Assembly (NCBI GenBank): GCA_963674735.2
Contig: CAXXQS010000001.1
Coordinates: forward strand, 2,048,001-2,112,000
From: Myxococcota bacterium
GTDB taxonomy: Bacteria > Myxococcota_A > SURF-8
DNA: 64,000 nucleotides
Reading direction: 5' to 3'
A program made the position numbers and the translations under genes. Under the pieces are notes generated by a model. It ran no database searches. It worked only from the letters and a program-made list of their open reading frames with translations, and was not told where the DNA came from. Positions 1 through 64,000 of this stretch are shown piece by piece (within the stretch, counting starts at the first letter, position 1; the number at the start of each line of letters is the position of its first letter).

Positions 1-883
1 TTTCGGCCAGATACTTGACCATCGGGACCGAGCGAAACATGTGCGGCACATCGTCCTTCGAACGCATGGTCCGGACCCAGATCGGCCCCCACCAGGGATT
101 GGACGGATTGGGAATCGTCAAGGCATTCCAGCTATAAACGGTGTGATCCTTAACCGGATCGTAGTCGACGGCAACCTTGCGGCCGCCTTCCATTTCATAG
201 CTGTGATTGATCGTGAACAGCGCGCGCGTCTGCAAGTATTTTACCGGCTCGTCCTCGCTCCAATCGTAAGCCAAGGAGAGCGCCACCAACCCTTTCAGGT
301 ATTGAATCACGATGCGGCGGAACATTTCATCACCGGTGTACAAGTAACCGGCAATCACGTTATTAAGCACTTTGCATGTTCGCAGGGTCAGATTGTCGGC
401 TCCGCCGGTATGGGAGAAAGTAATGGTATCGCCCGACTTGGACGCCTGGGTGTCCTGCCACCAGAGCTTGTAGTCCGGCATATCGGGATTATAAGATGCA
501 TCCAGGCCGTGGCTCATCCACCACACCCAGTTGAAATAACCACTGTCTTTCCAGAAACCAGTGATTTTCTTGGTAAATGCGGTGATTTCCGCAGCCGTCA
601 TCGGCTCGCCCACATCCTCGCGGGTCGTTTCAAAGGCAGGCGGCAAATCTTCTTCGGCTTCTATCTCATCTTCGGATTCCAATTCGGCGTCGAGTTCTTC
701 TTCCGGCTCCAGTTCTTCATCGCCATCCGGGACGACGGTATCGTCATCGCCATCGACCTGCGGTTCTTCATTGGCCGCGTCCTGATCGCCATCGACTGCC
801 GTTTCGTCTTCACTGCCGCCACACCCGAAAGCGAGCAAACCAACCAACATCCATACGATCATCCAGCTCACGCTGCGTACCAT
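1..883 (-). CDS. Lipoprotein with acidic DGD linker (partial; runs off left edge)
   Basis: Not in the ORF track because there is no stop in the window. Manual translation: GGAGG RBS, ATG at 883, MVRSVSWMIVWMLVGLLAFG-C lipobox, then DGDQD..DGDDD..PDGDEELEPEEE linker and an open globular domain to base 2. Confidence 0.85.
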   Translation of the reverse strand, partial: MVRSVSWMIVWMLVGLLAFGCGGSEDETAVDGDQDAANEEPQVDGDDDTVVPDGDEELEPEEELDAELESEDEIEAEEDLPPAFETTREDVGEPMTAAEITAFTKKITGFWKDSGYFNWVWWMSHGLDASYNPDMPDYKLWWQDTQASKSGDTITFSHTGGADNLTLRTCKVLNNVIAGYLYTGDEMFRRIVIQYLKGLVALSLAYDWSEDEPVKYLQTRALFTINHSYEMEGGRKVAVDYDPVKDHTVYSWNALTIPNPSNPWWGPIWVRTMRSKDDVPHMFRSVPMVKYLAE

Positions 884-1065
884 CGCAAAGCCTCCAATTT
901 TCGAATGTTTTGGGCCAAGTACAACCTTGCCGGATCTCTTGTTCTTGAAGTTATCGCAGTTCTCGAAGAACAGACTCCCACGGCCTGCATCTTAAAACGC
1001 AAAGCCAACTTGGGCAAGGAATGTTTTCGCGAATAGCATCACGAAGATTGAAGAAAACGGCGAGT

Positions 1066-1782
1066 TTACAAACCAAGAAACACGATCGCCGCCCCGGAAA
1101 GGGCAATAATAAACCCCGCAATCGCATGGATATACCGCTCCAGCCACTGGGTCGGAAGGATGTGAAAACCCAAACTGAGCAGGATGGTGATCGTGGTCAT
1201 CGTAGCGATGGTGACGACACCGAAAACGGTCGCGACAAACGCGACTCCCGCCCATGAATGAGCGGCAGCTGGAAACATGAGCAATGGAATCAAGGGTTCG
1301 CAGGGACCCAGAACGAAAACGACAAACAGAGCCCAGACCGTCACCGATTTGTGACCATCCGCGCTCGGGTGCGGATGTGCATGCGTGTGCTCGTCGTGGC
1401 TGTGCTCGTGATCGTGATTTTCGCCATTATGGAGATGGAAATGGCGGTGGGGTTTCTTTTTCCAGGCATTTCGCAACCCCCAAACCCCATAGGCCAAACC
1501 GAATGCCATCAACAGATAGCTGGCCAGCTCACCACGAGTCCCTTCAATGCCCTCCAAATTGGAGACGGCGATACCCAATGCAATACCGACAGCGCCCAAA
1601 ACGATGGACGACAGCACATGCCCCAAACCGCAAAGGGCCGTAATAAACGCGATTTTGGGTAGGCTCCATGATCGGGCTTTGCCGATCATGACAAAGGGCA
1701 GGTAGTGATCGGGACCGAAAAGGGTGTGTATAAAGCCCAAACTGGCCGCTGTTACCGCAATAACGCCGACATCGCCGGTCAT
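1066..1782 (-). CDS. His-rich Ni/Co transporter (NicO/RcnA/UreH-like)
   Basis: HTLFGPDH motif, His-rich loop HRHFHLH..HDHEHSHDEHTHAHPH, GPCEP motif, about 6 TM. GAGG RBS before ATG 1782. Confidence 0.85.
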   Translation of the reverse strand: MTGDVGVIAVTAASLGFIHTLFGPDHYLPFVMIGKARSWSLPKIAFITALCGLGHVLSSIVLGAVGIALGIAVSNLEGIEGTRGELASYLLMAFGLAYGVWGLRNAWKKKPHRHFHLHNGENHDHEHSHDEHTHAHPHPSADGHKSVTVWALFVVFVLGPCEPLIPLLMFPAAAHSWAGVAFVATVFGVVTIATMTTITILLSLGFHILPTQWLERYIHAIAGFIIALSGAAIVFLGL

Positions 1783-1823
1783 GTGTTGCCTCGTCGGTGA
1801 AAGGGGTCGAAAATCCATATTTC

Positions 1824-1872
1824 GTAGCACTATTGCAGAAATAGTACTACCACTACTAACAAGTCCTGTCAA
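1824..1872 (-). promoter_or_regulatory. sigma70 promoter overlapped by a 27-bp inverted repeat (NikR-like operator candidate)
   Basis: TTGACA at 1872-1867 (minus). GTAGCACTAT-N7-ATAGTACTAC at 1824-1850 (9/10 arm match) covers the -10 region. Confidence 0.6.
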
Positions 1873-2105
1873 CGCTTGAAATCATTCCGCATTGCAAATC
1901 AATCCAGTTTCAAGATCGCTTTTTCAGTTGACGAAAGGGTACCGCCGCGATTGGCTACAATCACTCACGAAGTGCTATAATCTACAGATTATGGCGAAGC
2001 TTGCGACACAGGTTCCAATGCGGGAATGACGAAATGGTTGACCCTTTCATGATAAGCTCTACGATGGAGTCGGATTGGTTTCATGGTCGCAGGAGGATTC
2101 TTTCC

Positions 2106-3599
2106 ATGATGTCCCCACGTTGGCTGTTTGCAGGGTTGTTTATTCTGCTGGTTGCCTGCTCCGGCTCGCCTGATTCCCCGCCCGATGGCGATGGTGAGGC
2201 CACTTCCGAGCTGGAAGCCGATCCCTGTTCGGGTGCGGCGGTGGATTGTACACCGGGCGTGTGTGTGGCAAAGAACGGTCAGGCGAGTTGCGATTGTCCG
2301 GATGGATATATGCCGGTGCGCTATTCCTGCGAATCCGTCAGCGATGGCGATACGGATTTCCCGGATGGTGATCTTCCGGGGGATGGTGATATGGAATGCG
2401 AGGAGACGGATCGCGACGCGGATCCGGAAGAGGCGGAGGATAACATCTGCGACCACCTCCCCACCGACGGACCTTTCGCCGGATTGCCATGCTGCGGCGT
2501 GGAAGCGATGGTGTTTCCCTGTATCTCGGATCTGCCGATTGTCCAAACAGATAATCAGGGCGGATTCAGAATTGGCGCAACAGATAACAATAATCTTTTC
2601 CCTCTTGGTGTTTGGAACGAATGGATACTCGTTACTTATTCGAGTACTCATTATCAAACCGGAAGTTATATCTGCAATTATTACAGCGGATTATGTTCAT
2701 TGCTGACCGATGAAGCTGCATCTCTCAATGGTTCCATTCGCGACAACCACATAATTTGGGAGGAGATTGAAGAGTGGACCGAAGGTCAGACACAGAAGCG
2801 CGGTAGTTTGTGGAGCAGTCCGCTCGATAAAATCCAGCGTATCCAAGTTTCCGACAGCATTACCGCCAAGTTCACCCAACATATTTACGGCGACCGTTTC
2901 TACTGGATCGGACGCAATCGCGTTGAAGACGACCCGACTGGCCATGTATATACGCTCAACGAGCAGGGGCAGGAAGAGCACCTCGATCAGGCCAGCGGCA
3001 GCGTGGCAACCTTCACCGTTTACGACAACATGCTTACCCTCCTGAATGGGGCCAACCAACTGATTCGTTTGAATCTGGACGACCGCAGCGAAACCCTGAT
3101 TCATGACTACGCCTATGCGGTCGGCAACCTGGCTCAGTGGGGTCATACTCTTTATGCAACCGACCTCTCCAATTCTCCCAACCCCTTCTCGCATTGCGGG
3201 GTATCGATCATCACCTACAATCTGGACACCTTGGAGCGCACGCCGTTGAAACAAAACGACGGCGAACGCGAATATTGGGTGGAAGATGTCTGGGAGGACT
3301 GGATGGTTTTTGTTACCTGCAATGAGGGGGCGGCTGATGATCCGAATGAGACCTGCTGTGAGAGCAGCGGTATGGGTGATATCTGGCTGCGTTATCTGCC
3401 GACAGGTGAGGAATGGAATTTATCCGACGCTTTCGGCGATCAGGTTGGGGCTCGAATGTGGGGTCCGTTGGTGATCTGGCGAGACGGTCGCAACCGGATA
3501 GACGGTAAAGGCAAGGCGCTCTACGGCATCGACCTGTGCAAGCATGCCGAATTGAAATCCCGCTTCAGTGAGTGCGCGAGCGAAATAGGACAAAAATAA
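2106..3599 (+). CDS. Lipoprotein: DGD linkers, EGF-like Cys domain, C-terminal beta-propeller-like region
   Basis: AGGAGG RBS, LVA-C lipobox, CSGAAVDCTPGVC..CDCPDGY..C six-Cys pattern, repeated DGD, TolB-like WxD/IWxD strands. Confidence 0.75.
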   Translation: MMSPRWLFAGLFILLVACSGSPDSPPDGDGEATSELEADPCSGAAVDCTPGVCVAKNGQASCDCPDGYMPVRYSCESVSDGDTDFPDGDLPGDGDMECEETDRDADPEEAEDNICDHLPTDGPFAGLPCCGVEAMVFPCISDLPIVQTDNQGGFRIGATDNNNLFPLGVWNEWILVTYSSTHYQTGSYICNYYSGLCSLLTDEAASLNGSIRDNHIIWEEIEEWTEGQTQKRGSLWSSPLDKIQRIQVSDSITAKFTQHIYGDRFYWIGRNRVEDDPTGHVYTLNEQGQEEHLDQASGSVATFTVYDNMLTLLNGANQLIRLNLDDRSETLIHDYAYAVGNLAQWGHTLYATDLSNSPNPFSHCGVSIITYNLDTLERTPLKQNDGEREYWVEDVWEDWMVFVTCNEGAADDPNETCCESSGMGDIWLRYLPTGEEWNLSDAFGDQVGARMWGPLVIWRDGRNRIDGKGKALYGIDLCKHAELKSRFSECASEIGQK

Positions 3600-3600
3600 C

Positions 3601-5286
3601 ATGCGTGTGGCGTTCGTCAGTTTTCATTGTCGCTATCATTATCAAACCATTGCCGGTCCTTTTTTACAGGCTGCCGTGGCAAAACATCAACCCGATGTCG
3701 AATGGCGCAGCTTCGAGTTTTTGACTTCATCGCCGGTATCAAACGCCCTATCGGACTTGCTGGACTACCAACCGGATGTGGTGGCTTTCTCCTCCTATCT
3801 TTGGAGTCTCGACATACAAGGTCAGCTGGCGGCACGGCTCAAACTCGTCTTACCGAATGCAAAAAGGATTATGGGCGGACCGGAATCCTGGCTGGCGCTT
3901 GAGGAACCCGACCACCCCTTGCTAACCCCATTTGATGTAATCGTACTAGGCGAGGCGGAAAACGAATTCCCGGTCCTACTCGATCGAATTGGACGAGACG
4001 AAACACCGGAGCCCATCATCCGCGCGGAACCGATTGAAAATCTCGACAAGCTGCCCTCCCCTTATCAAATGGGACTTTTTCGCGATGATGCGCCCTATTT
4101 GCACATGGAAACGTCACGGGGTTGCGTGAATCGCTGCACATTCTGCACCAGTGCGTATTCGCCAACACGCCTTTATTCAGTCGACCGCTGGCGAGACGAT
4201 CTCGACGCCGTTCTGAATCGCTTTGAAAACCTTCATCGCATCAACCTGCTCGACCGTAGTTTCAATGAACATACCGACCGGATGGTGTCGATCATCGACG
4301 GATTTTTCGAGAAATCCAATTCACAGATGCTGCATATCGAAATGCACCCCGATTTTATCGACGATGATCAGTTGAACTACCTGAAATCGCTACCGTCCAA
4401 TCGTTTGCATATCGAGATGGGCATACAAAGTTTCGATAAACGGACCTTGGCACATGTGGGGAGAAAAACCGATCCCGAACATGTTGAACGGCTTGTGAAA
4501 ACCTTTGCCGGATTCGATTCCGTTTCCTTGCACGTCGATCTGATAGCGGGACTGCCCAAACAAAAACAGTCGGATATTCGCGATTCGGTCGAGACACTCT
4601 GCGCATTGCAACCGGATGACATCCAACTCGAACGGCTCAAGATGCTACCCGGAACGATCATTCGGAAGAGTCTCAATCATTCCATCGTTTACGCGCCGAC
4701 TCCGCCGTGGGAAGTCCTGAAAACGGATGACTACAGTGCAAGCGAGCTCTTCGAGTCGGACCGCTTGTCACGGCTTTTGGATCGCTTTTACAACTCGGCC
4801 TATTTCTCGCGGACATTGCGAAAGATGGCTTCGGAACTGGGAAGCTGGAATCGCTTGTGGGATTTGCTGGGAGAAAAGGAGGACAGAGAAAACCCGAGTT
4901 CCGTCTTTCAGCGATTTCGATACCTGGAAGCGATAATAGATGAGCACAACCTGTCCAATCGCGTTCGCGAGCAGTGGCGGTTCGATTTGTTTTTACACGG
5001 CCGCTATCGCTTAGCCAGCCAACTGGCTTTAGAGCCCGAATACAACCGGCGGCTGGTCCCGATATTACGGGCACAATCCCATAAAGGAAAAGGGCATATC
5101 GAGCTTTTCGACAATCCAATTGAAGACCTGCCAAGCTTCAAAACGCCGGGCTTATTACTCTTCTTACATCAGCCCAAGCGGGTATTGCTTTTCGAGGTCG
5201 ATGATTCCAGCGAAGCGATTCAGGTGGATCTGTTGGCGATTTCGACCCGAGGCAAGCTGGAAAGAGTTCAATCGGAATCCCAATAA
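3601..5286 (+). CDS. B12-binding radical SAM protein
   Basis: N-terminal PDVVAFSSYLW..MGGPE cobalamin-binding domain; SRGCVNRCTFC CxxxCxxC motif; DLIAGLP. Confidence 0.9.
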   Translation: MRVAFVSFHCRYHYQTIAGPFLQAAVAKHQPDVEWRSFEFLTSSPVSNALSDLLDYQPDVVAFSSYLWSLDIQGQLAARLKLVLPNAKRIMGGPESWLALEEPDHPLLTPFDVIVLGEAENEFPVLLDRIGRDETPEPIIRAEPIENLDKLPSPYQMGLFRDDAPYLHMETSRGCVNRCTFCTSAYSPTRLYSVDRWRDDLDAVLNRFENLHRINLLDRSFNEHTDRMVSIIDGFFEKSNSQMLHIEMHPDFIDDDQLNYLKSLPSNRLHIEMGIQSFDKRTLAHVGRKTDPEHVERLVKTFAGFDSVSLHVDLIAGLPKQKQSDIRDSVETLCALQPDDIQLERLKMLPGTIIRKSLNHSIVYAPTPPWEVLKTDDYSASELFESDRLSRLLDRFYNSAYFSRTLRKMASELGSWNRLWDLLGEKEDRENPSSVFQRFRYLEAIIDEHNLSNRVREQWRFDLFLHGRYRLASQLALEPEYNRRLVPILRAQSHKGKGHIELFDNPIEDLPSFKTPGLLLFLHQPKRVLLFEVDDSSEAIQVDLLAISTRGKLERVQSESQ

Positions 5287-5628
5287 AGACACGCACTCGA
5301 TTATCTTCCCGGCCACCAGTTCTTCAGCATCAAACCCGTGTGTCCCAAAACTCCATCCGAATAAGATTTGGCAACGAATACCCGATGAAAAACGAGCCTG
5401 TTAACATGGATGACATGGATTACGACGGCAGGGATCGCCAATTTCACATCCTCTTTGCCCGAACCCTCCATTAAAAGTAGACGGCCAACGGCTGACAGGG
5501 AAGCTTCGCTGAAGCAAAGGGGTATTGGTTAAAATGTCGGGAACTCTATGAATCGATGAAGATGCAGCGCAGAATTGACAAAGTCGATACTTGGCTTTCA
5601 TCTCTCCCAGATGCTGACTAGCTTCAGC

Positions 5629-6435
5629 TCACGCCCCTTCCCCCTGGCATTTCTCGCAGATGTGGGTGCCACGCTGGCCGACCACCAGACGGAGGATGGG
5701 TGTCCCGCAGGTTGGACAAGGCTCGCCCGCACGTCCGTAAACCCGAAGGAAATCCTGCATATGGCCGCCTGGATAAATCCAGTCGAGACTTGTTCCATTA
5801 TGGCGAATGCCGTCGCGTAACACCGCCCGAATGGCCCGGTGCAGACGACGCGCATCATCCTGCGTCAACCGATCCGACAACCGCAGCGGATGCAGTCGCG
5901 CCCGAAACAGCGCCTCATCGGTATAGATGTTTCCCAGTCCGGCCATCACCGATTGATCGAGTAAAAGCGGTTTGAGGCGACGCGAGCGATGCTTCAGAAG
6001 CGACAACAAATCCCGGGCCGAAAAGCTTTTCTCCAGAGGTTCCACACCCAGATGCGCCGTGGCGGAATCCAAGTCATCGGCAAAGCGAATACGTCCGAAC
6101 TTACGCGCGTCATGAAACAGGAGCCGCGAGCCGTCGTCCAAAGTCCAAACGGCGCGGACATGCGTCGGATCCGCTTCTCCCGGTACGCCCCATTCGAAGC
6201 GTCCGCTCATGCGCAGGTGCGTGAGCACATAGCCCGCCGGGGCGAGGCTCCAGACAATCAGTTTGCCCCTTCGACTCACTTGCCGCACCTGACATCCAAG
6301 CATGGCGGCCGTGGCTCGTTCAAGATCCGGCAACACCTGACGAGGCCAGCTTGACGTAAACGCAACAATATTCCGCCCTTCCAGTTTCGGGGCGATATTG
6401 CGAGCGATGGTTTCGACTTCGGGAAGCTCAGGCAT
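5629..6435 (-). CDS. mutM: Formamidopyrimidine-DNA glycosylase
   Basis: MPELPEVE N-terminus, RRGK, HLRMSG, GLGNIYTDE, C-terminal CPTC..CEKC zinc finger. Confidence 0.97.
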   Translation of the reverse strand: MPELPEVETIARNIAPKLEGRNIVAFTSSWPRQVLPDLERATAAMLGCQVRQVSRRGKLIVWSLAPAGYVLTHLRMSGRFEWGVPGEADPTHVRAVWTLDDGSRLLFHDARKFGRIRFADDLDSATAHLGVEPLEKSFSARDLLSLLKHRSRRLKPLLLDQSVMAGLGNIYTDEALFRARLHPLRLSDRLTQDDARRLHRAIRAVLRDGIRHNGTSLDWIYPGGHMQDFLRVYGRAGEPCPTCGTPILRLVVGQRGTHICEKCQGEGA

Positions 6436-6545
6436 GACGCGACTGTAAACCAGTCCACCAACCGAGGCAAGGAGAACCGACAGGAATATCTCAAACAATT
6501 TCCTGCGATTTATACGTCCTTATTTTACGCGTGACCGCTTTTAAC

Positions 6546-6575
6546 TTGACACACCGCGTTGCTGTTTTCTAGTCT
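6546..6575 (+). promoter_or_regulatory. Putative sigma70 promoter
   Basis: TTGACA-N18-TAGTCT about 60 bp upstream of ATG 6634. Confidence 0.45.
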
Positions 6576-6633
6576 GCTTCATCATGCGCAAAGACTGGAT
6601 TGCGCCCTCATTCGATTCAAGGAGTTAACTCGC

Positions 6634-8019
6634 ATGCAAAAAGTAATCGAAGCGGATATCGTCGTTGTTGGCGCAGGATCGGCCGGTGCGGCAGCCGCCT
6701 ACCACCTCGCCGGTGCAGGCTTCGACGTCGTGTGTCTCGATAGCCGTCCATTAAACGAATCGGGGGCGCGTTGGGTCAATGCCATGCCTCCGTGGATGTT
6801 CGACCGGGCCGCTATTGCGCGGCCTGAATATCCCGAGCGTGTTGGGATGGGCGATCGCTTGATAATGATTACGAAAGATCTCGAAGCTAACGCCACACTC
6901 AATCCCAATCCGATTTACCCTACCGATATGCGCAAACTGGTGGCCCGCCTGCAGCGTCTGGCTACCGATGCCGGTGTGCGTTTCATCGGTGAATACATGG
7001 CGGCCCGTCTCGATTTCGACGGCGAACGTCCGGTGGCGCTCCAAGCCGAGAGCACCCGTCGTGGCGGTGCCGAATCCTTGACCCTTAGAGCCCGTCTGTA
7101 TGTCGACGCCTCGGGGATGACCGGCGCGATCCGCCGCCTGACACCGCAACTCAAACGCGACTGCCCCAAGGTCCAACCATCCGACATCTGCTCGGCGGCA
7201 ATGGAAATGTGCGATATCATCGACAAACCCGCCGCGCGCGACTGGCTCGACCGCCACAAGGCCGTCCCCGGAGAATTCGTTTCTTTCACCGGCGTCAAGG
7301 GTGGTTTTTCAACCGCCTGCTACACGGTTCATCGCGATCTCAGTTCCATCGAAGTGTTGAGCGGTGTCGTCAGCGAAGGGATCCGCCCCAGCGGCCCGCA
7401 GTATCTGGCCGAAATGAAATCCGATAAGCCCTGGATCGGGCGTGCGCAATTCGGCGGTTCCGGCCTGATTCCCATTCGCCGCCCTTACGATCGGCTGGCC
7501 GCCCCCGGCGTCGTGCTGCTCGGTGACAGCGCCTGCCATGTCTTTCCCGCCAACGCCAGCGGCGTCGGAGCGGGACTCATTGGCGCCCGCATTCTGGCCG
7601 AAAGCCTCGCGCAATTCCAAGACCCGGGTTGCCTGGAAGCCGTGTGGAGTTATCAGGCCAACACTCAGCGCGAAGTGGGCAGCTTACTGGCCAGTTTCGA
7701 CCCCTTCCGTCGTCTGTCCCAGACCTTCAGCGAAGAGGAAGTGGACGACTTGGTCAAGTCGGGACTCGTGAGCGGCAGCACCATGTATGCGGGCATTGCC
7801 CAGGCTTTGCCCAAACCCTCCCCAAAACAAGGACTCGACATCGTCCGTGGCATTATGCACAGCCCCAAATTGGCCGCACGCATGGGAACTGCCATGGCCA
7901 AGATGCCGCTGGTGTATGCGCTTTACAAAAACTACCCCCAAACACCCGATGAGGCCGCTCTCAAGCGCTTTTCGCAACGCATCGCCAAGATTATGGGAAC
8001 GGAGCCGGACTTGGCATAA
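6634..8019 (+). CDS. FAD-dependent oxidoreductase, geranylgeranyl-reductase-like
   Basis: VVVGAGSAG Rossmann motif, DASG, LLGDSACHVFP..SGVG; AAGGAG RBS. Confidence 0.8.
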   Translation: MQKVIEADIVVVGAGSAGAAAAYHLAGAGFDVVCLDSRPLNESGARWVNAMPPWMFDRAAIARPEYPERVGMGDRLIMITKDLEANATLNPNPIYPTDMRKLVARLQRLATDAGVRFIGEYMAARLDFDGERPVALQAESTRRGGAESLTLRARLYVDASGMTGAIRRLTPQLKRDCPKVQPSDICSAAMEMCDIIDKPAARDWLDRHKAVPGEFVSFTGVKGGFSTACYTVHRDLSSIEVLSGVVSEGIRPSGPQYLAEMKSDKPWIGRAQFGGSGLIPIRRPYDRLAAPGVVLLGDSACHVFPANASGVGAGLIGARILAESLAQFQDPGCLEAVWSYQANTQREVGSLLASFDPFRRLSQTFSEEEVDDLVKSGLVSGSTMYAGIAQALPKPSPKQGLDIVRGIMHSPKLAARMGTAMAKMPLVYALYKNYPQTPDEAALKRFSQRIAKIMGTEPDLA

Positions 8020-8053
8020 AGGGCGGGAAAAACCGGATTCGGGAATTCTCGGT

Positions 8054-8986
8054 TCAGGGATTCAGCACGGCTTTGAGAGCCACGCCCAGGCTGGGATATC
8101 GGTAGCGGAACCCGGCTCCAAGCAGACGCTCGGGGTACACTTTCGCACCTTCCAACAGAAGCGACTGCCCCATCTCGCCGAAAAGCAATCGCACCATCGG
8201 AGCGGGGATCGGAAACACGGCAGGCCGATGGAGTGCACGGCCCAAAGCTTTCGTAAAAACTGCGTTCGATACCGGTTCCGGCGCCACGGCGTTCACCGGC
8301 CCATCCAACTCTTCGTTCTCGATACAAAACCCGATGGCCGACACCAGATCATCGAGCGTGATCCAACTCATTCCCTGACGACCCGCTCCCAAACGCCCAC
8401 CTACACCGAGCTTAAAAGGGGGTAACATGCGTTTGAGCGCCCCGCCATTGCTGCTCAATACCACTCCGATGCGCAAGTTGACCACTCGCAATCCCGCCGC
8501 GCGGGCCGCTTCGGTTGCCGCTTCCCATACCCGGCAGACCTCGGACAAGAAACCGGTTCCCGACTCGCTGGCTTCGCTGATCCGCTCATCGGGACGATGT
8601 CCGTAATAACCGATGGCGGACGCCGAAATCATAACTGGAGGTGGAGAAGAAAGCCCCGCCAAACACTCGGCAAGAAGCCGCGTTCCCATTCGGCGGCTCT
8701 CCAGAATGGCCGCCTTCTTATCGGGAGTCCAGCGACCCTCCGCCAGGCTTTCTCCCGCGAGATGCACCAAAGCCTGCAGACCTTCCAGAGCGGCCCGGTC
8801 GATTTCACCTGTGGCGGGATTCCAGCGAATGTCGTTCGGGGAGACGTTTTTGCCGCGCACGAGTTTCGCAACCTGCCAGCCTTCGTTCTCCAATCGCTCG
8901 GATAACGCCTGCCCGACCAACCCGCTCGCCCCGCTGATGGCGATGCGCCTGATTGGAGACTCTGGACGACCGGATACCTGTGTCAT
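8054..8986 (-). CDS. TIGR01777-family NAD-dependent epimerase (YfcH-like)
   Basis: ISGASGLVG, HLAGE, SASAIGYYG, LRIGVVL, GPVNAVAP. Confidence 0.93.
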   Translation of the reverse strand: MTQVSGRPESPIRRIAISGASGLVGQALSERLENEGWQVAKLVRGKNVSPNDIRWNPATGEIDRAALEGLQALVHLAGESLAEGRWTPDKKAAILESRRMGTRLLAECLAGLSSPPPVMISASAIGYYGHRPDERISEASESGTGFLSEVCRVWEAATEAARAAGLRVVNLRIGVVLSSNGGALKRMLPPFKLGVGGRLGAGRQGMSWITLDDLVSAIGFCIENEELDGPVNAVAPEPVSNAVFTKALGRALHRPAVFPIPAPMVRLLFGEMGQSLLLEGAKVYPERLLGAGFRYRYPSLGVALKAVLNP

Positions 8987-9055
8987 GTCGCCTCCCGTCC
9001 CGCAGCATAGGTTTACCAGCGTTTTCTCAGTTGCAGACAGCCGATTTTCGACCTG

Positions 9056-10252
9056 TCAATCTCGCTTGAAATGACGTTCACATAAACTGGCGAACAACTC
9101 CACTCCTTGCGACAGTACATCTTCGTCGAAATCGAAACGTGGATTATGATGCGGATACACCATACCCTTCTCCGGATTGCCTGCGCCCAAAAAAACAAAA
9201 CAGCCGGGGATCTTTTGAAGGTAGTAGCTCATATCTTCCGCCCCCATCGTCGGAGGAGATTCCACAACCCATTCGTGCCCGAATACCGCCTGAGCCGTTT
9301 CGCGCGCAAATGCCGTCGCGACCTCGTCATTGATCGTAGCCGGGTACTGCGCCCGCCATTCAAAATCGATTTCGGCTCCATGCCCGGCGGCCACACCCCG
9401 CGCCATACGCTCGATCAATTCGGGAATTCGCGCTCGCACCTCGGTATTGAACGAACGCGCCGTACCAACCAATTCCGCCCGTTCGGCGATGATGTTATCG
9501 CTCGTCCCAGCCGAAATACGTCCCACCGTCACCACGGCGGGCTCCAGCGGATCGATTTGACGCGCCACGATGCTCTGCAATTGGGTGGTAATTGCCGCCG
9601 CTACCACCACGGAGTCGGTAGCCGTATGCGGAATCGCCCCATGCCCGCCATGGCCTCTTACCGTAATCGTAAAGCTATCGGTACTGGCCATCAGCGCTCC
9701 CGCCTTGATTGCCACGACACCCGCCGGGGCCGGAGCCCACAAATGCAGACCGAAAATGTGCGAAACCGGGGGATCCGTCAATGCAGCACCGGCAATCATG
9801 CGTTCCGCTCCGCCACCGCCCTCCTCGGCTGGTTGAAAAATCAAACTCACCGGCCCCGGGAAACGCTGTCCACTCTCGGACAGCCAACGCGCAAAGCCCA
9901 GCAAAATGGCCACGTGGCCGTCATGGCCGCAGGCATGCATACAACCGGGCGTTTTCGAGCAGAAATCATGGGTGTTTTCTTCCTGCAACGGCAGAGCGTC
10001 CATATCAGCGCGAAAAGCCACAGCCGGATGCCCGGGCTCCGATCCTTCCCAAACACCGATGACACCGGTTCCCCCAACACCCTCGCGGACGACAAAACCG
10101 AATTTCTTCAGACGTTCCGCTACGATACCCGCCGTCCGGAACTCGGCGTATCCCAGCTCGGGATGCCGATGTAAATCACGGCGCGTGGCTATGAGTTCGT
10201 CGGTCTGGCGACGAATTTCCGGCCGCACCTTCTCCAGAAGTTCTTCTGACAT
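9056..10252 (-). CDS. M20D amidohydrolase
   Basis: RRDLHRHPELG, RADMDALP, MHACGHDGH, QPAEE, GAEDM, HHNPRF. Confidence 0.93.
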   Translation of the reverse strand: MSEELLEKVRPEIRRQTDELIATRRDLHRHPELGYAEFRTAGIVAERLKKFGFVVREGVGGTGVIGVWEGSEPGHPAVAFRADMDALPLQEENTHDFCSKTPGCMHACGHDGHVAILLGFARWLSESGQRFPGPVSLIFQPAEEGGGGAERMIAGAALTDPPVSHIFGLHLWAPAPAGVVAIKAGALMASTDSFTITVRGHGGHGAIPHTATDSVVVAAAITTQLQSIVARQIDPLEPAVVTVGRISAGTSDNIIAERAELVGTARSFNTEVRARIPELIERMARGVAAGHGAEIDFEWRAQYPATINDEVATAFARETAQAVFGHEWVVESPPTMGAEDMSYYLQKIPGCFVFLGAGNPEKGMVYPHHNPRFDFDEDVLSQGVELFASLCERHFKRD

Positions 10253-10297
10253 TGCGTCCCTCTCTCGCGGATGTTTCCATTCCTTCAATCGGGACGA

Positions 10298-11947
10298 TTA
10301 TACCGAAATCGAGTCTTTGCGGAAGTCGCTATTTCCGATTTTCACATTCACCAGCGCCGCGCGGTCGGCTTTGAAGGCCCGCTCCAGCGCCGGACGCAGA
10401 TCAGCCAAGCGCTCGACATATTCGCCATGCCCTCCCAGGCCTTCCACGACTTTGTCGTAACGTGTGTAGGCCAATCGTGTCGCGACCGCGCGATCATGGC
10501 CGTACATTACCACCTGACCGCGATGGATTTGATTCCAGCGTGCGTCATTGCCGATAACACCCACCACTTTGATCCCCTGGCGCACCATGGCTTCGAATTC
10601 CATGCCGTTGAAGCCGAAAGAGCCATCGCCCATGACCAACACCACTTGATGGTCGGGTCGCGCCAATTTGGCGGCCATGGCATATCCCGGCCCCACTCCC
10701 AAAGTTCCCAGCGGACCCGGATCCATCCAACTTCCCGGCCCCTGCACATCGAGGATATAAGCTGCCGTCGCGACGAAATCGCCGCCATCTCCCACCACAA
10801 TCGTTTTGCTATCCATGAAATGATTCAGTTCACCGCACAAGCGCAGCGGATTGATCGGTTCCGAGTCGGTCTCAAGCTCGGCTTCCGTTTTCGCAATGAT
10901 ACGCCGATCGATCGTCGAAACATCCTTCAACCACTGAGACCAGTCGGGCGTTTTCGTTCCCAGAGCATCGGCCAGTTGCGATAGCACCCAACCGGTATCG
11001 CCCGTGATTCCGACATCGACCGTACGGTTGCGACCGATTTCAGAGCCCGACAGATCGATTTGAATCAATTTGGACGGGGCGGCGATCTTCTCGCCGTAAC
11101 CCAGCCGGAAATCCAATGGCGTTCCACACACGATGACACAATCACTCATGCCCAGCGCCTTGGACCGCGCCCGTTTGAAGGCGGCCGGATGAGTTTTCGG
11201 CAAAGCCCCGCGCGCCATACCATTGAGGAATGTCGGAATCGTCGCCGTTTCGAGAAAACGGACCAACCCTTCGCGATTTTGCGACCAACGCCATTGAGAT
11301 CCGACGATCAGCAGGGGCCGTTCGGCTTGCCGGATCAGGTCGGCGGCCCGCTCGATGTAACGCGGATCCCCTTGGGTCGTCGCCGGGCTGCGATAGCCGG
11401 GGTAATGGATGACCTGACTGTCTTCCGCTCCCCCCAACAGCATATCAATCGGCATCTCCAAAAACACCGGACCCGGCACATCGGTCGTCGCAATGCGAAA
11501 AGCCATCTGTACATACTCAGCCAGCCGCCGCGCCTCGGGGACCGAGACCGCCCATTTGGTGATCGGGCGCATGACCTCGACGTGATTCATGTCCTGCAAC
11601 GATCCACGATCCTGACCGCCGAAAGGACCATAAGTGCGTGATCCCTGCCCGCCGATGACAATCAGCGGCACCTGGGCGCGATACGCGCTGGCAACAGCCG
11701 TAACAGCATCGGTGACCCCCGGTCCAGCCGTGACTGCCGCAACGCCCGGATGACCCGTCACCCGCGCCCACCCATCGGCGGCATGCGCAGCCGACTGCTC
11801 GTGTCGAAAATCCACCACCCGAATTCCTTCGTCCAGACAACCATCGTAAATCGATTGGATATGCCCGCCACACAGGGTGAACAAATGGCTCACCCCTTCT
11901 TCTTTCAAGGCCTGCGCCACGATCTGACCGCCATGTAAAAACGCCAT
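10298..11947 (-). CDS. ThDP-dependent enzyme, acetolactate-synthase-like / 2-hydroxyacyl-CoA lyase (ILVBL/HACL2-like)
   Basis: HGGQIV, FTLCGGHI, RHEQ, WMDPGPLGTLGVG, GDGSFG..GND ThDP motif, C-terminal DFRKDSISV. Confidence 0.85.
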   Translation of the reverse strand: MAFLHGGQIVAQALKEEGVSHLFTLCGGHIQSIYDGCLDEGIRVVDFRHEQSAAHAADGWARVTGHPGVAAVTAGPGVTDAVTAVASAYRAQVPLIVIGGQGSRTYGPFGGQDRGSLQDMNHVEVMRPITKWAVSVPEARRLAEYVQMAFRIATTDVPGPVFLEMPIDMLLGGAEDSQVIHYPGYRSPATTQGDPRYIERAADLIRQAERPLLIVGSQWRWSQNREGLVRFLETATIPTFLNGMARGALPKTHPAAFKRARSKALGMSDCVIVCGTPLDFRLGYGEKIAAPSKLIQIDLSGSEIGRNRTVDVGITGDTGWVLSQLADALGTKTPDWSQWLKDVSTIDRRIIAKTEAELETDSEPINPLRLCGELNHFMDSKTIVVGDGGDFVATAAYILDVQGPGSWMDPGPLGTLGVGPGYAMAAKLARPDHQVVLVMGDGSFGFNGMEFEAMVRQGIKVVGVIGNDARWNQIHRGQVVMYGHDRAVATRLAYTRYDKVVEGLGGHGEYVERLADLRPALERAFKADRAALVNVKIGNSDFRKDSISV

Positions 11948-12185
11948 CGAACACCTTCCTTCATTGTGACTGAAGAGGATGCTTCCACATCCTCGGACTT
12001 ATCGAATATCGCAGTTTTCCATTGTGTTTGCGCTACGTTACAGATTAGAGAGTTGAAAGCACGTCTTGATTCCCATCAATTAAACTCGCTTGCGCCTGGC
12101 TTGGTTTGCATTTCACGTCTATCTGGTTAGAATAACGACATTCGCAAACCGGCGAGAACACCACTCGCCCCGTCACGAGGCGCAG

Positions 12186-12905
12186 ATGGCGTTTATCCCC
12201 TTTCCCGATCCGATCCTCAAAGCGACCTTTCAACGTCGCTACAAGCGCTTTCTCGCAGACATGACTTTCCCCGATGGTTCGACGGTAACCGCTCACTGTG
12301 CCAACACCGGATCCATGAAAAGCTGCCTGGTGCCCGACGCCCCGGTCCTTTTGTGGGATTCGCAAAATCCCAAGCGCAAGCTGCGTCACTCTTGGAAAGC
12401 CATCCGCATCGGCCGCACCTGGGTCGGTATCGACACCGGCTTACCCAATGCACTGGCTGAAGCGTCTGTTTTAGCTGGTGAAATCTCGATTTTCGGCAAC
12501 ATCCAGACTGTGCGACGCGAAGTGCCGATGGGGGCTCACAGCCGCGTAGACCTCCTCGTCGAGGCCGATACGGGCACCTGGTGGGTGGAAGTCAAGAATG
12601 TAACATTGGTCGAAAACGGCGTGGCGCGCTTTCCCGATGCCGTCACCACACGCGGGCTCAAACATCTGAATGAATTGATGGAGCGTGTTCGTGAAGGCAA
12701 CCGCGCCGCCATGCTGTTTGTCGTACAACGAAACGACGGAAAGTGCGTCGAACCGGCCGACGACCTGGACCCGGCCTATGGGCACGGGTTGCGCGAGGCC
12801 AAAGCGAAGGGCGTCGAACTGCTGGCCCTGGGAGCGCGCGTTTCACCAAAAGGCGTTGAAACAACCGGACTTTTACCTGTTATCCTGCCCGATTTGGACA
12901 GTTGA
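12186..12905 (+). CDS. sfsA: DNA/RNA nuclease SfsA
   Basis: RYKRFLAD, AHCANTGSM, EVKNVTL, FPDAVTTRGLKHL. Confidence 0.95.
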   Translation: MAFIPFPDPILKATFQRRYKRFLADMTFPDGSTVTAHCANTGSMKSCLVPDAPVLLWDSQNPKRKLRHSWKAIRIGRTWVGIDTGLPNALAEASVLAGEISIFGNIQTVRREVPMGAHSRVDLLVEADTGTWWVEVKNVTLVENGVARFPDAVTTRGLKHLNELMERVREGNRAAMLFVVQRNDGKCVEPADDLDPAYGHGLREAKAKGVELLALGARVSPKGVETTGLLPVILPDLDS

Positions 12906-12914
12906 GGAATTGCC

Positions 12915-13262
12915 ATGTCGCCCTATTCCATCGACCGCGAAACCCTGGAATCTTTATGTGAAGTCACCTTCATCAAAGCCGGCGGTCCCGGCGGTCAACA
13001 CCGAAATCGACGCGAAACCGGGGTGCGGCTGCATCATCCGCCATCCGGACTCACCATCGAAGCTACCGAACGACGCAGCCAGACTCAAAATCTGGAAATG
13101 GCCTACGAGCGGCTGATACGGAAACTGATCCAACTTAACAAACCGGTGAAACCACGTCGCGCCACCCGGCCCACCCGTGCGTCACGCGAGCGGCGCATCA
13201 CCTCCAAGAAGCAGATTTCGCAGAAGAAAGCCATGCGACGAAAACCGGAACGGAACCAATAA
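12915..13262 (+). CDS. arfB: Short RF-like peptidyl-tRNA hydrolase (ArfB/YaeJ type)
   Basis: GGPGGQ motif, RSQxxN, basic tail RRATRPTRASRERR..KK. Confidence 0.8.
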   Translation: MSPYSIDRETLESLCEVTFIKAGGPGGQHRNRRETGVRLHHPPSGLTIEATERRSQTQNLEMAYERLIRKLIQLNKPVKPRRATRPTRASRERRITSKKQISQKKAMRRKPERNQ

Positions 13263-13286
13263 GAAACCACCCATTTTTCGTCCTTA

Positions 13287-14096
13287 CTAGGCGTTTTGGG
13301 CCATGCGATCCAACACCAGCTCCACAACACCGGGGACCAACCGTTTAGCCCATAGCGAAGCTTTAGCATCCATGCCCGGCACAATGAGGAAATTCCCGCG
13401 ATAAACTCCCTTGAGAGCCGCTCGCGCCACGGCATCGGCCGACATGACACGCGCCCCTTTGGAGATCGCCTTGGTTTCAACCGGTTTTGTGCGGTCCTCG
13501 CGATACAGCATCGGTGTATCGGTGTCGGGAGGACACAGCACCGAAACCGTGATACCGAAACGTTTGAGCTCGGCACGCAGCGCTTCGGAAAATCCGATTA
13601 CGGCAAACTTGGCAGCGCTGTAGCTGGTAAAGCCGAAGACACCCACCAATCCCGCAACGGATGACACGTTGAGGATCGCGCCGCCCCGATCTCTCATATG
13701 AGGAACCAGGACATGAGCGGCATTGAACGTGGCGTAAAGATTGACCTTTAGCACTTCGTCAAACTGCTCGGGCGTGACATCTTCAAAATAATGTGGGTGG
13801 GAGATTCCCGCGCTATTCATCAGCAGATCGGGTGGACCGTTCTCCTCGATCGCAAGCCTGAATACACGTCGGCAGGCATCCAGATCAGTGGCGTCAAGCG
13901 TATAAGCGTGGACGCGCTGGTCGGATCGGCGGCGCACCTGCCGAATGGCCTGGGCCGCCGCATCAAGCGCGTCTGGACGACGCGCCAGCAAGACCACATT
14001 CGCACCCTGGACGACCAACCGTTCGGCGGTCGCCAACCCGATACCGCTCGAACCACCGACAATATAAGCACATTTCCCTTTAAACGACGTGCGCAT
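13287..14096 (-). CDS. SDR oxidoreductase, 3-ketodihydrosphingosine-reductase-like
   Basis: GGSSGIG, YSAAK, PPDTDTP motif typical of KDSR-like SDRs. Confidence 0.8.
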   Translation of the reverse strand: MRTSFKGKCAYIVGGSSGIGLATAERLVVQGANVVLLARRPDALDAAAQAIRQVRRRSDQRVHAYTLDATDLDACRRVFRLAIEENGPPDLLMNSAGISHPHYFEDVTPEQFDEVLKVNLYATFNAAHVLVPHMRDRGGAILNVSSVAGLVGVFGFTSYSAAKFAVIGFSEALRAELKRFGITVSVLCPPDTDTPMLYREDRTKPVETKAISKGARVMSADAVARAALKGVYRGNFLIVPGMDAKASLWAKRLVPGVVELVLDRMAQNA

Positions 14097-14125
14097 GACG
14101 TCCCCCTACTGTCAGGCTTATATAG

Positions 14126-14602
14126 TTACTTAAATATCTCAATCAAATCCGGCTCGATCTTCGTCCCCTCGATGGTAAGACGCGCAAGCGACACCGGTTT
14201 TCCTGCACGGGTGGGTCCGATACTTCCGGGATTGAGAAAGAGAACTCCACCCCGCCATTCGGCCTGCGGTAAATGTGTGTGTCCATGTACAACCACCGCG
14301 ATATCCGCTGCTGCCGGATCGAGGTCCAGCCGGTCAAGATCATGCAGCACATAAAGCGTGCGTCCAGCCACCTCGGCCCATTCGGTTTCAGGAAGCCGTG
14401 CCACATCGCTGCGGTAATCGGTATTCCCTCGCACCGCCGTCACTGGAGCCAGCGTGGCCAGTCTTTCCAAAATTTCGATAGAACCGACATCCCCAGCATG
14501 CAGAATCTGGTCGACGTCCGCCAGCAAATCGAAAACCTGCGGACGCAATAAACCGTGCGTATCCGAAATCACACCGATAGTCGTTTTACGCCTGCCTGCC
14601 AC
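14126..14602 (-). CDS. YfcE-family metallophosphoesterase
   Basis: ISDTHG, HAGD, GNTD, HGHTH, NPGS. Confidence 0.92.
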   Translation of the reverse strand: MAGRRKTTIGVISDTHGLLRPQVFDLLADVDQILHAGDVGSIEILERLATLAPVTAVRGNTDYRSDVARLPETEWAEVAGRTLYVLHDLDRLDLDPAAADIAVVVHGHTHLPQAEWRGGVLFLNPGSIGPTRAGKPVSLARLTIEGTKIEPDLIEIFK

Positions 14603-14611
14603 ATCAGCCTC

Positions 14612-15016
14612 CTAAGCCGGTGCCTCATTCTCGTTCACGGCATCACCGACCGCTTCAATTACCAGTTTTTGCAGGTCTTCCGGGGTGAACGGCTTCAACA
14701 ATAATTCCGCATACGTCATGGATTGAATCGCTTCACACTGTTCCGGTTCCGGTGCACCGGAAATAAAGATCACGCGCATATCCCGAAACTGCTTCCGCAG
14801 TTTTTTCTCAAGCTCGAAACCATCCATCCACGGCATGTTAAGGTCTGTGATTAAAAGATCGATGGAACGAGCCAAGGCTTCAACCACTTCAAGCGCCCGT
14901 TTCCCATTTTCAGCTTTCTCGATTACATAACCGAACGATCCCAGTGCATAAGCGGTGATATCCAACAGGGCTGGCTCATCTTCGACAAGCAAGATGGTTT
15001 GCACATCGGCTTTCAT
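14612..15016 (-). CDS. Single-domain response regulator
   Basis: LLVEDE, LLITDLNMP, ISG, KPF. Confidence 0.9.
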   Translation of the reverse strand: MKADVQTILLVEDEPALLDITAYALGSFGYVIEKAENGKRALEVVEALARSIDLLITDLNMPWMDGFELEKKLRKQFRDMRVIFISGAPEPEQCEAIQSMTYAELLLKPFTPEDLQKLVIEAVGDAVNENEAPA

Positions 15017-15281
15017 ACCGTTTTTCCTTTAGATAACAACAACCCAAGTTGTTCCTGTTGCTCGAACAGTTTAGTTGCAATAAGCCACAACGTCACGTCT
15101 TTTTGCAATTTTCGATTAACAAAACACCCGGCTGCTTTCGCCTTTCAACAACGTCAAGCATGCCATTTCGGCATGTTCTCAGGTTTTCGGGCTAAGAATC
15201 CATGGATTTCATCTATAATATTGTGATAGTCTGGATAGACTCTTGGTGAGTGGGAATCACTTTTCAGCAAAGAGATCCAGG

Positions 15282-16481
15282 ATGCCTAAGCATAATAAGA
15301 ATGACCCTGATCATTTAGGCACAAAAGCAACATCCGAGAAACGTCCATACGCCGACATGGTGGAAGGACTGCCGGACGCGGTGGTGCTATTCAACAACAA
15401 GGGCATCCTGTATTGCAACGAAGCGGCTTGTCGCTTAGTCGGGGCCGATTCGCTCGATCAGATTTTAGGTCGACCCGTTACCGACTTCATCGCTCCGGAA
15501 AGCCGTGAGTTATTGCTTCAACGCCTTCAGTCATTAAGTATCGGGGACCAAATACTACCGCCCCATGTACAACTTTTTAAGCGCTTGGATGGGACGATTG
15601 TCGAAGTCGAAGTCTCAAGCATCCCCATCCACCTAAACAACGAACAAGCGGCGCTATCGGTTGTTCGCGATATTTCCAAACGTCATGCAACCGAACGCCA
15701 GATTCTCCAGGCTGAAAAGATGGCGGCCCTGCGAGAGATCATGTCCGGAGTGGCACATGAAATCAACAATCCAAACACCTTCATTTCTTTCAATATCCCA
15801 ATTCTGAGAAATTTTTGTAAAGCCATACAGCCGCTTTTGGACGATCATGCAAAATCCAATCCGGGTTTCAAAGTCCATAACTTGCCTTACACCGCCTTCC
15901 TCGACCGCCTGGAAAGCATTTTCACTATCATGGAAAACGGCTGTGATCGTATAACCGGAGTTGTCGAAGCGTTGCGAGATTACGTTTCAGGTCAAGACGT
16001 TTCCTATAAAGAGCCGACATCTGTTCAAAGATTGTACGAGAAAGTCATGGCGCTTGCGTCCAAACAGCTAGAACGTACGATCCGCGAAGTTACCATTTCA
16101 GTTCCCGACGACCTACCTCCGGTCGTCGTCAATGCCGACCGCCTGGTTCAGGTCATCATTCATTTGGTTCTCAATGCCGCCCACGCCGCCGACAAACCGG
16201 ATTCTCATCTCGAGCTCTCCGCCCGATATGAACCGGAACATGCAAACATGGTGACGTTAAGCATTGTCGACAATGGCTGCGGAATCCCCTCCGAAAACCT
16301 ATCCAAAGTCTTCGAGCTGTTTTATACAACCCAGAAAGCCGGATCCGGAAGCGGATTGGGATTGGCCATATCGAAGTCCATTGTCGAAGAACATGGCGGT
16401 CAAATGCGGATCATCAGCGAAGTCAACAAAGGTACAGAGGTACAGCTCACCTTGCCGATCGAGCAGGAGGATTGGGGATGA
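15282..16481 (+). CDS. Cytoplasmic PAS sensor histidine kinase
   Basis: PAS domain, AHEINNP H-box, NAAHA, DNGCGI, GSGLGL; no TM segment. Confidence 0.93.
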   Translation: MPKHNKNDPDHLGTKATSEKRPYADMVEGLPDAVVLFNNKGILYCNEAACRLVGADSLDQILGRPVTDFIAPESRELLLQRLQSLSIGDQILPPHVQLFKRLDGTIVEVEVSSIPIHLNNEQAALSVVRDISKRHATERQILQAEKMAALREIMSGVAHEINNPNTFISFNIPILRNFCKAIQPLLDDHAKSNPGFKVHNLPYTAFLDRLESIFTIMENGCDRITGVVEALRDYVSGQDVSYKEPTSVQRLYEKVMALASKQLERTIREVTISVPDDLPPVVVNADRLVQVIIHLVLNAAHAADKPDSHLELSARYEPEHANMVTLSIVDNGCGIPSENLSKVFELFYTTQKAGSGSGLGLAISKSIVEEHGGQMRIISEVNKGTEVQLTLPIEQEDWG

Positions 16482-17851
16482 AAGAATCGATCCTGCTTGT
16501 GGACGATGAAATCAACTTCCTCCGAAGCCTGGAACTACTGTTGGTAACGGAAGGCTACTCCGATGTGGCGATTGAGGACAACCCGGAGTCGGCGCTGAAA
16601 CAAATCGCCGCCCGCGATTTCGACGTCGTTTTTCTCGATGTCAACATGCCCGGCAGCAGCGGTATGGACTTGATCAAACAAATACTCGAGATCAGGCCGG
16701 AGACCGCCTGCATCATGGTAACAGCCGACGAACGTGCCCCGACCATTGTCGAAGCCATGCGATTGGGCGCATACGATTATTTGATTAAGCCCATCACACC
16801 CAACCGCTTGCTTCTCGCCCTGACCCGCGCCCTGGAACGGCGAAGACTGCTTCGGTCCCTGGACGTTCGCGCAACCCCGAGAGCCAGAAAAGACCTGCAG
16901 CACCCCGGGGCTTTTGAAAACATTATCGGCGATAACCCCAAACTGGTAAAATTACTTCATGAAACCGAGTTGCACGCAGGGTCGGACATCACCGTCCTTC
17001 TTTCCGGAGAAACCGGTGTCGGGAAAGATCTTTTAGCGCGGGCGATTCATCAGGCAAGCCCTCGTTCAAAGCAGCCCTTCGTGGCCGTCAATATGCTGGC
17101 CATCTCCCCGACCCTGTTCGAGTCGGAGTTCTTCGGACACCGCAAAGGATCTTTTACCGGTGCCACTTTCGATCGAAAAGGTTACCTGGCCGATGCGGAA
17201 GGCGGCACACTGTTTCTCGACGAAATCGGCGATTTATCTCTCGATATTCAGGGCAAACTCTTACGGCTCTTGCAGGAACGCGATTATCGCCCGGTCGGCG
17301 AATCGATCTCTCGCAAGGCCAATGTCCGATTCATCGCAGCAACCAACCAGGATCTGCCGCAGGCGGTAAGTCAGGGTACCTTTAGAAAAGACCTCTACTA
17401 CCGCTTGCAATTCGCTCATCTGATCATCCCGCCTCTTCGGGAACGCCGCGACGATTTGCCGGTGTTGTGCCTGTCCATGCTCCCACTATCCTCCGAACGT
17501 TCGATTACCATTACCACATCAGCATTGGATGCTCTCGACACCTACGCCTTCCCCGGCAATGTCCGCGAGCTCAAAGGACTTATCGAGTCAGCTATCAATC
17601 TCTCCAGGGACGGAAAAATCACTCTGAAGGAACTGCGCCTGCCGGAATCATCCAAACGTCACAGATTCAACTCCAACTCCAAACCTGCCGCAGAAGAATC
17701 CGACGTAAGCCTTCCGCTCGCGGAGGTAGAAAAACGTCATATCCTGGCTGTTTACGAACACCATAACCGCAATAAAACTCGCACGGCCAAAGCCCTGGAA
17801 ATCGGTTTGCGAACCTTACATCGCAAACTTGAGCAATACGACAAACATTGA
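16478..17851 (+). CDS. sigma54-dependent response regulator (NtrC family)
   Basis: REC domain, GETGVGK, GSFTGA, LFLDEIGD, FPGNVREL, C-terminal Fis HTH. Confidence 0.95.
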   Translation: MKESILLVDDEINFLRSLELLLVTEGYSDVAIEDNPESALKQIAARDFDVVFLDVNMPGSSGMDLIKQILEIRPETACIMVTADERAPTIVEAMRLGAYDYLIKPITPNRLLLALTRALERRRLLRSLDVRATPRARKDLQHPGAFENIIGDNPKLVKLLHETELHAGSDITVLLSGETGVGKDLLARAIHQASPRSKQPFVAVNMLAISPTLFESEFFGHRKGSFTGATFDRKGYLADAEGGTLFLDEIGDLSLDIQGKLLRLLQERDYRPVGESISRKANVRFIAATNQDLPQAVSQGTFRKDLYYRLQFAHLIIPPLRERRDDLPVLCLSMLPLSSERSITITTSALDALDTYAFPGNVRELKGLIESAINLSRDGKITLKELRLPESSKRHRFNSNSKPAAEESDVSLPLAEVEKRHILAVYEHHNRNKTRTAKALEIGLRTLHRKLEQYDKH

Positions 17852-17895
17852 GTTTACCTCAGCCGATCCTGTCGTTTTCTCTCTTGCCTTAGACA

Positions 17896-17982
17896 TGTCA
17901 ACCTGACAATGTCATTTTGACATTGTTTCCAATTTCCCGCAACATATCAGATGGTTGGGGAATTTGCCATGTCATTTTGACA
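17896..17982. promoter_or_regulatory. Three TGTCA-N3-TGACA palindromes (putative enhancer/UAS)
   Basis: Perfect palindromes at 17896-17908, 17910-17922 and 17970-17982, about 100-190 bp upstream of a -24/-12 site. Confidence 0.75.
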
Positions 17983-18083
17983 CGATTTACCCGAAAATCA
18001 AAGAGGTCCGCCCAGCGCCTTCTATTTCTTCTAATTCCTTGTTTTTAGTTATTATTTTTGTTTTATGCTTTTCTTTTTTATTT

Positions 18084-18099
18084 TGGCATTCCTCTTGCT
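18084..18099 (+). promoter_or_regulatory. sigma54 -24/-12 promoter
   Basis: TGGCATTCCTCTTGCT (GG-N10-GC), preceded by an AT-rich tract and about 55 bp before the cheW-like ATG. Confidence 0.8.
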
Positions 18100-18153
18100 C
18101 TATCTTTAGGCCGTTGGGAGACGCAAAAGAAAACCCAACGAAAGGAGCAAAAG

Positions 18154-18648
18154 ATGGGCAATCAAAAACATCCTTCGAAAACAGACGGAACACCCCCCCA
18201 TCTGACAGTCACATCCGATATGATCCAAGAAAAAACTCCACATCTATTATTCCGCCTGCATGATAAGCGCTTCGGTCTTTCGATCTCGACCATCCGAGAA
18301 ATCGTCGGTTTAGCGGCGATCGCCCGACTGAAGAACGGAGATCAGCCTCTGCGCGGCAACATCACGGTGCGAGGAATCGATATCCCTTTGACCGACATCA
18401 CCGCGTTGTTGGACTTACCCGCAGGACCGCTGGAAGACAAAGCGGCGGTGATGGTTTTGCGCGACCATGGCAAAGACTCCAAACCGATCGGCATTGTGAT
18501 CGATGAGGTACTGGGTGTGGCTCACATCGCCAGCCCCTACAACCCATCAGCCGATCGATCCAGCCTCATCAAAGGCGAACTCGAACACGAAGGACAGCGA
18601 ATCTGCGTATTATCCGCCCAAACACTCAGGGATCATACTCAAATATGA
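18154..18648 (+). CDS. cheW: CheW-domain protein
   Basis: FGLSISTIREIV, GNITVRG.IPL.D, GIVIDEVLGV; AAGGAG RBS. Confidence 0.8.
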   Translation: MGNQKHPSKTDGTPPHLTVTSDMIQEKTPHLLFRLHDKRFGLSISTIREIVGLAAIARLKNGDQPLRGNITVRGIDIPLTDITALLDLPAGPLEDKAAVMVLRDHGKDSKPIGIVIDEVLGVAHIASPYNPSADRSSLIKGELEHEGQRICVLSAQTLRDHTQI

Positions 18649-18679
18649 ACAATCAATTGAAGACGATGGGAGACAAACA

Positions 18680-19018
18680 ATGAGAAGCACTACAGATCTT
18701 AAGAACAATCAAACCAGCATATTCGCCTTACAGAAAAATCTACGGCAGCTGGAACATAATGTGGTGCATCTTCTCGATCGTTTTCAACGTGACTGCCACC
18801 AAACAGATATGCAAGCGGCCAGCCAACTTCTAGGGCGATTGATGTTGCAACGTTTGAGGCTGGTGGAATCCACTTTTAACAAGCAATCTGGAACGCTGGC
18901 TGAAAGCAGTCGAGCTATCTCGGAACTTAGACTGGAAGTCAGGCGACTGAGACATGGCGAGAAAACCTGCCCTTGTAATCCCAGTCGATTCATCCCGATA
19001 AAACATTTTTCGATTTAA
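18680..19018 (+). CDS. Hypothetical helical/coiled-coil protein
   Basis: GGAG RBS, sits between cheW and the receiver gene, heptad-like sequence. Confidence 0.5.
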   Translation: MRSTTDLKNNQTSIFALQKNLRQLEHNVVHLLDRFQRDCHQTDMQAASQLLGRLMLQRLRLVESTFNKQSGTLAESSRAISELRLEVRRLRHGEKTCPCNPSRFIPIKHFSI

Positions 19019-19048
19019 CTATCAACGAATTGAATCAAGGAAACAACC

Positions 19049-19600
19049 ATGAAGTCCAGTTTCAAGACCAACAAAATCTTTATCGAGACCCTGTCCCAAA
19101 CGACGAATTTGTCCTCCGAAAAGACCACAAATTCCAGCCATCGAGCTAAAACGTTTCGAGATAGTGATTTGTTGGTCGAGAAAAGCGGTTTCGGAAGATC
19201 CATAACCGATCCCACTGTTCTAAGCGATCTGACGGGTCGAGAAACCATTCTGATATTCGAAGAAGAGAGCATGGTGCGGCGAATGACCCTCAAATTGTTG
19301 ACTCGCCTGGGTTATAAAGTCTGTATTGCGGCCAATCCCGAACAAGCCGTGCAACATGCACGCCGTTTACCCAAAGTCGATTTGCTGTTGACCAACGTCA
19401 CCCTTGCCGAATCGATCGAGGGTGATGTCGCCGCTCAATGCCGCGAGCTTCATCCTGAAGCCCGAACTCTTTTCACCCCCGGTTATAGTTTAGGTGAAGG
19501 AGAGATAGACTATATTTCAGGGCCGAACCGGGACTTCATCCCGAAACCTTACACGGCACTTGCTCTGGCCAAGCAAATTCGTTCCATGCTGGACAAGTAA
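19049..19600 (+). CDS. Atypical (pseudo-)receiver protein with N-terminal extension
   Basis: GRETILIFEEE, DLLLTN (Asn at the phosphoacceptor position), FTPGY, KPY. Confidence 0.75.
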   Translation: MKSSFKTNKIFIETLSQTTNLSSEKTTNSSHRAKTFRDSDLLVEKSGFGRSITDPTVLSDLTGRETILIFEEESMVRRMTLKLLTRLGYKVCIAANPEQAVQHARRLPKVDLLLTNVTLAESIEGDVAAQCRELHPEARTLFTPGYSLGEGEIDYISGPNRDFIPKPYTALALAKQIRSMLDK

Positions 19601-19842
19601 GCACCGATCGACTTTTTACGATCTTTTACATATTAACCCGTTCCCATACCGAGGCGAATTTTCTACAAGTTGTAACGCTGCAAATCCCCTTCAAAGCGAC
19701 TTACCGGCTGATGCTTACCTATCACGCTCTCACCAACCCATTATTCGCCTCGGTTTTTCTTTTGCTCACACCTCACAACAAGCTATGCTAAGCACGCTTT
19801 TAAGACTCTGCGGAATGATCCGTGCTTATCGGGAGGTGTGTG

Positions 19843-20691
19843 ATGTCCAAACTGCAAAACCAAGTCATTCTCATAACCGGTTGTTCAAGCGGTATCGGCC
19901 GTGCGCTGACGAACGTGCTGGCCGAGCAAGGCCACCGGGTTGTCGCAACCGCCCGCAAACCTGAGAGCATAACCGACCTCGCCGGTGAACATGTCACGAC
20001 AATGGCTTTGGATGTTACGGATCCGGCCTCCATCGAGCGGGCCGTCGGGGCCGTGGTCGAACGCGAAGGCCGCATCGACATCCTGATCAACAACGCCGGT
20101 TTCGGACTGATCGGGCCGGTGGCCGAAGTGGCGCTCTCGGATCTGCGCCTGCAACTTGAAACCAACGTCATCGGACCGGTTGCGCTGATCCAGGCGATCG
20201 TTCCGTGGATGGCCAAGCAAGGTGGCGGGCGTATCGTCAACGTGGGCAGTGTCTCGGGGATTACCGCCACGCCCTTTTCAGGGGCCTACTGTGCCTCGAA
20301 AGCGGCCCTGCACCTGCTTTCCGACGCACTGCGTATGGAACTCAAGCCCTTCAATATCGACGTTCTCCAGCTTCAACCGGGCGGTGTCCGCTCGAAATTC
20401 GGCGATACGGCCTCCACTCGCCTCGATCGCTATCACGACCCCGATTCCCTCTACCGCCCCATCGTCGAAGGCATCGAACAGCGCGCGGGCATGAGCCAGG
20501 GCAGCCCCACCACTACCGAAGACTACGCGGCCGATGTCGCCGGAGTGCTTACACGCAAACGCATCCCGGCCGTTTACCGCTCGGGCCACGGATCGACATT
20601 GATGCCATTGCTGCGCTACACCCTGCCATCCGGTCTGCGTGACCGGGTCATGATGCGCAAGTTTGAATTGAATAAGCTGGGAAAGGGCTGA
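19843..20691 (+). CDS. SDR oxidoreductase (Ayr1/17beta-HSD-like)
   Basis: ITGCSSGIG, NNAG, YCASK, LRMELKPF. Confidence 0.88.
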   Translation: MSKLQNQVILITGCSSGIGRALTNVLAEQGHRVVATARKPESITDLAGEHVTTMALDVTDPASIERAVGAVVEREGRIDILINNAGFGLIGPVAEVALSDLRLQLETNVIGPVALIQAIVPWMAKQGGGRIVNVGSVSGITATPFSGAYCASKAALHLLSDALRMELKPFNIDVLQLQPGGVRSKFGDTASTRLDRYHDPDSLYRPIVEGIEQRAGMSQGSPTTTEDYAADVAGVLTRKRIPAVYRSGHGSTLMPLLRYTLPSGLRDRVMMRKFELNKLGKG

Positions 20692-20920
20692 AAGGCACCC
20701 AAGCCGGTTCCTTCTCTCGTGTTCAACCCACATGAGAATTGACGAAATTTCATAAGGCGGCCATCGGGCAACGGCGGCAAAATAAATACTTCTACCAGGA
20801 ACAATATTCCGACTAAACCCCGGTTCTGCAGAAGCCATCAGCCCCCATATCATATGACAATATTTTTTCTATCCACCACCTGATTCACTGATCTACTTTG
20901 CTGAAATTTACTCTTGATCA

Positions 20921-22009
20921 TCACCTACAATACATGACTAAATGCGGGAGGTGCTGAGTAAGGTAATTCACAAATCTCCTTTTTCTAAAGCTGAAAAGAC
21001 CTTCAGTTTCTGCCCCACCCAAATTTGCGTATTGAAAACCCGACTTTAATGCTCTCTCAAGTGCAAATAACAATAGAAGTTCGCTACAAGATGGGATTTC
21101 TGGATCTCCAATTTCCGCATATATACCGACAGCAGATGTTGAAATTTTGTCGGAGAAAGAAAGTCCCAATACTTTTCTACTTTGTGTGTCATACATTATA
21201 TAAGCAGATCCCATTTTTCTTTTCTTCTTTGATAGCCCATGTGTGTCATAAAATCGATTAAACTGATCGACATCGTTTAGGAAACACTCATGGCTATCAA
21301 CTAGTTCCTTTCTACACTCGCTTGGATATCGAGCTATTCTTCTATCTGCCCATTTCCTAATAAGAGATGATACGTCTTCTCTATCTTTGTCTGGTTTGTA
21401 CCGTTTAAAACGGACTGACAATTCTCGTTCAGCTGCATGATTAATAAACTTATTGATTTTTCTCCTTATTTGCGCTCCACTAGAACCCCTTGGAACCGGT
21501 ATTCTATAATTATTATCAATCGTATATCCCGTGAATAACGGATTAATCTGAACTATAAACTCGTCATATGTATCATCATCGTGCCTATATTTTTCATCCC
21601 ATCCATCCATTCTTCTGTAACTACTAAATCCTCGCATTCTTAGTATAGCTCTAATATGTTCGCTTGCCTTTTTGATAATCACTCTTTTGAATCCCTTTTT
21701 AAAAAGAGTTTTGGAAAGTGTCGCACAAGAATTTGAAATGGTTTGCGGATTACTTCCGATTGGACGAATTAGAACCACAGTGTCTTTGCAAGTAGGATGT
21801 GAAGTTATCGTAATTAACGTATTGTTTTTCTCATAACATAGCCATATTCTTCTCGCCGCTTGTCGATAATAGCTCCAAGAATTACCATAATCGATTTCAT
21901 TCTCATATATATTAAAATATCTCGTATAAAGTGACCGATCTAAAGGAGAGACTTCTCGAATTCCTTTTACAGATAGAAGCTCAATTATTTTCTCTGGCTC
22001 ATCTCTCAT
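20921..22009 (-). CDS. DUF2156/MprF-C-terminal-like GNAT-fold protein (AT-rich)
   Basis: LxGxxxxxIRRKINKF and YANLGGAETEGLFSFRK motifs resemble aminoacyl-tRNA-dependent transferase domains. Confidence 0.55.
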   Translation of the reverse strand: MRDEPEKIIELLSVKGIREVSPLDRSLYTRYFNIYENEIDYGNSWSYYRQAARRIWLCYEKNNTLITITSHPTCKDTVVLIRPIGSNPQTISNSCATLSKTLFKKGFKRVIIKKASEHIRAILRMRGFSSYRRMDGWDEKYRHDDDTYDEFIVQINPLFTGYTIDNNYRIPVPRGSSGAQIRRKINKFINHAAERELSVRFKRYKPDKDREDVSSLIRKWADRRIARYPSECRKELVDSHECFLNDVDQFNRFYDTHGLSKKKRKMGSAYIMYDTQSRKVLGLSFSDKISTSAVGIYAEIGDPEIPSCSELLLLFALERALKSGFQYANLGGAETEGLFSFRKRRFVNYLTQHLPHLVMYCR

Positions 22010-22031
22010 GATTTCACTCTCGAGTAACCAC

Positions 22032-22832
22032 CTATTTACCGAAGTATACCTCTTTAAACAAGAGTATATCAATTATTTCTATTATTAGGATAACAATACC
22101 ACACGCTCCTAATAAAAATTGAACATCCGCACAATACAAAGATAAAAATATTATTGCCAGTGTTGCTATCACAATATCAAGCAACAACCACACTTTAGCT
22201 AAGTTAAAATGCTCAACCGATTGATCATACATTTGCTGATAGTTATTCTCTCCGGCACAAAGTTTAACAATTTGTCTCTTGTAATAATAGAAAGTATACG
22301 TTAGGTACGAGTTTCGCATTACAAACAACATGGAAGACACAATAAATATCCACAAAAACACCTTAGGCTTGTTAAAATAAAATGATTGAAATGCAAGTGA
22401 TAAGACAACCAATAGCAAAAACAAAAAATCTACAATCCTCTCATTGTATTTTCTTTTTTCAGGCATTTTAGCGTTTTCAATAAAGTCGGAATATAGTATT
22501 TCTTTGTCATAGAAACAAACAAAACCCAAGAATGTCCTTATCAAATTCGAAAAATATATTATGAAAAGTGAGACAAGAAGTAAGCTACTCGAGCCTCCAA
22601 TTTTCTTTACAAACTCGTTTTTGTCTAAACAAGTTGCTTGTAACAATTTTCCAACACAATCACTATCAGAAAATATTTTATCAGCAATTCCACTCCTAAC
22701 CATCTTGCAACAACAACTGGAATAGTCAGCAACGGCCACGCCATTAATACCTTTGACAAACTCAGAAATACCAACTCCCAAACAGATGCCCAATAAGACA
22801 TTAATAAACAATAACATTCCGTCTCTTCTCAT
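22032..22832 (-). CDS. Hypothetical multi-pass membrane protein (AT-rich)
   Basis: 266-aa ORF with about 6 hydrophobic segments and a Cys-rich loop after TM1. Confidence 0.7.
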   Translation of the reverse strand: MRRDGMLLFINVLLGICLGVGISEFVKGINGVAVADYSSCCCKMVRSGIADKIFSDSDCVGKLLQATCLDKNEFVKKIGGSSSLLLVSLFIIYFSNLIRTFLGFVCFYDKEILYSDFIENAKMPEKRKYNERIVDFLFLLLVVLSLAFQSFYFNKPKVFLWIFIVSSMLFVMRNSYLTYTFYYYKRQIVKLCAGENNYQQMYDQSVEHFNLAKVWLLLDIVIATLAIIFLSLYCADVQFLLGACGIVILIIEIIDILLFKEVYFGK

Positions 22833-22901
22833 ACTAAAACCCCTACCTTTATTTTATTACTACATAACTATTATAATATTTCTTGTCAAGTTTATGGCAA
22901 C

Positions 22902-22933
22902 AAAAAAGCGCGGGGACCACATGGTCCCCGCGC
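22902..22933 (-). terminator. Rho-independent terminator
   Basis: GCGCGGGGACCA-CA-TGGTCCCCGCGC hairpin followed by U6 on the minus strand, about 30 bp after the acyl-CoA dehydrogenase stop. Confidence 0.9.
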
Positions 22934-22962
22934 GTGCGTTCGCGATGAATGAGTGACGTGGC

Positions 22963-24807
22963 TTAGAGCACGACTTCCATCACGCTGTGATCGTCGGCCA
23001 GCATGGTCTTGACCAGGCCGCGATTCGCGGTCAGCAGGTTCAGGTGATAGAACTGAGCCGTCTTGACTTTGGCATCGTAGAACGCCGCTTCGTCGTTGTC
23101 GGCGATCAGCGCTTTCTGAGCCGCTTCGTCGTTCGCATTCTTGTCGGCAAACATGGCCGTCAGTTTATCCTGAGCAACCATCGCCTGCTCGCCCAACAAC
23201 CAACCCATCACGAGGTTACCCATGAAGGTCAGGAACGGGGTGGCCTGCAGCAGCACGTCGATGATCTTGCCTTCCATGCCCTTGCCCATGAAGGTCATGG
23301 CGACGGTCTGCATGTCGCCGAGGCTCTTTTCGAATTCGGCGATGTAACCCTTCGTGCCTTCATGCTCTTTGGCTTTGGCCAGATAGCTCTGCAGCTCGCC
23401 GACAAACGCCATAAACACGGCACCCTTCTTCATGCCCATCTTGCGGCCGACGAGATCCATGGCCTGAATGCCGTTGGTTCCTTCGTAGATGGAGAAGATC
23501 TTGGTGTCGCGCATATGCTGTTCGCAGGGGTACTCGCTGATGAACCCGTAACCGCCGAGAGTCTGGATGGCGAGACGAGTGACTTCGAAAGCGATGTCGG
23601 TGCCGTAGCCCTTGCAGATCGGGGTCAGAAGCTCGATGATACCGGTGGCCAGATCCTTCTCGGGACCTTCTTCGCCGTTCATCATCAAGTCGGCATAGCG
23701 GGCGGTTTTGTACATCAGGGCGCGCATGCCGTGCACATAGGCGCGCTGGGTCAGCAGCATGCGGCGAACGTCCGGGTGCTCGATGATCGGAACCATCGGG
23801 GCGTCGGGGTTTTTGAAGTTTTTGATGTCGGTGCCCTGCAGACGCTCACGGGCGTAATCCAACGCTTCGTTGTAGGCGGCCGCGGCCACCGACAGGCCCT
23901 GCAGGCCGACGCCGAGACGGGCTTCGTTCATCATGTGGAACATGATCTTGATGCCGTCGCCTTCGTTGCCGATCAACCAACCTTCGCAGTTGTCGTTTTC
24001 ACCGAAAGCCAAGGTACAGGTGGAGGAACCCTTGATGCCCATCTTGTGCTCGATACCCACGCACTTCACATCGTTGAATTCGCCGACGCTGCCGTCGTCG
24101 TTGACCAGGAACTTCGGCACGATGAACAGGGACAGACCCTTGACGCCCTTCGGGGCTTCGGGGGTACGGGCCAACACCAGGTGAACGTTGTTTTCGACCA
24201 TATCATGCTCACCGGAACTGATGAAGATCTTCTGGCCGACGATTTTGTAAAAGCCGTCGCGGATTTTGACAGCCTGGGTTTTGTTCGCGCCGACATCGGA
24301 ACCGGCTCCGGCTTCGGTAAGACACATGGTGCCGCCCCAAACGCCGCTGATCATTTTTTCGAGGTACACGGCCTTCTGTTCGTCGGTGCCTTCGTCCATG
24401 ATCAACGCCAACGCGCCATGGGTCAGGCCCGGATACATCGAAAACGCAACGGACGCGCCACAGAAAGCTTCGCTGGCCGCCATGTAAATCAACTGGGGCG
24501 CACCGGTGCCGCCATGCTCCATGGGGATATTCAGACCGATCCAACCGTCCTGGCAGTAAGCGTCATAGGCTTCTTTATAGCCCTTGGGCGTCGTCACGCT
24601 GCCATCTTCGTTGAAGATGCAACCTTCTCGGTCGCCGCTCTCATTCAAAGGCGCAATCACGTCCTTGGAGAATTTGTAGGCACTCTGCAGAAGGATATCG
24701 AAGGTGTCCTTATCGAGTTCGGAATAGGCAGGCAGCTTGAGCAGTGCTTCAGCATCCAGATACTCGTACAGGTTAAAACGATGGTCTCTTTCCTCTACGC
24801 GAAACAT
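22963..24807 (-). CDS. Long-form acyl-CoA dehydrogenase (DmdC/FadE5-like)
   Basis: GTMCLTE, KIFISSGEHD, EHKMGI, MNEAR, IYEGTNGIQ; AAGGAG RBS. Confidence 0.95.
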   Translation of the reverse strand: MFRVEERDHRFNLYEYLDAEALLKLPAYSELDKDTFDILLQSAYKFSKDVIAPLNESGDREGCIFNEDGSVTTPKGYKEAYDAYCQDGWIGLNIPMEHGGTGAPQLIYMAASEAFCGASVAFSMYPGLTHGALALIMDEGTDEQKAVYLEKMISGVWGGTMCLTEAGAGSDVGANKTQAVKIRDGFYKIVGQKIFISSGEHDMVENNVHLVLARTPEAPKGVKGLSLFIVPKFLVNDDGSVGEFNDVKCVGIEHKMGIKGSSTCTLAFGENDNCEGWLIGNEGDGIKIMFHMMNEARLGVGLQGLSVAAAAYNEALDYARERLQGTDIKNFKNPDAPMVPIIEHPDVRRMLLTQRAYVHGMRALMYKTARYADLMMNGEEGPEKDLATGIIELLTPICKGYGTDIAFEVTRLAIQTLGGYGFISEYPCEQHMRDTKIFSIYEGTNGIQAMDLVGRKMGMKKGAVFMAFVGELQSYLAKAKEHEGTKGYIAEFEKSLGDMQTVAMTFMGKGMEGKIIDVLLQATPFLTFMGNLVMGWLLGEQAMVAQDKLTAMFADKNANDEAAQKALIADNDEAAFYDAKVKTAQFYHLNLLTANRGLVKTMLADDHSVMEVVL

Positions 24808-25085
24808 GGCAACTCCTTCCGTGTGCCAACCTATGTCGGCTGATGAGTGGAAACAGCCTGAATCAGGCGTGTCAATACAACAATTCCAGGTTCGTCGCAC
24901 CTCAACGAACCTACCATTACTACTCCTAAGTTTGTCTCCAGGTCAAGAGGAAATGACATTGTGCGCCATCGAATTCTGACTAATTGGTAAGTTTCATTAA
25001 AACTCTCGCGCATCGAGATTTCGATGCAGCCATATCCCATTGTATCCATTGATGTTTTAAAATATGCTGCGTGATTGCGGTTTCG

Positions 25086-25172
25086 GTGAATGACTATTCA
25101 TTCACAGGTCTATTTCTGTCTTTTTTACGACATTCTGCGAGGTGGATTTGCACATGAATGAGCGCTCAATCA
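25086..25172. promoter_or_regulatory. Two FadR(YsiA)-like TetR operators
   Basis: GTGAATGACTATTCATTCAC (25086-25105, perfect 8-bp arms) and TGAATGAGCGCTCAATCA (25155-25172). Confidence 0.7.
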
Positions 25173-25351
25173 CCACAAGACCAACCTGTTTCCTCGCATC
25201 AATATCTGGAAATCCAACCGGCCATTCCAAGTTGGTGTCGACAAGCTCCATCCAAAATCTTGCGCTCATCTGCCCCAGCTGCTACTCTTGGGACGCTTGC
25301 ATGGAATGACACGCGGCAACCGGCTGCGGATATAGGGGAGTCAACCATACG

Positions 25352-28213
25352 ATGATCGGCGATCGCGTCCGGAGGATCCTCCAAAAAGTTTTTCGCATTC
25401 GCCAGGGGGAAATGGAAAAGACCCTCCTGATGGCGGTGTACGCCTTCAATGCTGTGGCGGCCTTCATTATCGGTCGTATTATGAAGGACACCCTGTTTCT
25501 CAATCAGAGCCAGCTATCCTGGTTACCGTATATGTATATCATCGTGGCGGCGGCGGTTAGTAGCGTCACTCTGCTTTACACGCGCCAGATCGCCCGTTTT
25601 ACGCTTCGCGCCATCATCAACACGACGCTTATAGCCATCATCGCCATCTTCCTGCTCTTCCGATACTTCCTGTACTTGCCGCCACAGAACTGGGTGGTCC
25701 CCGCGCTCTATATTTTCGTCGAGGTCATGGGGATTCTGCTGGTCATCCAATTCTGGACCTTCGCCAATGAGTTGTTCAATTCCCGTGAGGCAAAACGGTT
25801 ATTCGGCGTCATCGGCGGCGGTGCCGTACTGGCCAATCTTTATAGTTTCCCGATTCGCAGTTTGAAAGAATATATCGGAATTCCGAATCTGATCTATGTT
25901 TGCGTCCTCTCGATTTGCATCTGCCTGCTGATTTTCAACTACCTGTCGCGCAAATATCACCTCGCCATCACCGTCAAACGGCGAATCCGCTTGCCCGAAG
26001 ACGAGCATCCCCAGATCAACGGCCCCTCGCGACGACAAGTGGTGTTCGGTTCTCTGCAAAAACACATTTTTTCACTGACCATGATCACCATTCTGGTCGT
26101 CACTTTCATCGATTACCAGTTCAAGGTCACCGCCCGGCATGCCTTCAACGGTTCCGAGCTGGCCGACTTCTTCTTTGCCGTCTATGCTTACGGTGGCCTG
26201 TTGGCCTGTCTGACGCAGTTTTTCCTGACCAGCCGCATCTTGGATAAATTCGGGATGTTGGCGGCCCTTCTGGTTCTTCCCGTCCTGCTTTTCTCCGGAT
26301 CCATTTTCACTTTGGGAATAATCGGCTATATCGGCATCACCATTGCCAAAGGGAGTGAACTGGTCACACGCTACACCATTACCGACACCACCACCCAACT
26401 CCTGTACCAGCCTTTGCCGCCCACACGTCGCCGCCACTCCAAGGCCTTCAGCGATGGCGTGATACGACCCTTGGCGCAGGCCATTGCCGGTACGACCTTT
26501 CTGGTGCTGAACATCCTCTTGGCCATCGATCAGCCGGATCGTATTCATCAACTCAGTTGGGCAATTCTCGTGCTGATCATGGTGTGGGTCGGGCTCCTGG
26601 TCTCCACCCGCCAAAAATACGTGGAAGCCTTGCTCACCGCGTCCGACCGCCGGGCCGGGCAACATCGCTACGCCCCGGAAGATGACGAGGCTGCCGGGCA
26701 TTTGTCGCGCACGGCCGTCAAGAAAGCGCTCGCCTCGAATGATGAGTCGCAGATCTTGAATGCTTTCGAAGTATTGCACCTGACCCGCCGCCACAACTGG
26801 GGCGACGCCATCCGTCCGTTGCTGGAATCCGACTCGCCACGCATCCGCGAACAAGCCGTGCAGTTTCTTGGAAAAAGCGGCAATCGCAAGCATTCGAGCG
26901 CAATCCGGAAACGCTTCGCCGATTCGGATATCGGTGTTCGGTCGATGGCGATCCGCCATTTCTGCGCGTTGGAACAGGAACGCGCCGTTCCACAAATCGC
27001 CGGATTCCTTTCCGATCCGCATCCGAAAGTCAAAGCGGCCACCATTTCGGGGCTGATTCAGTTCGGCGGACTCGACGGCATGCTATCCTCGACCGTCGAG
27101 TTAAAGAAAATGCTCGTCGACGAAGATCCCGACGTCCGCCGATCCGGTGCGGATGTGCTGGGATTCATTCGCATTCACAGTTTTTATCATCCGCTGTTCT
27201 CACTCATTAACGACTCCGACCTCAAGGTCCGTCTGGCCGCAATCGACGCCGTAGGCCGTATGGGCTCCACCGAATTGATTCCAACACTCATCCATAAGCT
27301 GCTGGATGAACGCACCCATATTCACGCCAAACAAGCCTTGTCCTCCTTTGGCGAGGCCGTTTTGCCCTATCTGGACGATCTGTTGACGATCCGCTACGGA
27401 GCAACGCGTCTGCGTCTTCACATTCCGACTATTCTGGCAGATATCCCCACGCAACGGTCATTGGAGATGCTGGAAGGATTGATGGACGAACCCAGCTATC
27501 GGCTGCGATCCAGTGCGATTTCAGCCCTGCGCAAACAAACCCTCAAATTGCCTGAAGAAGTCGAACCCAACCTCTACATCCTGCGCCAGACACTGCACAG
27601 CGAGTTACAGTTCTACTTCCAGTTGCTGGTTAATAAGCAAACGGTCGATCGAGCAGGCGATGGATCGCAATTGCTGTCCTCCGCCATGACCGACCGCAGC
27701 GAGGAAACACTCGGCAACGTTTTCACTTTGCTTGGCATGCTTTACCCGCGCGAACAAATCGAGATCGTCTGGTACAACCTTAAAAGCGATAATCCCGGAA
27801 TGCGTGCCAACGCCATCGAAATCATCGATAACATCTGCGAGTCGGAAAGCAAACGCTACCTGCTGCCGATTCTCGATACCATCCCCCTGCACGAAAAGGC
27901 GGAGGCCGGGCAGCGCTTGTTCAAGCTGAACGAACCCGACATCATCAGCCTGATTCGCCAAATACTCGCCGACGACCAAGACGACTGGTTGGCGGCCTGC
28001 GCGATCCATATGGCCGGCGCCTGCGGCTATCGGGAACTTTTGGATGACCTAGCCGCTTTCATCGATCACGACGACCCGATTCTACGCGAATCGCTGCTGT
28101 TCAGCTTGAATCGTCTGCTGGATTCCGATGAGAAAGCCGGTGTATTCGGCAAATTCGAAAGTGAAAAAGACGAACAGGTTCGCCTCTACCTCGACTCGCT
28201 GCAAACCGCCTGA
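25352..28213 (+). CDS. Npt/TLC-family (ADP/ATP carrier-like) MFS transporter fused to HEAT repeats
   Basis: QFWTFANELFNSREAKRLFG, FIDYQF, about 12 TM, then HEAT repeats (DxxPxVR, RANAIE). Confidence 0.88.
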   Translation: MIGDRVRRILQKVFRIRQGEMEKTLLMAVYAFNAVAAFIIGRIMKDTLFLNQSQLSWLPYMYIIVAAAVSSVTLLYTRQIARFTLRAIINTTLIAIIAIFLLFRYFLYLPPQNWVVPALYIFVEVMGILLVIQFWTFANELFNSREAKRLFGVIGGGAVLANLYSFPIRSLKEYIGIPNLIYVCVLSICICLLIFNYLSRKYHLAITVKRRIRLPEDEHPQINGPSRRQVVFGSLQKHIFSLTMITILVVTFIDYQFKVTARHAFNGSELADFFFAVYAYGGLLACLTQFFLTSRILDKFGMLAALLVLPVLLFSGSIFTLGIIGYIGITIAKGSELVTRYTITDTTTQLLYQPLPPTRRRHSKAFSDGVIRPLAQAIAGTTFLVLNILLAIDQPDRIHQLSWAILVLIMVWVGLLVSTRQKYVEALLTASDRRAGQHRYAPEDDEAAGHLSRTAVKKALASNDESQILNAFEVLHLTRRHNWGDAIRPLLESDSPRIREQAVQFLGKSGNRKHSSAIRKRFADSDIGVRSMAIRHFCALEQERAVPQIAGFLSDPHPKVKAATISGLIQFGGLDGMLSSTVELKKMLVDEDPDVRRSGADVLGFIRIHSFYHPLFSLINDSDLKVRLAAIDAVGRMGSTELIPTLIHKLLDERTHIHAKQALSSFGEAVLPYLDDLLTIRYGATRLRLHIPTILADIPTQRSLEMLEGLMDEPSYRLRSSAISALRKQTLKLPEEVEPNLYILRQTLHSELQFYFQLLVNKQTVDRAGDGSQLLSSAMTDRSEETLGNVFTLLGMLYPREQIEIVWYNLKSDNPGMRANAIEIIDNICESESKRYLLPILDTIPLHEKAEAGQRLFKLNEPDIISLIRQILADDQDDWLAACAIHMAGACGYRELLDDLAAFIDHDDPILRESLLFSLNRLLDSDEKAGVFGKFESEKDEQVRLYLDSLQTA

Positions 28214-28346
28214 TCGACCGCCGAAAAAGAAAAAAACGAAAGCGCTGAAATCCACAACCGACACGATTGTCTACCCATAAATCCGCTTGGAACAGGTTGC
28301 ATCCGTATCCAAACTTCCTATAAACGGGTCTAATTGGCGGATAAAG

Positions 28347-28375
28347 TTGACGAATCGTCGTTGCATGTTTAAAGT
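28347..28375 (+). promoter_or_regulatory. Putative sigma70 promoter of the manC operon
   Basis: TTGACG-N17-TAAAGT. Confidence 0.5.
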
Positions 28376-28417
28376 TGGGGTCGGCATTCACTCGCATTTC
28401 TGATTATGGAGGCACGC

Positions 28418-29503
28418 ATGTACGTGGTGATTCTGGCCGGCGGATCCGGTACCCGTTTCTGGCCGCTTAGCCGACGCAACCGCCCCAAGCAACTCCTACC
28501 GATCGTAGGCCGACAGTCCTTGCTCACCCAGACGGTGAAACGCGCCTTGCAGTTAAAACCCAAAGGTATCCTGATCGTGACGGGAGCCGACCAGGCCGAA
28601 CTCGTCGAGGCGACTCTCAAGCGTGAAAAGGCGATGGGAGCGGCGGGTGATACCAAACTGGAAATCATCGGCGAACCCCAAGGGCGCAACACCGCCCCGG
28701 CCATCGGGCTGGCGGCGCGGATCATCTCGCGCCGCGAGCGTAAAGGAATCATGGTGGTCCTACCCGCCGACCACTACATCAAAGAAACTAAAAAATATAT
28801 CGGTCTTTTAGAAGAAGCGGTCCAGATCGCCGAAACCGGCTACCTGGTCACGCTGGGCATTCGCACTTCACGCCCCGAAACCGGCTATGGGTATATCCAG
28901 CGTGGGCGTATGCGTGTCCGGCAGGGATTCATGGTGCAGAGTTTCATCGAAAAGCCGAAGCGTCTCAAAGCCGAGCGTTATCATCACGATGCGGAATACT
29001 ACTGGAACAGCGGGATGTTCGTCTGGCGTTGCGATGTCTTTTTGGATGAGCTCAAACGCTACCTGCCCGAAGCTCGTCAGCTTCTGAGCAAACTCCCGGC
29101 CAAGCCGTACGATCACCCCGCCTACGAGCAGAAGCTCGCCGAGATCTACGGCAAAATGCCGGGAATCTCGGTCGATTACGCCATTCTCGAGAAATCCCAC
29201 AAGGTGACGGTTTTACCCGCCCCGATTACCTGGAGCGACGTCGGTAGTTGGCCGAGTTTGCATGATTTGAAGGCCACCTCCACGAACCAAACGGTTTCCA
29301 CCGGCGATCTGCTGCCTCTGAATGGCGTCAATCGCTGTTACGTACAGGCACCGAAAAAGAAGCTCGTTGCCATCGTAGGCGTGGACGATCTGGTGGTGGT
29401 CGATACCGACGACGCCCTGCTGATCACCCGGCTCGACAAAGGTCAGGAAGTTTCTCAGGTCGTGAAAACGCTCAAGAAGCTGAAACGCGACGATCTTCTA
29501 TAG
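28418..29503 (+). CDS. manC: Mannose-1-phosphate guanylyltransferase
   Basis: ILAGGSGTRFWPLSR..PKQ, GRNTAP, PADH, WNSGMF, WSDVGSW. Confidence 0.95.
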   Translation: MYVVILAGGSGTRFWPLSRRNRPKQLLPIVGRQSLLTQTVKRALQLKPKGILIVTGADQAELVEATLKREKAMGAAGDTKLEIIGEPQGRNTAPAIGLAARIISRRERKGIMVVLPADHYIKETKKYIGLLEEAVQIAETGYLVTLGIRTSRPETGYGYIQRGRMRVRQGFMVQSFIEKPKRLKAERYHHDAEYYWNSGMFVWRCDVFLDELKRYLPEARQLLSKLPAKPYDHPAYEQKLAEIYGKMPGISVDYAILEKSHKVTVLPAPITWSDVGSWPSLHDLKATSTNQTVSTGDLLPLNGVNRCYVQAPKKKLVAIVGVDDLVVVDTDDALLITRLDKGQEVSQVVKTLKKLKRDDLL

Positions 29504-29519
29504 TCGAAAAGGATGTCCG

Positions 29520-30524
29520 ATGCCAGTTCCACGGATCTGCGTGGTCATTCCGGCCCATAACGAAGAAGCGTTCATCGAATCCGTCATCCGGCGTGTTCCC
29601 GATCTCGTGCAATCCATCGTCGTGGTCGACGATGCCTCCAGCGACGCCACCAGCGAGCGGGTCGAGGCCTGCCAAGATCCGCGTGTGCATCTCATCCGCC
29701 ATGAAAACAATACCGGGGTGGGCGGTGCGGTTTTATCGGGTTATCGCTACGCCCTCGAACAGGAAGCCGACATCGTCGTCAAGCTGGACGGCGATGGGCA
29801 GATGGCCCCGGAGGAAATCACCGACATCATCCGGCCGATCCGCTCGAAACGCGCCGATTACACCAAAGGAGTCCGTTTCCAGGATTCAGACGTCATTCAC
29901 AAGATGCCACCCGCCCGACTGATCGGCAACCTGGGGCTTTCTTTTTTGGTAAAAGCCGCCAGCGGTTACTGGAACACCTTCGACCCCACCAACGGATTCA
30001 CGGCCATCAGCCGCCTGGCTCTCGAACGCCTCGATTTCTCTCGGCTGGCCAAAGATTATTTTTTCGAATCCAGCATGTTGGCCGAGCTATACCGCATCGG
30101 GGCGGTGGTGGAAGATGTCCCCACTCAAACCCATTACGGGGAAGAACACAGCGACCTGACCCTCATCCGTTCTCTGATAACCTTTCCGGTTTACCTCGCG
30201 CAAACCTTTTTACGCCGCATCATTTGGCGCTATTTCATCATCGATTTCAATGCCTTTTCCTTGTTCTCCGTGCTGGGTTCGCTGCTATTCGGCTTCGGCT
30301 TTACCTTCGGCTTGTACCATTGGATTAAAAACGGCCTGTTTCTGAATGTCGCCACCCCGCTGGGCACCATCATGCTGGCCGCGCTGCCGCTGCTTTTGGG
30401 CTTTCAACTCCTGTTGCAGGCTTTCGTGATCGACATCCACAACACCCCTCAGACACCGCTTTTCGCCAAGCTCGACCGCGATCCACCGGATGACGCTGAC
30501 GATCCAGCCCCGAGGAAGGCATGA
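29520..30524 (+). CDS. GT2 polyprenyl-phosphate glycosyltransferase (DPM1/GtrB-like) with two C-terminal TMs
   Basis: IPAHNE, VDDAS, DGDGQ, DPTNGF. Confidence 0.9.
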   Translation: MPVPRICVVIPAHNEEAFIESVIRRVPDLVQSIVVVDDASSDATSERVEACQDPRVHLIRHENNTGVGGAVLSGYRYALEQEADIVVKLDGDGQMAPEEITDIIRPIRSKRADYTKGVRFQDSDVIHKMPPARLIGNLGLSFLVKAASGYWNTFDPTNGFTAISRLALERLDFSRLAKDYFFESSMLAELYRIGAVVEDVPTQTHYGEEHSDLTLIRSLITFPVYLAQTFLRRIIWRYFIIDFNAFSLFSVLGSLLFGFGFTFGLYHWIKNGLFLNVATPLGTIMLAALPLLLGFQLLLQAFVIDIHNTPQTPLFAKLDRDPPDDADDPAPRKA

Positions 30525-30880
30525 GCCGGACGGCGTCGAAAACGCTCTGGTTGTCGCTGAGTCTGGCCTTTCAAACCGCAGCCATGATCCTGGCCAAACA
30601 GGCGGGTTTGTCCACCGCCGATGACGGCATGATGGCCTTGCCCACTTGTCCCTGGTTCTGGCTGATGCTCGTCGCCTACGCCGCCCAAGCGCTGGCCTGG
30701 CTGAAAGCCCTAACTCTCCTGCCGCTTAGCGTGGCTTATCCGTTTACGGCCTTAACGGTGGGGCTGAACCTGCTGGCCAGCCGCCTCCTGTTTGCAGAGC
30801 CGTTTTCCCTCACACATGTGGCGGGGGGCGCCTTGATCATCGCCGGGGTCTGGCTGGTCGCACGAGGAGCGGAGGCATGA
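30521..30880 (+). CDS. SMR/EamA-like 4-TM protein (ArnE/F-like flippase subunit)
   Basis: LPLSVAYPF motif, 4 TM, overlaps the GT2 stop. Confidence 0.8.
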   Translation: MSRTASKTLWLSLSLAFQTAAMILAKQAGLSTADDGMMALPTCPWFWLMLVAYAAQALAWLKALTLLPLSVAYPFTALTVGLNLLASRLLFAEPFSLTHVAGGALIIAGVWLVARGAEA

Positions 30881-31212
30881 GCGTACATGTCATCGCCATG
30901 CTGGCGGCCATTCTGTCGGTGGGAATCGGACAAACGCTGCTGAAAGCCGGAGCGGGGGGAGACATAAGCTTCACGCGTCGCTTATGGCGCGTCCCAACAA
31001 TGGGCGGTTACGCCCTGCTGGCACTGGCCACCCTGCTCACAGCCTTTGCGCTCCAAGAACTTCCGCTACGGCTATTCGTTCTCACATCCGCCTTGGTTTA
31101 CCCGCTGATCTCAATCCTGTCGGCCTCGTTCCTGAAGGAACGCATCAGGTGGTCTCAATGGCTGGGAATCGCGCTGATCGTCACCGGGGTTATCTGGTCA
31201 ACCTTCGGCTGA
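30877..31212 (+). CDS. SMR/EamA-like 4-TM protein (ArnE/F-like flippase subunit)
   Basis: GQTLLKAG, FLKERI..GIALIVTGV, coupled to the previous gene. Confidence 0.8.
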   Translation: MSVHVIAMLAAILSVGIGQTLLKAGAGGDISFTRRLWRVPTMGGYALLALATLLTAFALQELPLRLFVLTSALVYPLISILSASFLKERIRWSQWLGIALIVTGVIWSTFG

Positions 31213-33465
31213 AGAGATCGACTCTCTGCGTCGCCACAACCGGAATACCAAACTCGCCACACCCACACACGCCAGCATAGCCCATGAAACAACGACGATT
31301 TCCGGATATCCGGGCGGATCGAAGGTATAGCGGATACGCTGACGCCCCGCCTTTACCGGCAGCGCACGGAAGATGAAATTGGCCCCCCAGCTTTCAACCG
31401 GTCTGCCGTCCACCGTTGCCTGCCAACTGCGGCTCCAGCGATCCGTCACCACCACCCAACCGGCGGCAGGCGTGTTCGTTTCGAATTCGAGTTCGTCGGA
31501 CCCGTAGCGATGCAGGTCCACCGGAAGGAGTTGCAAGGCTTGGACCTCCTCCAACCGCCCAGCCGCTACGGCATCGCCGGGATAAGCTTGATCTTTCCGT
31601 GAATAAGCCAGCATCTCCGCCGGGGAGTGCACCACCAATGGAGGCCGTGCAAGTTGTTTGCTGCGACGCAGGAAGGCATTGAACACCCCATCGGTCGGAC
31701 GCGCCTCGACGGCGTTCGGGGCAAACCAGATGCGCGCCTCACCCAAAGCATAGGAATAGAGGGTCTCGTCCTGCACGATGGCATCGTGAAAACGGTTGCG
31801 CAAGGCGGTAATCCCCTTTAAAGTCGGCTGCTTGCGGGGAATATTTTTATTGTTCACCAGCGCCTCGCCGGTGGAGGTATAAACGGGATCGACGCTATAA
31901 CGGCGTCCAAGACCGCCTTGGGTCTGATCGATACGGGCATCGTGGGTTTGCGCCATGTTTTGCCATTCCGGCGCAGGTTTAGCCACTACCGTATGGTTCA
32001 ATTCCAGGGTTGCAAAGGCGTCCAGAAATGCCAGCCCCACCAAGGCCGCGTACAACCAATGCGTCGTTTTCACCGGCTTTTTAAAGGACACCCAGGCGAA
32101 AGCGACGGTCAGCCCCCCCAACACAAGCAACAATTGCAAACGTGCGCCGAAGGTGAAACGCAGCTCGGGAGCCTGATAGCGGTCAAAACAAACGGCCATG
32201 GCCCCGATTCCCGCCGCCAGAAACAGGCCGGACAGAATCGGAAAACGCCTTTCCAAGCGCCTGGACTGAACACCGCGATTCAACTCCTTGAGCCCCCACA
32301 GGGCCAGCACCGAAACGCAGATAAAATAGAAACTTTGAAACAACACGGGATTGCGCCAATAGCGGGTCGCCGCCACAGCGTCGTACAACCAACCCCGTAG
32401 CGGCAAGGTGGTTCCGAGTGACAAGGCCGTAAACAGTGCCAGCATGCCCAGCACCCACCAGGAACGCCATGCTCGTTTACGACACACCGCCACCAGCGCC
32501 AGAATCGGAATCAGTCCGCCCGCGTATTGAATGGCGAAAGACCAGTCGAGTCCTTTCCATATACCGGGGTTGTAAAAAGGTAACATCCCGAAAACCGGGT
32601 TGAGAATTGTTACAAATGCACCCGGCACCATCGTGTTCGAACCGATCACCCAGTCCCGCGCCAACGGCTCACCCCGGTCGGAAAAGCCTTGCGTCTCGTA
32701 GATCAACCCCAAGACTCCCGGTGCAAAGACGATCGCACACACGATTCCGGCGAGTGCAGTGGCAAGCACGGCATGCCACCATACGTCTTTTTCAAAGCCT
32801 TTCGACACGGCATAGCCCAACGCCCAAAGCGCTAAAAACACCCCTCCCAGCATGGTGAGGATGGGATAACCGCCCAGCCCGCTCATGCCAAGCAAGGCTC
32901 CGGCCTGCGTGACGGGCAGCCACGAACGTTTTTGCAATCCGACATCGAAGCGCCATAAAACCCAGGGGAAAACGCTCATCGTGTAGAGCAGCGGCGTATG
33001 CTGGGCTTGCCCGATGTACATCCCCGAAAACGCATATCCAAGCGCAACGGCCAAACTCCCCCAGGGGCCCGCCTGCCAGTGCCGCCCCAACAGGAGCACG
33101 CCCAAAGCCCCGGCCCCCCAGAACAGCAGCCAGATCAAACGGAAGCCGCCCTCGACACCCCCGACCAGCAATCCGACGGCGAGATGCAGCGGCGAAAAGG
33201 CTCCCGCCTGCGGATCGAAGCCGGTGGGTTCGCCCCCATGCATGTACAGATTCCAGGTCATCAAGCGACCCGCGCGAGCGTGGTCGGCGATGAGCGTGTA
33301 GTAAGGAATGAACTCCTGGTCGGCATCGAGAATGGCGGAGTAGTCGCCGCTCAACAGACGATGATTGAGAAGCAGAAACAGCATCACAAGCAGAAACGCG
33401 GCCACCCACCACAGGCGGGGGGTGTCGGAATCGGTGCCGGAATGAGGACGTTCGAAATCAGCCAT
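31198..33465 (-). CDS. YfhO-family GT-C polytopic membrane glycosyltransferase
   Basis: WNLYMHGG.P, many TMs, C-terminal WQATVDG..ANFIFRALPV.AG YfhO signature. Confidence 0.8.
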   Translation of the reverse strand: MADFERPHSGTDSDTPRLWWVAAFLLVMLFLLLNHRLLSGDYSAILDADQEFIPYYTLIADHARAGRLMTWNLYMHGGEPTGFDPQAGAFSPLHLAVGLLVGGVEGGFRLIWLLFWGAGALGVLLLGRHWQAGPWGSLAVALGYAFSGMYIGQAQHTPLLYTMSVFPWVLWRFDVGLQKRSWLPVTQAGALLGMSGLGGYPILTMLGGVFLALWALGYAVSKGFEKDVWWHAVLATALAGIVCAIVFAPGVLGLIYETQGFSDRGEPLARDWVIGSNTMVPGAFVTILNPVFGMLPFYNPGIWKGLDWSFAIQYAGGLIPILALVAVCRKRAWRSWWVLGMLALFTALSLGTTLPLRGWLYDAVAATRYWRNPVLFQSFYFICVSVLALWGLKELNRGVQSRRLERRFPILSGLFLAAGIGAMAVCFDRYQAPELRFTFGARLQLLLVLGGLTVAFAWVSFKKPVKTTHWLYAALVGLAFLDAFATLELNHTVVAKPAPEWQNMAQTHDARIDQTQGGLGRRYSVDPVYTSTGEALVNNKNIPRKQPTLKGITALRNRFHDAIVQDETLYSYALGEARIWFAPNAVEARPTDGVFNAFLRRSKQLARPPLVVHSPAEMLAYSRKDQAYPGDAVAAGRLEEVQALQLLPVDLHRYGSDELEFETNTPAAGWVVVTDRWSRSWQATVDGRPVESWGANFIFRALPVKAGRQRIRYTFDPPGYPEIVVVSWAMLACVGVASLVFRLWRRRESISSAEG

Positions 33466-33619
33466 GAATCGTATTATGCCCCGGTTGCGGATCGACAACA
33501 TGAAAAACGCCTGCCGGCGTTGCCCGACTATACACCATCCGGGGCGTCTGTGAAAATCGTCATTGCGCTTTTGCTTCGCGATTTTCCGCATTGATGTCGC
33601 GATGAGCCGAGAGCCTCGC

Positions 33620-34099
33620 TTAGTCTTTCACTCGCATCGAGAGGGTCAGATCGAAGGTGGCGATCGGCGCACCGGCTCCATCGGCGGCGGTGGTTGCAAC
33701 CACCCGCACACCTTGTTCGACACGCTGCCCGCTTTCCTCCGCCCGTCGGATCAAATCCATGATCGCGGCTCCCTGCAAGCAGGTAAACGTGACGTCGTCT
33801 TTGGCCTGACGCAGAAAACGCGCCTGAAAGTCTTTGAACACCAACGACACCCGGCGCTTGCTCAGTTGCACCTGGCGCATGGCAATCAGACCACCCGCCA
33901 GATCCGCCCCGATGCACAGGACGCCGAAATACATCACGCGCAGATGATTGCGCGAACGATGTCCCAGTGGAATGCGCACGACACACCGTTCGGTGGTCAA
34001 GGTTTCGATAACCGGCCGTAAAAAGAAGATAATCGGAATGCGCCAGAAGGTGAACCCGCGCAAAATCATATTCAGCTTCAACCGGTTCAGCGTATCGAT
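33620..34099 (-). CDS. DUF4442/PaaI-like hotdog-fold thioesterase
   Basis: RNHLRVMYFG..GAD motif, FKDFQARFL. The SD-aligned start is ATC at 34099 (the ORF track uses TTG 34081). Confidence 0.8.
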   Translation of the reverse strand: MDTLNRLKLNMILRGFTFWRIPIIFFLRPVIETLTTERCVVRIPLGHRSRNHLRVMYFGVLCIGADLAGGLIAMRQVQLSKRRVSLVFKDFQARFLRQAKDDVTFTCLQGAAIMDLIRRAEESGQRVEQGVRVVATTAADGAGAPIATFDLTLSMRVKD

Positions 34100-34155
34100 C
34101 GCCTTATCCTCCGGTTTGGGGTTCCTCGCTCCGAACGACCCCGACCAACCGTTGC

Positions 34156-35130
34156 TCAGCCACCGGCCAGCTTCGACATGCGTTGGTGTATGGCCTCGGC
34201 CTCGCCCATCATTTCAGCCACGATGTCTTTGGCAGGCATAATTTTCTTCATGAGTCCCACGGACTGCGAAACGGAGACAGTCCCGGCATCGAGGTCGCCG
34301 GTTTCATACATCTTGCGTGCCGCCTCGCCTGAAACGTAAGGCAGGATGTCTTCCAGTCCGCCGCCCTTGTTTTCGATTTCGATGGTTTTCTTCGCCGGTT
34401 CGTTCAACCACACGCGATGCGCGAAACCGATGGGGCGCATGATGATATCGGTATCGAGTTCGCTTGCTTCGATCATAGCTTGTTTCAGCTTGGGATGGAT
34501 CGGACACTCCTCCGACAGCATGAAGCGCGAACCCACGATCCCGGCCTCGGCCCCGAGCGACATCACGGCATACAAGCCCCGCCCGTCGGCGATACCGCCA
34601 CCGCCGACCACCGGCACATCTACGGCATCCACCACCGACGGAACCAGCACCAGGGTGGTGACGTTCAGGTTTCCGGTCGCACCGCCATTTTCATACCCGA
34701 CCAGCGTTACGGCATCCGCACCCATCTTGGCCGCTTTCTTCGCATAGCGCACACCCACACACTTGTGCATCCAGGTCATCCCGTAGTCTTTGAACATCTG
34801 CGCCAGCTCTTCGGGAATACCGAAACCGGAAGTCTCGACGATCCGCACGCCTTCAATGGCCAAAACATCGAGAAACGCCCCGTTATCCGGCGGCATCAGC
34901 ATCGGGAACAAATTGATGTTCACCGCGAAGGGCTTGTCGGTGAGGTCTTTGGTCTTCTTGATTTCGTCGCGAAAAACGTCGGTATCCTTGAAAATGGCCG
35001 ACGCGATGATCCCCAACGCTCCGGCATTGGAAATGGCGGCAACGAACGGGGCCTTGGACAAATCCATCATGGTCCCGCCGATAATGGGATACTCAATACC
35101 CAGCATCTCGGTTATGCGTGTTTTAAAAAT
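34156..35130 (-). CDS. Nitronate monooxygenase / FabK-like flavoprotein
   Basis: (I)FKTRITEMLGIEYPIIGG, KPFAVN, GYENGG, GGIADGRG. The SD-aligned start is ATT at 35130. Confidence 0.88.
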   Translation of the reverse strand: MFKTRITEMLGIEYPIIGGTMMDLSKAPFVAAISNAGALGIIASAIFKDTDVFRDEIKKTKDLTDKPFAVNINLFPMLMPPDNGAFLDVLAIEGVRIVETSGFGIPEELAQMFKDYGMTWMHKCVGVRYAKKAAKMGADAVTLVGYENGGATGNLNVTTLVLVPSVVDAVDVPVVGGGGIADGRGLYAVMSLGAEAGIVGSRFMLSEECPIHPKLKQAMIEASELDTDIIMRPIGFAHRVWLNEPAKKTIEIENKGGGLEDILPYVSGEAARKMYETGDLDAGTVSVSQSVGLMKKIMPAKDIVAEMMGEAEAIHQRMSKLAGG

Positions 35131-35143
35131 GGCGGTCTCTCCT

Positions 35144-36838
35144 TCAGCGTAGGGCTTTTTTGTCTACCTTGCCGACGGCCGTCAGGGGAAGGTCATCGAC
35201 AAACTCCACGATTTTCGGCACTTTGTAGGGGGCCATATTCTCTCGGCAGAATGCCACGATCTCCGCCTTCAACGTATCGGTATCCCATTCTTTATACTCC
35301 GAAACAAGCTGCACGACAAGCTTTACCAATTCGCTGCCGGGCCGTTCGGGATTGGGAAGCCCGACAATCGCACACAGTTCGATGGCCGGATGCTGGTACA
35401 GCGTTTCCTCCACCTCGCGCGAAAAAACCTTGTAGCCCCCGACAATCAGCATGTCCTTGGCACGATCGACGATAAAAAGGAAGCCGTCGTCGTCCATACG
35501 CGCCACATCGCCCGTGTAAAGCCAGCGTTCACCTTCGAACTCGCGCAGGGTGTTGTTCGTTTCATCGGGTTTGTTGTGATAACCGCGCATCACGTTGGGT
35601 CCGCGTGCGATGATTTCCCCTTCCTCACCGATGGGAACCTCGCTCTGCCCGGTCTCCAGGTCCACCAGTTTGACTCGCATGCCCTGAATAGGAAGACCCA
35701 CTGAGCCGATTTTCTTCCGCCCTTTCACGGGATTGATACTCATAAAGGGGCTGGTCTCCGTCATTCCGTAAACCTCAACAACTTTGCCTTTACCGACGAT
35801 TTGTTCCAGAGCCTGGATGGATTCGACGGCGAAGGGAGCCGCCCCCGATCCGCATATTTTAAGCGTCGAAAAGTCGAGCGTTTTAAATTCGGGGGTCATC
35901 AGCAGCATTTGGTAAAGCGAGGGGACATTTCCCAAGCCGGTCGGCCGGTAGCGGGCGATTTCCCGGCAGATGTGTTTCGTGTCGCGGGGATTGGGAATCA
36001 GGATCTGCGTCGCCCCGATCACCACCGCCGCCATTCCCAGCGACAACCCGGCTAGGTGAAAGAACGGAAAGGCGAAGCAGAAGATTTCGTTGCCGCGCTC
36101 GAAATGCAACCATTCATCCGCCTGTTTGATATTGGCCACGATATTGCGATGCGTGATTTCCGCGCCTTTTGGCAAGCCGGTGGTGCCACCGGTATATTGA
36201 ATCAGCGACAAGTCCTCGGGGGTCAGCGCGACCGCCTCGAAACTCGGCGCATGGGTCTTCATCACGTCACGGAAGGTTTGGACGGATTTCCCCGCTACCG
36301 GGCAGATTTTCCCTGTCGGCACTTTTTTCAGCCACGTTCCCAATATCCGTTTATAGCTGGGCAGATCGTCCAGAATCCCCGCCGCCACGACGTGGGATAA
36401 GGCGGGAACTTTGTCCTGGATGCTTAAAAAGCGTCCCGCGAAGATGGCATCCAGCGTGACCAACACCTTGGCACCCGAATCGTTGAGTTGGTGCTCCATC
36501 TCTTTGGGCGTCAACAACGGAGACAATCCGGTGGACACGCAACCGGCTCGTAACGCTCCGACATGCGCAATCAGATACTGGGGAATGTTCGGCAGATTGA
36601 CGCCGACCACATCGCCCTTACGACATCCGGCCGCCTGAAGAAAATGGGCGAAGCGTCGTGTAGCCTCGTCGAATTGTCGAAAGCTCCGGGTCACACCGAG
36701 AAAATGATACGCCGCCCGATCGGCGAATGTGACCAAGCTTTCTTCCAACCAGTCAACATAGGTCCGGTCGGACGGAGCGATTTCGGCATGCACCCATTCG
36801 TCGTAGGATTTCAGCCACGGTCGGTCATCGTAACGCAT
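35144..36838 (-). CDS. fadD: Long-chain fatty-acid--CoA ligase
   Basis: YTGGTTGLPKG, YGMTE, TGD, DRAKD, YKVP, GKV. Confidence 0.9.
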   Translation of the reverse strand: MRYDDRPWLKSYDEWVHAEIAPSDRTYVDWLEESLVTFADRAAYHFLGVTRSFRQFDEATRRFAHFLQAAGCRKGDVVGVNLPNIPQYLIAHVGALRAGCVSTGLSPLLTPKEMEHQLNDSGAKVLVTLDAIFAGRFLSIQDKVPALSHVVAAGILDDLPSYKRILGTWLKKVPTGKICPVAGKSVQTFRDVMKTHAPSFEAVALTPEDLSLIQYTGGTTGLPKGAEITHRNIVANIKQADEWLHFERGNEIFCFAFPFFHLAGLSLGMAAVVIGATQILIPNPRDTKHICREIARYRPTGLGNVPSLYQMLLMTPEFKTLDFSTLKICGSGAAPFAVESIQALEQIVGKGKVVEVYGMTETSPFMSINPVKGRKKIGSVGLPIQGMRVKLVDLETGQSEVPIGEEGEIIARGPNVMRGYHNKPDETNNTLREFEGERWLYTGDVARMDDDGFLFIVDRAKDMLIVGGYKVFSREVEETLYQHPAIELCAIVGLPNPERPGSELVKLVVQLVSEYKEWDTDTLKAEIVAFCRENMAPYKVPKIVEFVDDLPLTAVGKVDKKALR

Positions 36839-36971
36839 CGGGCCCCTCCCCTTTCGTCGAGTCGTGTTCAAACCAATATCGAACAACACCGAACGTCCGG
36901 TCCGTGAGTCCTCAGCAAATACAGAGCAGCAAAACGAATCACCGGCGATTTGGATGGAAGCGGCGTGGACG

Positions 36972-38114
36972 CTAAAGACCCATAGTCTTCGCCGCAATGG
37001 TTTTCATGATCTCGTTGGTTCCCGCAAAAATCGAGAGCACCCGGATATCGCGCCAGGCACGAGCGATGGGATACTCCTCGCAATAACCATAGCCCCCGTG
37101 CAATTGCACGCACTGATCGGCCACACGCCGGGCCATTTCCGTGGTCCAGCACTTCGCCATTGAAACATCCGTCACGATGTTGCGGTGTTCCATGTGGTCG
37201 ACAATCAATTTATCCAGAAAGGTTCGCCCCAGTCTGACTTCGGTCGACATCTCCACGATTTTGAATTGGGTGTTCTGGAATTTCGAGAGGGGTTTGCCGA
37301 AAGCGCGCCGTTCCTTGCAATAGGCGATGGTCAGCTCCAGCATGAATTCCGCCGCCGCCACAGCCGCGATGGAACACATCAGGCGTTCCTGTTGCAGATT
37401 CTGCATCAACATGAGAAAGCCGCCGCCTTTGACGCCCAGCCGGTTTTCCAGCGGCACGCGGCAATCGTTGAAAAACAGCTCGGCGGTATCCTGGCTATGC
37501 CAACCGACTTTCTTGAGGCGCTGGCCTTTCTCGAATCCCGGCGTGTTCGCTTCCACCACGAAAAGGTCGATGGCCTGGTAGGGATCTTCCACTTTCGGAT
37601 CGCGGGCCGCCAGCACCAGCAGGTCGCAGTTGATGCCGTTGCTGATAAACGTCTTCGCACCGTTGATCACGACGCTATCGCCATCTTCCTCAGCCCGCGT
37701 TTTGATGGCCGACAGATCGCTGCCGGTATTGGGCTCGGTCATGGCAATGGCGCTGATGCAGGTACCCGACACGCAGCCCGGCAGGTACTTTCGCTTGATG
37801 GCCTCGGAACCGAAAGCGGTGATATACGGAACCACCACATCGCTGTGCAGCGGCGCGGCAAGACCGGAATGATTGGTGCGCGTCAATTCTTCCGTCAGGA
37901 TAACGGAATACAGAAAGTCCGCGCCCAGCCCTCCGTACTCCTCCGGAACATCCATGCACAAAAAGCCCTGTTCACCCATTTTGCGCCACATCTCACGAGG
38001 CACGATCCCGGCTTCCTCCCATTCCTCTACATGTGGAATCACTTCCTTTTCGAAGAACCTGCGCAGAGCATCGCGAAAAATCCGGTGTTCCTCGGAGTAA
38101 TGGATAATCTCCAT
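36972..38114 (-). CDS. Acyl-CoA dehydrogenase (LCAD-like)
   Basis: IAMTEP, GAKTFISNG, QERL, QLHGGYGY, IFAGTNEIMK. Confidence 0.95.
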   Translation of the reverse strand: MEIIHYSEEHRIFRDALRRFFEKEVIPHVEEWEEAGIVPREMWRKMGEQGFLCMDVPEEYGGLGADFLYSVILTEELTRTNHSGLAAPLHSDVVVPYITAFGSEAIKRKYLPGCVSGTCISAIAMTEPNTGSDLSAIKTRAEEDGDSVVINGAKTFISNGINCDLLVLAARDPKVEDPYQAIDLFVVEANTPGFEKGQRLKKVGWHSQDTAELFFNDCRVPLENRLGVKGGGFLMLMQNLQQERLMCSIAAVAAAEFMLELTIAYCKERRAFGKPLSKFQNTQFKIVEMSTEVRLGRTFLDKLIVDHMEHRNIVTDVSMAKCWTTEMARRVADQCVQLHGGYGYCEEYPIARAWRDIRVLSIFAGTNEIMKTIAAKTMGL

Positions 38115-38383
38115 GGCATCCTCCAGGCAATCTGTATGTGGAATCGTCAATCGAGACCATAGCACGGGACAAGCATTTAAGGCCAGCCAAATTCCGCGTT
38201 GCATACTATCTTTTATTTTTTGCCGCAATGCGTCGTAACAGTCCGAGATCAGTCGCTATTTTCTTCACATTTTCCTAGGGGACACAAAGACCCTTGTGGT
38301 AATGTGAATGGGCGCATAGCTTGTTACAATAATAGACCAAATCCGTGCTTCAGTTATCTGAGATGCACGACCTGCGAGGTGCC

Positions 38384-40489
38384 ATGATTTATCGGATGCC
38401 ACCCCGAGGCGTCGGCTTTACGCTGCTCGCCGTTTTGTTGTCCTGCTTTCTGTCCGGCTGTTCCGATCTCACGAAATCCCCACCCGAATCCTTTTCTTAC
38501 GAAAGCACGCCGGTCGCCATCACCAACCCCGACTGGAATCTGGTCCCGCTGCCGACCAACCTGATGAACCCGGTTCAGCAGGCGACGATTCCCGTCAGCA
38601 TTCCCGGCGTCGAACCCGCAAGCGAAGCGCCGTGTTGCATGGATCTACGCCTCATCGATGAGGAAGCGGCCGAAATCTCGCGCGAGTTCGGATACCCGGT
38701 CGAAATCGATTCGGCCCTCACGCTCGATTTGAAGCAGGCCATGAACGGCCTCGATGGCTACATTCCCGGCTTCATTCCGGACATTCCGTTTTCGCGTCCA
38801 TTGGATTTAGCCTCGGTGGTTCCCTATGACGGCCAAAACGTGGAGGCGGCCAATTTCTTCCTGTTCGACATTACCGATCCGGATGCGCCACTCGTCATCG
38901 CTCCAGACGAGTATTTCCTCCTTTTCGATATCGAGGCGCGCACGAGCCTGCCTTACCGCCTCACCTTCCGCAAAAAACCGCAATCCAGCCTTATGCCCGA
39001 GCCCTTCGAGCCGGGGCACAGCTACCTGGTCGTCATCAGCGGCGTCAACGAAAAAGGCGTCACCGATACCGACGGCCAGCCCTTCGTCGCCGACACACCG
39101 TTTCTGCTGTTGGCTCACGACACGCCGTTTATCGCCATCGACGGCACTTCGCGTCTGAGCCTCTTCAGCGAGATCGAGTACATCCGCGAAATCGAAATGG
39201 CGCGTCAGGTCACCCATTACGGTCTATCCATATGGGAGCGGGAAGTCGCCGACACACGCACGCGCGGCGAAGTGGTTTCCGCCTTCAATTTCACCATCGC
39301 CACCAATCCGCGCGCCGCCTACCTCAACCCGGAAAACGTCGTGTTGTCGCAAAATCCGCTGCTTCCCGTCAAGGCCATGGGCCTGAAATACAACTGCGAA
39401 GACGAGCTGCTGGCCGTCTGCAACGAAAGCGGCGTGGACTTCACACCCTCTTTCCGGCTCTCCCAAGCCCTCGATCCAAGCACTGTAAACACGGCATCCG
39501 TCGCGCTGTTTCGGGTCACGGAGGAAGACAGCCTCGAACGTGTCGAGGCGGTTGAGGTCGCTGTCGAGCACACGGAGAACGGCGCACGCGTCACGATAAC
39601 GCCAGATGAGCCATTGGCGGAAAACAGCGAATACTGGGTCGCGGCCAGCGATGGATTGGCCGACGAAAACGGCCGTCGAGCGGTTGCGGATGAATATTTC
39701 ACCTTGGCGCGCGGCATCAACAAAGTCCTGTCGGACGGCGAGATGCAATCCCCCTACATCGACAGCCGCGCCGACACGCTGGTGGCACTGGGGAAGGCCG
39801 AGGAACCCAGTTCGGAAGACCTGGAGCAGGCCAATGACGTTCTGCTGCGGATTCTCTCACTGATCGAAACCATGCGCCGCGATCTGCAGACACCGATTTC
39901 GCAAATCGTCGACAGCGGTTTCGTTCAATCGCGCGAGTCGCTCATTCTCGCTTACCGTTTCCGCACGACGGGCTGCCCGGTCGTCGAAGATGATTCGTGT
40001 AAAGTCGATGCCAGCGAGATTGGCGACAAAGACCTGCAGGATGCCGACGTCAGCGGACTTTTCCTGATGAGCACGCGCCTCGAAAATCCCATCGCACCCG
40101 ACAAGCCCGTCGAACTCGACCTGCTCGGTCGTTTGATCCAGGAGGGCATCATCCTCGACGGCGGCGCAACCTTGTTTATCGAGCTCTTGTCCGAAGACAA
40201 CCCCGGCGACATCAGCGCCGTATCGGAAGCCAAAGCCCCCATCGACACCGACGGCTACGTGACCAGCGTCATCCGGGATGTCCCCATCCCCGCCCATTAC
40301 TCCGATCTGCTGGAAGGCGACGCCGTGGCGGATGTTACGCTGATCGGTGAAATTATCAACGAAGATGGGATAATGGGCGATATCGTGGCCGATCTGAAAG
40401 AGGCTCCGATATCCGGACTGGGAAATATCTCCCTCACACTGAGCGGTAGTTTCGTAGCCAAACGCCAGGCGTTGGGAGGTGCCCGATGA
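38384..40489 (+). CDS. Lipoprotein with Pla-1/VolA-type lipase N-terminal-like and Ig-like (Big_5) domains; no hydrolase domain seen
   Basis: FLSG-C lipobox; PLPTNLM..AMNGLDGY..FSRPLDLASV; VTITPDEPLAENSEY..GLADENG; no GxSxG. Confidence 0.65.
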   Translation: MIYRMPPRGVGFTLLAVLLSCFLSGCSDLTKSPPESFSYESTPVAITNPDWNLVPLPTNLMNPVQQATIPVSIPGVEPASEAPCCMDLRLIDEEAAEISREFGYPVEIDSALTLDLKQAMNGLDGYIPGFIPDIPFSRPLDLASVVPYDGQNVEAANFFLFDITDPDAPLVIAPDEYFLLFDIEARTSLPYRLTFRKKPQSSLMPEPFEPGHSYLVVISGVNEKGVTDTDGQPFVADTPFLLLAHDTPFIAIDGTSRLSLFSEIEYIREIEMARQVTHYGLSIWEREVADTRTRGEVVSAFNFTIATNPRAAYLNPENVVLSQNPLLPVKAMGLKYNCEDELLAVCNESGVDFTPSFRLSQALDPSTVNTASVALFRVTEEDSLERVEAVEVAVEHTENGARVTITPDEPLAENSEYWVAASDGLADENGRRAVADEYFTLARGINKVLSDGEMQSPYIDSRADTLVALGKAEEPSSEDLEQANDVLLRILSLIETMRRDLQTPISQIVDSGFVQSRESLILAYRFRTTGCPVVEDDSCKVDASEIGDKDLQDADVSGLFLMSTRLENPIAPDKPVELDLLGRLIQEGIILDGGATLFIELLSEDNPGDISAVSEAKAPIDTDGYVTSVIRDVPIPAHYSDLLEGDAVADVTLIGEIINEDGIMGDIVADLKEAPISGLGNISLTLSGSFVAKRQALGGAR

Positions 40490-41763
40490 AACGACGGATT
40501 CAAACCAGCCTGTGGACACTGGCGCTTCTCCTGACCGCATCGCTGGCCCTGCCCTCGACCGCTCACGCCGCGTTTCTGCTCATTCAAGAGGTCTCGGCGG
40601 AATCGACCGCCCAAGCCGGTGCGCAAACCGCCGCCGCCGGGCGTCCCTCGACGCAGTACCACAACGCCTCCAATCTTTCTTTCATTCCCGGCCTGCATTT
40701 CGAAGCGGCTTTCGGCGTCTATACCGCCGATACCTCCTTCACCGACACCCAGGGAAACACCACCGAAGTCGAGCTCCAACCCGAATTCGCACCGCATTTC
40801 TACGCCTCCGCCAAGGTACTCGATTGGCTGGCGATCGGCTTTGCCGCTTTCCCGAACTACGGCATTTCCCTGAAATGGCCCGACCAATGGGAAGGCGAAC
40901 ATCTGGTAGTACGCAACTTCGTCGAGTCGTTCACGCTCAATCCGAATCTTTCTTTCGGCCCCTTCGCCGGTTTCGCCATTGCGGTTGGCTTCGATGCCAC
41001 CTGGAGCGCCATCACCCTGAGCCGCGTTCTCACCCTCGGCGCCGCACCTATCGGAGAAGAGGATGTCTCGAACCGCATGGAGATGAAAGGCGATGGCTGG
41101 GGTTTCGGCGGCAACGCCGGTTTGAGCTATCAACCCACCGACTGGGTGCGTCTGGGCTTGGGCTACCGTAGCACCTTCGACCTCACCTTCGACGGCACGA
41201 TGGATTTCGATGTCACGTCCCCCTGGGCCTGGCGTTTTCCCGACCAGGATTTCTCGCTACGCATCGCCACCCCCCATCAAGTCAATTTCGGGGCGCGTTT
41301 CTGGCCGATACCCAATCTGTCGGTGGAACTGGATGCCTGGTACTTCTCCTGGTCGCTCTACACCACGCGCAGCGTCGATCTCAGCGACAAAGGCCTGTAC
41401 CTCGGGCCCGACAAGATCCGCTACGACGACACCACCCCGCAAGATTTACGCGACGGTTTCCAGATTGGCTTGGGAATGGAATATGCCTTCATCGAACATT
41501 TCGTGATGCGCGCCGGAATCGCCTTCGATTCCAACGTCGAGCCGGACAAGGCGGTCGATCCGCTCCAGCCCGACGGTCATCGCATCAAGTTCGCGGCGGG
41601 TTTCGGCACCGAGTGGTATGGATTCTATGCCGATGTGGCGTACAGCTTCGGCTACATCATTCCGCACGATGTGGATAACGGAGCCCCGTTACACGGCCAC
41701 TACGACACCTTCAAGCACGTGGCTGTTCTGTCGATCGGATATACGTTCGATCCATTTCAATGA
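40486..41763 (+). CDS. fadL: FadL/OmpP1/TodX outer-membrane long-chain fatty-acid transporter
   Basis: Signal peptide (AHA), hatch-like N-terminus with YHNAS, FTLNPNLSF, LGLGYRS, PDGHR, terminal aromatic strand. Confidence 0.88.
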   Translation: MKRRIQTSLWTLALLLTASLALPSTAHAAFLLIQEVSAESTAQAGAQTAAAGRPSTQYHNASNLSFIPGLHFEAAFGVYTADTSFTDTQGNTTEVELQPEFAPHFYASAKVLDWLAIGFAAFPNYGISLKWPDQWEGEHLVVRNFVESFTLNPNLSFGPFAGFAIAVGFDATWSAITLSRVLTLGAAPIGEEDVSNRMEMKGDGWGFGGNAGLSYQPTDWVRLGLGYRSTFDLTFDGTMDFDVTSPWAWRFPDQDFSLRIATPHQVNFGARFWPIPNLSVELDAWYFSWSLYTTRSVDLSDKGLYLGPDKIRYDDTTPQDLRDGFQIGLGMEYAFIEHFVMRAGIAFDSNVEPDKAVDPLQPDGHRIKFAAGFGTEWYGFYADVAYSFGYIIPHDVDNGAPLHGHYDTFKHVAVLSIGYTFDPFQ

Positions 41764-42340
41764 AGGAATCCTGCACGACTTCCTCTTCGCGTAAACGAAT
41801 CGGGCTGACCTTTTCCGGGTGCTTGCCTTTAACGCTTTCGTAGAAGGCCCGCACCACATCCATGTCGTCGCGAATATTTCCCGTCGGATGCAGAAAGCCG
41901 CCCAACCCGCAGCAACGGCGCTCATAGTCGAGATACCCGAATCCGACCGGCACTCCGGCGTTTAACGCGATGTGATAGAAACCCGACTTCCAGTAACCCA
42001 CCTTCGAGCGCGTTCCTTCCGGCGGCACGGCCAGAATCAAATCGGTGGACTCATGAAAACGCTCGGCAATCTGCGAAACCAGGTTTTGAGGCGAGCGCCG
42101 GTCGACGGGAATGCCTCCCAGCCAGCGGTAGAATCCGCCATACCAGGCCGTAAACAGCGTATGCTTCCCAAGGAAGCAGACGCGTGTCCGCAATACAAAG
42201 GCCGTCGCCAACATGAACGGAAAATCCCAATAGGAGGTATGCGGCGCAGCGATGAAAACGTACTTGGCCGGAGCCTCGGCCTTTCCTTCCAGCTTCCACC
42301 CAAACACCCAGAGCCACAGACGCCCGATCCAGTAAGACAT
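41711..42340 (-). CDS. Lysophospholipid acyltransferase (PlsC-like)
   Basis: PHTSYWD (HxxxxD), GGIPVDR, PEGTR, WKSGFY. Confidence 0.92.
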   Translation of the reverse strand: MSYWIGRLWLWVFGWKLEGKAEAPAKYVFIAAPHTSYWDFPFMLATAFVLRTRVCFLGKHTLFTAWYGGFYRWLGGIPVDRRSPQNLVSQIAERFHESTDLILAVPPEGTRSKVGYWKSGFYHIALNAGVPVGFGYLDYERRCCGLGGFLHPTGNIRDDMDVVRAFYESVKGKHPEKVSPIRLREEEVVQDSFIEMDRTYIRSTEQPRA

Positions 42341-42358
42341 AATGTTCCTTTTCCGGTA

Positions 42359-42778
42359 TTAGAGACCGAAAGATCCTTTCAATTCGGCCTGTAAGGCAGC
42401 GGCATCGCTAGCCGATAACGAGCTGGCGCTGACGCCCATGCGTAGAGAGATGGTTTCGCCGTTCCCCCAGGGCCACCAGGCTCCGAAAAGAACCAGTGAC
42501 GAATTCGGATCCGTCGTATAGAGTCGCTGGCCCGGATGCAGGCCGACGTCGGCGGCAATTTGCTGAACGATCGGAGAGGCCTGGCGGATACTCTTCGCGT
42601 CCCAGACAAAAGCAAACGTCGGCATAAGCAGGTCTTCCACCTGTTTGGAATCGATCGTAATGAAACTGGAAAGGGCCGTTTGAAAACGATCGTCCCACTG
42701 CCAAACAAGCAGTCCCGCACTGTTTTCACGCAGGGCACGACCCACTTCTTTTATTTGCGAAGTGTCCAAAACAACCAT
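42359..42778 (-). CDS. Hypothetical protein
   Basis: AGGAGG RBS, 139 aa, Trp-rich motifs WQWDDRF and AWWPWGNG. Confidence 0.75.
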   Translation of the reverse strand: MVVLDTSQIKEVGRALRENSAGLLVWQWDDRFQTALSSFITIDSKQVEDLLMPTFAFVWDAKSIRQASPIVQQIAADVGLHPGQRLYTTDPNSSLVLFGAWWPWGNGETISLRMGVSASSLSASDAAALQAELKGSFGL

Positions 42779-43049
42779 CAATTCCTCCTGATCTACCTTC
42801 AGTCACCAGACGGATACATTATGTACAGCCGATGATAGTTTGCTCGCACTTTAGCACGGTATATGAGATTTCTCCAAGGTCTAATCGCAGGTCCGATCAA
42901 GCCACCCCACCTTACCTTGAGAAAATTGGAGACTCCAAAGTGAAGCACCGCCGGCAAACAAATAGGCGGTTCTGCCCTTGCAGACCCACAAAATAAGGTC
43001 ACCCCCATGCTAAGTTATGGTTATTGTTCGGTTACTTGCATTCGATTCG

Positions 43050-43844
43050 TCAGGTTCCGGTTCCGGCCTGCCGCCGCGCAATGACGGCCGCCCCCAGTGC
43101 CCCCATCAGCTGCGGATCATGGGACAACTCCGCGATATCCGTCCGTAATAAGCGTGAAAGGGCGAGCAGCAAGCCCTTGTTCTTGGCACAACCGCCCGTG
43201 ACGGTGAGGGTGGGTTGCAGGCCGACTTTGCGCACGAGCGTAAACACCCGTTTGGCAACAGAGGTCTGGATGCCCGCCGCAATGTCGGAGGGCGCGTTGC
43301 GCTTGCTGATGAGGCTTACCACCTCGGTTTCGGCGAAAACGCTGCATTGCGAGGTGATGGGAATCACCTTTTTGGCTTGAAGCGATAGCTCCGAGAATCC
43401 GGCGAGATCGAGATCGAACAAGCGGCTCATCATTTCGAAAAACCGCCCCGTACCGGCCGCGCATTTTTCGTTCATGGCGAATTCCAGCACACCGCCCGAG
43501 TCGTTTAGCGCGATGGCCTTTACATCCTGGCCGCCGATGTCGATGATAGTACGTACCTGCGGGTCGCTGAAATGCGTCCCGGCGGCATGACAGCTGATCT
43601 CCGAGATGTTGTCGTCGGCAAAGGGAATTTCGTTACGGCCGTATCCGGTTCCCACCAAACGGGTCAGATCCTCGATTTTCAGTCCTTCCACCGCCTCGCA
43701 GGCTTTCGCCAGCACGGTTTGCGCCGTTTCGGTGGGGTCGATGGTGCTTTTGACAATCGCGCTGGCAAGCAGCCCGTTTTCATTCAGGATAACCGCTTTT
43801 CCGGTGGTCGAGCCCACGTCGCATCCGGCGAAATACGCACTCAT
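43050..43844 (-). CDS. Acyl-CoA dehydratase activase (HgdC/BadFG-type ASKHA ATPase)
   Basis: GCDVGSTT, TGYGR, DIGGQD, NEKCAAGTG, CSVFAE. Confidence 0.95.
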   Translation of the reverse strand: MSAYFAGCDVGSTTGKAVILNENGLLASAIVKSTIDPTETAQTVLAKACEAVEGLKIEDLTRLVGTGYGRNEIPFADDNISEISCHAAGTHFSDPQVRTIIDIGGQDVKAIALNDSGGVLEFAMNEKCAAGTGRFFEMMSRLFDLDLAGFSELSLQAKKVIPITSQCSVFAETEVVSLISKRNAPSDIAAGIQTSVAKRVFTLVRKVGLQPTLTVTGGCAKNKGLLLALSRLLRTDIAELSHDPQLMGALGAAVIARRQAGTGT

Positions 43845-45289
43845 TCTGCCTCCCTCGGCGGATTGGGCGCATCGAGCGGTTGGGCGTTCATCACCGTCGT
43901 CATGAACTCATCCACCTGCTTGCGAATTCCGGCGGGCGGCACGATGCGCGTATCGGATAGATCGTAATTGATGATCAACAGCGGGATACCGCGGCGGCGG
44001 CATTTTTCGCGAAACATCCCCAGTAAAGCCTGCGTGTTCTTGCAACCGATATGCCCGGCCATCCAGATCATATCGCCGCTGAACTGCTCCACGATGCGCC
44101 ACAGGTCGCCGAAAAAATTTTCCGCCGGACCGCGCGTATGGCGCGCCATGGGGCCTTCCATCACCACCCGCGCCAGTCCGCGCAGCATGCTTTCAGGCGT
44201 GGAGGTATCGATCAGGGGATGCCGGTTGTAGGTCAGCATGTCCATCACCATCGAAACGCCGTACCTCTGCTCGGCCCAAGTGAACAGCTCGGGAAACATC
44301 ATCGTGGGAGGATTCCACAAGATGGTCCGATAGCGCTCATCGGGAACGGCCGAAGCCCCGCTTTGCGCGATGCGCTGGGTAATTTCCACGATCTCGCGCA
44401 TCGCGGCTGTCCCGCGCGGACGTCCCGGCATGGCGATACCGTAAAGCAGGTGAGTGAGGTAAATCGGTTCGGCCGCCATGGGTGCCGGTTTGCGGCAGAC
44501 GAGATCCCACAGTTCCAATTCCAACTCAACGAAGCGATTGCGCTCCTCGCAGACCTCTCGCAAACGGTCCCAGTCCATGCGGCCGGGCGTGTTTTCCTGC
44601 AACCAGGCAATCAGCCGCTTCAACTCACCCACGAAATACTCCACCGCCCGTTCGCTGTAGAAGTTGTGCGGAATATCCAAACGGAAGGCGGGCACATTCA
44701 GCTCGCGCTGCATGATCTCGTAGGAGGTCATACCGCCGTCACAGGGCATATTGGACGACACAATGGCCACCGGCGGCGGCATCTCGTTTTTCAAGGTCAG
44801 GCCAATGGTGCTTTTCGGCAGGCTGCAGACATCGGGTGGAATCCCGTTCTGCTCGGCCGCATCGATATACCCTTCAACGATGGCCGTGTCGATGAACGGC
44901 AGGACGATTCCGAGAAATTCCGCCATCCAGGGATTCAGCCCCATGCCGTATAAAATCTCGGGAGGAACGAGATCTTCATGCAGGACCGTCCGCTCGGGAG
45001 CGCTGTAGAGGCCGTCCACCATATCGACGATACTGCCGACGACGCTGCCCACCGCAACGGCGTTCGCGCTGCGGTACAGCCCGGAGCGGCTGCGCGTCAT
45101 CATGTCGAGGATGTCGTTGGCGCGTAGGAGCTTCTTCAGCCAGGGATAGCGGTTTAGTTCCCCCAGCATATGAAAGGGATTGTGCTTCATCCCCAACCAA
45201 CCGATGCGCAGTCGATTCTCCCAGCGGGTCCGGTTGTGGGCCTGACGGTCGTGAAAAGTAAGCTTTTCCAGATTGGCGGTGCCGTTCAT
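43841..45289 (-). CDS. 2-hydroxyacyl-CoA dehydratase alpha-type subunit (HgdA/BcrB family)
   Basis: Cys motifs VCS, PCD, GHIGCK; N-terminal extension. Confidence 0.88.
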   Translation of the reverse strand: MNGTANLEKLTFHDRQAHNRTRWENRLRIGWLGMKHNPFHMLGELNRYPWLKKLLRANDILDMMTRSRSGLYRSANAVAVGSVVGSIVDMVDGLYSAPERTVLHEDLVPPEILYGMGLNPWMAEFLGIVLPFIDTAIVEGYIDAAEQNGIPPDVCSLPKSTIGLTLKNEMPPPVAIVSSNMPCDGGMTSYEIMQRELNVPAFRLDIPHNFYSERAVEYFVGELKRLIAWLQENTPGRMDWDRLREVCEERNRFVELELELWDLVCRKPAPMAAEPIYLTHLLYGIAMPGRPRGTAAMREIVEITQRIAQSGASAVPDERYRTILWNPPTMMFPELFTWAEQRYGVSMVMDMLTYNRHPLIDTSTPESMLRGLARVVMEGPMARHTRGPAENFFGDLWRIVEQFSGDMIWMAGHIGCKNTQALLGMFREKCRRRGIPLLIINYDLSDTRIVPPAGIRKQVDEFMTTVMNAQPLDAPNPPREAE

Positions 45290-46410
45290 GTCTCCAAACT
45301 CTCCAAGAAAGCCTGAATACGGGTTTGCAACTGTCCCTCGCCCGCCTGGGCATACTCCCGTTCCACCCGCAACGCGGGCCACCCGGCTTCGCGTAGCGCC
45401 TTGACCAGCGGGACCGATTCCACCCCCCACATATCGCAGAACTTCATCGTTTCCACCACCACGCCATCCACGCGATAGCGTTCGGCGGCTTGAATAATCT
45501 CCGTCAGGCGGCCGCTGAAGTTTTCCATCATGCGCGGGCAGGCGGTGCGGCGCAGGGTGTGACGCGCCAGGCTTTCAAACGGTTCGCCCTCCTCGGGAAT
45601 CGCGTCCAGCCCGGGGATGGAGCCGGTGCAGAAGCGGTCGGCCACCACTCGCGCTCCCGACCCTTCGATGACGCGCAGGTAGCCGGGATCGTCGAGGGTA
45701 CTGCCCACCAGCATCAGACGTGCGCGCGGCAGCGGTGCGTCCTCGGCAGTCGACACCTGCTCGATGATCGCGCGTAACAACGGCAGTAGCGGCGCCTTGG
45801 GCGAAACGCGGAACGCCATTAAAATCGTATGGAATTCCGTCCCCGAGATGAGAGGCCGATCGTGCAGGCGCAACTCGCCCAGTTTTCGCAATAGCGCCAA
45901 GACTTCGTTGTGGCGGCGAATCGACACCGCCAGAGCCTCGGGACCGGTATCCACCTCGAAATGATCGGTCAGTGTCGCGGCCAAGCCGCGCAACTCTTCC
46001 ATATACCAGGCCACCTGTTCGTCCCCGGTTTTATGCGGCAGATCGAGCATATAACTGAAAGCCGGTTCCATCAGATAGCGCAAATTATCGTACAAACGGC
46101 GCAGGTGATCGCAATTGGCGGCGAACACCCAGCCGTCCAGATCCTCCATCCGTGATTCCAACACCGCTTCCATCAGGCTGCGGGTGTAGGAGCACAGCAC
46201 ACTCGACAGGTAAGTATCCGCCATGGGCGTGGAAACCACGTCGGGGGCTCGTAGACGAATAGGCAGCAAGCCCGACACTTCCAGCAGCGGCTCGGGAATA
46301 TAGCTGCAGGTCGTTCCGATGGCTTTGCTTCCGGTCGCACGCGCCTCGGCCACCCGGTCATTCACCGGCTGAGTCAAACAGGCCTGGAATTCGGTCAAAT
46401 CGAGCGCCAT
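45286..46410 (-). CDS. 2-hydroxyacyl-CoA dehydratase beta-type subunit (HgdB/BcrC family)
   Basis: CSYIPE, LCSY, NCDHLRR, FCD, GQLQTRIQAFLE. Confidence 0.9.
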   Translation of the reverse strand: MALDLTEFQACLTQPVNDRVAEARATGSKAIGTTCSYIPEPLLEVSGLLPIRLRAPDVVSTPMADTYLSSVLCSYTRSLMEAVLESRMEDLDGWVFAANCDHLRRLYDNLRYLMEPAFSYMLDLPHKTGDEQVAWYMEELRGLAATLTDHFEVDTGPEALAVSIRRHNEVLALLRKLGELRLHDRPLISGTEFHTILMAFRVSPKAPLLPLLRAIIEQVSTAEDAPLPRARLMLVGSTLDDPGYLRVIEGSGARVVADRFCTGSIPGLDAIPEEGEPFESLARHTLRRTACPRMMENFSGRLTEIIQAAERYRVDGVVVETMKFCDMWGVESVPLVKALREAGWPALRVEREYAQAGEGQLQTRIQAFLESLET

Positions 46411-46515
46411 CCGTCTCTTCCACGTACGCGTAAAAAATCGGAGAAAAACCGCCGATAAGCCGGATAGACAACGAGAGCGAAAAAAAGAAGTTGATTTTGA
46501 GCGGCGGATCGTCTA

Positions 46516-46550
46516 CAAGTAACCCATGGTTAGTAACCATTGGTTACTTG
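46516..46550. promoter_or_regulatory. 35-bp palindromic double operator (probable TetR site)
   Basis: CAAGTAACCCATGGTTAGTAACCATTGGTTACTTG: two tandem TAACC-N3-GGTTA units in the divergent gap. Confidence 0.8.
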
Positions 46551-46577
46551 CATCACTCACACAATAGAGAAAAATCG

Positions 46578-47219
46578 ATGGCGCGTCAAGCACCGCTCGA
46601 AAAAAAAGTAAAACGCGATCGCCGCGAGGAAGTTCTGCAGGCGGCGCGCAGCCTGTTTTTTGAAAAAGGCTACCGCGGCACCACCATCGAGCAGATCGCC
46701 CGGCGCGCCGACTACAGCAAGCGCACCGTCTACCTCGACTTCGCCAACAAGGACGAAGTGTTCATCACCGTCTGCACCGAGGGCCTGCGCCGCTTGCGCG
46801 ACGACCTGCAATCCATCCCCTTCGAGGGCATCACGGTGGAGGAAAGCGTCGACCGCTTCCTGGACGTCTACCTCGCCTTTTCACACAAGCGACCGCAGCT
46901 TTTTCGCATGATCTTCGCCGAAGCCACCCCCGAAATCATCGCCAATTGTTCGCCCGAAGTCCGCGAACGCGTGGCGGAACTCGAACGCGCCTGTCTGGGA
47001 AGCGTCGTTGTGTGGGCGCAACGCGCCATCGACGACAAACGCATTCCCCCCATGGACCCCTGGCGTGTGGCGGGCATGGCGGTCGGCTCGGCGACCGGGA
47101 TTATTTTGCTGTCGATGGGCGGCAGCCAGACCGTCTTCACCCAGGAAACACTGGATTCCCTCGTTCGCCAGACCGTCTGGATGGTCTGGGAAGGTTTGAA
47201 AACAACCATGACTTCGTAA
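46578..47219 (+). CDS. TetR-family regulator
   Basis: ARSLFFEKGYRGTTIEQIA..SKRTVYLDFANK HTH. Confidence 0.93.
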   Translation: MARQAPLEKKVKRDRREEVLQAARSLFFEKGYRGTTIEQIARRADYSKRTVYLDFANKDEVFITVCTEGLRRLRDDLQSIPFEGITVEESVDRFLDVYLAFSHKRPQLFRMIFAEATPEIIANCSPEVRERVAELERACLGSVVVWAQRAIDDKRIPPMDPWRVAGMAVGSATGIILLSMGGSQTVFTQETLDSLVRQTVWMVWEGLKTTMTS

Positions 47220-47233
47220 CCCCGGAGCGTACC

Positions 47234-48406
47234 ATGGCACGCAACGACCTGTTCGACGATGTCACCGCGATTATTTCCGCTCCCGACAATCCGTACATCT
47301 CCCGCTGGAAAGCATCCGGCAAGCCGGTTATCGGCTACTTCTGTCAATATGCTCCGCCCGAACTGTTACTGGCGGCGGGGGCTCTGCCGGTTCGTCTACG
47401 CGGAGCCGGATCGGAGGACAGCGCCTCCGGCGACGCCCTGATGAGCAGCCGCGTCTGCACCTTCGTGCGCCACGTCATGAGCCTGGTGCTCGACGACGCC
47501 TACGATTTTCTCGACGGAGAAATCAGCGTCAACACCTGCGACCACGTGCGCCGCGCGGCCGACGTCTTCACCAAGAAATCCGCCCTGCCCTTCCACGGCT
47601 TCATATCCGTCCCGCGCACCCCGCGGGAGTCGCTTTTCGACTACTACCTCGGCGAATTGCGCAAATTGCAGGCGGCTTTGGCGGAGCACTTCAAGGTGGT
47701 AATCGACCGCGAGTCGCTCAACCGCGCCATCCGTCAGACCAACGGCACGCGCCGCCGTTTGAGCGCCCTCAATCAGCTTCGCCGCCTGGAACGTCCCAAG
47801 CTCAGCGGGGCCAAGGCCCTGTCGGTGCACATCGCGGCCCAGCTCATGCCGCCCGACGATTTCGCCGAACTGGCCGACAACCTGTTGGCTGAATTGGAAA
47901 GCTTCGAGGGCTACGACCCACCGACGGTGCGTCTGTTCGTTACCGGAGCGGAACTCGACGAGCCGGCCTACATCGCCGCCATCGAAAGCCAGGACGCCCT
48001 GGTCGTCGCCGACGACATCTGTTTCGGCGAACGCTCGGTCTTCGGCTCCATCGATGAGAATAGCGACGACCCCCTCGACGCCATCGCACGTGCCACCTTC
48101 TTCCGCACCTCCTGCGCCCGCATGATCGGCGATTTCCCCAATCGTTGGGAACGCTTGAACCGGCGAGTGGCGGAAACGAAGGCCGACGGGGTGATATTCC
48201 AACGCCTGATTTTCTGCGACCCCTGGGGGGCCGAGCAACATAACCTGCTTCATCGGCTGCAGTCCGACCCGGCCTTCCCCATTCTCAGCCTGCTGCGCGA
48301 GTATGGCGTGGTGCCGACCGGCCAATTGCGCACCCGCGTGCAGGCCTTCGTCGAAAAGATCGAAATCGCGCGTGTACGAAATGGCGCGGCGGGAGGTGGA
48401 GCATGA
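47234..48406 (+). CDS. 2-hydroxyacyl-CoA dehydratase beta-type subunit
   Basis: GYFCQYAPPE, VCTF, TCDHVRR, FCDPW, GQLRTRVQAFVE. Confidence 0.9.
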   Translation: MARNDLFDDVTAIISAPDNPYISRWKASGKPVIGYFCQYAPPELLLAAGALPVRLRGAGSEDSASGDALMSSRVCTFVRHVMSLVLDDAYDFLDGEISVNTCDHVRRAADVFTKKSALPFHGFISVPRTPRESLFDYYLGELRKLQAALAEHFKVVIDRESLNRAIRQTNGTRRRLSALNQLRRLERPKLSGAKALSVHIAAQLMPPDDFAELADNLLAELESFEGYDPPTVRLFVTGAELDEPAYIAAIESQDALVVADDICFGERSVFGSIDENSDDPLDAIARATFFRTSCARMIGDFPNRWERLNRRVAETKADGVIFQRLIFCDPWGAEQHNLLHRLQSDPAFPILSLLREYGVVPTGQLRTRVQAFVEKIEIARVRNGAAGGGA

Positions 48407-49713
48407 GCCGCAAACCCTTGCAGCAAGTCCCCGAGTGGTTGCAGCTTTTCCAAAGCATGCCAAACATCCAACGCTTTTTCGCGGGCGATTCAAACGCGCA
48501 CGGCATGAACAGCCTGCTCAAATCGTTGAACGTCTATCTCAAAAAGATGCTGCACCACAATGATTCGGACCATCCCTTCGTCTGGTACAATCTCGGTTTC
48601 AATTCCGAATTGATCTACGCGCTGGGGGACGTCTGCCCGGTGCCGGTGGAATCGCTGGGCGTGATGCACAGCCTGATCGGCAGCCACGATATCACGCTCG
48701 AATTCATCGACCACGCCCAGGCCTGCGGCGTGCCCAACGACTGCTGCTCGGCGGACAAGCTGGCCATCGGCGCGATGCACAAGCAGGTCTATCCGCAACC
48801 GGCCTGCACGGTGGGCATCAACACCCCCTGCGACGCCCAGGTGTTGAGCACGCAGGTGATCGCCGAATTGGGGCAAGCGCCCTTCTTCGCCATCGATGTT
48901 CCCTATTATCACAACGACGAAACCATCCGGCATGTGGCCAAACAACTGTGGGAACTGGTCCCCTTTTTGGAGGCCCATACCCGGCGCAAGCTGGATTACG
49001 ACCGCCTGCGGGAGGTCTGCGAGTTATCCAACCGCATGACCGAAACCATCTGGGAGTGGCTGGAGTGGCGCAAACGCGCGCCGCTGGCGCAATCAAGCAA
49101 GCTGGTGGCCTTCACCCTGATTCTACAAATTCTGTTTACGGGCTCGGAAGAAGGGCTGGCCATCGCCCAGGGGCTGCTGCGCGAGGCACGTGAACGCAGC
49201 GAACGCGACGAGCGTTTCTTCGAAGAGCGGGTGCGCGCGGTGTGGTACCAGGATCCGGTGTGGACCGACCTGCAGATTTACGACTGGTTCGAACGTGAAC
49301 TCGGGCTGACCGTCCCGGTGGACATCTTCGGTTTCTACGCCCACGAGGGCCTGATCGACACCCGCACGCCCGAAACCATGATGCTGGGTCTGGCCCGCAA
49401 GCTGGTGGCCTGTCACCCGATGGCGCGCCAGTTTCGCGGCAACATCGATGTCTACATTCGCGATTTCATGCACATGGTGGAGGCTTGGAACGCCGACTGC
49501 TGCATCTTCGCCGGACACATCGCCTGCAAGCACGCCTGGGGCGGGATCGGCCTGTTCAAGGAAGCGCTGCGCAAAGCCGATATCCCGCTTCTGATTTTCG
49601 AGTTCGATATGTTCGACCCGCGCGTCACCCCGTATCAGGACGTCTTTTTCGAGGTGGAGCGCTTCGTAAACGAAATCGTGTATCCCCGCAAACAACGAAA
49701 AGCCAGCGCATGA
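48403..49713 (+). CDS. 2-hydroxyacyl-CoA dehydratase alpha-type subunit
   Basis: CCS, PCD, GHIACK, DMFDPR. Confidence 0.88.
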   Translation: MSRKPLQQVPEWLQLFQSMPNIQRFFAGDSNAHGMNSLLKSLNVYLKKMLHHNDSDHPFVWYNLGFNSELIYALGDVCPVPVESLGVMHSLIGSHDITLEFIDHAQACGVPNDCCSADKLAIGAMHKQVYPQPACTVGINTPCDAQVLSTQVIAELGQAPFFAIDVPYYHNDETIRHVAKQLWELVPFLEAHTRRKLDYDRLREVCELSNRMTETIWEWLEWRKRAPLAQSSKLVAFTLILQILFTGSEEGLAIAQGLLREARERSERDERFFEERVRAVWYQDPVWTDLQIYDWFERELGLTVPVDIFGFYAHEGLIDTRTPETMMLGLARKLVACHPMARQFRGNIDVYIRDFMHMVEAWNADCCIFAGHIACKHAWGGIGLFKEALRKADIPLLIFEFDMFDPRVTPYQDVFFEVERFVNEIVYPRKQRKASA

Positions 49714-49726
49714 CGGAGGTGGCCCC

Positions 49727-50527
49727 ATGCTGATTACCGCCGGAGTGGATATTGGATCGACCGCCTCGAAGACGGTGGTGCTCGCGGATGGCCGCATGGT
49801 CTCGCAGATCATCGGTCCCAGCTCGACCAACCCCAAACGCACCGCCGCCGACATCTACCGCCAAGCGCTCGAACAGGCCCAGTTCGCGGCCTCCGATGTG
49901 GCCTTCGTGGTCGGCACCGGCTACGGTCGCACCCAGGTGGAATTCGCCGATAAGAACATCTCCGAAATCACCTGCCACGGTCGCGGCGCACACTTCCTGA
50001 TGCCGACGGCCCGCACCGTCATCGATATCGGCGGCCAAGATACCAAAGCCATCAGCATCGACGGCGACGGCAATCTGCTCGACTTCGTCATGAACGACAA
50101 ATGCGCAGCCGGTACGGGACGCTTTCTCGAAGCCATGGCGCGATCGATGGAAGTGCCTATCGAAGAGATGGAGAATCACTATTTCGGCGACGGCGACGCC
50201 TGCACCATCACCAGCATGTGCAGCGTCTTCGCCGAAAGCGAGGTCATCAACCTTATCAACGACGGCATCCCCCTGCCTTCGATCGTCAAGGGCTTGCTCT
50301 TGTCGTTGGCGGCGCGTGTTTCGGCACTTTCCCGTCGTTTGGGTTTGCAGGAAGACATTGTCATGACCGGCGGCGTGGCCAAGAATCGCGGCGTGCGCCA
50401 GGCCATCGAAAAGAAGCTGAAAATCGAGTTGAAAAACTTCGATAGCGTCGACCCGCAGATTGTCGGCGCTCTGGGGGCCGCTCTGGTGGCCGCCGATTTC
50501 GCCCGCACCGCCAAAGGAGAGGCATAA
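49727..50527 (+). CDS. Acyl-CoA dehydratase activase
   Basis: GVDIGST, TGYGR, DIGGQD, NDKCAAGTG, CSVFAE. Confidence 0.95.
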   Translation: MLITAGVDIGSTASKTVVLADGRMVSQIIGPSSTNPKRTAADIYRQALEQAQFAASDVAFVVGTGYGRTQVEFADKNISEITCHGRGAHFLMPTARTVIDIGGQDTKAISIDGDGNLLDFVMNDKCAAGTGRFLEAMARSMEVPIEEMENHYFGDGDACTITSMCSVFAESEVINLINDGIPLPSIVKGLLLSLAARVSALSRRLGLQEDIVMTGGVAKNRGVRQAIEKKLKIELKNFDSVDPQIVGALGAALVAADFARTAKGEA

Positions 50528-50531
50528 GTCC

Positions 50532-51338
50532 GTGCATGCGAACCCCGACAACCCGCCCTCGCCCGAGGAGGCCCCGCGCTTTTTCGACATGTCCGCGCTG
50601 ATCACCCGATTGCGCAGCTTCGTCGACGCACGCGCCGAGCAAGCCGTTGCGCTCCCGGTGGAAGCCGACCGTGCCGCGCTTCTTCAGCGTTTCGACTTTC
50701 GTCCCCGCCGCCAAGGCTCGCCCGAGGTGGTACTGGCCGCGAATACCCAGGTGGAACTGGGCCATCCGGCGACGGCCTCCTGCACGCTGCTTCTGCTCAC
50801 CCACGACCCCGCACAGGTCGTATCCGGTCGCGTCACCCGCATCGGTCCCGACCTCGACGCCCTCGACCCGGACGCGCGGCATGCCTTCGCCCAGGTGGTG
50901 ATGCTGGCCGCCGACCCGGATGCGTCCCTCGATCCCTTCGAACTCGACAGCGCCCAGTATCTCTTCAATCGCCTGCCCGGCTACATGGTGCGTTCGGTGC
51001 CGGGCCGCTTGTGGGTACGCATCAGCCGCCGGGGCTTTGAAGCCGGTTTACGCCTGACGACGGTCGGAGCGGCGTTGATCGACACCTATCTAACCGAATT
51101 CGAAGGCGTACAGGCCTGCGAGGTGCTGTTCGTCACGGCCAGTGACGCCGATGTGGAGGCGCTCCTGCCGCTCCACACCGAAGCGGAAATTCTGGCCGGT
51201 AAACACAAAAAACTCGCCCTCGGCCTGGACGGCGAGGTCGAATGCCGTGAACTCGACTGCGACACCTGCGAGGAAAAACCCGTTTGCGACACCTTGCGGG
51301 ACGTGGTCATCAAGCGAAGGAGACAAACCCATGCCTGA
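50532..51338 (+). CDS. Stand-alone acetyl-CoA-synthase (CdhC/AcsB) middle-domain-like protein with C-terminal 4-Cys motif
   Basis: ELG, GRVTRIGPDLD, GYMVR...LWVRISR..G..L..VG resemble ACS domain 2; C-x4-C-x2-C-x5-C tail. Confidence 0.65.
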   Translation: MHANPDNPPSPEEAPRFFDMSALITRLRSFVDARAEQAVALPVEADRAALLQRFDFRPRRQGSPEVVLAANTQVELGHPATASCTLLLLTHDPAQVVSGRVTRIGPDLDALDPDARHAFAQVVMLAADPDASLDPFELDSAQYLFNRLPGYMVRSVPGRLWVRISRRGFEAGLRLTTVGAALIDTYLTEFEGVQACEVLFVTASDADVEALLPLHTEAEILAGKHKKLALGLDGEVECRELDCDTCEEKPVCDTLRDVVIKRRRQTHA

Positions 51339-52038
51339 CATCCATGCGCCCGATGCGGCGGTCCTGCTGCCGGGCTTCTTCAGGCGGCTCGATCGAATGG
51401 ACGCCATCTTGCGCGTCATCGTTTCCGAGGCGCGTTTCTCCCTGTCGATGGATTTTCGCGGCGACCCCGGCACGCAACTCTTTTTCGATTTCGCCAAACG
51501 GCCGACCCTCATCAGCGAAGACGTCAAGCGCGAGGGCGCAATCCACGCGGCGGTCCCCGCGACGGTCATGCACGACATTCTGCTAGGCCGCATCGAACCG
51601 GGTGTGGCGCTCGGTCGTCGTGAACTGTTGCTGCGCGGCAGTCCGAGCCATCTTGCCAAGGTGATTCCCCTGTTCGATTTCGGACCGCTGCTTTACCGCG
51701 AGCACCTGGCCGATATCGCGTATCCGGGCTTCGCCCGCACCATCCAACCGCCCTCCGCCAAGGAGACGACCATGAGCCAGCAAAACTATGACGGCACCCC
51801 CGTGGTGATCGACGAACGCAGCCCCTTTGAGAAAGCCCTTTCCAGCCTCTTTCGCACCCTCGCCTTCGGGTTGGGCTTCGTGATCGGCTGGCTGCGCTAC
51901 CGCGTGTTCAAACGCCTCAGCCTGTTCGATCTGCTTGGAGCCCTGTCGCGCGGACTCGAACGCGCCACCCCGGCCGCCCTGCTTGATGCGAATGCACCGG
52001 AAAGCCGCCCACCTGTTTCGCGAAAGGACGCCGCATGA
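51331..52038 (+). CDS. SCP2 sterol/lipid-binding-like protein with C-terminal amphipathic/TM extension
   Basis: HDILLGRIEPGVAL..ELLLRG SCP2-like pattern; internal AAGGAG plus in-frame ATG at 51772. Confidence 0.6.
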   Translation: MPDIHAPDAAVLLPGFFRRLDRMDAILRVIVSEARFSLSMDFRGDPGTQLFFDFAKRPTLISEDVKREGAIHAAVPATVMHDILLGRIEPGVALGRRELLLRGSPSHLAKVIPLFDFGPLLYREHLADIAYPGFARTIQPPSAKETTMSQQNYDGTPVVIDERSPFEKALSSLFRTLAFGLGFVIGWLRYRVFKRLSLFDLLGALSRGLERATPAALLDANAPESRPPVSRKDAA

Positions 52039-52808
52039 CCCCGCCCGTCCTGGCCGTTTGCGGAAAAGGGGGCGTGGGGAAAACGGCGCTGTCCGCTCTC
52101 TTGGCCCGTGCACTCATCGAACAGGGCCGCAACCCCTTGCTGCTGATCGACGCCGATCCGGCCGGGGGGCTCGTCTCCGCCGTCGGGGAGCGCGTCGTCG
52201 GCACCTTGTCGAGCGCACGACGCGAACTGGTCACGCAGGCGCGTCAAGCCGCCGCCGAATCCGACCGCGAGCAGCTGGCCGCCCGCATCGACTACCTCGT
52301 CATGCAAACCCTCGCGGAACGATCCGAGTATGCGCTTTTGGCCATGGGTCGCGATATCGAGAAGGGTTGCTTTTGTCCGGCCAACACGCTGTTGCGCTCG
52401 GCCATCGACGTTTTGGCCTCCGCCTACGCCGCCGTTTTGATCGACGCCGAAGCGGGTCTGGAACAGATCAACCGGCAGGTCACGCGGCGCGTGGAAACCT
52501 ACCTCGTGATCTGCGACGGCTCGAAGCGCAGTTTCGATACGCTGGCTACGATCGCGCAGATGATCGAAACGGGCACGCTGGCGGTCATCGCGAACCGCAG
52601 TCCGGCCGACACGCCGCCCCCGAACCTCGCCGACATGCAATGGCTGGGGACCGTCCCCGAAGACGCAGAACTGCGCCACTTCGACACCGAGGGACGCTCG
52701 CTGTGGGAACTGCCGCCCGCCAATCCGGCCTTTGCGGCCATGCGCGGGATCGCAAAGAAGCTTTCGCAAATCTGGACGAACGAAAGCGCCGGGGCCATCC
52801 GCGCTTGA
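52035..52808 (+). CDS. cooC: CooC/AcsF-like nickel-insertion ATPase
   Basis: GKGGVGKT, IDADP, GCFC (CxC), IDAEAGLE, VIANR. Confidence 0.85.
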   Translation: MTPPVLAVCGKGGVGKTALSALLARALIEQGRNPLLLIDADPAGGLVSAVGERVVGTLSSARRELVTQARQAAAESDREQLAARIDYLVMQTLAERSEYALLAMGRDIEKGCFCPANTLLRSAIDVLASAYAAVLIDAEAGLEQINRQVTRRVETYLVICDGSKRSFDTLATIAQMIETGTLAVIANRSPADTPPPNLADMQWLGTVPEDAELRHFDTEGRSLWELPPANPAFAAMRGIAKKLSQIWTNESAGAIRA

Positions 52809-52823
52809 CGGAAAGGGAGACCG

Positions 52824-54149
52824 ATGAAAACGATCCGAACGCAAACCGATGTGGTGGTGGCCGGCTCCGGTCCCGGCGGGGCCACGGTCGCGCGTCAACT
52901 CGCCCGAGCCGGAAAGAAAGTGGTGCTGCTCGAAAAGGGACGCGAACAGCGCATGATCGGCAATCACTTCGCCGCGCTGCTTTTCGCCGACCGCCTCGGA
53001 TTGTCGTTCAGCGAAGAAGGCATGAACATCGTGCGCGCCTTCATCTCCGGCGGCTCGACCATCATGTATTGCGGCGCGGCTTCCGAACCGCCCGAGTGGT
53101 TCAACAGCCGCTACGGGATCGACCTCGCCCCCTATTGCCGCGAGACCATCGAAGAACTCAAGCTCGAACCCTTGCCCGATGAAATCGTGGGCAGCGCCGG
53201 GTTGCGCATTCTGGAAGCGGGCAACGAGCTGGGCCACGGATTTCAAAAGCTGCCCAAGTTCATTTCGCCCGAACGTTGCCGCATGCGCTGCGGCGGCACC
53301 TGCATGCTGGGCTGCCCGCACAAAGCCAAGTGGACCGCCCGCGAATACATCCAGGACATGCGCGAGGCCGGAGGCGAGTTGATTGCTCGCGCCGACGTGC
53401 AGGAGGTCATCATCGAAGACGGCGTGGCGCGAGGACTTCGCGCACTCACCCCGCACGGCCTGCTGGAAGTCGCGGCCGAGACCGTCGTCATTGCGGCGGG
53501 CGGCATCGGAACGCCGTCGATTCTGCAACGCTCGGGATTGCATGAAGCAGGACAACGCATGTTCGTCGACCCGCTACTGTTCGTCACCGGCGTCTCGCGC
53601 TTTGCGGGCACCTGCCAAGGACCGCCCATGACCGTGGGCACCTACGACTACATCGAGGAAGGCATCCTGCTATCCGATCTGATCGACCCCTGGGGGATGT
53701 GGCTGATCATGACCTTGCTGCGCAACCCCTCCAAGCTTTTGAACTTTCTGTCCTACCGCCGTCAATTGAGCCTGATGGTGAAGATCGGCGACGAACACGA
53801 GGGCTTCATCACGATGGACGGCCGCATCTCCAAGCCGCTCAGCCTACGCGATCGGCAACGCCTCAACCGCGGGGCCTCCATGGCACGTCAGATTCTCATC
53901 AAGGCGGGCTGCCGTCCCGATTCCATCATGGTCGGCCCGGTGCGCGGCGCGCATCCCGGAGCCACAGCGCGTATCGGCGATGTGGTGGACCGCAACCTGC
54001 AAACGCGCATCCCCGGCCTCTACGTGTCCGACGCCTCGGTCATCCCCGAAGCACTCGACCGCCCGGTGGTTCTCACGCTCATCAGTCTGGCCAAACGCCT
54101 TTCAGAACATCTGCTGGCAGGCGGGAAAGAAAAGATGGGGCAGACGTGA
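52824..54149 (+). CDS. GMC-family oxidoreductase with Cys cluster
   Basis: VAGSGPGG, GGST, CRMRCGGTCMLGC, AAGGIGTP, GAHPG, DASVIP. Confidence 0.88.
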   Translation: MKTIRTQTDVVVAGSGPGGATVARQLARAGKKVVLLEKGREQRMIGNHFAALLFADRLGLSFSEEGMNIVRAFISGGSTIMYCGAASEPPEWFNSRYGIDLAPYCRETIEELKLEPLPDEIVGSAGLRILEAGNELGHGFQKLPKFISPERCRMRCGGTCMLGCPHKAKWTAREYIQDMREAGGELIARADVQEVIIEDGVARGLRALTPHGLLEVAAETVVIAAGGIGTPSILQRSGLHEAGQRMFVDPLLFVTGVSRFAGTCQGPPMTVGTYDYIEEGILLSDLIDPWGMWLIMTLLRNPSKLLNFLSYRRQLSLMVKIGDEHEGFITMDGRISKPLSLRDRQRLNRGASMARQILIKAGCRPDSIMVGPVRGAHPGATARIGDVVDRNLQTRIPGLYVSDASVIPEALDRPVVLTLISLAKRLSEHLLAGGKEKMGQT

Positions 54150-54232
54150 GAGAGAGTGCCTGTTTAAGGAATGCCCCCTCACCATCTTTCAATTTGCATA
54201 TCTTGGGCATGAATGTTGTCCATTCCGCTCAT

Positions 54233-54283
54233 CCGTGTTGGAACGCGTCTCCGACGGGCTCCGGATGTTGCGTCATTCATCTT
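54233..54283 (+). repeat. REP-like repeat copy 1 (51 bp)
   Basis: GTTG + GAACGCGTC-TCC-GACGGGCTC hairpin + tail; 49/51 identical to 58483-58533. Confidence 0.85.
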
Positions 54284-54425
54284 ATTCTTTGGCAGGAACA
54301 GGGCTCTGTCCTGTGCCGCAGGTTTGTCCAACCGAGTAGGACGGGAGCCCTTCGAACGGAAGGGGTCGACAAAGTAGGGAACGGCCAACCTGAAAACGAG
54401 GCGTTCTGGTGTGTGCATACACGAA

Positions 54426-54449
54426 GATGGGCAACAAGTTGCCCATCCT
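54426..54449 (-). repeat. GTAG-type REP palindrome interrupted by the IS110 element
   Basis: GATGGGCAAC-AA-GTTGCCCATC hairpin plus CT. Joining it to AC at 55626-55627 restores CTAC (GTAG on the minus strand). Confidence 0.8.
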
Positions 54450-54463
54450 TGTATTATCCCTTT

Positions 54464-54672
54464 CAAGCGACTGTCATCGTTTGTGATGATAAGATGAAAC
54501 GACCTCCCGTAGCAAGCGGGAGGCCGTGGTGGGCGGCGAGATCGTCCCATCCTGGGGCCTGATGAGCCCGTTTTGTAGCCGGATCCGCCGTCCGTTTCGT
54601 CCGGGAAAACCCGAACAGTCGCAGGGGCCATTGTAATCGAAATGAGCCCGTATTGGCAAGGAAGGGTGCGCC
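54464..54672 (+). ncRNA. Bridge RNA (ends approximate)
   Basis: 5' hairpin at 54503-54523; target loop with CCCATCCT (54546-54553) and GTAG (54575-54578); donor loop with ACAGTCGC (54615-54622) and GCAAG (54656-54660). Each loop has an internal GGGC/GCCC stem. Confidence 0.85.
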
Positions 54673-55608
54673 ATGAAGAAATGGATCGGGATCGACGTCA
54701 GCAAAGCCGTTTTCGATGTCGCCGTCGACGGCGAAAGCACGTGCGTCCGCTACGCTTACACCAAAGCCGGCATGACACGCTTCGTCCGTTCGTTGAAGCG
54801 GATCGAGGTGGAGGGCGTCGTGATGGAAGCCACCGGCGGCTACGAACGGGAGCTGTGCAAACGTCTTCAGAAAGCGGGTTGGCCGGTGGCGGTGGTCAAT
54901 CCCCGGCGCATCCGGGATTATGCCCGCGCCGTCGGCGTGATGGCGAAAACGGATCGACTCGATGCGGGCATCATCGCACGCTACGCAGCCGCCATGCGTC
55001 CCGCACCGAACGAAACGCTCGGCGAAACCGCCCTCCTGTTAAAAGCCCTGTCTTCACGGAGGCGGCAGCTGGTCGCCATGCGCACGATGGAGAAAAACCG
55101 CACCGAACACGTGGGCGATCGGACGATCGGACAAAGCCTGCACCGCATTCTGGAGGTGATCGAACGGGAAATCGAGCGGCTGGATCGGGCCATCGCGGCG
55201 GCCATTGCATCGGATCGGGAGCGCAGCGACCGGGCCGCGCGGCTCCAAACGATGCCGGGCGTCGGCGCGTGCACGGCGAATCTTCTGGTGACGGATCTGC
55301 CGGAGCTGGGGATCTACAACCGGCGGCAGATCGCGGCGTTGATCGGCGTGGCGCCCATGAATCGGGACAGCGGAACGTTTCGGGGTAAACGCATGACCGG
55401 CGGCGGTCGTCATCGCCTGCGCACGGCGCTCTACATGCCGACGCTGGTGGCGATTCAACACAACCCGGTGATTCGCGGACACTACCAGCGGCTGGTCGGA
55501 CGCGGCAAACCGAAGATGACGGCGGTGGTGGCCTGCATGCGAAAATTGGTCCTCATTCTCAACACGATGATGCGGAAAAACGAAGCCTGGAACCCGAATT
55601 TCGCTTGA
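54673..55608 (+). CDS. IS110 recombinase/transposase
   Basis: GIDVSK, MEATG, KTDRLDA (DEDD RuvC-like), PGVG, RDSG catalytic Ser, ACMRKL. Confidence 0.96.
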   Translation: MKKWIGIDVSKAVFDVAVDGESTCVRYAYTKAGMTRFVRSLKRIEVEGVVMEATGGYERELCKRLQKAGWPVAVVNPRRIRDYARAVGVMAKTDRLDAGIIARYAAAMRPAPNETLGETALLLKALSSRRRQLVAMRTMEKNRTEHVGDRTIGQSLHRILEVIEREIERLDRAIAAAIASDRERSDRAARLQTMPGVGACTANLLVTDLPELGIYNRRQIAALIGVAPMNRDSGTFRGKRMTGGGRHRLRTALYMPTLVAIQHNPVIRGHYQRLVGRGKPKMTAVVACMRKLVLILNTMMRKNEAWNPNFA

Positions 55609-55649
55609 CACCGATAACAGTCGCTACTCACTACTCACTAATCATCATT

Positions 55650-55679
55650 CCCGTGTTGGAGCGTGTCTCCGACGGGCTC
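55650..55679 (+). repeat. REP-like repeat copy 2 (30-bp core only)
   Basis: CCCGTGTTGGAGCGTGTCTCCGACGGGCTC. Confidence 0.8.
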
Positions 55680-55695
55680 TCGCTATGCCCCGTTT

Positions 55696-56622
55696 TTAAT
55701 ATGCTTGATGAGGTTGCCTGGACATGTAAAGGATCACAAAGGACTCCATGGGTAGTTTACCGATATTCACGGCTTTTCCCCCCTTATTGCAGTTCGAATC
55801 AACGCAAAGCGATTTAGGCTCTATTGCACATCCTTCATTTCTTAGGAGAATCTGGAATTTGCAAATTAGAGGTTCGTACCCAAACGTAGAGAAAAAGAAT
55901 TCCGAGGTGTCTTCAGGAAACGCATTATATTTCCAGTAGGCTTTTTCCGAGGTAAAGCCTTCAACAGAGACATTGATCTCGGTGAATCCCATTTCCGTAC
56001 CTCTTACATGCTGAAGGCCGACTCCTTTAGGAATTCTCCAGCAATTGGTATTGTCATCCTGCACGGCAAATGAAAAAAAGACGTGTGGCTCAACATCGAA
56101 GGTGATTTCTGAAAGGTCCTGATTCAAAGGAGTTGCAAAAGGGTTCTGCGTAAAGTGGAGGGAGTTTTCCTTCAATTTATATTCCGCAGGAAAGGGAATT
56201 TTGTAACTCTGACATGTTTCCATCTCATTATTGAGATTATAGCTTGAAGGCAATTCATCCTCATCAATAACCCGAATCAACACTGCACTTTTTTCCGCAA
56301 TCCATACCCCATTTGAGGAGGTGAAATCGACTTTCGGCAATACCCCTTCAAACTTTACTCGTTTGCATCTATGTTGCTGTCCGTTCGAGATCCGAAAGGT
56401 TGCTATATCCGAATAATATGATTGGATATTCACTTTAATCGATACATATGCGCCCTCTGTTAATTCCGAGCTGAACTTCGGACACAGGTCTATCCTTCCT
56501 ACATTAACGGATTTGTTTTGGACTTCGCCCGGTCGTGGATGCCTTCCCCCACACACGATCAACAGAACGACAATCGTAGCCAGAGCGGTAACAATCAACA
56601 ACGTTCGCATAACCAATCTCAT
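55696..56622 (-). CDS. Hypothetical exported/lipo-protein, Cys-containing (AT-rich)
   Basis: N-terminal hydrophobic stretch ending LLIV-C; starts a few bases after the upstream stop. Confidence 0.65.
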   Translation of the reverse strand: MRLVMRTLLIVTALATIVVLLIVCGGRHPRPGEVQNKSVNVGRIDLCPKFSSELTEGAYVSIKVNIQSYYSDIATFRISNGQQHRCKRVKFEGVLPKVDFTSSNGVWIAEKSAVLIRVIDEDELPSSYNLNNEMETCQSYKIPFPAEYKLKENSLHFTQNPFATPLNQDLSEITFDVEPHVFFSFAVQDDNTNCWRIPKGVGLQHVRGTEMGFTEINVSVEGFTSEKAYWKYNAFPEDTSEFFFSTFGYEPLICKFQILLRNEGCAIEPKSLCVDSNCNKGGKAVNIGKLPMESFVILYMSRQPHQAY

Positions 56623-56627
56623 TTCGT

Positions 56628-58271
56628 CTACTTGCAGCTCTTTTCCCAATTGTCGATCTCTGATTGGGGAATGGGTGCGGTTTGATATATCCAGCAAATG
56701 ATCAGCTTCTCTTGCACGTCGTTCTGCAACAGGACGCTATCGATCTCCCGGGCATAGTCGTCATATATTTCGTCCTGTATCAATTGCAGGTTAGCCGTTT
56801 CTCGTTCTTCATCCGCCAACAACACCTGAATCAATCTTCGCAGCTGAACAGCAGCGTCTGTTGCATTCTTGACATTGAGCCGATTGAGGGAGAATCGTCT
56901 TTGAATAAGCTTGCGTATTCCCAACGCCTGCGCTCTATCGATTTCCTTGCAAAACTCTTTCAGCGCCTTACGGCTCTCACCGGTTGTCCCATCCTTGATG
57001 ATACGGTCGTATCGATCATTGAACTGTTTCAAATCTTTATACCCCAATTGCGGAGGATCAGGTTTCCCGGGTTTACTAGGTTCCTCAGGTTCGTCACCAT
57101 CAAGCGGTTCAAAATAGGGATCAGGTTCAGGCTTCGGGTACCTCTTTGGCTTCTCCTTGATTTCTTTGTCTTTTTCAGGATTCGGTAGATCCACGGGCGG
57201 CTCTTCATCCAGATCTAATTCATTTTCAATTCCAAAATCAATATCGCCATCTACAATTTTCTGTGGAGTATAATTTTTCGTTTCACTTTGTAGCAGCCAA
57301 ACAATGAATGGAACCAGTAAACCTATCAACATTATTGCGACTACTACTCTTTTATGCCTATCTTGGCTTTTTATAAATTTTTCAATGCTTGGATCTTCTT
57401 CTTTTTCTTCAACAACCAACAGCTGCAAAAAATAGTTGATATATTTCTGCCATGTCGGAAAATCAGACGGTTCTTCCCTGAAAGGAACGATCTTGACGCC
57501 AACATTTTTCCACCTATTGGTAATTTCTGAACTTAGATCGTTTTGATCGACAAACATAACGGCATTCAACACACCTTTGCCGCTATTTTGCGCATTTACA
57601 AAAAGCCGAAGTATTTGTTCCAGGTCGGGATCATCGATCTCGTACCCCATTATCAAACAAGGGTTATCTTGAATTAGTTTGACGGCATGCTTAAATAGTT
57701 CGGATTTTCGAACTCGATCGAACTCAGTGTTTGAAAACACGCCCTGTTTTTCATCTATTGGATGTCCATGTAAGTACAATAAGTCGACAGAGCCTTCTTT
57801 CTTTTTTGCAACCGTCGCACGTGCAGGCTCCATGACTCTCGTGCGTTTGTCATCTTCCAGAAGCGTATCGAACTGACTCGTGGTTATATACGCATCAATG
57901 GGGATTTTCTGTAACAGCTGATGACTATTTCCCGGGGAAAGATCGCTGGCGTTCGCCTTATCCCTGATTGCTTCTTTCAGACCTGTTGAGCCAATGCGCT
58001 GTTCAATCTCCTGAGCGACCGCTCTAATGTCCGTTTGTTCGAATTCATTCTTGTTTTCAACCCCGTAATCTCCAGCTCCTGAATATAATACATAATCCCA
58101 TCTGCGGTAATCTTTGGCCAACTGACCACTTACCCGGTGCGCCGCCATTGAAACTTGATGGCCAACAATAACCACAGGTTTATTGATTTTGGCACTTTGC
58201 ACCCAATTTTGCAGATCTTCTACGTAACTCGCTTCGAATGCCTTTTCCAACTTTTCGAAAGTTGCATCCAT
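56628..58271 (-). CDS. SIR2-like domain + TM helix + Pro/acidic linker + helical C-terminal domain
   Basis: HQLL..YITTSQFDTLLE, LLYLHG, LIMGYEIDDPDL (SIR2_2-like); TM VVVAIMLIGLLVPFIVWLL; PKPEPDP..PGKPDPP linker. Confidence 0.75.
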   Translation of the reverse strand: MDATFEKLEKAFEASYVEDLQNWVQSAKINKPVVIVGHQVSMAAHRVSGQLAKDYRRWDYVLYSGAGDYGVENKNEFEQTDIRAVAQEIEQRIGSTGLKEAIRDKANASDLSPGNSHQLLQKIPIDAYITTSQFDTLLEDDKRTRVMEPARATVAKKKEGSVDLLYLHGHPIDEKQGVFSNTEFDRVRKSELFKHAVKLIQDNPCLIMGYEIDDPDLEQILRLFVNAQNSGKGVLNAVMFVDQNDLSSEITNRWKNVGVKIVPFREEPSDFPTWQKYINYFLQLLVVEEKEEDPSIEKFIKSQDRHKRVVVAIMLIGLLVPFIVWLLQSETKNYTPQKIVDGDIDFGIENELDLDEEPPVDLPNPEKDKEIKEKPKRYPKPEPDPYFEPLDGDEPEEPSKPGKPDPPQLGYKDLKQFNDRYDRIIKDGTTGESRKALKEFCKEIDRAQALGIRKLIQRRFSLNRLNVKNATDAAVQLRRLIQVLLADEERETANLQLIQDEIYDDYAREIDSVLLQNDVQEKLIICWIYQTAPIPQSEIDNWEKSCK

Positions 58272-58482
58272 GATACGGCCCCGCACCTATATTTAATACA
58301 ATTTGTCTGGTGATTCTGTTTGCTTGAACTGCATAGCACGTCATAATAGGTATAATCAAGTATTTTGGTGATTTTCTTGATACGATTGATATCTTGGATT
58401 TGGGTGAGATTTTTCTACTTTTTGGGGATGGCTTTGCGCAACATATTGAGCTTTTTTCTGCTAGTCAAATGGTTCCGATCCC

Positions 58483-58533
58483 CCGTGTTGGAGCGCGTCT
58501 CCGACGGGCTCCGGATGTTGCGTCGTTCATCTT
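58483..58533 (+). repeat. REP-like repeat copy 3 (51 bp)
   Basis: Near-identical direct repeat of 54233-54283. Confidence 0.85.
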
Positions 58534-58578
58534 TCAGGGCAGATCTCTACCCCGAAAATCGGTACCATTCGCGCCCCT

Positions 58579-61485
58579 TCACTCACAGGTGAGGCGGACG
58601 ATCTCCAGCCCGTTGTTGCGGGTGGACACGTAGGCATAATCGCCGAAGATCGCCATCTTTTCGGGAGACGCGCCGTTGTTCTTCAAGACGCTGAAGGGCA
58701 CCGCGTCGCCGGGATTGGCGGGGTCGCGCAGGTCGACTGCGTAGAGGTCCAGCCAGTGGTTGATCACGTAGGCATTGTAAAACGCCCGTTGCAGATCGCC
58801 GGAAAACGTCCCCTGCCCCACCGGCAGTTGCACCCAGGCGATGTCGCCCGGCGCGTCGGGATCGCTCACGTCGAAGACGGCCATACGCCCGTCGTCGACC
58901 AGCAGCGAGGCCGAGTTCTCGAACAGGTCCACCGCAAACGCGTTGGCGGAATCGCTTAGCGATACGCTGATTGCCGCGTCCGGAGCAGCCCCGTCGGCGG
59001 CGTCGAGAATGGCCAAACCCGCATCCGTCGCAGCCACGTAAGCAATCCGGTTCGTTACCACGATATCCTCGCCCTTGCCGGGCAGGTTGCGCTGCGTCAC
59101 CTCACGCTCACGCGTGGTGGTCGGGTCGGCGATATCGATGACCTGCAGCCCGTCGGCACCGGCCAGGTAAGCGTAATCCCCGCGCAGCGCCATGGCGCGC
59201 GGCGAGCTGACGGGCGAGAGGTCCAGCAACTGCGTCCCCGCTTCCAGTTGCGTCATATCAAGCGCATACAAATGCCCTTCCGTGACGATGTACGCCCTGC
59301 CATCCCGAATCGCGATATCCACCACCAGCAGCGACAGATCGAAAAAGATCGGCGGGCTCGCCGTCCCTGCGTCCGCCACGTTCACCGCCGCCAACTGGTT
59401 TTTCTGTCCCACCAAGGCCCAGCCATCCGCCGCTGCCACCGCCCCGGCGTGCCCGATGGTACGTGCGCGGTAGAGTTGCGTCGTCACCGTTTCGCCGCGT
59501 TCGAGCACGACCAGCCCTTCCATGCCGTCGGCCACGTAAACCCGGTTGGTATCCAGCAACACATCGTTGGCCCACGCTCCCGTACTGACGGTTTCGGTTT
59601 CGCCCGGCGCGGCCGGATTGCCGATATCGGTTGCATGGATACCCTTGAACAGATCGGCGGTATACAGCATGTTATCGACGACAAACAGCTTCATCGGATA
59701 AAGCTCGGCATCGTCCAAGGTCGCCGAGCGGGTTAAGGTCGTACTGCTACGTGCATCGATGACGGCCACCAGCGGCCCGGCTCCGGCCAGCGCGACATAC
59801 ACCCAGCCGCCACTCACCTCCAGATCGTCGGGAAATTCCGACGCACTCAATTCGGCAATCGGCACGTTTCCAAGGGGCAGAGAATCCGGCAGAAGCCATT
59901 CCCATGATTTCAGTTCCGCACTGCCGTAAAGCACGCAATAAGCAAACGTGTCATCCAGCGTGCAGATATCGAACACGCTATTGCCGTATTCGTGGATCAG
60001 GCTGGGTGCGGCCGGGCTCGAAATGTCCCACAACTCGGAACCGAAGAACACCCGCTCGCCGCGCGCCTTCACCGATCCGATCCAACTCGGCGTCACCCGC
60101 ACGCGGTCTCCAAAGCGATTGGGGTTGCTGATATCGACGTGATAGCCGCCCATGCGCGTGGCGACGTAAAGGCGATCGTCGAGTGCTTGCATGTCCGCGA
60201 TGTTGCCGTCGAGCAAGATAGAATCCAACAAGGTGCTGTCCTGCCCTTCATCGGAATACAGGCGCAACCAGCGTCCGAACGACACGTACAGGCGACCGTT
60301 TGCGCGTTCCACATTCGTCGCGGCTCCGCCGACCACGGCTTCGGCTACATGTTGCATACAGGTTCCCGATTGCCACACGACATCGCCATCCGGGGCGTCT
60401 CCGTCCGGGTCGTCACCGTCCGGGTCATCGCCGTCGGGGTCATCGCCATCCGGCTCGTCGCCGTCGGGCTCGTCTCCGTCGGGCCATTCGCTCAACGCCC
60501 GGAATTCCCAGGGCACGTACAAACCGGTTCGTTCCTGACTATCCTGCAAGGCAAACAACACGACCAGCCGTGTGTCTTCCGGCACCAGTTCCGATACGCT
60601 GACCGCCACCGTCACCCGGTAGCCATCCTCGCCGATATCCGGCAGGCTGCCGGTGGCATGGGTCCGCGCCGAAACGGCGGACACCGGCTCGATCGTAAAC
60701 CCGTCGCTGCGTTTGTAGGCATCGTTGCCGGGCGTGCTGATGAGGATGTATTCCAGGGCGTCCGCTCTTTCAAGATTGAAGGTGAAGAGCTGCACCGAGC
60801 CATTGTCGTCGCCGATCAACACCTGCTCGGGACCGGCCAACCGCGTAATCTGGGGCGCGTCGGGATCGGCGCTGCCTTGCGGTCGTCCCGACAAAAAGCG
60901 GTCTTCCTCGCTGAGCGAAACGATGTCGATGGCCTCGCCTTCGACCTCCACCGGATCGTCGTCGCTGACGGACAAGTTCCAATCCCGATAAGCACCGACC
61001 GCGCCATCATCCGCTTTCAACGCCACCCGCAAGCGGAAGGTCTCGCCCTTCAAGCGCTCCTTCTTTTTAAGCGTACCGGCTAGCATCAGGCGCAGCAGAT
61101 CCGCATTGAGCGTCGGTGTTCCGCTCACCACCAAGTGACGTTGGGCCCCGCGCACATACACCACCGCTTCGGTGACGCGTTCCGGCTCTGCAAAGGCCGT
61201 TTCCAAGCCGACGGTGAAACTTTCGCCCAAGCGCAAGGTGTCGGGAACGGCCAGTTCGGGCGCGATCTGCGGAGCGGCGTTCGGATCGTCGTCGCCTTCC
61301 GGCGGTTCGCCTTCGATCGTCTCGACGTTCTCGAAGTCCAACGAGTCGGTCAGCAGGTCTTCCAACGCTTCCTCGATGCCTTCCGTATCGGAGGCCGAGC
61401 TACAGGCCGTCAGAAGACCGACCCATACGAGCAGCCCCAGAACCAGGGCATTTTCTATGCATGTCGGCGTTTTGCGACGCATCAT
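58579..61485 (-). CDS. Large lipoprotein with duplicated N-terminal beta domains, PDGD linker and LVIVD-repeat propeller
   Basis: AAGGAG RBS, LTA-C lipobox, repeated YAYLA/GLQVIDIADP/GLEIV LVIVD-type units. Confidence 0.85.
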   Translation of the reverse strand: MMRRKTPTCIENALVLGLLVWVGLLTACSSASDTEGIEEALEDLLTDSLDFENVETIEGEPPEGDDDPNAAPQIAPELAVPDTLRLGESFTVGLETAFAEPERVTEAVVYVRGAQRHLVVSGTPTLNADLLRLMLAGTLKKKERLKGETFRLRVALKADDGAVGAYRDWNLSVSDDDPVEVEGEAIDIVSLSEEDRFLSGRPQGSADPDAPQITRLAGPEQVLIGDDNGSVQLFTFNLERADALEYILISTPGNDAYKRSDGFTIEPVSAVSARTHATGSLPDIGEDGYRVTVAVSVSELVPEDTRLVVLFALQDSQERTGLYVPWEFRALSEWPDGDEPDGDEPDGDDPDGDDPDGDDPDGDAPDGDVVWQSGTCMQHVAEAVVGGAATNVERANGRLYVSFGRWLRLYSDEGQDSTLLDSILLDGNIADMQALDDRLYVATRMGGYHVDISNPNRFGDRVRVTPSWIGSVKARGERVFFGSELWDISSPAAPSLIHEYGNSVFDICTLDDTFAYCVLYGSAELKSWEWLLPDSLPLGNVPIAELSASEFPDDLEVSGGWVYVALAGAGPLVAVIDARSSTTLTRSATLDDAELYPMKLFVVDNMLYTADLFKGIHATDIGNPAAPGETETVSTGAWANDVLLDTNRVYVADGMEGLVVLERGETVTTQLYRARTIGHAGAVAAADGWALVGQKNQLAAVNVADAGTASPPIFFDLSLLVVDIAIRDGRAYIVTEGHLYALDMTQLEAGTQLLDLSPVSSPRAMALRGDYAYLAGADGLQVIDIADPTTTREREVTQRNLPGKGEDIVVTNRIAYVAATDAGLAILDAADGAAPDAAISVSLSDSANAFAVDLFENSASLLVDDGRMAVFDVSDPDAPGDIAWVQLPVGQGTFSGDLQRAFYNAYVINHWLDLYAVDLRDPANPGDAVPFSVLKNNGASPEKMAIFGDYAYVSTRNNGLEIVRLTCE
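60379..60483 (-). repeat. 7 x 15-bp coding tandem repeat (PDGD[E/D/A/V])
   Basis: PDGDE PDGDE PDGDD PDGDD PDGDD PDGDA PDGDV with synonymous variation. Confidence 0.9.
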
Positions 61486-61532
61486 GGCGATTCTCCTTAT
61501 CCGTCCGATCCGACCGCCGCACGGGCAGGCGA

Positions 61533-62885
61533 TCAGTAATAGTAAAACAAGCCGACCATCACACCGATTCCGTGGTGCAGGCGTCGAATGGGCACGCGAT
61601 CCTCGAAGACCTCCCATTGCTCGTCGCCATGGCGCGTGGTGGCGACCGATTCCGAGGCGAAATCGTTCAGCTCTTCCGAAAGGTTCAACGCATAGGCCAG
61701 CGTGTAACGCGCCTCGACACCAAAGCCGAAATGTTGCGTGATCAGGTAGTCGAATCCGGCGGCCAGGGGCAATTGAATGTTGAAATAATCCACCGTTTCC
61801 GACTCCGGCATGAGCGTAAAGGTATCCTCCGTCTCGCGGAAACACGCCCCGGATTTCTCGGTCCAGCCATCCGGACACACGCCGTCGGTGAGTCCGCTGC
61901 GCGCATTTTCGACGAGGTTCAGCGTTTCATCGCCGAAGTGAACGCGCTGCCACGAAAACCCCAACCCCAGTTGAACGAAAGGCAAGAGGCGACCTTTGGG
62001 CGGCTGAAAACGCGCCAGTACCTGAAGCGGCACGCGCAGCGAGGAATAGTCGAGATCCTGAGTAATAACGTTGATTTCGTCGCCGAGCGGAGAAGCGGCC
62101 GAGGCGCTGGAATAGCGGGTGGAGACCGTGCGAATCTGGTTTTGATAGGTTTCGAGAATGGAAAATCCCACCCCGGTTTCGGCAATCACCTGCAACCAGG
62201 GCAACACATGAACGCCGGCATCGACGTTGAACGTCATCAAATCCGGCAACGCGTAAAGCAGGCTCGACGAATGATTGTAGGGTCCGACCGGGATTTCATA
62301 ACCGATATTCGCACGCAGAAACAGGGTTTTCTCCTTGCGTGCGATGGTGTAGTTTTCGACCAATTCCGCCGTCAGATCGGGGGCATAGCCTTTTTCCTCC
62401 AGCGCCAGGGCCACCACCGCCGAATGCAGGGAGCCGATGAGATCGTCGGCGCTACCGGCGAGGGTCTGGTTGATGCGCCGGACGGCTTTCGCCTGCTTCA
62501 CATCGATCATATTTAAGCTTAATAAATAAGTATTACCCACTCGTCCCAGGCTGCTGCGCAATAAATATTGGGCCTTGAGGCGCTCCCCGACGGCCGCCAG
62601 TTCGGCTTCGTCGTCTTCGCCAAGTAGCTGTTTCAACTCCACTTGCGACAGCAATACCCGTAAATCCTCCTGCGCCACGACGGTGAACAGCTGCGCGCGT
62701 TCCAGCTCGCCCACCAGCAGATCGTCCAGGCTGGCCGCGACTTCGCTGCTGACGGACAGCGGTTCGAGCGGCAAAACGATCAGGGTCGGTTTTTCCGCCT
62801 CTGCAGCCGCGCCATTCGGCGATGCGCCCCAAGCCACCGTGCCGCATAAAAACAGACAAAGTGTTAATATTACGAGTCTTTTCAT
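61533..62885 (-). CDS. Exported protein: CsgG/TolB-N-like domain + C-terminal outer-membrane beta-barrel
   Basis: Signal peptide; SLGRVGNTYLLSLNMIDV pattern; PFVQLGLG, GFDYLIT..FGVEARY, terminal aromatic strand. Confidence 0.75.
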   Translation of the reverse strand: MKRLVILTLCLFLCGTVAWGASPNGAAAEAEKPTLIVLPLEPLSVSSEVAASLDDLLVGELERAQLFTVVAQEDLRVLLSQVELKQLLGEDDEAELAAVGERLKAQYLLRSSLGRVGNTYLLSLNMIDVKQAKAVRRINQTLAGSADDLIGSLHSAVVALALEEKGYAPDLTAELVENYTIARKEKTLFLRANIGYEIPVGPYNHSSSLLYALPDLMTFNVDAGVHVLPWLQVIAETGVGFSILETYQNQIRTVSTRYSSASAASPLGDEINVITQDLDYSSLRVPLQVLARFQPPKGRLLPFVQLGLGFSWQRVHFGDETLNLVENARSGLTDGVCPDGWTEKSGACFRETEDTFTLMPESETVDYFNIQLPLAAGFDYLITQHFGFGVEARYTLAYALNLSEELNDFASESVATTRHGDEQWEVFEDRVPIRRLHHGIGVMVGLFYYY

Positions 62886-64000
62886 GCGTTTTTACCCGTT
62901 TCTTTTCGTTCACGACGCCCCAACGCCGCGCTTTTCACCGCCCTCGCCTCGACGTCCATACCGCATCCGACGTTCATTTCACCTGTAATATTCAATTCCC
63001 TTGGAATCATAGCAAACTTAGCAGGTCGGTAACAGACAATTTTTCGTCCCTATCCCGATCAAATAAACCGGCCAGGCGAATTCCATTCACAGGCATCCAG
63101 TATATATTTAGTTATATATCCAGGCGACAACACAACTCACTTATCACTCGAAAACCCGCCCCAGACACTCGGATTGCCTCTATTTTTGCCCATGATTGGC
63201 TTTTTCGTGAGCCATCGCGACCCTGCAGACCTCCCCCCTTTCCACGGCTCGGATTGGGACCTCAATCCATTTGTTTTTTCTTCGTTTTTCGTATTTCCAC
63301 CTTACAATGAGCAACCAGGCCGCGCGATCGAAGCCGGTCGCCATTGATTTACTATCCAACTGTTATCACGACGTTTTCTCGCTATTTTGCACGCCTGTCC
63401 CACGGCCAATCAACAGTCGTTCGCCAATAAGGCTCAATGTTTAGTGATTTCCAATAGTTAGGACATCATATCCGAACCGCTAAATGGCTCGTTTTACTAT
63501 ATTATACTTACTATATTTTTCTTTGTTTGCTTATTTGCTTTCTTTATTACCTTATTAAGCCATTATGCTTCGTGGCGAGCACGCATCCAGACTTCCTCTA
63601 TCTAACCGGTATGTCGCGGTTTTTCCGACCGTTCACCGCCATTCTCGTCCATCGTTCATTTCGCTGTTTTTCATCTCGACCTGAAAACCTAGCCATCAGG
63701 TGTGACATTGTACGGCACTTTTTATTTCCGATCTGTTTTCCGGGTATTCGCAACTCCAAAACGCCCGATTTCGTCGCATCCGACCGATTTTTTCGGGTCT
63801 CCAGGGAGCGCAAACCGCGCATTTCGCGTCAGCTCCGACAATCGACGGCTCCCAGCTTTCCAAATCACCTGTCGACCGATTTTTGACGATTCGACCGAAT
63901 GCGTCGATCACGGCAACGAGACCGAACCGCGCAAAGCGCGCCCTCCTGCGCAAAGCTCGATTCCGTCGACGCGCCCTCAGGCGATTTTTCAAGAAAGGGT

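What the first reader, a model, noticed from the sequence alone, without database searches (positions are those of the whole stretch)
54426..55629. IS110 element with a fully readable bridge RNA programmed for a GTAG REP
Seen: the reconstructed empty target is GCCCATC-CT-ACTC and the circle-junction donor is ACAGTCG-CT-TGTAT. The left non-coding end contains CCCATCCT (matches left target + core), GTAG (complement of CTAC), ACAGTCGC (left donor) and GCAAG (pairs CTTGT with one G:T), in the expected order and inside two stem-loops. Established: IS621-type bridge recombinases use this architecture and a CT core. Inference: an intact, compact (311 aa) RNA-guided recombinase ortholog with its own target specificity.
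Basis: partly seen in the sequence, partly recalled or inferred. Interest (0 to 1): 0.8.

Follow-up and report, generated by a model that had tools for sequence, protein, structure and literature searches.

The report
REP-targeting IS110 bridge-RNA insertion sequence
This is an intact jumping gene of the IS110 family whose own guide ("bridge") RNA spells out the short genomic repeat it inserts into, a clean but ordinary example of a mechanism described in 2024.

Summary
The element proper is window 54450-55625 (1176 bp). Positions 54426-54449 are the target REP hairpin plus the CT core, not part of the IS.

- **Copies and targets:** The genome holds 8 copies, 100% identical, each inserted at GATGGGCAACAAGTTGCCCATC-CT | AC. 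Sixteen empty GCCCATCCTAC sites remain, all in the same REP hairpin.
- **Recombinase:** The 311-aa ORF has both IS110 Pfam domains and all five IS621 catalytic residues.
- **Guides:** The left end carries the four guides and both handshake guides with the spacing published for IS621.
- **Covariation:** In 66 orthologous elements the target guides track the flanks. The left guide matches 8/8 in 51 and the right guide 4/4 in 63, and 0 of 10000 shuffled pairings reach the observed match.
- **RNA structure:** The stems covary. A covariance model built without this element scores it 123.6 bits.
- **Promoter:** Joining the ends would create TTGACA-17 nt-TATTAT.
- **Not shown:** the RNA itself, the circle and activity. 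No RNA run was available.

Verdict: a new member of a known kind. This scan has noted the same kind on other DNA many times. One unexplained extra is a lineage-limited 5' leader complementary to the left donor guide.

The parts
54426..54447 (+). REP-A hairpin of the host (GATGGGCAAC-AA-GTTGCCCATC). Its 3' arm holds the left target GCCCATC (54441-54447). It is target DNA, not part of the IS.
   Evidence: The same 24 nt precede all 8 copies. The genome has 37 such hairpin places. It folds at -14.1 kcal/mol, z -5.4. With the tail CTTGTATTAT it is called terminator-like.
54448..54449 (+). Left CT core dinucleotide
   Evidence: CT lies at both junctions in 8 of 8 copies. The CT core is described for IS621 in PMC11208160 and PMC11208158.
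54450..54672 (+). Left end (LE), 223 nt, non-coding. It begins with the right donor TGTAT (54450-54454), followed by the short inverted-repeat half TAT (54455-54457).
   Evidence: TGTAT begins the LE in 69 of 69 aligned elements.
54452..54457 (+). -10 box TATTAT of the junction promoter. The predicted transcription start is near 54464-54466 (inferred).
   Evidence: A TAT(A/C/T/G)(T/A)T hexamer sits at this place in 67 of 67 elements. In the resident state it is paired only with a weak TGGGCA -35, 9 of 12 matches.
54466..54474 (+). Leader AGCGACTGT, the reverse complement of the right-end terminus ACAGTCGCT and complementary to the left donor guide. Function unknown.
   Evidence: The minimum-energy fold of the LE pairs it with the left donor guide. 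A full 8-bp match occurs in 4 of 69 elements against 0.6% of shuffles.
54503..54523 (+). 5' stem-loop of the bridge RNA (CCUCCCGU / GCGGGAGG, loop AGCAA)
   Evidence: Folds. The helix covaries in 5 of 5 pairs across orthologues.
54529..54668 (+). Bridge RNA core: the target-binding loop module (about 54530-54595), a linker, and the donor-binding loop module (54610-54666)
   Evidence: Covariance model R1, built from 61 orthologues without this element, matches here full length at 123.6 bits, E 8.3e-34.
54545..54553 (+). Left target guide U-CCCAUCCU. Its last 8 nt equal the top-strand left target plus core.
   Evidence: This guide equals the flank 8/8 in 51 of 66 elements and 7/8 in 10.
54575..54580 (+). 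Right target guide GUAG (54575-54578), pairing with CTAC, and the handshake guide CC (54579-54580), whose first C can pair with donor G7
   Evidence: This guide matches core plus right target 4/4 in 63 of 66 elements. Variant pairs are TCAG/CTGA, AGAG/CTCT, AAAG/CTTT and GCAG/CTGC. The first handshake position is C in 69 of 69.
54615..54623 (+). Left donor guide ACAGUCGC (8 nt) followed by A
   Evidence: It equals the right-end terminus ACAGTCG plus C. IS621 has the same layout, A123-C130 then A131. The 8 nt are exact in 57 of 69 elements.
54652..54662 (+). Right donor guide AU / UG (looped out) / G (G:T) / CAAG, pairing with CT-TGTAT, and the handshake guide GA (54661-54662)
   Evidence: The scheme matches IS621 A157-U158, U159-U160 flipped out, G161:dT12, C162-G165 and handshake 166-167. 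CAAG is present in 69 of 69 elements and the preceding G in 67 of 69.
54673..55608 (+). Recombinase gene, 311 aa (RuvC-like DEDD domain, coiled coil, Tnp domain with the catalytic Ser)
   Evidence: Pfam PF01548 at 3e-22 and PF02371 at 8.3e-19. PDB matches: ISCro4 3.2e-37 and IS621 1.3e-34. D8, E52, D94, D97 and S233 are invariant.
55605..55610 (+). -35 box TTGACA of the junction promoter, overlapping the stop codon
   Evidence: After end joining it would lie 17 nt from the -10 (15 nt of the right end plus 2 nt of the LE). TTGAnn sits at this place in 65 of 67 elements.
55614..55625 (+). Right-end terminus: short inverted-repeat half ATA (55614-55616), left donor ACAGTCG (55617-55623) and CT core (55624-55625)
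   Evidence: ACAGTCGCT is found in 67 of 69 elements. The ATA/TAT short inverted repeat of IS110-group donors is described in PMC11208160.
55626..55627 (+). Right target AC (host DNA)
   Evidence: AC follows the element in 8 of 8 copies. The next base is T in 7 and G in 1.

Best explanation
Window 54450-55625 is one of eight identical copies of an IS110-group insertion sequence that moves by bridge-RNA-guided recombination.

Inferred cycle, by homology with IS621:
1. Excision joins the right end to the left end.
2. This places TTGACA 17 nt from TATTAT and drives transcription of a roughly 200-nt RNA from the left end.
3. A recombinase tetramer (DEDD plus Ser233) binds two modules of that RNA.
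4. [quoted passage not shown]
5. [quoted passage not shown]
6. Strand exchange at the CT cores inserts the circle just after the 3' arm of a REP hairpin.
7. In the resident copy, that hairpin plus the U-rich element terminus probably insulates the element from read-through.

Shown here: the anatomy, copy number, target use, guide-target covariation, stem covariation and catalytic residues. Inferred only: transcription, RNA binding, circle formation and catalysis.
For: **Protein.** Pfam gives DEDD_Tnp_IS110 at 3e-22 and Transposase_20 at 8.3e-19. The PDB matches are ISCro4 at 3.2e-37 and IS621 at 1.3e-34. D8, E52, D94, D97 and S233 align to IS621 D11, E60, D102, D105 and S241 and are invariant in 11 of 11 aligned relatives.

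**Copies.** There are 8 copies, 1176 of 1176 bases identical, with no fragments and no other IS110 paralogue in the genome. All 8 lie at the same REP junction, and their flanks differ beyond the repeat.

**Targets.** There are 16 empty GCCCATCCTAC sites against about 2.5 expected by chance, all in the hairpin context.

**Guide-target covariation.**
- The G008 relative (62% aa identity, 8 copies) inserts at GCCCGAC-CT-AC and carries CCCGACCU.
- Across 66 elements, the left target guide matches 8/8 in 51 and the right target guide 4/4 in 63.
- Five different right-guide/right-target pairs are seen.
- 0 of 10000 shuffled pairings reach the observed match.

**RNA structure.** Of 30 pairs, 95.1% of cells are paired against 83.6% in shuffles. 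Nineteen pairs show compensatory changes, 0 of 500 shuffles reach the observed value, and slid controls pair at most 50.9%.

**Leave-out covariance model.** It scores this element 123.6 bits (E 8.3e-34). It gives exactly 8 hits in the genome. It gives full-length hits of 32-84 bits just upstream of the IS110 ORFs of more distant elements L009-L016, L024 and L031 (38-46% aa identity); L018 and L035 also scored.

**Layout.** Guide spacing equals the published IS621 layout.

**Promoter.** The split promoter is conserved in 65 of 67 elements.
Against: - No direct evidence was available for the RNA, for a circular form or for recombination.
- The first position of the 9-nt left target guide (U54545) does not match the target (G54441), so only 8 nt pair.
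- The second handshake positions do not track their partners. The donor-loop handshake position 2 pairs with target position 6 in only 22 of 69 elements.
- The donor is invariant in the clade (TGTAT 69 of 69, ACAGTCGCT 67 of 69). The donor guides are therefore consistent with the model but not tested by covariation here.
- The unconstrained fold of the whole left end pairs the leader 54467-54474 with the left donor guide and breaks the outer stem of the donor loop. A local hairpin GGG 54603-54605 / CCC 54610-54612 competes for the same CCC.
- Identical copies show recent spread, not present activity.
Confidence: 0.9

Rival explanations
1. The left-end motifs act as DNA, as subterminal binding sites or repeats read by the transposase, and target choice is made by the protein. 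No guide RNA is involved.
For: The motifs are copies or complements of the ends and the target, which is what subterminal repeats look like. A 9-nt inverted copy of the right-end terminus also lies at 54466-54474. No RNA data were available.
Against: The stems around the motifs keep pairing through compensatory changes in 19 of 30 pairs, which DNA binding sites do not need. The right target guide is the reverse complement of the target while the left target guide is its direct copy, which is the two-strand RNA pairing scheme solved for the homologue IS621. The protein is homologous to IS621 at E 1.3e-34.
Confidence: 0.04
2. The element is a fossil. The eight identical copies arose by duplication or gene conversion of REP-flanked segments, not by transposition, and the element no longer moves.
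For: Two copies (L001, L002) share a further 54 nt of right flank. No circle junction was available to inspect.
Against: Six of the eight copies have unrelated flanks immediately beyond the 24-nt REP on the left and the 2-3 nt on the right. The ORF is intact with all catalytic residues. Identity is 100% over 1176 bp in all 8 copies. The shared 54 nt is itself a repeat unit (REP-B, 38 copies).
Confidence: 0.05
3. The complementarity between left-end loops and junctions is chance in a GC-rich, repeat-rich region.
For: Each motif is short (4-9 nt).
Against: The shuffled-pairing control reaches the observed match 0 times in 10000 for both target guides. A model built from other elements finds this RNA at E 8.3e-34, and the next hit in the window scores 9 bits.
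Confidence: 0.01

Closest known systems
IS621 of Escherichia coli and its 177-nt bridge RNA (Durrant 2024, PMC11208160; Hiraizumi 2024, PMC11208158; passages read)
   Same: - Domain order and all five catalytic residues.
- CT core.
- RNA in the left end with a 5' stem-loop plus target-binding and donor-binding loop modules.
- Left target guide as a direct copy of the left target plus core.
- A 4-nt right target guide GUAG for CT-AC.
- An 8-nt left donor guide followed by A.
- The right donor guide laid out as AU / two looped-out nt / G:T / CAAG for CT-TGTAT.
- Handshake dinucleotides directly 3' of the right target and right donor guides.
- An ATA...TAT short inverted repeat.
- A junction promoter.
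- A REP target.
   Different: - The proteins are distant homologues (phmmer E 1.3e-34 over residues 4-300; I computed no identity figure).
- 311 aa against 326 aa.
- Left target CCCATC instead of (A)TCAGGC.
- Donor positions 6-7 are CG instead of AT, with a matching left donor guide.
- A roughly 38-nt leader lies before the 5' stem-loop if the start is as predicted, and it includes an 8-9-nt complement of the left donor guide.
- I could not obtain the IS621 RNA sequence, so this comparison rests on the papers' numbered positions, not on an alignment.
ISCro4 (PDB 9t56), a bridge recombinase used for human genome rearrangement (mentioned in PMC13626964)
   Same: It is the best solved-structure match (3.2e-37) and has the same domains.
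   Different: 341-aa chain. Its RNA and targets were not compared here.
ISPpu10 / ISPpu9 of Pseudomonas putida (preprint 10.64898/2026.03.19.712850, abstract and section 6 read; PMC12288879, listing only)
   Same: It inserts beside a REP hairpin whose 3' arm is the left target. The hairpin plus the U-rich element terminus looks like a terminator. The left target lies in a hairpin arm in 39 of 57 distinct flanks of this clade.
   Different: ISPpu10 is reported to lack the 5' stem-loop, which this element has. Whether the hairpin is required here is untested.
IS1111 group / seekRNA elements (described in PMC11208160)
   Same: DEDD/Ser recombinase and RNA-guided target choice.
   Different: IS1111 elements have the RNA in a long right end and subterminal inverted repeats of 7-17 bp. 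Here the right end is 17 nt past the stop codon and the RNA is in the left end.

Membership tests
IS110 group of the IS110 family (bridge recombinases, IS621 type) | RuvC-like DEDD domain (PF01548) with the four acidic residues | tested here: met
   PF01548 at 3e-22 over residues 5-146. D8, E52, D94 and D97 align to IS621 D11, E60, D102 and D105 and are invariant in alignment A1.
IS110 group of the IS110 family (bridge recombinases, IS621 type) | Tnp domain (PF02371) with the catalytic serine followed by glycine | tested here: met
   PF02371 at 8.3e-19 over residues 189-272. S233-G234 align to IS621 S241-G242.
IS110 group of the IS110 family (bridge recombinases, IS621 type) | CT core dinucleotide at both element boundaries, with no long terminal inverted repeats | tested here: met
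   CT lies at 54448-54449 and 55624-55625 in 8 of 8 copies. Only the ATA/TAT short inverted repeat flanks the donor.
IS110 group of the IS110 family (bridge recombinases, IS621 type) | Long non-coding left end upstream of the gene and a short right end | tested here: met
   The left end is 223 nt (54450-54672). The right end is 17 nt after the stop codon (55609-55625).
IS110 group of the IS110 family (bridge recombinases, IS621 type) | [quoted passage not shown] | tested here: met
   RNAalifold on 64 sequences. Of 30 pairs, 19 show compensatory change and 0 of 500 shuffles reach the observed value. The leave-out covariance model scores 123.6 bits.
IS110 group of the IS110 family (bridge recombinases, IS621 type) | First internal loop carries left and right target guides that match the target and covary with it | tested here: met
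   8 of 8 own copies match. Across 66 orthologues, the left guide matches 8/8 in 51 and the right guide 4/4 in 63, with 0 of 10000 shuffled pairings reaching this.
IS110 group of the IS110 family (bridge recombinases, IS621 type) | Second internal loop carries left and right donor guides that match the joined right-end/left-end sequence | tested here: met
   ACAGUCGC and AU-UG-G-CAAG fit ACAGTCG-CT-TGTAT in the IS621 scheme. The donor is invariant in the clade, so covariation could not be tested.
IS110 group of the IS110 family (bridge recombinases, IS621 type) | Sigma-70 promoter reconstituted across the right-end/left-end junction | tested here: met
   TTGACA (55605-55610), 17 nt, then TATTAT (54452-54457). 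The arrangement is conserved in 65 of 67 elements. This is sequence evidence only.
IS110 group of the IS110 family (bridge recombinases, IS621 type) | The RNA is made and bound by the recombinase, and a circular intermediate forms | not testable with these tools
   This needs RNA-seq, junction PCR or a binding assay on the organism or on cloned parts.
IS1111 group (seekRNA type) | Guide RNA in a long right end and subterminal inverted repeats of 7-17 bp | tested here: not met
   The right end is 17 nt and the RNA model matches the left end. The 9-nt inverted copy at 54466-54474 is present in only 3-4 of 69 relatives.
Any Rfam family | A match at or near a family's gathering score | tested here: not met
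   The only match was sX15 on the minus strand at 23.5 bits against a gathering score of 55, E 0.35. No Rfam 15 family matched this RNA.

The most novel reading that the evidence does not exclude
The first 8-9 nt of the predicted bridge RNA (54466-54474, AGCGACUGU) form an anti-guide that masks the left donor guide. The RNA would then be made in a self-inhibited form, and donor binding (or the choice between excision and insertion) would be gated by opening this duplex.

In favour:
- The match is perfect here, and 0 of 13800 shuffles gave 9 of 9.
- It sits at the same offset in the two nearest host-family relatives.
- Both substitutions seen there keep RNA pairing through G:U, while one of them destroys the invariant core T of a DNA-level pseudo-donor site.

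Against:
- Only 4 of 69 elements have it.
- The three that share the offset also share the whole first 25 nt, so common descent may explain it.
Probability: 0.12. Interest if true: 0.5.

Novelty: new member of a known kind. Interest (0 to 1): 0.27.

Why it matters
It adds a well-documented natural bridge-recombinase and RNA pair, with its genomic target set: 8 occupied sites and 16 exact empty sites. It belongs to a clade whose nearest listed homologues are mostly 311 aa and whose donor is fixed (ACAGTCG-CT-TGTAT). At least 24 different left target guides and 5 right target guides occur naturally in that clade. That natural series is a ready-made table of tolerated target reprogramming for one scaffold.

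For annotating this genome, it explains a 1.2-kb repeat that breaks short-read assemblies, and it identifies REP-A as its landing site.

It does not change the understanding of the mechanism.

Tried and rejected
- **Rfam.** No family matched. The suggested alignment to existing bridge-RNA models could not be done with Rfam, so I built a model from orthologues instead.
- **The look-up of encoding contigs.** DNA around the closest metagenome homologues (P0002 at 64% identity, P0007, P0013) was therefore not seen.
- **The look-up of sequencing runs.** No RNA holder was listed, so expression could not be examined.
- **Read laying.** All three runs are contigs from one study, possibly the source of the assembly. 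No joint across the ends and no empty-site form was listed. Contigs cannot show rare forms, so this says nothing either way.
- **Direct alignment with the IS621 RNA.** I could not obtain an IS621 locus. A blastn of the element against E. coli genomes gave only a weak hit (E 4). That hit lies in a 315-bp IS110-family transposase CDS, just downstream of a CDS annotated as an incomplete transposase, and is not IS621. The IS621 comparison therefore rests on numbered positions in the papers. The full 14-nt IS621 donor string is my recollection and was not found in the text, so I use only the positions that the text gives.
- **Extended right target guide.** The base 5' of GUAG is U and the third right-target base is T in 7 of 8 copies, so there is no pairing. 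Empty sites have T in 9 of 16, so I claim no preference.
- **Second handshake positions.** They do not covary.
- **Pseudo-donor reading of 54466-54474.** The relative L022 has CC instead of CT at the would-be core, which speaks against a DNA-level role.
- **Literature string search.** The search covered main texts only. The 14-nt donor and the 22-nt REP string occur in no paper, and the listed hits for the 11-mer and 9-mer are unrelated primers and the like. Supplementary tables of the IS110 surveys were closed and may list this element or its clade.
- **Rows dropped.** Of the 80 metagenome loci, 16 were left out of the guide analysis. They had fewer than 250 nt upstream, or the inferred start was not ATG. 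Three of the 69 aligned elements lacked a usable right flank.
Full report
**What is there.** Reading 54000-56100 and the ORF list shows a 311-aa ORF at 54673-55608. A 223-nt non-coding stretch precedes it, and 17 nt follow the stop codon.

A search of the window's own genome found 8 places with 100% identity. In a script, blastn gave 8 full-length matches, 1176 of 1176 bases identical, and no fragments. tblastn with the protein gave only those 8 places, so there is no other IS110-family paralogue.

Lining up the flanks fixes the ends. Every copy is preceded by GATGGGCAACAAGTTGCCCATC-CT and begins TGTAT. Every copy ends ACAGTCG-CT and is followed by AC, then T in 7 copies and G in 1. The IS is therefore 54450-55625, counting one CT. 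The finding's start, 54426, is the first base of the host repeat.

**The target.**
- The restored site GCCCATCCTAC occurs 16 more times, against about 2.5 expected for an 11-mer. Every time it is the 3' arm and tail of the hairpin GATGGGCAAC-NN-GTTGCCCATC.
- Allowing 2 substitutions, the genome has 37 such hairpins. Read on both strands, 22 arms are followed by CTAC and 8 by CTTG, the latter being the IS copies.
- The 'GTAG REP' of the title is this repeat read on the other strand.
- The hairpin folds well (-14.1 kcal/mol, z -5.4). With the element's first bases (CTTGTATTAT) it is called terminator-like by the simple scan. That scan found no more sites than in shuffles, 2 against 1.6.
- A preprint on ISPpu10 reports that such a target hairpin plus element terminus terminates read-through and that the hairpin is needed for targeting (abstract and section 6 read). 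For this element that is an inference.

**The protein.**
- Pfam gives DEDD_Tnp_IS110 (3e-22) and Transposase_20 (8.3e-19).
- The only solved relatives are ISCro4 (3.2e-37) and IS621 (1.3e-34).
- In the printed alignment, D8, E52, D94, D97 and S233-G234 fall on IS621 D11, E60, D102, D105 and S241-G242, the residues whose mutation abolishes recombination.
- They are invariant in an alignment with 10 relatives.

**The RNA, compared with the published IS621 layout.** Durrant et al. state two pairing rules. [quoted passage not shown] Hiraizumi et al. give the positions:
- left target guide, 9 nt;
- right target guide G77-G80, with handshake guides at 81-82;
- left donor guide A123-C130, followed by A131;
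- right donor guide A157-U158, then U159-U160 flipped out, G161 in a G:T pair, and C162-G165, with handshake guides at 166-167.

Here the features are:
- left target guide U-CCCAUCCU, 54545-54553 (8 of 9 match);
- right target guide GUAG, 54575-54578, preceded by GU plus 3 nt as in IS621;
- handshake CC, 54579-54580, whose first C can pair with donor G7;
- left donor guide ACAGUCGC plus A, 54615-54623;
- GU linker, then AU / UG / G / CAAG at 54652-54660;
- handshake GA, 54661-54662, which can pair with target C7 and T6.

The right target AC, the right target guide and the right donor TGTAT are the same as those the papers give for IS621. The left target and donor positions 6-7 differ, and the guides differ with them.

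**Comparative test.** The nearest homologues in the large protein collection are 64-62% identical. Related genomes hold orthologues at 62% (G008, 8 copies), 59% (G001), 57% (G004) and 54% (G009).

Their junctions show the following:
- G008 and G009 elements insert at (G/A)CCCGAC-CT-AC and carry CCCGACCU.
- The G001 element inserts at GCCCATC-CT-AC and carries CCCAUCCU.
- The G004 element carries UCCGACCU, next to REPs with GTCCGAC arms, and its single copy sits in a variant arm (6 of 8 match).

A metagenome scan added 80 loci, of which 64 had enough upstream sequence. With the 5 genomic elements, 69 left ends were aligned, and 66 of these had both flanks. Results:
- The 8-nt left target guide equals the flank 8/8 in 51, 7/8 in 10, and less in 5.
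- The right target guide is complementary 4/4 in 63 and 3/4 in 3.
- The pairs seen are GUAG/CTAC, UCAG/CTGA, AGAG/CTCT, AAAG/CTTT and GCAG/CTGC.
- On the 35 distinct sets, non-core matches were 186 of 210 for the left target and 67 of 70 for the right target. Shuffled pairings gave means of 118.7 and 32.7 and never reached the observed values (0 of 10000).

**Structure.**
- RNAalifold on 64 distinct sequences predicts the 5' stem-loop and two modules with internal loops.
- I removed two predicted pairs that lie inside the donor guides and counted the remaining 30 pairs. Of cells, 95.1% were paired (shuffles 83.6%). Nineteen pairs had changes on both sides (shuffles 12.5). The covariation score was 0.331 (shuffles 0.137). 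None of 500 shuffles reached these values, and slid partners paired at most 50.9%.
- A covariance model built from 61 orthologues, leaving out this element and its two nearest relatives, matches the window once at 54529-54668, full length, at 123.6 bits and E 8.3e-34. The next hit scores 9 bits.
- In the whole genome it finds exactly the 8 copies, so there are no orphan RNAs.
- It also finds full-length matches of 32-84 bits just upstream of the IS110 ORFs of more distant elements L009-L016, L024 and L031 (38-46% protein identity); L018 and L035 also scored.

**Promoter.**
- TTGACA (55605-55610, overlapping the stop codon) would lie 17 nt from TATTAT (54452-54457) once the ends are joined.
- The same arrangement (TTGAnn, 17 nt, TATNNT) holds in 65 of 67 elements.
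- In the resident copy the REP supplies only TGGGCA at an 18-nt spacing, 9 of 12 matches. This fits the weak resident expression reported for IS621 (abstract of PMC13626964).
- ATA and TAT flank the 14-nt donor, the short inverted repeat described for IS110-group donors.

**What does not fit, or is open.**
- The donor is invariant across the clade, so the donor guides are consistent with the model but not tested by covariation.
- The second handshake positions do not follow their partners.
- The unconstrained fold of the whole left end (-93.9 kcal/mol, z -3.5) pairs the leader GCGACUGU (54467-54474) with the left donor guide instead of forming the outer stem of the donor loop.
- That leader is a perfect 9-nt inverted copy of the right-end terminus, and no shuffle gave 9 of 9. 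It recurs at the same offset only in the G001 and G004 elements, with one more case elsewhere: 4 of 69 against 0.6% of shuffles.
- The two substitutions seen in those relatives keep RNA pairing through G:U. One of them removes the core T that a DNA site would need. I treat this as an unexplained, lineage-limited feature.

**Comparison and novelty.** All sequence-level features that define the IS110 group are met, and those of the IS1111 group are not. The element is a new member of a known kind. This scan has already noted IS110 elements with readable guides against REPs on many other genomes: 490 notes in at least 280 genomes hold the search words.

No paper in the searchable library holds the donor or REP strings. 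Supplements were closed.

**Verdict.** I put 0.9 on this being a bridge-RNA-guided IS that was recently active. Interest is modest.

Noticed in passing
window 54240-54261, 55658-55679, 58490-58511: A second repeat family, REP-B (GGAGCGYGTCTCCGACGGGCTC), has 38 copies in the genome at up to 2 substitutions. It often lies a few tens of bases from REP-A. Three same-strand copies bracket the IS and the AT-rich two-gene block to its right.
   Followed up: partly
window 54466-54474: The leader AGCGACTGT is a perfect inverted copy of the right-end terminus and pairs with the left donor guide in the minimum-energy fold. It is present at the same offset only in the G001 and G004 relatives.
   Followed up: partly
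L001 and L002 (G000:C1:2100940-2105135 and C1:314847-319042), right flanks: Two of the eight copies share 54 nt of right flank (ACTCACTACTCAC..., ending in REP-B). They sit in a longer composite repeat unit, not in unique DNA.
   Followed up: no
metagenome loci such as L047, L058, L067, L075, L077, L089, L098, L100: A subclade with right target guide UCAG inserts at ...CCTGCCC-CT-GAGCG(C/T)AGTCGAA(T/G)GG, a different conserved repeat. There the left target is mostly not in a hairpin arm.
   Followed up: no
L009, just downstream of the ORF (right end): In this Gemmatimonadales contig the right-end terminus ACAGTCGCT is followed directly by sequence matching the element's own left end. This is either a head-to-tail tandem or an assembled end-to-end junction.
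   Followed up: no
L024, L031, L035 (G052:C1:165084-174951): Several copies of a 41%-identical IS110 relative lie within about 10 kb. The read-through protein matches carry one TAA, and the RNA model hits upstream of the L024, L031 and L035 matches.
   Followed up: no
window 55696-58286, minus strand: Two long minus-strand ORFs (333 and 552 aa) lie immediately right of the IS. I only saw them in the ORF list. Another first-reader note calls this a SIR2-like cassette.
   Followed up: no
L119 (E. coli D8, NZ_CP010151.1 3649159-3653319): The only E. coli DNA hit is a weak one (E 4). It lies in a 315-bp CDS annotated as IS110-family transposase, just downstream of a CDS annotated as an incomplete transposase and a group II intron reverse transcriptase gene. 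It is unrelated to IS621.
   Followed up: no
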